A stretch of DNA of 63,207 nt, the filler included, from Collodictyon triciliatum (lineage: Eukaryota), in assembly GCA_043381765.1 (NCBI GenBank). It is 36 parts of 36 records of this genome, joined end to end, with 100 filler letters (N's around TTAATTAATTAA, not from the genome) between each part and the next. Parts side by side here need not be neighbours in the genome. Positions count along the whole stretch, not along the records: positions 54,546 to 56,198 come from JBHJMP010010523.1; 35 more parts are not named here. The stretch is one strand, 5' to 3'. The translations under genes were made by a program, and so were the position numbers. This document shows positions 1 through 63,207 of the stretch, in pieces; the first letter of the stretch is position 1, and each line of letters begins with the position of its first letter. The notes beneath the pieces are model-generated. The model was not told where the DNA came from. It saw only the letters and a list, made by a program, of their open reading frames with translations, and searched no databases.

Positions 1-1080
1 AACAATCCAAAGACGCGTAAAAGCTATACGCATCAAATACACGCGATACACATTATTAATTGTGGAAAATATACTATTAATGTAAAATACGATCAATTAT
101 GTCGCATAAATTCTATTTAATATACGATAGAATAATATGATAATATATCCAAAAAGAGTTACCCTAGGGCTCTAACTCCACTGCACAACTTTATGCTTGC
201 CAAGAGCGTTGAGACTGGGCTTTGATGCCAGCACCGATTTAGATATGAAGCTGGGCTGATTGGGAAGACTGCAGAAGCTTCCAGAAGACAAGCCAAATCA
301 AGCGAGCAGATGCGAAAACTCATTTCTCCACAATTAACACGAAGCGAAAAGCGGCAATTCTTTATGGCAGTGACACCAATCGAGCGGGCTCCTAGAACCA
401 AAGAGCGCGCGTCTCAGACACACATTTCAAAAATTCAAACATTCAAAGCACGCATCACTTCCAAAACAATCGCCCAGAAAGAAAAATACAAAGTAAAAAT
501 CTCCATATTCACATAAATTCCACGAATCCTCTATCAAACAACCCCAATTACAGAATTCAGAAACTCCTTTCCAATATTTAATCCAAAAAACAAAACAAAA
601 AGGAAATCACAACCCAACGAAGCAGTAATAAGAAACCAGGGCGTTCGAATCACCCAACCGTGCACAGCCGGAACCAGACCGAAGCCAGGCACAAAGACCG
701 CTCCACATTGAATCCAACCCGATCAAAGTCCCAAGGAAGCAAACAGAGCAGGGGAGCAGCACAAAGCAAACCAGACACACCAGGGCGCCAATGAACACCC
801 CGCGCCGCACACAACCGCCGCACACAGACCGCCGCACCATCCTCGGGGGCGCAGAGACAAACACCGACTTCAACACGAGCCTTTACGCGCAGCACCATCC
901 AAAGATCCTGCGCACCCGCCCAACGCAACCGCCGGGGCCGCCGCCGCCCTCGCTGAAGCCGCAGCGCCTGTTCGACACGCCTGCAGAGGAGTAGCACTAA
1001 CAGCAGCAGCAGCAGCAGCCATACTTGTCTCCTTTCCCCACCCCCTAGACTCATACAACATGCCCGCCCCTAGACTAAGC

Positions 1081-1200
1081 CCTTCTCTTTGTCCTTCTCT
1101 TTGTCCTTCTCTTTGTCCTTTTCTTTGTCCTTCTCTTTGTCCTTCTCTTTGTCCTTCTCTTTGTCCTTCTCTTTGTCCTTCTCTTTGTCCTTCTCTTTGT
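1081..1200. repeat. 12-bp tandem repeat (CCTTCTCTTTGT) x about 10
   Basis: Directly visible; it produces the spurious KDKE/SFSL ORFs. Confidence 0.95.
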
Positions 1201-1665
1201 TTTTTCCTCTCCCTCTGTTGCTAGCTAGCCGGATCAGCGGAGCGACCTTTCCTTTCGCCCTCGCCCGCCCGTTCTTGTCACTGTATTTAAAGAAGGCCCG
1301 CCTCCCGTGAGACATGTTTTGCAGCGCCCCTTGTGTGTCTCTTTGTGTCCTCTGTCTGCTGCGTTTGTCGTCGGTCTGGGTGGAAGAGAGCTGTGTCCGC
1401 AAGGTAACCCAGCCAAAATGTTGCTGGAAAAACGCCCCGTTAAGCCCGATCTGCACGGGCTCTAACTCCCAGCAAGCTCCCTGGTTCCAGAGGACATTCT
1501 TTCTTCTACTATGTGTATCTCGCGCGTTGATGTGTGAGTATGTGTGTATGAGTGTATGCATAAACGTATGCGTAAATGGGACAAAGGACGGAAGAAGGCG
1601 CTGAGCTGTTGCAAAGTATGAGCTCTCAGAAGCAGTCAACCGAAGGTGAGAGCTTGGAATCCTTG

Positions 1666-1765
1666 NNNNNNNNNNNNNNNNNNNNNNNNNNNNNNNNNNN
1701 NNNNNNNNNTTAATTAATTAANNNNNNNNNNNNNNNNNNNNNNNNNNNNNNNNNNNNNNNNNNNN
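1666..1765. other. Artificial contig linker N44-TTAATTAATTAA-N44 (first of 35, recurring about every 1.76 kb up to 61456-61555)
   Basis: Identical 100-nt spacer with stop codons in all six frames. Contigs between linkers are of near-constant, slowly decreasing length (about 1665 to 1651 nt). Confidence 0.99.
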
Positions 1766-2439
1766 TTACTCACACAATTTTTGTCCATGCTCAACTCTAT
1801 TTGGGACTTGATTGTTTATAATTGGGTTTCAAATTTTATTATCAGAAAGATAATGGGCATGAGACTTCACAAGGATGTGGAAATGCATGATATTACTCAT
1901 CCAAAAGCAGTCGAAGAGTTTTGATATTTTTTTCTTTTCAAGCTATCTCATTTGCTCGCCGATTCTCTCTCATTTTCAACCATTTTTTAATATTCATTTA
2001 CTTCTGAAATAAAATGTCATTAAGACTCTTTGATGGCCACTTTTGAAAGAATATGTAAAGTCTATGCAAATATAATTGAATTATTTAACAATAACTATGA
2101 AAACGTCGAAGTGATAGTTAGACATATATTTCATCATTTTAAGAAATTGCGCTAATTAAGCTATCCTGTGAAGTATAAATTACATTACTAATATTTTCAT
2201 TTTTGAATGACTGCATTTATTGACAGCAAAAAAAAACCCTAAGGTTCCGTCAAAAAGTGCAAAATAAATACGAGACCATGATTTTGACAGCGCCAGTCAG
2301 CTTCCTGCGCGGTCCAGCTTGCATCGGGAAACGGAAACCTCTCGGTCGATCTTTTGTGGCTGACGTGCCCCTAAATAACAAAAACAAGTGCGATTGAGAA
2401 CGAACTCTTCAAAGACGAACACTGCTTTGTCCGCCTTCG

Positions 2440-3429
2440 GGGCAAGGAATGGTCTGTTCTCTCTTTCGCAAACCGTAGTATTATGCGCAAGCAACTGCGT
2501 ACTGTAATGGAAGCCCGAAAGTGCTACGAGAAGGACGTGACTCTTATGGTTGACAACCCTGCCCTCGGACTCAGAACCGCTTTCCCAAGAAAAGAAAACG
2601 CAGCTGCCTTCATTACAGAGGGGTCTTTCCAGCTTCTTAATCACCAATTTACCCCCATGCCAGCAAAAACTGTCACCAAGGTTGCGCACCTGTCTAACAT
2701 ACCGCTGGAGTTGACTAGAACGACATTTTCGAAGCCTGCAGCGAATACTTCAGCCCAATCAAAGTCAACTGGACAAAGCCTGGAGGAATATGCATGGATG
2801 ATGCACTCGTTACATTCGACGAAGAACAGGAAAAAATGGGGAAAATATCTACCTTTGTTGTCATTCATGATAGACACTGTCGCGTAAAGATACGCGCCCT
2901 CAAAGAGTCTGACATCCCACCATCTCCCCAACAAAGAAAGGAATGACACACAAGGTCAAGCCGCCCAAAAAGAAACAACTACTGCCAAGTCTGTCACTAC
3001 CAATCAAGCGGCCACCAACAAAGAAAACGGCACCACACACCTTGGGCTCCAACACAAAAGTAACCGACTATAGCGCTAAAGACTGGCCAAATGCGCAGGA
3101 ATCGTCTGTGCAAAACAAGCCCAGAGCCCAACAACGAGGCCAAAGGCAACGCGCGTCATCTTCTAACATCAGAGGAGAAAATAGTGACAAGACACCCGCG
3201 GATGAAGTGCTCGAAGTCTCATTCAATACAAAGGCTTATAAATGGCCCCAAAATCAGAGAAATGGAGATCGAAAAAATGGACGAATCATCAGTCGTTTGA
3301 AACATGAAAGCGTCCAAAAATATGCTCCTGTGACGATAATCAACAGAGACACGCAGGTGTAGCGATTCTATGCAAGAAATGGATAGCCAAACTCAATCCT
3401 CGCTTCAGAGAGATTATTCCTGGCCGCTG
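2440..3429 (+). mobile_element. Degenerate L1/Tx1-type non-LTR retrotransposon: ORF1 remnant followed by the start of the ORF2 APE endonuclease
   Basis: Frameshifted ORF1-like text (AFPRKENAAAFITEGSFQLLNHQF...AHLSNIPLE). Then VLEVSFNT and, at about 3343-3429, RHAGVAILCKKWIAKLNPRFREIIPGR, matching the GVAIL...GR motifs of L1 endonucleases. No introns. Confidence 0.7.
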
Positions 3430-3842
3430 NNNNNNNNNNNNNNNNNNNNNNNNNNNNNNNNNNNNNNNNNNNNTTAATTAATTAANNNNNNNNNNNNNNN
3501 NNNNNNNNNNNNNNNNNNNNNNNNNNNNNAGAAAGAAAAAGAAAAAAGAGAAAAAAAGAGAAAAAAAGAGAAAAAAAGAGAAAAAAAGAGAAAAAAAGAG
3601 AAAAAAAAGAGAAAAAAAGAGAAAAAAAGAGAAAAAAAAGAGAAAAAAAGAGAAAAAAGAGAAAAAAACGAAAATAGAAAAACAAAAAAAATCGAAAATT
3701 CCAAAAAATGGAGAAAGGCAGGAACACGGACATGGCTGCAGCCTTTGAGTACCCCATTTCTTAAACCATCAGCTGTGGGGTTCCATTCATTTATTCCTCA
3801 TCGCTTGTGCGAGGGCGTCGCGCGATTAGAAACAAACCAGAT

Positions 3843-5013
3843 TCACACAGACGAGTCCGCACTCTCCTGAGTCTGCGAATCCTGTTTTTCCTCAAAGGAG
3901 GTAATGTCCCGAAGATAGCTGCTAGGGCCTTTCATGTCCGGAAAAATATACTTGAATGCGAGGCGGATGGTCTCGGGTGATGCCAGGTCGACGAGCCTGC
4001 GTTTGGGTCGGAATATAGATGGTGAGCATGTCTTGAAACCCAAGCAAGGATGATGTTTCTCATTTTTCTTTTCTTTTTAGCCATGCGGTCAAATAGGGAC
4101 GACAGGTTTCGTGATTGTCGGAGTGTGGCGCATGGCGAGCGCAAGAAGTCTCTCGCTGGTGAAGGCAACTTACGCAGTGGCGGTCTCTATTTGTTCTTGT
4201 TGCAGCCTTCGTGCTTCTTGCTGCTGAGGGTCCAAAGAGTCCTCGTCAGGCCTGGAAGTGCGGGATCGCATTGTCCTCGAAGTGGACCAAAGCCTGAGGA
4301 GAGTGAAAACAAGTTTACTTTGAGCCAAAAGCGATGGGTGCAAGCCAAATAATAAAGCTGATCTTATATATAGGCACACAGTCTTCATCAGGGCAGCTTA
4401 CTTCCACGCCAATTCCAATAGACCAGAAGAGTCTTCGTCTTTAAGCACACGCATAACTGCGTTTTCGATGTGAAGGCGGTATGCCGCCTTGACAATTTGC
4501 TCTACTGACCGCGGTTCGTCGGGTAAAATATTGTTTGTCTTTTCCAATTCGGCTGGGTTTGAGATGAGGAACTCGCACATGTTTTGATAAACCTAAACCA
4601 CACAATCGAAAAGAATGCATGATAGAGATTAGTACTTTGCGGAAAGGAATGATGTTCAGATTTTTATAGGCTTTTGAATTTTCGTTTGTTTTGCCTATAC
4701 CCTTAGCGATGTGATGGCTATCTGAACCAGTAAACTCGGGGCTGGTGAAATGTTCTTTTTTGAAGATATCATATCAACTACTCATGAAAAATTATTTGTG
4801 ATTAGAGTTTTTTCATTTATCCTTCCCTGATAAAAGAGCAAGATAGTGAGAAATTAGAGATGCTTCAATATTCTTGAAAATTTATTTTAAATACTTAGCC
4901 CCTCGCTGGTAACTTTGCGAATCCGTGTGATGATATCGATGCTCCCATTTTCAATGAGGATGGGACTCAAAATTCGAAGGTATTTTTCCGGGTAGTAGTA
5001 GTATTTTATACTC
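3843..5013 (-). CDS. 3' part of a spliced gene, hypothetical protein
   Basis: GT-AG-bounded exons join in frame (SIKYYYYPEKYLRILSPILIENG / IFKKEHFTSPEF / VYQNMCEFLISNP...LELAWK / ...ESADSSV*). No family recognised. Confidence 0.4.
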
Positions 5014-5058
5014 CTGAGTTAAATTTTAATGAAATGAGATTGAAAATAAATATGGCTG

Positions 5059-5194
5059 AGAAATGAGAGAGAAATGAGAGAGAAATGAGAGAGAAATGAG
5101 AGAGAAATGAGAGAAATGAGAGAAATGAGAGAAATGAGAGAAATGAGAGAAATGAGAGAAATGAGAGAAATGAGAGAAATGAGAGAAATGAGAG
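5059..5194. repeat. GAGAAATGA(GA) simple repeat at a contig end, representative of the SSRs ending most contigs (polyA/T, TAA, TACA, TCTA, TTTATC, GTT, ATAGATAAC, TTTTATCAG etc.)
   Basis: Directly visible. Confidence 0.95.
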
Positions 5195-8100
5195 NNNNNN
5201 NNNNNNNNNNNNNNNNNNNNNNNNNNNNNNNNNNNNNNTTAATTAATTAANNNNNNNNNNNNNNNNNNNNNNNNNNNNNNNNNNNNNNNNNNNNTGGGAA
5301 AGTGCCCTTCTCTTTTAACCATCCAAATACTAATGCATGGGACAGTTTGATGGACATTCTTGTTGGGCGATTAATGGACTTAACCTTCATGAAGACCTCA
5401 GTTCGTGTTGGGTGTCTTCTATTTTGGTCCTTTAATGAAGTTGTTCTAGGACTATATGATTGACTTTATCTATAGAAATAAGATTGGCGGTTTGGTTGGT
5501 GACCAGCAGGTAGTATGATTTCCTTTGTGTGTCGTAAAAGTTTTTGGTTCTGGGTATGCAGCACCACATCATAGTTGTAAATTTTTCAGGTGAACCTACG
5601 TGAAGGAACATGCCTTTTTGATTTCAAATATTATCTTTTCTGAAGCTCACTTAAGTTAAGAGGAGGTATAAATATAAATCATTTGATTTGCTGTTCCATT
5701 CGGAGCTTCTCATCTATGCTATGACCCTCAGTTAGATATGGGATATAGGCCTTCAATTTTTAATCAGCTGGCCAGATTAGAGAAAATTTTTTGTGCATAA
5801 GCAAATCTGGTGCGAGATTCTTGTTGGGCCCGGAACTCAGGTTTTCTCATAAGGAGTGACTGTTTTCTGATTTAATTGAGTTCCAACATGATTCCGTAAG
5901 GTTGCTTTAGTATTAGTAGTGAATATGTCATCGATTTTTTCTAGACTTTTCCTGGCATATATTTGCTACTTAATTCTTATATGTTTCAGTCAGGAAATTT
6001 TTTTATTTCGAGAGCACCTGTGAACACTCATTTATGGTATTTTCGTAATAGTATATGCGTTTAAGAACAAAAGTTTGACCAGCCTGTCCTGAGTTTGTAG
6101 CTCGCAGAGACACAATACCCCACAAGTCACTATTTTGAGTTATTTTACCCAACATCAGTCAAGGTCAAAATACATAGGTGATTTTATTTCTTATTTTAGT
6201 TCTTATTTGATTAATTGGAACCAGCAACTTTATTGTTAAATAAATAATGCATTTTAGGTATCTCTCTAATCACCGCTCGAGCCATTCAATTCATACAGGC
6301 TGTTAAAAAACCAAGTAATTCATGGTAAATTGTAAGCGAGAATCAATCATTCGAAGAGGGATATTTGCCGGGTGTTTGTGGAATTTTTGAGATTATCTCG
6401 GTCAAAATCAGTGCTGCATATGTTTCATCACTTCTCGGTTCACAAGTACATCACCTATATGCAATCCTCTCGCTATCTTTTATGATATTCCACGCCAGAC
6501 GCTCTCTGTTTTATTGGCCAACCGAGGAAATAAAACAGACAGATAGTGTGCGAATCACTCACGTGCATCCTTATTCAATGATTCATACAGCCCGAAACCC
6601 TTTTAAACTGTTCCCGTCCCATTTTCATCGGAATGGCCGACAAAAATAAGCCATTAGATAATTTCAATGAAATTTTGTTTACTTGCGTTAATAGAGATAT
6701 GTAAAGCTATAGGTATTCTGTCGTTAAAGTAAGCTTATGTTTTACCCACTTGTTGGTATTTTTGTTGGTTGGTGTAAAATCGGTGCATCTTTACAGTAGA
6801 ATAGATGCAATTTATACCTTTAGAAATACCCTAACCCTAACTGACCTCAATAATATCTATAATCATATAAGCTGGCACCTTTTTAAACATTCCCTCTAAT
6901 ATTTTGTCATATTGAAAATGAAAGTGACTAAAAACAGTGCGCCAATACGGAAGAACTNNNNNNNNNNNNNNNNNNNNNNNNNNNNNNNNNNNNNNNNNNN
7001 NTTAATTAATTAANNNNNNNNNNNNNNNNNNNNNNNNNNNNNNNNNNNNNNNNNNNNAAAAAAGAAAAGAAAAAAGAAAAGAAAAAAGAAAAGAAAAAAG
7101 AAAAGAAAAAAGAAAAGAAAAAAGAAAAGAAAAAAGAAAAGAAAAAAAGAAAAGAAAAAAAGAAAAGAAAAAAGAAAAGAAAAAAGAAAAGAAAAAAGAA
7201 AAGAAAAAAAGAAAAGAAAAAAAGAAAAGAAAAAAGAACAAGAAAAGAGAAGAGAAGAGAAGAGAAGCAAAGAGAAATGACATCAGGTTGAACCAAGAAT
7301 CCAACTGAGCAATTTTTGCTATTTGTTTTCTTCCCTATGAACCAATTGTATTTCTTCCACAACCCCTCACTCTAACACGTCAAGAAAAGAATGTCACGAT
7401 TGGACAATAATGAAGCAATTGGTTTTAATCGAATGAAGAAAATTATAGAGGCACGATTAAAGTTTCTTTTGAGTTACCCAGCATCTGTGAGAGATTTTTT
7501 GGCAAGTAAGAAGGAAAATTGCCGCACACTTATGTCACTTCTCATAAAAAAAAATTTACATACTGATCCCTTTCTTTACAAGCCTTTTATATACCCACCG
7601 ATTCCCAATAGAAATGTTGATTGAAATGGGTTAATTCGATTGAAATTCTCACATGGGTGATTTTGCTGGCAAGCGCATTTGGTTTGTCTTCTCTCGATTT
7701 TTTGGTTCTTTTTTTGGTTAAGGGCGATTCAATCAAACACTTTTGATAGGTCGAAGGATAGATTCGATTCTAAGGTTGAGTTTGTGGAATGGATGATTTT
7801 CCAAAGGAGAGAGGTTATCTACCAGCTCGGTGCAATCAAAAGCCAATGTGTTGGTGATATTGTTAGGACACTTGCTAGCAAACCTCGATCAATCAATCAA
7901 TCAATTAAGCAAGCAAGGAATCAATCCAGGAATCAATCCAGGAGTTAATCAAAGAGTCAAAGCACAAAGAATCGTCCAATCGCATTTGACCAACGGATTC
8001 CACCACAAAGAGAGAACTTGGATTTGAGGAAATTTGGATATAGAAGTGTCTCTTACAGGGGACAGAATTAAGATATGAACGGAGCTTTAATTGCTGATTG

Positions 8101-10267
8101 TTCTAAAAACACTTTGGAATCCGCCGTGCTTTGAAATAAACACATAACAAAATATATATATATATATACCAAGCAAAAAGCACTCCTGTATTGGAATTGT
8201 AGACATGAAACCCACAAACACGGCCGAACATGAGATGATCTTTATTTCGCTGAATCGGGACGTGTCATGGCTAATAAGCAAGTTTCGCTATAAGGTCAAC
8301 TAATATACATACCGTACTTTATATCTAAAATTAATCACCCATATTCGTCTGAAGCATAAATCTCATTCTCTGTGTGTCCGTTTCTGGAATTTAGCAGTTA
8401 TAAAAGTTTGTGCACGGGTTGGGTTACGCGTGTGCAAGCAAAGCAGCAAAAAACAACTGAAACAAAGCTCAATCACCCATATTTCAATAGGTTTTCTTTA
8501 TTTCGAAAAAGATTGTGTTCTTCAGCGACGGATTCATGACGACAGTTTCTTGCTCTGGTCTGCGAGTATATCTATTTGCTGCCTGTACATTTGCTTCATC
8601 TCCAGCATATCGGATTGCATCTCCGTAAGCTGCTCTGTCTTCTCTCCGATAATCTCTAAAGCAGCAGAGTATCGATTGCTCAAGTCGGCTATTTGCATCT
8701 TCAGTGCTGGAAGAATATACNNNNNNNNNNNNNNNNNNNNNNNNNNNNNNNNNNNNNNNNNNNNTTAATTAATTAANNNNNNNNNNNNNNNNNNNNNNNN
8801 NNNNNNNNNNNNNNNNNNNNGTGGGGGGGGGGGGGGTGGTGGGGGGGGGGGTGGGGGGGGGGTGGGGGGGTGGGGGGGGGGGGTGGGGGGGGGGGGGGGG
8901 GGGAGGGATTCGTTGGCGGTTGATTCGCAGAGTTTTCTCTCGCGTGATACGTCCCTGACGTGGGCGATAATGTATTGTGCCTTAGGGTTGGTGGATGGTC
9001 CCTGTTGTTTGTGTACACCAGAGTGTGCTGCTTGTCTTTTCATTTGTTTCGGGGGATGTTTGTCTGTTGTGCACAACGCGGCGCAATGAAATGAAAGGTG
9101 GAGAAAAGAACATGCCAATCAATCGTGATGTGGTGTGCTCCGTTCGGCTGCGCTGCTCTGACTGTTCTATGAGTCGCGTTGCCTCTCACGCTGCAATTGA
9201 TTCTCATGCTAGTCTATTGCGAATGAGGGAGAAGAAAAAGAGAGGACACTTATATATGTTTTCCTTTCTCTTGTCTTTGTTTTGTGCTATATTCCCTTGG
9301 GGGATAATATATTGGCCCAAGCTTCTTGAGCGTGTGTGATTTTGCGTGCGCACGTAATTCTTTGGTAGGAAACTAGAACAGACAACATCGATCTTGGTTC
9401 GAAGACCTCTTTACTTTTCCATAGCTTCTCGTTAGTTTATGACAAACCAACAATCACCATCGGCCGCTTTGTAATGGAGAGTTTCTTGCAGGTTTTTTTT
9501 TCTTAAATGTTTTTATTTTTTCAGCCAAACCTTTAAAAAAATCTGACAAATGGTCAAGAGAAATAAAAAAAAACGAATCCATCGCTTCACAGAGCGAAAA
9601 TAACCATATATATCTCCACAATATGGATTTCAGTTGAAAATAACTTTAGATGGATAAAGTTCATGACGAATGGCCACGCGCATCCAAAACATAAACAAAC
9701 AAAAATTGAAAAAATTCGCTTGCTTCTTCCGCTTTTGTACTCGTCCATTCTTTATGGCACGCTCCAACTACATATATGGTAATGACGCACCACAAGCACG
9801 CTTCTATGGGCGCACGCACACATTATGGTCATATTAGAGCATGCAGTACCGTACATTCATCAGAGTCCTTAAACCTTTATATATGCAACTCATAGTATTT
9901 TATTATTATTTTTATATCATTAAGTAACTCTGCATGAATATATACGATTATAAAGCTGTATTATGTTATTTTCCATATATGTAATATACTATAGCTGGAC
10001 GTTATTATAAGAACCGCATTTTTGCTAGCAACCTCCAGCGCGAGTTCGACAGACAGCAAAAATTTACTATCAAAGCATTCCCATGATAGTTAAAAGATGC
10101 ATATTCCTGCCATGGGTCCCAACCATAGTTTGCATGGACGCCACTTGGTAGCTGTGTAGTTGAAAAGTAGTCGATAATCAGATATTGCATCCTGCAATTT
10201 AGCCTGTAGCCTTGGTCTTGTGCTTACATGAGAAAGGTAAGGCGAGGTTTAATCTCTCTCTCAGCTG

Positions 10268-10480
10268 TGGCGATGCAACCGACCTCAGAGACTGGCGCCC
10301 GATATCGCTGCTCAACAACGACTACAAGATATTTGCCACAATCCTTAGAAACCGAATCTCAGATATCGCCGACAGGCTCAAATCAAAGGAGCAAATAGGA
10401 TTCATGCGTGGCAGGAACATCGACACAAACATATGGCTCGTGAACAAGGAATACATGGAATATCAAGTCTCCAAAGACCC
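10268..10480 (+). mobile_element. Non-LTR retrotransposon reverse transcriptase fragment (L1/Tx1-like, early RT motifs)
   Basis: GDATDLRDWRPISLLNNDYKIFATILRNRI...EQIGFMRGRNIDTNI matches the RPISLLNxDYKI and QxGFxxGR LINE RT signature; truncated by the contig end. Confidence 0.9.
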
Positions 10481-12197
10481 NNNNNNNNNNNNNNNNNNNN
10501 NNNNNNNNNNNNNNNNNNNNNNNNTTAATTAATTAANNNNNNNNNNNNNNNNNNNNNNNNNNNNNNNNNNNNNNNNNNNNAACTCAGTTGCCTTTGCCCA
10601 GCCTTCTTCATCCATTTCTTGATTATGTTTTTGCGATTGAATGATGGCATCTCTTGATTCTGATAGTTCCTATCGTTGAATATAAACAAAAAAAAAATTG
10701 TAATGGCGAGGATGCATTAACATGCACATGTAAAATATTTAATATTGAGAAAACAGATAATTGCGTTTGATTAAAGAGCAATATTGTTTTACATCAAAAT
10801 TGATACCTTATAGTAGGTCGATCTTTCTTGGCTGATGGTTTCATTCCTGGTCATAAAATGGTTCCGTAAGATGTCCATTTTCATATCATGATTTCGTATC
10901 CTCTCCATGGCTTGCTAATTCAGATGGGAACATCGAAATAATTTCAGATATGTTTATGAGGACACTATCTGTTTAAGTAATATTATAAAAATTACGAGGA
11001 GCTGTTTTCTGAGGCTGTTCGAGAAATCCCTATGTCTCTTGAGTTCTGTTTGTAACTCAGCCAACTTTTAAGCACACACAAAAAAAATTAAACTAGATTA
11101 AACTAAAGTAAAGAAGAGAAAATAAAGATGTTTGCTCTCTCTCTCTCTCAGGTGCTTTCATCTGAAATAAGAGTTGGAAATCCTTTCAAAAATATTCAAG
11201 ACCAGCTACCTTTTCGTCAGCGTCCTCGAAAAGATAAGAGAACTTTAAGTCCTTCACTATGAGAGCAGCTGTGTTGTCAAAAATATACGATATAACTTCA
11301 TGGATATGTCTGAAATCTGTTCCGGTGATAGATGATTTTCCATCCTCGCCCTGTATATGATTTCCACATATGATTTCACAACTTCGGGACAAAGATTATG
11401 AAAATCAGCGCAATAATAGATATTAAGAACCAACCTTTTTTGATTCGCTTTTTCTGTGGGGCGATTTCTTTTCATTTTAGAGTTTGTTTTTATGAGTAAA
11501 AAACATAATTAAACATCGATGATTTATTCCTTCAATTTTCCCTTCATATAACTTTTCTCCAAACAACAACGATATTAAAATATCGCCAAAATATCACATA
11601 AGCAAAATACACGTGCACATGTACATAATAGATTAGCCGAACCCTTGTTGATGAATCACTTGTGCCAGAATCAAGCTCAGCGGCGAGAGTCCCGAAAACT
11701 TTGGCCAATTGAGTGCGAAAACTTAACATACGCAAATCAACCTGCTGAAAAAGTAAATCGCGACGAGGAAGATCCACGGCAGGCGGTGCAGTTCCTTGTG
11801 AGCTACCTTCGGTGTCATTGCTAGCCGTGGGCGATAGTTGATTTTGTTGGGCCAGTCGAATCTGTTATTTACCAGTCACCAAAGGAATCAAATATTATAT
11901 ATGGATAGGAACCTTTGTTACTGTTCATGTGCATATAAAAAATTATACACAACACTGAATTTAGCGATTAGAACTGCTATCAAAGTACACAATTTCATTT
12001 GTATTCGACCACAGTGTGATTAAACTAGATTAACACACTAAATTAACACACTAAATTAAAACACTAAATTAACACATTACACTTTAACGTAATTGTTAAC
12101 TCATCAATTACTTTGATAGATTTTTTTTTATCGAATTGGTCAAATGAGTTTTTGTTTCATTAATCATTAATATTTCTTTTCTTCACTCTTTTTTTTA

Positions 12198-12257
<60 letters not shown>

Positions 12258-13315
12258 NNNNNNNNNNNNNNNNNNNNNNNNNNNNNNNNNNNNNNNNNNN
12301 NTTAATTAATTAANNNNNNNNNNNNNNNNNNNNNNNNNNNNNNNNNNNNNNNNNNNNGATAAAAGATAAAAGATAAAAGATAAAAGATAAAAGATAAAAG
12401 ATAAAAGATAAAAGATAAAAGATAAAAGATAAAAGATAAAAGATAAAAGACAAAAGACAAAAGATAAAAGAAAAAAGATAAAAGACAAAAGATAAAAGAC
12501 AAAAGATAAAAGATAAAAGACAAAAGATAAAAGACAAAAGATAAAAGATAAAAGATAAAAGATAAAAGATAAAAAAGAAAAAAGAAAAAGAAAAACAAGA
12601 ACCACAGAGTAGCTGCGCGCACAGTGCTGTTTTGGAGAGCCCGTGGCAGAAGCCTTTCCCAGCGCAGATCGAGCGCGTAAATCAAATGTTTGAATTTGAA
12701 ATTTGGGGGAAAAATCGCTTTGGCATTTGGACGGGCAATGTCATAGAATAAATTGAATTCATGTCATATTAAGAATGAATACGCGGTCGAGGTCTCTACT
12801 CCGAAGGCAACAGAAACAAAGATGGGGTTGACGAGTGAATTATATTCCATTATGTTCCAAAGATATCGTAACAACGAGGTAATAACAAACCAAATTTCAC
12901 ATTTCATTCACCGCAAAATAATCAGATGACACTCAGAAGTACAAGGGGCTACTGTAGAAGGGATGACTGAGTTAAAAGGATGCATAATTGGTTTGTAATA
13001 CAGGAGGAATAGTCATTTTTTTTTAAAAAAAATTTTTTTTAACAGGATTGCATGTTCTGTAATCCCAAGATTTAGCTTCGACAAAAAAAACTAATTAAAT
13101 ATTGTAAAATTTTGACAAGTGTATTTGAAAATTTTGAGCAGAAAAAAAATCATAGACAAAAAGCCTTGCTTGACATGTTTTATTTCTTCTATATTTTTTT
13201 AACGCCCATTTTAAAAATAAGGATACTTTAGCAAGTAAATTTGTTGGAAGATACTTTTGCACGTTGGGTTCCTATAGATGCTACATAATTTGATCAGCAC
13301 ATATACCACAATATT

Positions 13316-13375
13316 ATCAGCATGTCGTGTTACTTTGAATCGAATAAAGGAAAAAAAAATCAGCATGTCGTGTTA
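13316..13375 (+). mobile_element. Ultra-short retro-insertion CTTTGAATCGAATAAAGG(A)8 with a 17-bp target-site duplication
   Basis: Perfect direct repeat ATCAGCATGTCGTGTTA at 13316-13332 and 13359-13375 flanks the insert. Confidence 0.85.
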
Positions 13376-40503: not shown

Positions 40504-42159
40504 TTCCTTGCTTTTCATACCACCCTGGTTTGCATTCACAAGTGGAGTTTCTCAACTCAAATCCTATCTTGCATTCGCAATCGGTTGAATAAAGAGAGCC
40601 ATTGTTTTTTGTCGTAAATTTATCGCCACAGGATAGGCAGAAATTCGTGCCGTTTGTTGGTTTGTATGAGCCAAATCTGCACGAAACACATTCACTTCCA
40701 TCCTCAAATTTTCCTGGAGGACATGTGCAAATGCCATCATGTGACACATAAGTATCTAAGCACTTGCAATCACCGATTGATTTGGAGCCTTCTTTAATTG
40801 TGGTTGAGCGTGTCGGGCATAAGCTGCATGATGCGCTTCTCTCCGAGCTGTAGCTTCCATTTGGACATGAAATGCATGATGATTGATTGAATGAGCCAGT
40901 TTTGTTGTTGAATGTACCAGCTGGACATGATGTGCATGATGCCTGACCATCTCTATCGTTCCAAGTACCTTGTGGACACTGAATACATGATATGTTTCCA
41001 TATGAGCCGGAGTTTGAGTTGAATGTGCCTTTTGGACAAGTATAGCATGATTGAATGTCTTTTATAATTTCTTCTTCTTGATAGAATCCTGGTGAACATA
41101 AACTGCATGATGCGCTTCTTTCTGAGCTGTAGCTTCCGTTTGGACATGAAATGCATGAAGATTGATTATATGAGCCAGTTTTATTGTTGTACGTACCAGC
41201 GGGACATGATGTGCATGATGCTTGACCATACTTATCATTCCAAGTACTTTGTGGACATTCAATACATGATTTGTTGCTATATGAGCCGGAGTTTGAGTTG
41301 AATGAGCCTTGTGGGCAAGCATGGCATGATTTTGAATCTTTTATGATTCCTTCTTTTTGATAGAATCCTGATGAACATAAGTTGCACGATGAACTTCTTT
41401 CTGAGCTGTAGCTTCCATTCGGACATGAAATGCATGATGATTGATTGAATGAACCAGTTTTATTGTTGTACGTACCAGCGGGACATGATGTGCATGATGC
41501 TTGACCATCTCTATCATTCCAAGTACCTTGTGGGCACTCAATACATGATATATTTCCATATGAGCCGGAGTTTGAGTTGAATGTGCCTTTCGGACAAGTA
41601 TAGCATGATTGAATGTCTTTTATTACTGCCTCTTTTTGGTAAAACCCTGATGAACATAATCTACATGATTCACTGCCAGATGAGCTGTAGCTTCCATTCG
41701 GACATGAAATGCATGATGATTGATTGTATGAGCCACTTTTATTGTTGAATGTACCAGCTGGACATGATGTGCATGATGCTTGACCATCTCTATCATTCCA
41801 AGTACCTTGGGCACATTCAATACATGATTTGTTTCCATATGAGCCGGAGTTTGAGTTGAATGTGCCTTTTGGACAAGAATAGCATGATTGTGAGTCTTTT
41901 GTGATTCCCTCTTTTTGATAGAATCCAGATAAGCATAGACTGCATGGTGAGCTTCTTTCTGTGCTGTAGCTTCCGTTTGGACATGAAATGCATGATGATT
42001 GATTGAATGAGCCGGTTTTGTTATTGAATGTACCAGCTGGACACGATGTGCATGATGCTTGACCATCTCTATCATTCCAAGTACCTTGTGGACATTCGAT
42101 ACATGATTTGTTTCCATATGAGCCGGAGTTTGAGTTGAATGTGCCTTTTGGACAAGCAT
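40504..42159 (-). CDS. Cysteine-rich surface protein fragment with GCC2/GCC3 (ephrin-receptor-like) CPxG repeats
   Basis: Frame mostly missed by the ORF track for lack of a start codon: CPKGTFNSNSGSYGNKSCIECPQGTWNDRDGQASCTSCPAGTFNNKTGS..., running into CTCPPGKFEDGSECVSCRFGSYK. Confidence 0.85.
40830..42159. repeat. 279-bp (93-aa) coding tandem repeat, about 4.8 copies
   Basis: GAGCCGGAGTTTGAGTTGAATG at 41004, 41283, 41562, 41841 and 42120, an exact 279-nt period. Confidence 0.95.
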
Positions 42160-42259
42160 NNNNNNNNNNNNNNNNNNNNNNNNNNNNNNNNNNNNNNNNN
42201 NNNTTAATTAATTAANNNNNNNNNNNNNNNNNNNNNNNNNNNNNNNNNNNNNNNNNNNN

Positions 42260-43915
42260 GTGGAGTTTGAGTTTGGTGCGATGAATCATGGTGTATAGGG
42301 GTTTGAACTGATGGGTGTGACAAAGGTGACGCTCTTGGATGAGGGGACGGAGTACGGTTGGGTGAAGGTGCGAGCGAAGTTGTTGGACGAGGTGGGAGCA
42401 GAGTTCTATTAAGCGAGTGAATCATCGATGGCGGCAAAGGAGGTGGTTGGTGAATAGGTTTCAACGCTGATGATTCGTTGGACACTGGGATGAAGGGTGG
42501 AGCAGAAATTGAGTCAGGAATGGTCGGTAGTTGTTGTGTGTGATGAACTGCTGAAGGTGGAGGAAGTCGACTCAATGACGGAAGGTGAACTTTGTGTGAA
42601 GCCAACATATGTGGTAAAGCTTTTGGTTGGACTGGGGCTAACTCTGTCTTGATATGTAGTTTTTCATTATGTTCCTCATACAATGTTTTATCTGCCAACT
42701 TGCCTGGGGTCTCGGAAATATGTAGTTTTGCAGGTTCGAACTTCTTTGGAGCCAAAGTCGAATGCACATGAAGAGAGCCGTTAGTAATAGGATTGTTTTG
42801 GACTGGGGTTTCTTTCTGTGGTTCTCTCGGCTCATCTTGCTCTTCTAAGCGCGCAGGAGATCTCGGAGAGGGAATAGTATCTGAGTGTGAGTTGAGCATG
42901 TTTTGGCTTTGTGGCTGGATATGGGATTGAATTTCTGAGTGTGGTATGGAAACCATTTCTGGGAAAGAATCCAGCGGAGGAAGAGAGGGAACAGATAATC
43001 CAGTGTGATTTCGTATTTCTGGTGGTAGAGTTGGAGGTGCAGGATATGGACGGTTTCTGTATGGTTTTGAAGCAGACTTTGCTCGGACCACCTCTTGAGA
43101 TTGATTGTTCACTTTGGCAAGATTTGTTGGGCTACTACTTGTAGATGATAGCGAATGAGCAGACCCTTCTGATGGTAAAAATGAGCGAAAGACCCGCAAA
43201 GCTTTCAATCCTTTTAAACGGGACAGGGAAGCAGTCTTTTTGCTCTGATTATTGACATCATGAATAACATTCTGGCTTATTGTTGACAAGTTTAAAGGAT
43301 TTGAGCCAAATGAAGAATTTGAAACAGAAATTGATGGAGCTCTTAAGACTCGTTTTGGTTTTGGTAGTTGAGACTCGCTAGGTTCGCTCATATGAATTTT
43401 TGATGAGTTTATCTCATCCAGAGGGCCACCGGATAAAATGTCATTTACCCTTTCACTATTTTTATTTGATAAATACACCCTGTCAACTTTTGAACTGTTT
43501 TTTTTGGAAATTCTCTTTAAACCACCTGAAAAAATTCTACGAATGAAACCTTTCGGCTTTGAGTCATCGCGCGGTGTATGCGAAGAAATCGAGGAAGCTG
43601 TTGATAGAAAATTATTGCCGAGTAAATTATCAGAACTTACTTGCCTATCTTGGTTGCTATTGTCCTTTGTAATGTTTTCCGTACCACTGCCATCCGTGGA
43701 ATTTGTCGCGTTTTGTTTCGGATGGTCAATCGCCTTATTTTTTCCATTCCTAATAACATTTGTCATAGAACTACTTCCTTTTTCCACAGAACCATAATTC
43801 TTTTTGGAAATGTGCGATTGTCCTTGTTCGGGTGCATTTTTGTTCACTTTTCGGCGACGCAAGAGAAAAAATGCGCAGAAACAAATACCTAAAACACCAA
43901 TGACTCCCCCCACAA
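42260..43915 (-). CDS. Fragment of a single-pass membrane protein: TM helix plus a long Ser/Pro-rich cytoplasmic tail
   Basis: Open frame of about 550 codons across the whole contig; VGGVIGVLGICFCAFFLL followed by the RRRK stop-transfer motif. Confidence 0.75.
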
Positions 43916-44543
43916 NNNNNNNNNNNNNNNNNNNNNNNNNNNNNNNNNNNNNNNNNNNNTTAATTAATTAANNNNNNNNNNNNNNNNNNNNNNNNNNNNN
44001 NNNNNNNNNNNNNNNATAAAAAAACCCCAATAAAAAAACCCCAATAAAAAAACCCCAATAAAAAAACCCCAATAAAAAAACCCCAATAAAAAAACCCCAA
44101 TAAAAAAACCCCAATAAAAAACCCAATAAAAAACCCAATAAAAACCCAATAAAAAACCCAATAAAAAACCCAATAAAAAACCCAATAAAAAACCCAATAA
44201 AAATCCAAAAAACAACCAAAAACCCAATATAAACCAACAGTAGCTTAAAAAACACGAAAGGAAAACTTTAGATCAACACCCAAAATCGTGTCGGGATACT
44301 TGGAACGAACCTGGAGCGGCGGCTTCTGCCAAATTCCAAGAACAAGCGACGTGGGACGGGACTACAAATAAACCTAAAGACAGAATTTAGACTGCCTCAG
44401 AACGGGGGAATGTCCTTCGCTACGACGCTTTTTACTTAAAGCGAGACTCACTGACACACACACACACACAACAGCACATTCGCAGGCTCACAAACCCAGA
44501 GACAGCCTGGTACGTTCGCACGAAAATATATATATATGTAAGC

Positions 44544-45230
44544 ATGACCAAGATGACCAACACTTTGTGCGACGCAAAAAAGGGGCTGTGGCATTTGACC
44601 GAGATTGTCGATAGATTTTATTCTTCTTTTGAGAAGAGGGCGCACACAACTAAGCAAGAGAATGAGATGATTGCTCTTAAGGGAGATATCGAGAAAAGTG
44701 GGTTTATGGTCAGAACAGCCCAATCACGACAAGCTTATCATCGCCCTCACAAACACAGCTTTTTGCTGGTGAAGCATCTGGCAGGCCCTACGGAAAGTAC
44801 AGATGATTGTCCCATCATTGTGGATTTATTCTATAGAGACTTCTTTACATGCAGCCAACAAACTGAGCATTACAACCGCTTCTTCGACCGGCTTCCTCCA
44901 TATTATCTTGGGACCATCCAGTCTCTGCATTCCGTAATCTATCAAGCTACAGCACATCTTCGACAATCCTTTTCTGCTACTTTCAAGTCTTTTCCACCTT
45001 GGAGACAAGCTGGCATCATATTTGGCTATTGGACGGATGTGGAGCTTTTCGTTGCCGATGGATACACACAAGAGTTCGACGAGCTGGTCGGGTGGGTTTA
45101 CCATTCGCTTTCAGAGAGCAAGTTTGATAATGATGGATTGCTCAAAAGTGGCATGGACGGATACGTGGCATCATATCCAACTGACTCATCACCCGACCCT
45201 TCTAGCGACCGTTCTTGCTCACCCAACTGA
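44544..45230 (+). CDS. DUF506 / PDDEXK_6-like protein
   Basis: HSFLLV...IIVDLFYRDFF....TEHY..FFDRLPPYYLGT...L.SVI......LRQSF......FPPWRQ......YW follows the DUF506 pattern (VD.dFR.eF.iArpT..Y...l..LP.vFVG...L..iv...Slk..gl.lPPWR...y...KW). Confidence 0.7.
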   Translation: MTKMTNTLCDAKKGLWHLTEIVDRFYSSFEKRAHTTKQENEMIALKGDIEKSGFMVRTAQSRQAYHRPHKHSFLLVKHLAGPTESTDDCPIIVDLFYRDFFTCSQQTEHYNRFFDRLPPYYLGTIQSLHSVIYQATAHLRQSFSATFKSFPPWRQAGIIFGYWTDVELFVADGYTQEFDELVGWVYHSLSESKFDNDGLLKSGMDGYVASYPTDSSPDPSSDRSCSPN

Positions 45231-45591
45231 TACAGCGCCTATTTAATTTGTACATACCTGTTGCATATCCTTTCATACCACTCACGAACGGGGGATAGCC
45301 TACCTGTTTACAATACTTATTTCATGGAACAAGATACAAATAAACCAAGTAAAAAAAAAAATGTTGACTGTTTGTTTCTTTGCGTGAGACGAATCTTCCT
45401 AGGTTGATCTATTCTATATGATGTAATGCGAAAAAAATGTGGTGATCGCGCGCAGAGGGCGAAAAGGTCACTTGACTACATCCTTAACAACACAGGTTAT
45501 GCACAGAGACACGCCAACAATTAGGACGCCAGCTACCACCGACCTGTGAGTACAACAAACAACTAATAAGACGCAGCGAGCTCTTTGAAAC

Positions 45592-45671
<80 letters not shown>

Positions 45672-48020
45672 NNNNNNNNNNNNNNNNNNNNNNNNNNNNN
45701 NNNNNNNNNNNNNNNTTAATTAATTAANNNNNNNNNNNNNNNNNNNNNNNNNNNNNNNNNNNNNNNNNNNNGGTTCTGTTGCCACCCTTTTGATTCGCAT
45801 GTGCAAAATCAATCATTATTTAGGATAAAATCTCATGGTATAATATCGAACATTAATATGAGTTGAATATGTATAAAAGTATTGGGCTTTCCACAAGGGA
45901 ATTGTATTGATTGCTTGAAACCCATATCTAGTTTGATGATATAACAGCCATGAACCAACAATATAGTGAATGAAATCAAATGAAATCAATTGAAATAAAC
46001 TCGGTATTATATGTTTAAACGAGCAAATCAACCCAGCTACAGAAACCGAAATCCGTTTCATATTTTGAAGCAATAAAATAGGTACGTTTATCAACAAAAT
46101 TACAATAATATCTTCACTAATACAATCCAATCTAATTAGAGGATTTTTAATTCACTAGAAGGCGAAGGATATAGGACAACCAAATCGCGGTATTCTAAGT
46201 TGTCGCAATGAATGTATCGTATGATGTGAATGAAGCGTTTTCATTTTGCAGATGATTTGATTATGTATGATACTTTCAGTGCATATTTTTCCTTGCTGAA
46301 CTTTAAAAGCCATTTGTTAAACTGATTGCTATCTAGTGAAGCGAATTTTCAAAACTATCGAAACCACTCCAAACAACCTGTAACCTGGAACATCGTGGTA
46401 AATAAAAAAAATGAAAGTTACTATTATTACACTCCGAAGTATATATATGAGAAATACATATAATGCATTAGCTAGATATTAAACCACATAGGTATATGAC
46501 CATTCTGTTGAGATATTTCGAATTTAAACACAACTACTGTCTCTACTCCTTGTCTCGCTTCTTTCAATCCACTACTTTAACAAGTGAGCGGTGAGGGGAA
46601 ATTAAAAAAATGTTGACTGCATTTTTTTCCAATTCAATTTACAAAGTTAAACATTTTTTGTTTGTTTACTCAATTGAAAGATGACTTTTCAAATTTATCA
46701 TTTTCTTCATTATCAGTCATCTAACTTATAATTTAACAGCCTTTTGCACTGAACAGAACCTATTTTTTGTGACATTCTCGTTTGGTAATAGTTTTCAATT
46801 TCAGATATCTCAATGTAAATCCTGTTCATTTAATTTTCATTTATGAAACCTTTGATTCGATGCCTCTATTTTCAAAAATTTTTTATTGTACTCCATCTAA
46901 CCCGAGTGTATTTTGACTTATGGTGCGCAAAGCTGTCCAAAAACGCTGTCATTTGTATAATACAACCACCAAATTCGATCACGCTATCAAGCCTGGCGCA
47001 CTTGTTAGATGAAAAGGCATCGGCGGAATAGTTTCCACGTGCAAATATGGATTTCTCTTATCCGATTCAAATGAATCATATTCCTGAGGCGGTGATTAAT
47101 AAAAATTGCCTTGCTGTAGTGGTCGTAATGTTCTGGTCTCCCTTTAAACAAAGTTCTTGTATATTTTTATAGCTTAATATTTGCAATTATGTATGTCCTT
47201 TCTATCTTTTGGTAAAAGTAATTCACTAATTCATGATGCATTCATATTGTACATGTTTGCTGAATATCTTGTTTTTTTCTATGTATAGTGATTATTAATT
47301 ATATTGTTCCGGAGCTGTGTGGTGGTGCATAGTCTTATTGTGTGCGCACAGTGTAATTAAATGCAAATACTTTTATATCATTGTATAAATATATACTTTA
47401 TATTATCTCTTCCAATGGAAATTGTANNNNNNNNNNNNNNNNNNNNNNNNNNNNNNNNNNNNNNNNNNNNTTAATTAATTAANNNNNNNNNNNNNNNNNN
47501 NNNNNNNNNNNNNNNNNNNNNNNNNNTTTTCTTCTTTTCTTTTTCTTCTTTTCTTTTTCTTCTTTTCTTTTTCTTCTTTTCTTTTTCTTCTTTTCTTTTT
47601 CTTCTTTTCTTTTTCTTCTTTTCTTTTCTTCTTTTCTTTTTCTTCTTTTCTTTTTCTTCTTTTCTTTTTCTTCTTTTCTTTTTCTTCTTTTATTTTTCTT
47701 CTTTTATTTTTCTTCTTTTATTTTTCTTCTTTTATTTTTCTTCTTTTCTTCTTTCCCTTCTTTCCTTCTTTCCCTTATTTCCTTTTTTGGCACAAAAATA
47801 CCTCATAAGTATACTGCTTTTACACATTTTATCCTTCTTTACATTACTCATTTCATGAAGTGTTTTTGCAAACATATCAATCACCATCCTTTCTTTTCGT
47901 ACAAGTTTGTCTGTCTCGACTTTTTTATTTTTATTTTTTTTTTTTTGGTTTTTTGTAGGTAGATTCTTACTTTTAATTGCTATATTCTTTTTATTGGATT
48001 TAAGGAAGGGGCTTAAATAT

Positions 48021-48074
48021 GAATTGCTATTCTTTTTTCCTTAATTCGATTCAAATACGACGAATTGTTATTCT
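48021..48074 (-). mobile_element. Third copy of the ultra-short insert (minus strand) with a 13-bp target-site duplication
   Basis: TTTTTCCTTAATTCGATTCAAA (1 mismatch to the reverse-complement consensus) between GAATTGCTATTCT (48021-48033) and GAATTGTTATTCT (48062-48074). Confidence 0.75.
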
Positions 48075-48184
48075 AACTCTAGCTTCAACATTCTATTTAT
48101 CTATTTGCTATTTGAGCTCGATGATGGTTCTCGTTTAATCGAATATACAACCTCAATTTCTGACAAATAAATAATGTTTTTTAG

Positions 48185-48965
48185 GTTCAACCGGACACTG
48201 CTCTTATCATCGTAGCTGCAGTTCTCATTGGCCTGGTCTGATTTACATATTTGCACATCTTTCAGATAATGGTTTTTTCTATAAAGAAAAATTACAGATA
48301 ATATGTTTAGATTAAAATATATTATTTTTATCTATTTTATAACCCATCTTTAGATATAGTTACTAACTTGCACACAAAAAAGGCTGTTTTGTCTTTATTT
48401 ACTTTACAGTGGAGGTATGCAGTCTTCTTGTGGAGAATCATGAGAATGAAGGAAGCGCGGTTACCTTTTGAAAATTACCGGATTCCAAAGGTTTGAAAAT
48501 CTAATTACTTTCTACAATACCTTTTTTTTAAAATATATATGCCTCAGAAATATTGCCCATCTTTATCTGTGTGATATACCTCATTTTTAAATGTAAATAT
48601 GATTAAAATTGATGGTGTAATTTTAGACTGTTCAAGATCAGATATCCACTGAGTTTTCACGGTGCAATATACGCATCAATCCGCCACCGCTAAGGGACGT
48701 CGATATCACAGGGTGGAAGCTTGCAGGTATTGTTCCAATTGTTTGAGTGTGCGACGTGTTCATTATTTTAAAAAAAAAATTGTTTATTCATGTGAAAAGT
48801 CTCTAAGGTAAGTGAATTGAAAAGCTATATGTGAAGAATAAATAGCACATGATGGATGCGAATGGCTTCGATATGTTTGCATAAAATATCTAATTATCTG
48901 TACAGGAAACACCGGATATCCGATGCACATGAAATCATCAATAATTGGGTCTGTTGATGAATTCG
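48185..48965 (+). CDS. Spliced membrane protein fragment, possibly C1orf43(NICE-3)/Dlt1-like
   Basis: In-phase exons VQPDTALIIVAAVLIGL|WRYAVFLWRIMRMKEARLPFENYRIPK|TVQDQISTEFSRCNIRINPPP...TGWKLA|GNTGYPMHMKSSII. The exons are well supported; the family call is weak. Confidence 0.35.
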
Positions 48966-49398
48966 GTATGTATTTGTTGTGAATGCATTCGATCGTTTAT
49001 CCGTATTTGCTTAATATTATTTGAATATTTTTGGTTTTTTGTTTGTTTTTGTTTTTGTTTTTGTTTTTGTTTTTGTTTTTGTTTTTGTTTTTGTTTTTGT
49101 TTTTGTTTTTGTTTTTGTTTTTTTGTTTTGTTTTGTTTTTTTTGTTTTTTTTGTTTTTTTTTTGTCTGTTTTTTTTTGTCTNNNNNNNNNNNNNNNNNNN
49201 NNNNNNNNNNNNNNNNNNNNNNNNNTTAATTAATTAANNNNNNNNNNNNNNNNNNNNNNNNNNNNNNNNNNNNNNNNNNNNATGTATTGATGTATTGATG
49301 TATTGATGTATTGATGTATTGATGTATTGATGTATTGATGTATTGATGTATTGATGTATTGATGTATTGATGTATTGATGTGCTGATGAACTAATCAC

Positions 49399-49700
49399 CT
49401 GACTTTGGAGAAAGGGTACTAATGGCGAAAAGGGCACAATATTGAATATCTGCATCTGTTGATTTGCACATTTCAACCAAATGGACGTGTCCTCCAAGGT
49501 CGAAGAAACTTTCTAAATATGAAAAGTTAGATGTCTCTTTATGTTTGTCGGGATGAACCAACCAGATTATTTGAAAAGTTCATTAGTGAAGAAGCTCACC
49601 ATTGGAGCATGCAAAATGAGCAAAAGCTCGTGCGGCCAGCTTCTTATCCTCGTGTGTCCCTGACTGTATCCTCGTCAACAAAGCTTGAATTGTTTGCGTA
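49399..49700 (-). CDS. Armadillo-repeat protein, internal exons
   Basis: IQALLTRIQSGTHEDKKLAARAFAHFACSN / KFFDLGGHVHLVEMCKSTDADIQYCALFAISTL fits the ARM consensus GG...LV.L..S....Q..A..Al..L. Confidence 0.65.
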
Positions 49701-50075
49701 TCATTTGACTTTGTTTCTTTCTTGTCTGCATAGCAGAACAAAACAAAAAAAATTAGAATAACCTTTTGAAAATATCGAAGCATTATCGATACAATTGAGA
49801 AAATATATTTCCCAAGCATTTCATAAGTATACGTTTCGACAAATTCTATGATAATGTTGAGTTACATTGATAAAAGGATGTTATTTATATTAAACTGTTT
49901 GTAATCCTATAGCTCTTCTAGTTAAAAGATAGAGTTATTGGCATCACAAAATTTTGCTTTATTTTATTTTTGAGTTATGTTCTTATTTATATTTATTTCC
50001 TTTTTTTCCTTTTTTTTTCCTTTTTTTTCCTTTTTTTTCCTTTTTTTTTCCTTTTCTCATCCCGCCTCCATAGCA

Positions 50076-50543
50076 TCACAACAGCGCTGGCAGACCTTCC
50101 GAGCTGACCACAATGGTGGACGTCCCACGCATGGTTGCGTTTGTGGACGGACGAAGCGGCGGGGCGGGCGAGTTGCTCTTGCGCAGGGTGCTGTTTGCGG
50201 GGGCCGCCTGGCCGAGGGCAAAAGGGTTTGACGCGCCGGAAGTGCCGGGGCGGTTGACGAGCGTCTTTGCCGGGGATCCGTTGCGCTTGGAGGGATCGGC
50301 AGGCGACTTGAGGCGCGCCGCTTCGTCGGACGAGATGCGGGCCATGCGATTCGGGCCCTGATCGGCCTCGTTCGAGCGGGATATCGGGCGCATGGTGGAC
50401 GAGGCCGGGGCTATGGCTGTGGCGGGCGGCGTGGCCTTGCGCGTGGCGGCCGAGGCGGTCGGGGCTGCAGCAGCCGCCGAGGGGGCCGGGCCGCGCGGGT
50501 TGCTGTTGGGTCGCAGCGTGCGGTTCGTCTGGCGCGTGGTCAT
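50076..50543 (-). CDS. GC-rich Ala/Pro/Ser-rich hypothetical ORF or first exon
   Basis: 155-aa ORF with ATG in a markedly GC-rich block; low complexity, no family recognised. Confidence 0.35.
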   Translation of the reverse strand: MTTRQTNRTLRPNSNPRGPAPSAAAAAPTASAATRKATPPATAIAPASSTMRPISRSNEADQGPNRMARISSDEAARLKSPADPSKRNGSPAKTLVNRPGTSGASNPFALGQAAPANSTLRKSNSPAPPLRPSTNATMRGTSTIVVSSEGLPALL

Positions 50544-51174
50544 TGCTGCGCCGCGGCTTTTGCAGAGGGGGTTTGAGTCGGGTGGAGTGGAGTGGAGTGG
50601 AGTGGGGTAGTAGGCTGCCGGCGAAGAAGGCGCGGGTTGTGACGAGGCCCAGACTGGCGGAAACGTGGGTTGAGGTGAGGGTTCTTTGTGTGCGATAAGG
50701 TGTAGCTGTTCGAATGATAGTTTTTGTGTTTTTTTTTCTTTTTGACTTCTTTAGTGGAAATGAAGCGTTCTATGACTCACTTTTAGTCAGTTTACTTCCA
50801 AAAAATGAAAGAGCGGTGATGTTTTCTAGTTTTTGTTTTTTGTTTTTTTTGTTTTTTGTTTTTTTGTTTTTTTGTTTTTTTGTTTTTTTGTTTTTTTTGT
50901 TTTTTTGTTTTTTTGTTTTTTTGTTTTTTTGTTTTTTNNNNNNNNNNNNNNNNNNNNNNNNNNNNNNNNNNNNNNNNNNNNTTAATTAATTAANNNNNNN
51001 NNNNNNNNNNNNNNNNNNNNNNNNNNNNNNNNNNNNNTTTTGATTCCGATTCTTGAGCACCGCATTTCTGTTGAGACGGATGAGGGTTTGGTCATTTGAT
51101 TTGGATTTTATGGGTGTGTTGCTAATTTTGGTTCATCTGTATTAGGTTCAAATAGCAAAAATCTGTATTATCTG

Positions 51175-52251
51175 GGGATGGTTTACTATAACCTTGGAAA
51201 GTATATTTTATTCGATGTGTATTTATTTATCGTTTAATTGACTTATTATTTAATAGACATGACAAAGCTCTGGAGTACTATCACAAATCATTGGATATTC
51301 GACTGAAAGTGTTTGGAGAATTCCACCCTGATGTTGCTGCCTCATATAATAATATTGGGGTGGTTTACAAGAATCTTGGAAAGTATCTTTTATTTGATTA
51401 TGTATTATGTTTATCCCTTCATTAACTTATTATTTAATAGGAATGACGAAGCCCTGGAGTATTATCACAAATCATTGGAAATTCGACTGAAGGTGTTTGG
51501 AGAAGTCCACCCTCATGTTGCCGAATCATATAATAATATTGGGATGGTTTACAATAACCTTGGAAAGTATATTTTAATTTGATCATGTGTTTATGTGTAT
51601 CCTTTCGTTAACTTATTATTTAATAGGAATGACAAAGCCCTGGAGTACCACCACAAATCAGTGGAGATTAAGCTGAAGGTGTTTGGAGAAGTCCACCCAA
51701 ATGTTGCCACGTCATATAATAATATTGGGATGGTTTACTATAACCTTGGAAAGTATATTTTAATTTGATCATGTGTTTATGTGTATCCTTTCGTTAACTT
51801 TTTATTTAATAGGTATGAGAAAGCTCTGGAGTACCACCACAAATCACTTGAGATTAAGCTGAAAGTGTTTGGAGAAATCCACCCTAGTATTGCCACTTCA
51901 TATAATAATATTGGAAACGTTTACAAAAACCTTGGAAAGTATCTTTTATTATTGTATATTTATGCTTATCCTTTCATTAACTTATTATTTAATAGATATG
52001 ACAAAGCACTGGAGTACTACCACAAATCACTTGAGATTAAGCTGAAAGTGTTTGGAGAAGTCCACCCAGACGTTGCCACTTCATACCACAATATGGGTGG
52101 CCTACTCATGAACCAGAAAAAATATCAAGAGGCTTTCGAAGTGTATCAAAAAGCCAACACGATATTCAAGACTGTGTATGGCGCAGACCATCCCCATACT
52201 AAGTTTTCAGAAAAGCAAATGATGAATGCACAGAAGATGCTGACCCGATAA
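51175..52251 (+). CDS. TPR protein (42-aa kinesin-light-chain/TPR_12-type repeats), 3' end
   Basis: 126-nt exons 51257-51382, 51441-51566, 51627-51752 and 51813-51938, final exon 51996-52251. Each encodes xDKALEYYHKSLEIxLKVFGExHPxVAxSYNNIGxVYxNLGK. Confidence 0.93.
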
Positions 52252-52792
52252 GTGGCTCGTCTGTTACCCACCCATCTAAACAACCCATTCATCCACCCAT
52301 ACACCACCCTTTCCACAAAAACAAGTACAAGTGAGCGTTATCTCGATGACCGCCAAACCGAAAGAATGCAGACGACTGCTAGCTTGTTTGCAGAGGCTGG
52401 ATGAAAAGAATAAAAAAAAACTAACCAACCTAACCTTTCCAGCAGTTGCCGATAAACGTGACACGTCTCCTGCTTGTTTGATAACCGACCTTGAGTATGT
52501 GTCACAGGCGAAAAGAATGCTTATGTGTTGGTTATCATTGTGCTACTGAGCTGTATGCTTTTATTTGATTCATTCACATTATTATTTTTTTCGCTTGGTT
52601 AAGTGTCGCAATGTCAGCTTCATGGACACAATCTTTTCTTTTTCTTCTTGCGCCCATGATAATGGTGGGCTGTAACGATACATGCACTCGCNNNNNNNNN
52701 NNNNNNNNNNNNNNNNNNNNNNNNNNNNNNNNNNNTTAATTAATTAANNNNNNNNNNNNNNNNNNNNNNNNNNNNNNNNNNNNNNNNNNNNG

Positions 52793-52890
<98 letters not shown>

Positions 52891-54343
52891 GATAATGATC
52901 ATAATAATAATAATAATAGAGAAATAATCATAAAAATGAATAAAGGGGGGAAATAATAATCATAAAAATAATGTCTATTTGTGAAAGAAAGAAAAGAGCG
53001 TAATGTTTAAACTCTCTCAGGCGCTCTATGACACTGAGTTTGAATATCTACTAGGGTATCTTCAGGTAGAGAGCAAATCCTGGAAACGTTATCAGAGACG
53101 TATTCAACTAAAGCCTATCAAGAGTAATTTGCGCTCTTATTTTCATATATGTGCCGCGTTCATTTCAGCATCCATGATTGAGAAATGCCATCCACACATG
53201 CATAGATTTCTCGCCATGAATAAGTTTCGGACACCTCGCTTCCTGCACGGGGTTGACTTGAACAAAGTCCGCTCCATAGCTGCGCCGGGACCCAACGAAC
53301 CAAACGCAGACGCTGTGACCTCAAATCGCCCTGGGTTTGTTGAGCTCCTTGCTACGGGAAATATCTGAGGGAAAAGAAGCCCCGACGCCATTTTGCTGTT
53401 TATTTTTTTGTTCGAATGGAGGACCACACCAGACAAACAAAGCTTGTTGTTGGCAGCATCGTTTCCTCCTGTTTTCTTTCTTTCTTTCTTTCCTCCTGTT
53501 TTCTTTCTTTCTTTCTTTCTTTCTTTCTTTTCCATCTGGACTTCAATTCTTCTAAGCTAGCTTTCTTTTGATTGCGATAGGACACATGGATTCGATGTAA
53601 CCAACGGGTCTGCCACAGGTTTGCAACAAATCTATTTTTGCAAATGTTGTGTATATGGGACTCTAAGAGCCTTAACTACTCTATGAGTACAAATGGCAAA
53701 CTGTCACGCCAATTAATGACTATATTTCTCATAAATTCATGTTAGAAGGCCTTGCTGAGTCCCAAAACTATTCAGTTCGTGATACGACAGGCGGACATCA
53801 ATAACCGCACACGCTCAATCATTCAATCATTCAATCTCACAACGTTACAATGGCTTCGCACCAGCATATTCTGGTTTTGCGGGTGATTCTCCTATTTGAA
53901 TCGATATTCTTCGATTTGGTTATCGTAATCGGAAGCAATTTCTCCTTCAGTCGCTCGGTCTATAAGAAGCTCTTCTTTNNNNNNNNNNNNNNNNNNNNNN
54001 NGCTCTCTGGGGATATTTTCGCTCATGCATATTTACATTTCTAGCACAAGACCCTTTGCAATCACCCGAACCAGTATTTTCATTCATATTCGTATTATCT
54101 CAATCTATATTATCTTATTCACATGATTGTGCAGAGAGTAATCGGAAACAAGTCTATTTTGGTTATTTAATTTATTGCGTTTCATTTTCTCTTAAGGAGA
54201 AACAGTCAGTGAGCAAATCCAATCGCGTAGATAATAGTGATGTCTTTACACCCCGTGCACCGTAATTTTTAAAACACTTAATAACACGCCAATTTTATAG
54301 AAAAAGCCTGACTTACCTCACTATCTATATTTGTAGATACCAT

Positions 54344-54445
<102 letters not shown>

Positions 54446-54546
54446 NNNNNNNNNNNNNNNNNNNNNNNNNNNNNNNNNNNNNNNNNNNNTTAATTAATTA
54501 ANNNNNNNNNNNNNNNNNNNNNNNNNNNNNNNNNNNNNNNNNNNNA

Positions 54547-55140
54547 GAAATTACATTGGGGAACATGGGTTCTACATATGATGGGTTTATGTTTGAATTT
54601 TTATTAACTGGGGACTTAAACAATTTTGGTGTCCGGCTTACATGTGCGCTGATTGGAACAGTAATTAAAGTCAGGAGTGGGGCAATAGGTGTAAATACCG
54701 TAACAGCAAACGAGCAATTTACATTTTCAAGACCAAATAATGAGTTTCGTATAATTGGGGGTTTGTTTGGAATAGTGGAACTCCTTACTGGATTTTAATT
54801 GACCGTGGTGTTTATAAACAGAGAGCAACTAATACAAAGTTTACCGGTGGTACTTTAGTTATAGACTGAAGTGCACCCGAGGAAGTATTACTAACGCGTG
54901 CGACTGCTACCACAGTTGAATTTAAAAATTTAGTTACATATGGTGGCAGTCAAGAAGACTATGATGGTTTTACATTTTACCTTGCAACTTCAACAGGCGT
55001 AACGAGCAGTGTTACTTTTAAAAATGATGCTTAGTGCTGTGGTTATAGTGGAAGCTAATGCCTTGGTAACAGTAGCCGAAAATGGAGGAACAACTACTGC
55101 GCTTGCTGCTGGAACTGGATACAGATTGGAGGTGTTTTTT
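54547..55140 (+). pseudogene. Disrupted Gly/Thr-rich beta-strand protein, possibly a viral fibre or structural gene
   Basis: Intronless; frameshift near 54765 and internal stops. Internal repeat YDGFMF / YDGFTF; lies head-to-tail with the two genes below. Confidence 0.35.
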
Positions 55141-55209
55141 TTATAGATACAGTCGCGGGTGGGTTAGCTTGACATTTATATGGCGTTCAATAAATTTATT
55201 TCTTATTTT

Positions 55210-55365
55210 ATGGACCCGGTTCTGATTGTTTCTTTGATAATTAAATTGTGTCTGATTGCTGAGCGAGCGATGAAGTATTATTTAAAACACGTTCGCAAGT
55301 CTCAGTGTTGTGGTAGCGTGATGGAAACGCGTGAACCTAGTCCTGAGAATGACTTGGAAAAATAA
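55210..55365 (+). CDS. Small 51-aa putative viral membrane protein (hydrophobic helix plus KSQCCG)
   Basis: MDPVLIVSLIIKLCLIAERAMKYYLKHVRKSQCCGSVMETREPSPENDLEK*; 10 nt from the next gene. Confidence 0.45.
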   Translation: MDPVLIVSLIIKLCLIAERAMKYYLKHVRKSQCCGSVMETREPSPENDLEK

Positions 55366-55375
55366 ATATTTAATA

Positions 55376-55669
55376 ATGTATGGACTGGTACAGAGATTTA
55401 AAAATTAATAAAAGGTATATAGAGTTAGGAAAGCAAACAACGACAAACATAAGTATGTGGTTTATATAAAAGACGCTGGCTCACGTTCACCGGTGTGGTT
55501 TGGGGATGTATCGATGGAGCAGTACAAAGATAAGTTTAAACAGTACTCATACTTGGACCATGATGAAAAAAAGCGCTTGGAGAATTTCAGGTCACGCTTT
55601 CGAGCATAATATGTAAAAATTAAGGATGACCCTACCAGTGCGTTATATTGGAGTTGGAATTATTTATGG
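55376..55669 (+). pseudogene. Tlr6F-like (DUF5754-type) protein of Polinton-like viruses/virophages/NCLDV, disrupted
   Basis: VYRVRKANNDKHKYVVYIK...PVWFGDVSMEQYKDKFKQYSYLDHDEKKRLENFRSRFRA*YVKIKDDPTSALYWSWNYLW matches KKY.V...FG...Y.D...lDH.D..R...y..R...S..Yws...LW. Internal TAA at 55607-55609 and a disrupted 5' end. Confidence 0.7.
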
Positions 55670-56006
55670 CAGACATTTCGCTGGGTCGGTGGGTCGGTGG
55701 TAAGGCCAAGCATCGCCCTAGGAAATTGGTGTGATTGCAAAACTGCACAAGTGCACAAGGCTCATATGAATTTATTAAACAACCCAGATAATCTATATAA
55801 TAATAACTGGGATACGAATCTATGCTTGCATGTTAGGGTTTGCAGTCTCGCCTGTCATCGGCACAATCTTTCAGTGTCAGGGTTATATTCTCCAAACATA
55901 CCAAATATAATATCATCAGATATGTTTCAGCTGAAATTTCATAATATGATAATATAATATACATTATCTAAAAATCAATATATTTGGGCTTAATAGAACA
56001 AATAAA

Positions 56007-56081
<75 letters not shown>

Positions 56082-57416
56082 AAAAACAATAAAAAACAAA
56101 AAAAAACAATAAAAAACAATAAAAAACAATAAAAAACAATAAAAAACAATAAAAAACAATAAAAAACAATAAAAAACAATAAAAAACAATAAAAAACANN
56201 NNNNNNNNNNNNNNNNNNNNNNNNNNNNNNNNNNNNNNNNNNTTAATTAATTAANNNNNNNNNNNNNNNNNNNNNNNNNNNNNNNNNNNNNNNNNNNNGT
56301 AGTTGTCAGCGAAGGGATTATGGGGAGGAAAGAGGAAAGAATGAAGGCCATAAGAAAGTTTGAAGACTTTGCAAGGGGATGCAAAAATAGGCTTTGGTTA
56401 CCTCGGAGTTTGTGGTTTGGACGGCAGGAGCAGCTTGTGCCATCGTGCCTGTACTTCCTGCAAGTTAATATGAATGAACATACAATTAAGTAAACGAAGA
56501 GAGGGAGAGTGAGAGTGAGAGTGAGAGTGGGAGTGAGAGAAAAAGAAAGAGGAAGTGAGAAAGGAGGTAAGGGTAGTACTGTAACTGTGGACAGTGCGCC
56601 TTCGTTAGGGGCATTGCGCATAGGTAGGAGTGCCCGGAGGCCATTTCTTATGTTATGGTTGCTTTGTTTCGTTGGTGGTAGTAATTTGAATTATTTTTTC
56701 AACTCGTATGAAGGATTGGTTGCGAGGTTTGCATCTTTTCTCATGAAACAGAGTCGGGCGCTTAGGCAAACTGAGCAAGGCTGCCTTCGAAAGGGAAGTA
56801 ACAAATGAATCGGATGCTCCGATGCCAAGGCGAAAAGCCGTGTGCGTTCGTCGGGACTTTGTGTTTGTGGGTTCGGTCGAAGAGGCACGCGCTTCGATCT
56901 GCTGGTCTTGTGGTTGTGCGAAAAGACGCTTCGAATCCGGTTTCACTTATGAAATCAGTCATGTTGCTGCTTGTGCCACAGCATCTTTTTATAACCGCAC
57001 AACGCAGCTTTTAAATAGCGCCCACACGAACAGACAACGGCACACGCGCACAAACCGGGTTTTGAGAGAGGCAGATATAATTGGGATATGTGAGGTTCTT
57101 GGATGATATCCAGGATTGGTTTCGTGCAGAATAATCCCTATTTATATCTCATTTCTATAGTACATCTGTGCACCCGTGTCAATAATTAGAATTGATGGTT
57201 GCTATTCATGAATAGTTTGCCAAATTTTCCTGTTGAATATCTAATTTTTATTAATTATAATAATAATTTTTATTATATCTATTTAGATTTTTTGATTATA
57301 TCAACTTGCTAAAATATATTTATATAAATTCCAGAATTATTCAAAACAGTGATTGATTTTCCTTTTCGATTTAAAATGACAATTAATATATGATATGTTA
57401 TCATACCAAACAGGAG

Positions 57417-57488
57417 TCCGATATGGTGTAGTCGGTAGCACGTATGGCTCTCACCCATACAACCCGGGTTCGATTCCCGGTATCGGAA
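57417..57488 (+). tRNA. tRNA-Glu (anticodon CTC)
   Basis: Acceptor stem TCCGATA/TATCGGA, anticodon arm TATGG-CTCTCAC-CCATA, T arm CCGGG-TTCGATT-CCCGG. 72 nt, no encoded CCA, oligo-T terminator downstream. Confidence 0.96.
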
Positions 57489-57509
57489 TTAGTTTTTACT
57501 TTTTTCTCT

Positions 57510-57951
57510 TCCTCATCTGGGCACGCCAGACACTCCCAAAACACCGCGCCCTACTGCTCAATATCTCCAACAGAGAGCTGTGGACAGGTGCGCGCGTAGT
57601 TCATGCAGCAACGACCTCTCCAGAATGCACCAAATGCCATAGTTGAGACGACTCTATCGAACACACATTTGTGAAGTGCTCTCTGGCTCAAAAAGTCACA
57701 GAATCTACCCACAAGATGCTCTCTGAGCTTGACAATGCTCCCAACGGACTCAGCGCGTCCGACATCCTGTTTGGCACACCAATAACGAATGACCCACGAC
57801 TCTAGAATACTCTGGACAGTCACAAGGGGACATAAGCTGTGGTTCTTATGGAGTGTGTGCATTCTCTCGCTCCAATGATTCACCCGATCGAGAAATCAAT
57901 GTATCGAGGCTTGAAAGCGTCATGCAATATAGCTTCTTGAATAGTTTGCTG
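57510..57951 (+). mobile_element. 5'-truncated L1/Tx1-type LINE, C-terminal zinc-binding (zf-RVT) region, degenerate
   Basis: LIWARQTLPKHRALLLNISNRELWTGARV....SPECTKCHS*DDSIEHTFVKCSLAQKV...SDILFG matches iW...p.k...l.t..r...CxxC....t.eH.f..C..a..v; stop at 57644-57646. Confidence 0.75.
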
Positions 57952-58185
57952 NNNNNNNNNNNNNNNNNNNNNNNNNNNNNNNNNNNNNNNNNNNNTTAAT
58001 TAATTAANNNNNNNNNNNNNNNNNNNNNNNNNNNNNNNNNNNNNNNNNNNNCAAATAGAAAACAAATAGAAAACAAATAGAAAACAAATAGAAAACAAAT
58101 AGAAAACAAATAGAAAACAAATAGAAAACAAATAGAAAACAAATAGAAAACAAATAGAAAACGATGAAAAGATATTCTGTGTTAC

Positions 58186-58714
58186 TTGCTCTGGTATTCA
58201 TCGAGGTGAAGAAACTCGTTTGTTTTTCCTTCGGGCAGCTCAAAGGAAGAGGGGATAGGGAAGAAGGATTCATAAAGGTCTCGAACAGCATCCAAAACCT
58301 TCAAACGCAAAACATCACATAAAAACCTTAGATATCCAAGCAACAAAAGTACTTTATACAAAAAACCTGACCTTGAATCAAATAAAGGAAAAACATAAAG
58401 AAAGAAAGGAAGAAGCAATTGCATTTTCAAATATACTACGTTATTAATCGATAAATCCGATGTATACCGGGATATTTGGTTCATCTCCTTGCATGTTGTC
58501 ATTTATGCACACAAACTTTAGCTTGCGTTTCCGGACGCCATCCAGTTGAGGGAGAACCTTTATGTTCAAAAAGATATATTTTTGCAGATTTCTTTCTTTC
58601 AATGAAACAATATTTCGTGACATTTTTGTCGGACTTTTGTAATGCATAACTGAGCGAGTTTTATGATTGCAGTTGAATGCAGCTTCAAGATTACAGTTAA
58701 CGAAATGAAAAGAC

Positions 58715-58759
<45 letters not shown>

Positions 58760-59507
58760 CGTGAAGGATAGTTAAAAAATGTTAAAATAATGCAATTAGG
58801 ACTGGCTATACGATATATAAGATGTGGGTACCTTAGTGACATTATCTCCAATCATCAAAAAGTCAACATCCTCAGTCCCGACGATTTCATATCTGTAATT
58901 AGATATTGGACAAAGAAATCAAGTTAGAGTATGCGCGCCCCTACCTCTATCCATTTCTTCCATTCCACCATGAGGGATTTACATTTTATTTATAAATCAA
59001 AAATTGAAAAGAATAAAGAAAAATTAAATTTATAAGTATATAATTAATTAGCGATCTCCACCATCCTGCACAAAATTGAAAGGAAGAATATATATATATA
59101 TATAAAATTCATTAGCGATATAGTAGGAAATACTTTGTGGCATAGCCGAGGGCTATTTGGGACACATCAATTTTTTTTGACAGTACTGCATTGGCAAAAC
59201 CCTCATAGTCTATTAATCCTTGTGACGAACCGTTCCTGATGGTTTCCTGCGAAGGAAATAGGCGTTACTTTCAGCAAACAGAGGTAATAATCTATATTAT
59301 GTGAGAGTCGCTGAAAAAGCTATGAGCAATTGGTAAGTGAGTATGAGTTAATCATATGTAATGATAATAAAAGCCAATTCTTTCCGGGTAGGGTTCATAA
59401 TTCGAAGTGTAATTTTTTTATTTACCTCTAAAAAATTCAGGACAGATGGTTGAATGTTGGCCGAAATCCGAGCAGCAATGGTCCTCAGCTCGTTCTCACT
59501 AATTAAG
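58186..59507 (-). CDS. GNPTAB: Stealth-family GlcNAc-1-phosphotransferase (GNPTAB-like), C-terminal exons
   Basis: ISENELRTIAARI / KYEIVGTEDVDFLMIGDNVTK|VLPQLDGVRKRKLKFVCINDNM / VRDLYESFFPIPSSFELPEGKTNEFLHLDE is colinear with the GNPTAB CR4 region (KFVCLNDN; FYES.FP.PS.FELP...N.FLH). Confidence 0.85.
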
Positions 59508-59886
59508 CTAAGAGATGCAATTTTCTTTTCATCTTTAACACGCATGAAATACGAATATGACACGAGACGAACACATGAACATACCATAGATAGCATAGAT
59601 AACATAGATAACATAGATAACATAGATAACATAGATAACATAGATAACATAGATAACATAGATAACATAGATAACATAGATAACATAGATAACATAGATA
59701 ACATNNNNNNNNNNNNNNNNNNNNNNNNNNNNNNNNNNNNNNNNNNNNTTAATTAATTAANNNNNNNNNNNNNNNNNNNNNNNNNNNNNNNNNNNNNNNN
59801 NNNNTTTTTGTTTTTATGTTTTTTTATGTTTTTTTATGTTTTTTATGTTTTTTTATGTTTTTTTATGTTTTTTTTTTTTTTTTTAT

Positions 59887-59978
<92 letters not shown>

Positions 59979-61381
59979 TTTTTTTTTGTTTTTTTATGTT
60001 TTTTTATGTTTTTTTATGTTTTTTTATGTTTTTTTATGTTTTTTTATGTTTTTTATGTTTTTAAGAGATGGCTACCCTCATTTTAATTAAGAAAATATAT
60101 ATTGTGGTGCACAAGATATTAAGGAAAACCAACCGATTTCCTCTATAATTTCCCCCTTAATTGTTATTATATATAGCGTATAATTATCGCATATATAAAG
60201 TTGGCATAATTTTTCCTTAAAATGAATGCAAATACCTTAGCGACACTAGTCGCCCTTCGACTTTGAATTAGGTGATGCTGTACTTCTGGACGTCTTTACT
60301 GTCTTAAGATATAATTTTGTGTCAAAGTCTTTCTAGGAGACGAGGTCAAGCTGTGAATAGTAAGGCAATAGCACACGCATTGGGATGTGGACGAGATGGG
60401 ATGAGATAAGTGCTTTAAAGCGAACATCTCTAGCTCGGGCGTGTTATAGAAGATCATAAAGGAAGGAGGAGAGAGCTATTCCATAAATAATCTCTTAACC
60501 AAACTCGACTATTGCTTGATAAAGCAGAGACAGAGACTGTTTCTTTAGCACACGATCGACTGAGGTCGAGGTTGGGGCAAAAGGAAAAATTACGCCAAAG
60601 AACTCTGCGGTCGAGAAGAGAGGACTTTGTTGTTTTTTGTTTAATGCAAGAACAGAATTGACACGGTAAATGATCCAAACAAGAGCAAATAATATTCTCT
60701 CATTCACTTGCTCTGTGGGCCATGCCAAATCCTTTTGTTTTAAACACAAAGGTCTGGTCCTTATTAACACAAATAGAGGGTATCTTTTGCTTGGGAAAGT
60801 CTTTGGTCGATTATTAATGGGCGCATAATACGATTATACTGTTCCTTCAACGCTAGTGGTGTGTGTCTTACTGAGTGTTTTGTCTTGTAGCTTGCTTCAA
60901 CCAGCTCTGTTGTGCTTTGATGGTCTCGAACCCGAGCCATTGGTTCAAAACTTCACTTGTTGCGAAACATAAGGGCTATAATTACGGTGTATATAGTATG
61001 ATCATTATAATACGGTATATATTTTCAGAACTTTTGGTTGCAATTTTGTCTCTCTGAACACCTATGAATTTGCCTTGCATAGAATCATTTGCGTTTGCCT
61101 TGACCGCTTGTTTTTCTGGACCATAACTCCTGGATATGTCCTAACAGAAGAATCAGAAAAAGAAAAGAAAAAGAAACTTATTCCGACCGACCGACGCAGT
61201 CACGACCTCTCAGTGGGTTGGTAGTGAAGACCAAAGCGATGAGAAAGTGGCTGGATGAGAAAATGAGAATAGGGAATAAGTTTATGGGTTGTGGTGTAGG
61301 GTTGTCTTAGGGAGTGTTATGAAGTGCTGAATCATTGGTAGCGTTATCCGTATCTTCTGCCACCCTTGTGAAACCCCTCGT

Positions 61382-61455
<74 letters not shown>

Positions 61456-61780
61456 NNNNNNNNNNNNNNNNNNNNNNNNNNNNNNNNNNNNNNNNNNNNT
61501 TAATTAATTAANNNNNNNNNNNNNNNNNNNNNNNNNNNNNNNNNNNNNNNNNNNNTTTTATCAGTTTTATCAGTTTTATCAGTTTTATCAGTTTTATCAG
61601 TTTTATCAGTTTTATCAGTTTTATCAGTTTTATCAGTTTTATCAGTTTTATCAGTTTTATCAGTTTTATCAGTTTTATCAGTTTTATCAGTTTTATCAGT
61701 TTTATCAGTTTTATCAGTTTTTATTCGTGTGTAATTTGAAATACTGTTTGGTTTTTTTCAAAAGATTCCAAGGCACCATT

Positions 61781-62682
61781 ATGGCATATGCCGACGGTTC
61801 TTCAGACCGGCTTTTACTCCGCTTTTGCTCAGAGTGGTATACATTAAGGAAATAAAATAAAATCCATCATGATATTTGATTCCCTTTTATCCGCATTCTG
61901 CACCAGTTCTCACACCCATCATCGACTCTATTGTCGATAACACTCCCCTTATGAATATTTTTAATGCTTTCTTTACCTCTTACATATCTGAAGCCTTTAT
62001 TAAACTCTACATCCACTGAATTCAAATCCCTTTGCCAACCAAAAGCAATAACATTCTGATTCCTCGAGTGGTGGGAGATTCAGTTGACCCGAGACTCGTC
62101 TATGATTGCCGTTCATGCGGAAACAAAGAAGATGCAGTGAGCGCTATCATCGTCAAGAAGTTTTACAAAGAAGAGAAAGAGTACATATCATCTTGAATTA
62201 CCCCCATAACAATCCGATTCTGCATCAATGAATTGATTACCCACAACGCGATATTTTCCCAGTATGTGGCATTGCTTATGTCACAACTTTTACTCACCTT
62301 GGAAAAAAAAACCTCAAGGACTGGACATCGCATCTCAAGAGACATCATTTACGACCCTTCACTCCCCACTACCAGGGAAATATGCAGCCAATGCGACCAA
62401 CAGAACGCTGTATCTATTCAGGTGGGCCAATCGCTCGCTCTTACTAACCCCCAAAGAAAACCCCTAAAATCCTCACTCCTGTAATCCTAGCTACATTCAC
62501 ATGCTTACATAGTCCTTTCCATAATTTTTCTCGATGCTACATCGCCATAGGCCAGGAGAATCGGTCGAAAGGACTTTGGCCTTGCCCTCTTCTTTGTCTG
62601 CAAGGTGTGTAAGAATGTGTGGATCGATCCTCAGTTCAACCAACAGCCTGCACAAGAGGATAATCAACAAGCAAATCAATAA
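61781..62682 (+). CDS. RPB9: RNA polymerase II subunit RPB9, complete, 4 exons (61781-61836, 62046-62180, 62319-62421, 62551-62682)
   Basis: RFCSEC|NNILIPR...LVYDCRSCG...|DIIYDPSLPTTREICSQCDQQNAVSIQ|...LFFVCKVCKNVW: two zinc ribbons and a DPTLP-type motif, without the QxRSADE motif of RPA12/RPC11. Confidence 0.9.
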
Positions 62683-62840
62683 ACCAGCCGCTTTAAACAA
62701 CGGATAACCCCATAACTAATGAGTAATGTCATATGGAATGCCTTCTCTCTTGCAACAGAGCGTAAATTTAAGGGATTGAACGGCCAAGACTCAATTAAGC
62801 TTTATATTCCAGATATAAGAAATATTCAAAATTATCCTAA

Positions 62841-63207
<367 letters not shown>

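Follow-up and report, generated by a model that had tools for sequence, protein, structure and literature searches.

The short A-tailed inserts dispersed through the 63,207 bases of DNA analysed here (the window) consist of the terminal 3' bases of an ordinary L1-like LINE that also lives in the genome of the window, and their 5' ends fall together at 17 to 20 nt from the tail, a clustering that is real in this small sample. On balance, we regard these stubs as probable abortive retrotransposition products of that A-tailed, L1-like LINE, the copying of which would have stopped at a preferred point.

The window is composed of 36 separate contigs of 1,651-1,677 bases each, one of which is interrupted by an N gap, ordered by size and joined by spacers of the form N44-TTAATTAATTAA-N44; the description of these contigs as unrelated in the first-pass annotation was therefore right. 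Their G+C content ranges from 27 to 53%, microsatellites are found at many contig ends, and the long open frames contain domains of the eukaryotic type (Ephrin_rec_like repeats, TPR_12, GST and PDDEXK_6).

The motif (C/T)ACTTTGAATCGAATAAAGG, followed by five to nine A, is present in five of the contigs. Four of these sites (13333, 36183, 48034 and about 20292) had been named in the first-pass annotation, and each of them holds the insert described at the right coordinates; the fifth copy, at 58370-58393, was absent from that annotation. At 13333-13358, on the plus strand, the stub CTTTGAATCGAATAAAGG is followed by A8, and its 18 nt (19 nt if the final A of the duplication is counted in) coincide fully with the end of the LINE found in the metagenome locus L002. 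This insert is flanked by a perfect target-site duplication of 17 bp, ATCAGCATGTCGTGTTA, located at 13316-13332 upstream and at 13359-13375 downstream. The copy at 36183-36207, also on the plus strand, consists of CACTTTGAATCGAATAAAGG and A5 and is identical to the 3' terminus of L002 in 20/20 nt; it lies between two perfect copies of the 17-bp duplication AAGATTTTATTGTTTCT, at 36166-36182 (upstream) and 36208-36224 (downstream), the first two A of which are ambiguous with the tail. An older stub on the minus strand, at 48034-48061, begins with 6 unmatched bases and continues with 17 nt of LINE tail, one of them mismatched, and A5. Its duplication measures 13 bp and is found as AGAATAACAATTC at 48062-48074, upstream in the orientation of the element, and with one mismatch at 48021-48033 downstream. 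The two remaining copies are aged: the one at 20292-20314 on the minus strand (CACTATAATCGAATAAAG and A5) shows one mismatch and one gap with respect to the LINE tail and a decayed flanking repeat of about 12 bp, its duplication having been judged by eye, and the one at 58370-58393 on the plus strand retains 19 nt with two mismatches and A5, with no clear duplication. Two copies with perfect cores and duplications, one with single mismatches and two decayed ones make up this spread of ages, from which stub insertion has been active over time. About 45 nt downstream of the stub at 36183, and on the same strand, a T-run ending in AG, 17 nt and then GTATG (36250-36279, plus strand) resemble splice sites, a likeness at the level of motifs only.

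A search of the window with a 17-mer, allowing up to three mismatches, returned 6 matches versus 0.66 expected, and 6 matches were reached in 0 of 100 shuffles. The motif matches at 7423 and 47055, with three mismatches and neither a tail nor a duplication, are probably due to chance. In addition, the whole window was scanned on both strands for runs of at least five A in which the following 12-17 nt were repeated no more than 120 nt upstream; once tandem repeats, coding repeats and one rejected candidate had been set aside, only the inserts at 13333, 36183 and 48034 remained. The rejected candidate, at 10628-10647, is coding-like sequence with an imperfect repeat. Within the window, short A-tailed and duplicated inserts are specific to one sequence. 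The high genome-wide copy number proposed in the first-pass annotation is plausible, given five copies in 59.6 kb and many more in two metagenome runs (X2 and X3, see below), although the window is a biased sample of short contigs.

Copies in other data, as well as an empty site, were found when positions 12800-13900 of the window were compared with the Logan contigs of four freshwater or subsurface metagenome runs (X1-X4), which left large portions of this interval uncovered. In record 3 of X1 (a freshwater metagenome contig of 151 nt, 95-99% alike), the sequence corresponding to 13251-13315 joins that of 13359-13444, and 13316-13358 is missing. The 43 bases skipped equal the 17 bases of the duplication plus the 26 of the insert, and 14 letters fit either side of the junction. 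This contig, which holds ATCAGCATGTCGTGTTA in a single copy, is an empty site; since a close relative thus carries the site with one copy of the duplication, the insertion at 13333 is real and recent, and the search for empty alleles that the first-pass annotation had called for was successful for this copy. At least six contigs of X3 and at least one of X2 match only about 13328-13364, their flanks differing from the window on both sides. The four downstream loose ends listed for X2 and X3 are all different, and two upstream loose ends among those listed for the same runs bear no LINE UTR. The letters of one X3 locus admit the reading GGTT, ATCTTTACAAAATAAA, the stub, an A-run and again ATCTTTACAAAATAAA, which corresponds to a 16-bp duplication at TT/A (the slash marks the nick).

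A further copy came to light in a protein. P0013, a fragment of a LINE ORF2, contains a 14-residue insert with respect to P0001 and L002, in which FFSFIQFK stands beside a repeated EREIN, and the antisense translation of a window stub reads FFSFIRFK. P0013 carries a stub nested in antisense inside an ORF2 copy of its own parent LINE; the added sequence amounts to 42 nt there, and to 43 and 42 nt in the two young copies of the window. The gene caller had read through this nested stub and rendered it as those residues.

The parent LINE was identified by scanning public metagenome contigs for the 20-mer, which yielded six loci (L001-L006), only one of them, L002, being genuine. Its minus strand comprises the C-terminus of an ORF2 and a C-rich 3' UTR, and ends in ...CTCGCTACACTTTGAATCGAATAAAGG and A10. 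The open frame of L002 matches zf-RVT (PF13966, E 1.5e-7), and a second frame, 54% identical to P0002 across 124 residues, takes the ORF2 on to a point about 93 nt from the tail. An exhaustive HMMER search gave 14 relatives of the L002 frame, the close ones being fragments, and longer homologous proteins sought for this ORF were not found. Four full-length relatives at 29-38% identity (P0009-P0012, 1,226-1,275 aa) carry the Exo_endo_phos and RVT_1 domains, and in three of the four zf-RVT is located at the C-terminal position where the L002 query aligns. Judged by its domains, this arrangement would be that of an APE-type, L1-like ORF2, the endonuclease and reverse transcriptase domains of the parent itself having been observed only in these four relatives. 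In the 3' UTR, about 30-55 nt before the tail (L002 positions ~150-180), four sense-strand C-runs of at least three (CCC..CCC..CCC.CCCC) were noted by eye, so that the first-strand cDNA would carry a motif of the G-quadruplex type.

The remaining matches, L001 and L003-L006, were attributed to chance, as they lack a tail or duplication and at least three of them read as coding sequence. A scan of viral contigs for the motif returned nothing; of two scans of genome contigs the first was empty and the second gave two loci in Bacteroidota MAGs, where the letters lie inside apparent coding sequence. The bacterial contigs L001, L007 and L008, among them the two Bacteroidota MAGs, share the same 20-22 letters by chance, with neither tail nor duplication, and the similar letters that follow in all three (...TTACCATGGCCAG-like) suggest one conserved coding motif.

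The L1-type remnants that the first-pass annotation had reported in the window are indeed there, in the form of two truncated copies of the parent LINE. One of them, at 57532-57951 on the plus strand, covers the end of ORF2, is 91% identical to the reverse complement of L002 at 351-770, and runs off the contig end; the other, at 15880-15984 on the minus strand, is 93% identical to the reverse complement of L002 at 693-797, and runs off the contig start. These copies start at different points and would measure about 700 and about 360 nt, respectively. The 3' end of the LINE is known from L002 alone, which belongs to another sample, and the long copies of the window leave their contigs before the tail. 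A tRNA-Glu(CTC) gene (57417-57488, plus strand), followed by a T-run, is located about 44 nt upstream of the truncated copy at 57532-57951; this single case is reminiscent of LINEs that target tRNA genes.

At the level of sequence, the motif corresponds to the exact last 20 nt of L002, which answers the question, raised in the first-pass annotation, of whether a LINE or a SINE ends in it. Over the terminal 19-20 nt of L002 the young stubs show no mismatch, and they therefore do not call for a new element of their own. The separate family of micro-retroposons that had been put forward is not upheld, as the parent LINE is also present in the form of ordinary truncated copies. A SINE was discarded because the unit measures 17-20 nt and neither ARAGORN nor Rfam revealed in L002 a head of tRNA, 7SL or 5S RNA origin with an internal pol III promoter, and a processed pseudogene, which would match the end of a host transcript, was discarded because the sequence upstream of the unit in L002 is LINE ORF2 and UTR.

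The same annotation had proposed that all copies stop at almost the same 5' point, and this holds in the small sample available. Counted from the tail, the 5' ends in the window lie at -18/-19 (13333), at -20 (36183), at -17 plus 6 extra bases (48034), at -18 to -20 (20292) and at -19 (58370), the end point at 48034 being less sure owing to the 6 unmatched bases at its 5' junction. Elsewhere, the 5' end lies at -20 for the X3 locus, where T replaces C, at -18 for two X2 copies, and at -18, as deduced from the protein, for P0013. Consequently, 9/9 readable short copies stop at -17 to -20, and none is shorter or lies between about 21 and about 350 nt. The length classes are bimodal, either about 20 nt or at least 350 nt, with long copies that start at about -700 and -360.

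These counts refer to a sample of nine readable short copies plus three long ones, with the bounds of the length range picked after the data were seen. For the five window copies, the probability of such a cluster is about 1e-4 under a uniform null of 6-60 nt; under the best geometric null, which assumes a constant fall-off, it is 1.9e-5 for the 17-20 range and 3e-3 for any range of 4 nt, all three values being post hoc. Copies under about 6 nt would be unrecognisable. Shorter tails, of 6-16 nt, were sought in the window by means of the last six tail bases and an A-run (TAAAGGAAAA), and none was found, given that 3/3 matches to TAAAGGAAAA carry the whole unit. LINE UTR was likewise sought upstream of the five window copies, and none of them showed any similarity to it, the local alignment scores being 6-7 versus shuffle means of 7.6-8.7. 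The first-pass annotation had reasoned that the inserts would be merely truncated LINEs if their lengths ranged continuously back into a LINE 3' UTR; a LINE 3' end and longer truncated copies are present, but a continuous range of lengths was not seen.

The marks of L1-type target-primed reverse transcription that had been invoked for these inserts are present: the A-tail, duplications of 13-17 bp, TT/A at 4/5 readable sites, and the empty site. Tails range from A5 to A9 in the five window copies. The duplications measure 17, 17 and 13 bp in the window and about 16 bp at the X3 locus, take the form of the repeated EREIN in P0013, and are decayed or missing at the two aged copies. The first nick falls at TT/A at 13333, 36183, 48034 and the X3 locus, and at CT/A at 20292, five sites being few for a consensus.

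Under the reading that we favour, the LINE ribonucleoprotein would cut the bottom strand at TT/A and prime on its own RNA, at the short A-tail; copying would extend over no more than the terminal 17-20 nt of the 3' UTR, the top strand would be nicked 13-17 bp downstream, and the short cDNA would be joined to the upstream end. Target-site duplications would in this way come to enclose an insert of about 20 nt of LINE tail and 5-9 A. Such a stop, at 17-20 nt from the tail, would be non-random, and the stubs would be distinct as a class from the ordinary truncated copies, which measure several hundred nt. As for its cause, we favour a failed passage from initiation to elongation after the second strand had already been cut, a cause and an order of nicks that we infer from the inserts. 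Second-strand nicking during first-strand synthesis is described in a report on human L1 (PMC7617806), which makes it plausible that a stalled complex is sealed early into a short insert. A stable fold that could account for the stop was sought in the last 199 nt of the LINE RNA and was not found, the z-score being -0.96. In L002, ARAGORN detected no tRNA-like structure, and Rfam at E up to 1 gave no ribozyme and only two weak lncRNA chance matches.

Two contigs bear paired stubs. In record 7 of X2, two stubs lie 21 nt apart on one contig of 151 nt, the 21 letters between them not being LINE UTR, and in record 11 of X3 a second stub begins directly after the downstream duplication. If we may guess from these two contigs, pairs with a duplication-sized spacer would fit the reuse of the same nick sites.

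A stop of the enzyme is not the only way to obtain a short unit with a near-fixed start. The LINE transcript might be cleaved about 20 nt before the A-tail, or degraded from its 5' end to a bound protein, and the LINE enzyme would then copy the remnant to its end. The tail of about 20 nt plus the A-run would in this case exist as a discrete RNA, produced by specific cleavage or by protection of the 3' end in a ribonucleoprotein, and amplified to thousands of copies, and the stub would act as a defined nano-retroposon dependent on the machinery of the LINE, an origin that we consider conceivable but rather unlikely. The clustering of the 5' ends at -18 and -20, the (C/T)AC with which the copies at 36183, 20292 and the X3 locus all begin, and the bimodal, ungraded lengths are consistent with such an RNA, as are the 6 unmatched junction bases of the copy at 48034, which resemble the extra bases added at the end of a template. 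However, no ribozyme, tRNA-like or stable structure lies beside the cut site, the ends differ by 1-3 nt, and the present data do not separate a discrete RNA from an enzyme stop.

Ordinary random 5' truncation could also leave an apparent cluster through ascertainment, if long copies break the assembly, tiny ones go unrecognised and samples are few. Short-read assembly breaks at long repeats, so that only short copies sit inside contigs; both long copies of the window are found at contig ends, the contigs are all of about 1.65 kb, and many have microsatellite ends. Moreover, truncated LINE copies in mammals are heavily skewed to short lengths, as reported for the mouse (PMC11084082). Nevertheless, assembly should be as easy for copies of 21 to about 50 nt as for those of 20 nt, and copies of 6-16 nt could be found by the tail motif, but neither were seen; assembly bias cannot account for the missing copies in these two ranges. 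Together with the probabilities of 1e-4 (uniform) and 1.9e-5 (best geometric) for the five window copies, and with the same ends shared by copies from three other data sets, this makes random truncation a poor candidate. It is more improbable still, to the point of being scarcely credible, that the 20-nt unit is an independent element that inserted by accident where the LINE in L002 ends. A single LINE 3' end is at hand, and stubs do enter LINE copies, as in P0013, but in L002 the UTR passes directly into CACTTTG... with no intervening A-tail, a promoter cannot fit in 20 nt, and the presence of the LINE and the stubs together in one genome fits the relation of a parent to its product.

The abortive products that we propose share with the 5'-truncated L1 copies of mammals the LINE 3' end, the A-tail, a duplication that varies in length (about 13-17 bp) and, at four of the five readable sites, the TT/A nick. 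In the mouse, 60% of the L1 copies with a 3' end are shorter than 400 bp (PMC11084082), and in humans 76/99 de novo L1 insertions were reported to be 5'-truncated, the median length being 712 bp (PMC11702581). In contrast to these, the stubs measure about 20 nt, far under the reported lengths and under what repeat annotation usually detects, their 5' end is near-fixed instead of spread, and their A-tails are short (5-10 A), even where the duplications are perfect.

The suffix element of Drosophila, which is a few hundred bp long, resembles the stubs in being a short interspersed unit that is found both as separate copies and at the 3' end of a LINE. This double existence, as a short retroelement and as the terminus of the F element, is described in PMC1868783 and PMC3136478. 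Unlike suffix, the stub is 17-20 nt of UTR, too short for coding sequence or a promoter. SINEs with LINE-derived tails are likewise short, non-autonomous and mobilised by LINEs, with an A-tail and duplications. Platy-1, of about 100 bp, has been called the shortest known primate SINE (PMC4864456); the stub is five times shorter, has neither a head derived from an RNA gene nor room for an internal promoter, and, unlike SINEs, is identical to the terminus of the LINE itself. Within the titles and abstracts of the literature searched, we found no description of a discrete class of LINE-tail inserts of about 20 nt.

Inserts of about 25 nt escape standard repeat annotation, so that an entire class of LINE products may be missing from current counts. 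Should the clustering at 17-20 nt be borne out across the genome, it would mark, in natural insertions, a specific early failure of target-primed reverse transcription or a specific processing of the LINE RNA, and the present element would offer a means of studying it; if it fails, the stubs would represent the short extreme of ordinary LINE truncation. Each stub adds a canonical AATAAA and an A-run to non-coding DNA, and hence a dense, polymorphic family could affect polyadenylation; being still polymorphic, such a family could also act as a population marker. Should the stubs instead derive from a discrete RNA, they would be the shortest defined retroposed unit known. They would also steadily supply non-coding DNA with new AATAAA signals and A-runs, and would be a footprint, left in the genome, of the hold of the LINE enzyme on its template.

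Some contigs of the window showed features of their own. The G+C content of the contig at 36990-38646 is 53%, far over that of the others, and it contains an open frame for a Nu/URE2-like GST (37366-38013), the best relatives of which are of the eukaryotic type, with 74-76% identity, and others of which are found in green algae, Amoebozoa, oomycetes and chytrids. For the PDDEXK_6 protein, the nearest Atlas clusters, mostly of Streptophyta, score 0.89, a value to be taken as a lead only. On the minus strand, an open frame of 462 aa at 24679-26011, made of tandem repeats of about 21 residues (QDFGFTKT.IYENESKEASNT-like), leaves its contig, and the whole contig at 40504-42159, also on the minus strand, is one open frame with 14 cysteine-rich Ephrin_rec_like repeats (Pfam E 2e-84).

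Follow-up and report, generated by a model that had tools for sequence, protein, structure and literature searches.

Positions 54546–55669 of the window, a 63,207-nucleotide stretch of joined records from the Collodictyon triciliatum assembly, appear to be a fragment of a decayed element of the polinton-like virus (PLV) type that probably extends to ~55915 and is probably an endogenised copy; we give this reading a probability of about 0.6. An earlier note had described three co-oriented, tightly packed genes here, a broken β-rich gene, a membrane protein with a CCG motif, and a gene ending in YWSWNYLW with an internal stop. All three are present, and their homology to other sequences is far beyond chance. 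The features are as follows.

54546..56198, no strand: contig piece, 1653 bp, unplaced, the sole true context of the finding
54546..55193, + strand: gene 1 remnant, the C-terminal ~210 codons of a β-rich fibre/spike-like virion protein
55180..55365, + strand: gene 2, an open ORF of 61 codons (51 if the second Met is taken as the start)
55380..55669, + strand: gene 3, Tlr6F/DUF5754-like, ending in ...YWSWNYLW
55670..55999, no strand: flank downstream of gene 3, coding similarity not detected, shared by freshwater metagenome contigs to at least 55915
56000..56198, no strand: poly(A) run, then a 10-bp tandem repeat, AAACAATAAA, in 19.5 copies to the contig end

Three genes and their intact relatives

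Two metagenome contigs of 1.7–2.4 kb, L009 and L010, are collinear with 54550–55669 at 71–80% DNA identity. The match to L010 runs at 70.9% over 1151 columns (E = 7e-146), while that to L009 falls into two parts, one of 488 columns at 80.5% and one of 439 columns at 71.3%. Each of the two contigs ceases to match at 55669. All three genes are intact in the two loci, where gene 1 is the C-terminal end of a ~800–860-aa fibre/spike-like protein.

On our contig, gene 1 is collinear with L009:3-1511 and L010:1-666 and has lost its 5′ part at the contig end, full-length relatives having 705–861 aa. Its reading frame changes from +2 to +1 at ~54758–54761, as seen by tblastn with the relatives P0009 and P0018 (66–71% identity in two frames), and a DNA alignment (A3) places further frameshifts near 55031, 55117, and 55135–55150. 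In-frame TGA codons lie at 54867–54869, where relatives have R or Q, and at 55170–55172, where they have W. The C-terminal domain was modelled as all-β (pLDDT 76.9). Its top solved structure is the capsid spike of phage Pa223 (Z 9.0, rmsd 2.5, 95 residues), followed by the KP1 baseplate (Z 8.3) and the CBA120 tailspike TSP4 (Z 8.1), Z-scores of 8–9 being in the range graded as common by the comparison tool. A search of BFVD returned 49 matches at E ≤ 1e-3, mostly phage tail/fibre-type proteins, and Foldseek against the PDB returned nothing at that threshold. The domain is rare and unannotated, a search of 1.84 billion representatives having found it in 12 clusters at E ≤ 1e-3; six pattern matches in IMG/VR yielded zero confirmed cases and no relative. 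Pfam and PHROGs found nothing on the gene 1 pieces, and Pfam assigned no family, Peptidase_S74 included, at E ≤ 0.1 to six full-length relatives. Among these gene 1 relatives, P0017 is encoded on an 83-kb contig and P0018 on one of 13.6 kb. As a lead only, the ESM Atlas places P0009 near clusters of Uroviricota hypothetical proteins (0.93), with T4_gp9_10_N on 11% of one cluster. In intact relatives, protein 1 would be a large modular fibre/spike-like virion protein whose N-terminal part differs from one relative to another and whose C-terminal region of ~220 residues is strongly conserved and all-β, with a putative role in host attachment.

Gene 2 overlaps gene 1 by 14 nt and is separated from gene 3 by another 14 nt. 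Counted from its second Met, it is the 51-aa CCG-containing membrane protein that the earlier note had picked out. Its product has one hydrophobic stretch and the sequence KSQCCG, which follows the conserved motif KSxCCG, and is predicted to be a single-pass membrane protein; the L009/L010 counterpart, 64 aa long, also bears KSxCCG. Homologues are limited to L009, L010, and a third locus, L011, among 57 loci, and Pfam and PHROGs found nothing on gene 2. The tail of the protein differs from those of L009/L010 through a 1-nt gap after 55352, a state also present in a metagenome contig (X1 record 4) that shows five differences over 55151–55362. With its juxtamembrane basic stretch and CCG, protein 2 may serve as a membrane component of the virion or of virion assembly.

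Gene 3 matches five database proteins (E = 3e-34 to 3e-21), and tblastn confirmed its relatives, with E-values of 1e-9 to 8e-38 for the best. Identities to the eight nearest proteins are 76, 73, 73, 71, 62, 60, 58, and 58%, and the other 43 lie at 30–40%. The relatives are 88–104 aa long (98 aa in L009/L010) and end at the same tryptophan, W86 in the numbering of the protein from our contig; in that numbering, the invariant columns of the family alignment (A7) are K14, F30, G31, Y38, D40, R55, R62, and W86. The copy on our contig has a 1-nt frameshift after ~55413 and an in-frame TAA at 55607–55609, a position at which the two nearest proteins have Q. Its stop codon is gone after the last W, with CAG at 55670–55672, and one metagenome contig has T at 55670, giving TAG.

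The profile check proposed in the earlier note, against Tlr6F/DUF5754, gave significant matches through homologues and a sub-threshold one for the gene itself. PF19058, with which a passage of PMC12220804 equates Tlr6f, is the top family for gene 3's own translation, an 86-residue read-through of the damaged gene, at an E-value of 0.063 and 13.8 bits, below the cut-off of 27.4. Five of the six closest-clade proteins list PF19058 at E ≤ 1 (best 3.6e-4), and 44 of the 52 members of A7 match it at E ≤ 1e-3 (best 6.7e-13), with no other family. The A7 profile searched against PDB sequences gave only one chance-level row (E = 0.35). Judged by transitive homology, gene 3 belongs to Tlr6F/DUF5754. 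Its product would be a small basic protein whose family is conserved in giant viruses and some phages as well as across PLVs; according to a passage of PMC4642659, almost every PLV conserves Tlr6f, as do many ‘Megavirales’, several virophages, and some phages.

Contig setting and origin of the DNA

The window consists of 36 pieces of 1643–1677 bp, whose lengths fall roughly in order, joined by 35 linkers of 100 bp (44 N, TTAATTAATTAA, 44 N), one of which lies on each side of piece 54546–56198. Because the pieces are unrelated unplaced contigs set behind linkers, the neighbours of this piece are not its context, and the contrast once drawn with an "intron-rich host" falls away, having been made between unrelated contigs. 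The other 35 pieces gave zero matches to 1109 ORFs and proteins from relatives, so that 54546–56198 is the only viral piece, and a double jelly-roll major capsid protein was found neither on it nor on the others. No PLV hallmark gene (capsid, A32 ATPase, polymerase, integrase) was found on the 1653-bp piece, nor were a virophage-type capsid gene, a cysteine protease, or inverted repeats of at least 14 bp. The contig has a GC content of 0.34; in a comparison with the other pieces, with GC at 0.38 against 0.37 and the CpG observed/expected ratio at 0.94 against 0.87, it does not stand out. On the other pieces, Pfam hits among 17 long ORFs were limited to Ephrin_rec_like repeats, PDDEXK_6, and Abhydrolase_2, plus a weak one to the Spt5 CTD; an Rfam scan recovered one tRNA, and a host ORF taken to the ESM Atlas led to nothing of use.

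Similar DNA occurs outside the assembly. Nine metagenome runs from eight studies of freshwater, lake water, and the subsurface contain small shares of the piece's 31-mers. Among the sequencing runs searched by 31-mers, none contained half or more of these words, the only hits being metagenomes with small shares, and no RNA run was among those listed. Four runs were compared in detail, with the tandem repeat at 56000–56198 skipped as a repeat. Three short contigs, covering 54547–54638, 54547–54689, and 55455–55605, match with 0–1 differences and come from three of these runs, freshwater or lake-water, and contig cover is absent over 54995–55106 and from 55916 on. On the flank, X1 records 7 and 8 cover 55678–55798 and 55849–55915, and X4 record 16 bridges 55639–55790; the flank at 55670–55915 matches no other piece of the window. 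This bridging contig undoes the suggestion of a host junction near 55670. That position is the point at which L009 and L010 have a different next gene, a D12 N6-adenine DNA methyltransferase in place of the flank seen here, and not a demonstrated virus–host boundary. The claim of integration likewise loses its footing, the piece being an unplaced contig whose flank beyond 55670 turns up in freshwater metagenomes as well; on 54546–56198, no viral sequence was found physically joined to host sequence.

These observations bear on whether the DNA is a contaminant or passenger left in the assembly as an unplaced scrap, its source being either a PLV from freshwater or a different small eukaryote that carries an endogenous PLV. 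We consider this somewhat unlikely. An unplaced contig with zero host sequence attached, a flank common to metagenome contigs of which one spans 55670, the nine runs with shared 31-mers and their near-identical contigs, and the lack of a second viral piece in the whole window are all as such a scrap would have them, and near-identical DNA outside the assembly fits contamination as well as it fits a freshwater host. A free virus should, however, have intact genes, and the ~nine lesions present here would need either a dead copy or errors; the GC and CpG values, moreover, are like those of the other pieces.

Under our preferred reading, a decayed and endogenised PLV-type element, the genes would be dead already, and a cellular genome is where a copy of this sort persists most readily, which makes endogenisation probable. 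The carrier genome would be that of the assembled organism or of an accompanying freshwater eukaryote; living relatives of the element are found in freshwater metagenomes. The more specific proposal, that the assembled, intron-bearing eukaryote carries the dead copy in its own chromosomes as the mark of a past infection by an undescribed freshwater PLV group, we regard as unlikely. That putative group would be marked by the rare fibre C-terminal domain, the KSxCCG mini-membrane protein, and the Tlr6F–Dam methyltransferase pair.

Lesions and state of the copy

Relative to its intact relatives, the piece has ~nine lesions in the assembly as it stands, comprising at least five frameshifts, three in-frame stops, and one lost stop codon, and to this extent the pseudogenisation proposed earlier is borne out. 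They are spread along 1.1 kb at about one per 120 bp and are not clustered at the contig ends. Given the frameshifts and premature stops in genes 1 and 3, together with the lost stop of gene 3, the copy would have no function now. If the lesions are real, as we infer, this copy is dead, and its fibre and Tlr6F proteins cannot be made.

The lesions might instead be artefacts of a contig with low coverage, introduced during sequencing or assembly, or a product of collapsed paralogous copies, the real element being a functional virus. Homopolymer runs do occur at three of the six indels (G5 at ~54758, T8 at 55135–55142, and A4 at ~55410), the contig is a small leftover, and the metagenome contigs with 0–1 differences cover lesion-free stretches only. 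Four of the lesions, however, are substitutions. Three of these turn a conserved codon (R/Q, W, or Q) into a stop, and the other abolishes a stop codon; such changes are atypical of homopolymer errors. The even spacing of the lesions also argues against errors, as does the 1-nt gap after 55352, the sole lesion-like state that can be checked, which is common to the independent X1 record 4. We therefore judge an intact virus misread in this way to be quite improbable.

Further readings were considered and set aside. An alternative genetic code (table 6) would read the TAA of gene 3 as Q, matching the nearest relatives, but would leave the two TGA codons and the frameshifts; TAA reassignment is also disfavoured by a TPR gene on another piece that, judged by eye, seems to end at TAA. 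A RIP-like or deamination bias was not apparent, with 24 C>T and 26 G>A among 225 changes unique to the branch of this copy, which is no excess. Relaxed constraint by codon position gave counts of 50:44:62 in gene 1 and 16:12:29 in gene 3, not clearly unlike those of L009/L010. Neither the codon-position spread nor the substitution types on this branch differ clearly from those of intact lineages, which counts against decay.

Affiliation with polinton-like viruses

The nearest relative with a longer context is L011 (57% identical). It encodes a Pox_A32 ATPase (E = 1.6e-13) adjoining its Tlr6F-like gene, a DUF5906 primase-helicase (E = 2.2e-15), and a 544-aa ORF modelled as a double jelly-roll capsid protein (pLDDT 73, pTM 0.80), directly followed by the gene 2 homologue. 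The capsid model compares best with PBCV-1 (Z 24.6) and Faustovirus (23.2), then Sputnik (18.4) and mavirus (16.3), and has 139 matches in BFVD at E ≤ 1e-3. The ORF matched nothing among PDB sequences, and BLASTP found no similarity between it and the L009 fibre. Across the nine ORFs of L011, no cysteine protease, integrase, or protein-primed polymerase family was found. L011 is a PLV. Because L009 and L010 are so short, the PLV assignment of our fragment rests on this 57%-identical locus. Of the PLV or virophage origin put forward in the earlier note, the PLV part stands on the capsid, Pox_A32, and primase-helicase of L011, and the virophage part is not favoured by the capsid scores.

Both giant viruses (Nucleocytoviricota) and tailed phages have Tlr6F/DUF5754-like genes and fibre-like proteins, and a match to phrog_7595 (E = 1.2e-6), another to Roseobacter phage CRP-6 (35.8% identity, E = 0.02), terminase genes on L005 and L006 (loci with a Tlr6F-like gene of 36–37% identity), the phage tail and baseplate proteins among the gene 1 fold and Atlas leads, the 83-kb contig of P0017, and the NCLDV capsids nearest to that of L011 would suit an origin in one or the other. 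It is nonetheless very improbable that the fragment is not of PLV type, since no relative more than 45% identical has a phage context; L011, the sole such relative with context, fits capsid, A32 ATPase, and primase-helicase into 12 kb, a PLV-like rather than giant-virus density; among 116 ORFs from the loci of 19 relatives, Pox_A32 (4) and DUF5906 (4) exceed Terminase_6N (2); and the gene 1 domain lacks a relative in IMG/VR.

The PLV-type element resembles the PLVs of aquatic protists (Yutin et al. 2015, PMC4642659; cryptophyte PLVs, PMC12220804) in its Tlr6F gene, its phage-like fibre gene, and its freshwater occurrence, as well as in the Dam-like N6-adenine methyltransferase that adjoins in L009/L010 and in the gene set of L011. 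Section 13 of PMC12220804 reports phage-like fibre genes as common in PLVs and Dam-like methylases in some. It differs from them in being a fragment of only 1.1 kb whose contig is devoid of hallmark genes; in its rare, unannotated fibre domain, with Peptidase_S74, usual in PLVs according to part of PMC12220804, absent from the relatives; and in a KSxCCG protein confined to the three closest loci. Going by the description in part of a preprint (bioRxiv 10.64898/2026.06.19.733378), and as a lead only, the ‘NCLDV-like’ PLVs (Zephyrvirus cluster, VC40) are also similar, in that Tlr6F is followed by a methyltransferase in L009/L010 and the L011 capsid is nearest to NCLDV capsids, but the primase-helicase present in L011 is absent from VC40 as described there.

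More distantly, and at the level of the virus kingdom, Tetrahymena Tlr elements and virophages have in common with the element the Tlr6F family, the double jelly-roll capsid, and the A32 ATPase. The ciliate code nevertheless fails to rescue the genes on our contig, and the Sputnik and mavirus capsids score below that of PBCV-1 against L011. The Tlr6F/DUF5754-like genes of tailed phages (phrog_7595; Roseobacter phage CRP-6) share the pattern FG..M..YKD...DH.D..RR and the C-terminal W; unlike the clade of our protein, they lack the ...WSWNYLW ending, are 36–37% identical, and lie on terminase-bearing contigs (L005 and L006).

Protist genomes commonly carry decayed endogenous PLV copies, according to published abstracts and passages, those of PMC12220804 among them. 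Since the abundance of PLVs in aquatic eukaryotes, both endogenous and free, is already established, one decayed fragment adds little alone. For the assembly, the finding means that its unplaced contigs include scraps of viral or foreign DNA and that adjacency within the joined record is meaningless. For the viruses, an unannotated PLV cassette, comprising the fibre C-terminal domain, the KSxCCG protein, Tlr6F, and a Dam-like methyltransferase, recurs in freshwater metagenomes. If copies sit in host scaffolds elsewhere in the assembly, a host would be named for this virus group, and if integration is true and the host lineage is one without known PLVs, the host range of PLVs would be extended.

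The three-gene cassette and its relatives

The earlier note's observation is confirmed: all three genes of the viral fragment are present on the plus strand of one unplaced contig (window 54546-56198) and are collinear with intact genes at two metagenome loci, L009 (2359 bp) and L010 (1730 bp), which align with the contig from its fourth base to window position 55669.

54546-55193 (+): gene 1, C-terminal remnant of a putative fibre/spike-like protein
55180-55365 (+): gene 2, small membrane protein
55380-55669 (+): gene 3, Tlr6F/DUF5754-like protein

The contig is 70.9% identical to L010 over 1151 columns, and 80.5% and 71.3% identical to L009 over 488 and 439 columns, respectively. In both loci, the gene 1 equivalent is the 3′ part of a long ORF ending ...FKWFIYAM, which in L009 measures at least 502 aa; the gene 2 equivalent is a 64-aa ORF (MQCNKF...KSQCCG...) overlapping the end of that long ORF, and the gene 3 equivalent a 98-aa ORF (MDW.K.LKINK...WSWNYLW).

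On its own, the translation of gene 3 stays below the cut-off for PF19058 (DUF5754), scoring 13.8 bits (E 0.063) where 27.4 bits are required. Read through its TAA, gene 3 matches five database proteins (E 3e-34 to 3e-21, 56-76% identity), and a scan of metagenome contigs yielded 49 loci. Of 52 aligned family members (the window sequence, 46 locus ORFs, and five database proteins), 44 match PF19058 at E ≤ 1e-3, with a best value of 6.7e-13, and no other family was matched. One account equates Tlr6f with PF19058 (PMC12220804), and another describes it as conserved in nearly all polinton-like viruses (PLVs), several virophages, many 'Megavirales', and some poorly characterised phages (PMC4642659).

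The nearest relative with genomic context is L011, a 12.3-kb locus that is 57% identical. Its Tlr6F-like gene adjoins a Pox_A32 ATPase (E 1.6e-13), a primase-helicase (DUF5906, E 2.2e-15; VapE-like, E 3.6e-8), and a 544-aa ORF. A model of this ORF, built from a 19-sequence alignment (pLDDT 73, pTM 0.80), matches the double jelly-roll capsid proteins of PBCV-1 (Z 24.6), Faustovirus (23.2), ASFV (p72, 21.9), Sputnik (18.4), and mavirus (16.3), and a BFVD search at E ≤ 1e-3 returned 139 entries for it. Directly 3′ of this capsid gene lies a homologue of gene 2 (...VLVFERLWKYTVSHLKKSKCCGG...), a type of small membrane protein found only in L009, L010, and L011 among 57 loci. The gene set and density of L011 are those of a polinton-like virus, not of a tailed phage or giant virus. 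The Tlr6F/PF19058 family, together with the capsid, A32 ATPase, and primase-helicase of L011, thus supports the viral, PLV-type origin proposed in the earlier note.

The loci of the relatives show the same mix of contexts as described for Tlr6f: a set of 116 ORFs (200-850 aa), drawn from 19 loci, includes Pox_A32 (4), DUF5906 (4), PriCT_2 (2), and Terminase_6N (2). The Terminase_6N genes lie on two loci, L005 and L006, where the Tlr6F-like proteins share 36-37% identity with that of the window. A weak match to phage CRP-6 (E 0.02) and one to phrog_7595 (E 1.2e-6) belong with these loci to a distant fringe. At a further locus (L048:866-1705), a 280-aa protein has a KSPT(R/K) repeat region followed by a Tlr6F-like domain as its C-terminal end, and is a fused form of the family.

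Apparent decay of the window copy and the boundary at 55670

We scored lesions against the L009/L010 DNA alignment, protein alignments, and tblastn searches with two full-length relatives of gene 1, P0009 and P0018.

Lesions of the window copy (gene; position; change; state elsewhere)
Gene 1; ~54758-54761; 1-nt loss in a G run; extra T in one metagenome contig
Gene 1; 54867-54869; in-frame TGA; R in relatives, with CAA (Q) in one metagenome contig of 91% identity
Gene 1; near 55031, 55117, and the T8 run 55135-55142; additional frame changes; frame intact in relatives
Gene 1; 55170-55172; in-frame TGA; W in relatives
Gene 2; after 55352; 1-nt gap changing only the last residues; ORF otherwise open (61 codons)
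Gene 3; after ~55413; 1-nt loss; frame intact in relatives
Gene 3; 55607-55609; in-frame TAA; Q in the two nearest proteins
Gene 3; 55670; CAG at the expected stop; stop in relatives

The lesions span the entire 1.1 kb, and three of the six indels fall in homopolymers. None of the public sequencing runs contains the complete piece. The gap after 55352 is the sole state that could be checked independently, and it recurs in a short metagenome contig (X1 record 4; 5 differences over 212 bases). An altered genetic code was rejected as the cause of the stops because the residues replaced by the two TGA codons are not the same and because the frameshifts would persist. Set against the intact relatives, the lesions support pseudogenisation of the copy as recorded in the assembly.

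Homology to L009 and L010 ends at 55669 because a D12-class N6-adenine DNA methyltransferase gene (PF02086, E 2.4e-13) follows in both, ~26 bp past the Tlr6F-like gene. The window lineage and one metagenome contig instead carry unrelated non-coding sequence, and gene content therefore differs at the gene 3 boundary. The junction near 55670 named in the earlier note is not shown to be a virus-host boundary: the flank is not host-specific, and a contig of 151 nt from a freshwater metagenome (X4 record 16) spans 55639-55790. It is identical to the window over the 31 coding bases, shows 8 differences and 3 gaps beyond them, and carries T at 55670, giving a TAG stop immediately after NYLW. Other metagenome contigs cover the flank at 55678-55798 and 55849-55915. 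The flank beyond 55670 matches no other window piece, no locus, and nothing at the protein level; from 56000, the piece consists of poly(A) and then a 10-bp repeat.

Genomic setting of the fragment

The motif TTAATTAATTAA occurs 35 times in the window at a spacing of ~1.75 kb, against a chance expectation of 0.03, each time within a 100-bp linker of 44 N, TTAATTAATTAA, and 44 N. Cutting at these linkers leaves 36 pieces, each 1643-1677 bp long and arranged roughly from longest to shortest. The window is therefore made up of small, unplaced contigs that are unrelated to one another and were strung together artificially, and findings that lean on neighbourhood across a linker are unsafe. The fragment is confined to one piece (1653 bp, GC 0.34), and the adjoining pieces, including that with the TPR gene, are not its genomic context. 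Features observed on other pieces are as follows.

51038-52691: host gene of kinesin-light-chain-like TPR units, read by eye, with one exon per unit, ~75-bp GT-AG introns all in the same phase, and an apparent end at TAA
40505-42157 (-): one 551-codon frame filling the piece and running past both contig ends, with 12 Ephrin_rec_like repeats (E 2e-84) plus NCD3G and TNFR-type cysteine-rich matches
42261-43913 (-): another piece that is one open frame end to end (551 codons), for which Pfam gave no family and the Atlas no usable neighbour
44391-45230 (+): open frame of 279 codons encoding a PDDEXK_6 nuclease-like domain (E 1.6e-11)
57417-57488 (+): tRNA gene on the next-but-one piece (Rfam RF00005, 67.6 bits), the only Rfam match in the window

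None of the other 35 pieces resembled any of the 1109 ORFs and proteins taken from the relatives, and composition did not discriminate the fragment's piece from them. Given also the shared flank, integration into the assembled host, as claimed earlier, is unproven; nothing but the lesions argues that the copy resides in a cellular genome. Three short metagenome contigs (54547-54638, 54547-54689, and 55455-55605) differ from the window by 0-1 bases, so near-identical DNA is present in fresh waters. This fits either a freshwater organism carrying this very copy or environmental carry-over. Nor does our analysis support the suggestion of a lineage new for this host.

The gene 1 domain and the novelty of the cassette

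Full-length relatives of gene 1 (705-861 aa) have mosaic N-terminal parts and match no Pfam family, and their C-terminal ~220-250 residues are strongly conserved. This domain is rare, with 12 clusters at E ≤ 1e-3 among 1.84 billion representatives and none in IMG/VR. It is C-terminal in 11 of the 12 clusters (proteins of 423-1048 aa); the twelfth, P0028 (6899 aa), matches only over a 60-residue repeat. P0028 contains 19 stretches resembling residues 122-181 of the domain, part of which therefore also occurs in tandemly repeated form within a giant protein.

An AlphaFold model of the domain (21 sequences, pLDDT 76.9) is all-beta, and Foldseek found nothing in the PDB at E ≤ 1e-3. VIA-align returned the phage Pa223 capsid spike (Z 9.0, rmsd 2.5, 95 residues), KP1 baseplate (Z 8.3), CBA120 TSP4 (Z 8.1), and Solidus tailspike (Z 6.8), in a Z range that the tool itself describes as common. 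A BFVD search gave 49 matches at E ≤ 1e-3, though TM-scores were low; most are phage proteins that are uncharacterised, some carry a tail- or fibre-type annotation, and a Marseillevirus Mtd_N protein is also present. An Atlas lead points in the same direction. Phage-like fibre genes are described as common in PLVs in section 13 of PMC12220804, and together with the structural matches this suggests that gene 1 encodes a fibre/spike-like virion protein.

PLVs that carry Tlr6F, fibre genes, and Dam-like methylases, whether endogenous or free, are well documented from aquatic protists in accounts such as PMC4642659, PMC12220804, and bioRxiv 10.64898/2026.06.19.733378, whose supplements may already list the cassette. 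What is new is modest: an unannotated conserved fibre C-terminal domain and a KSxCCG mini-membrane protein.
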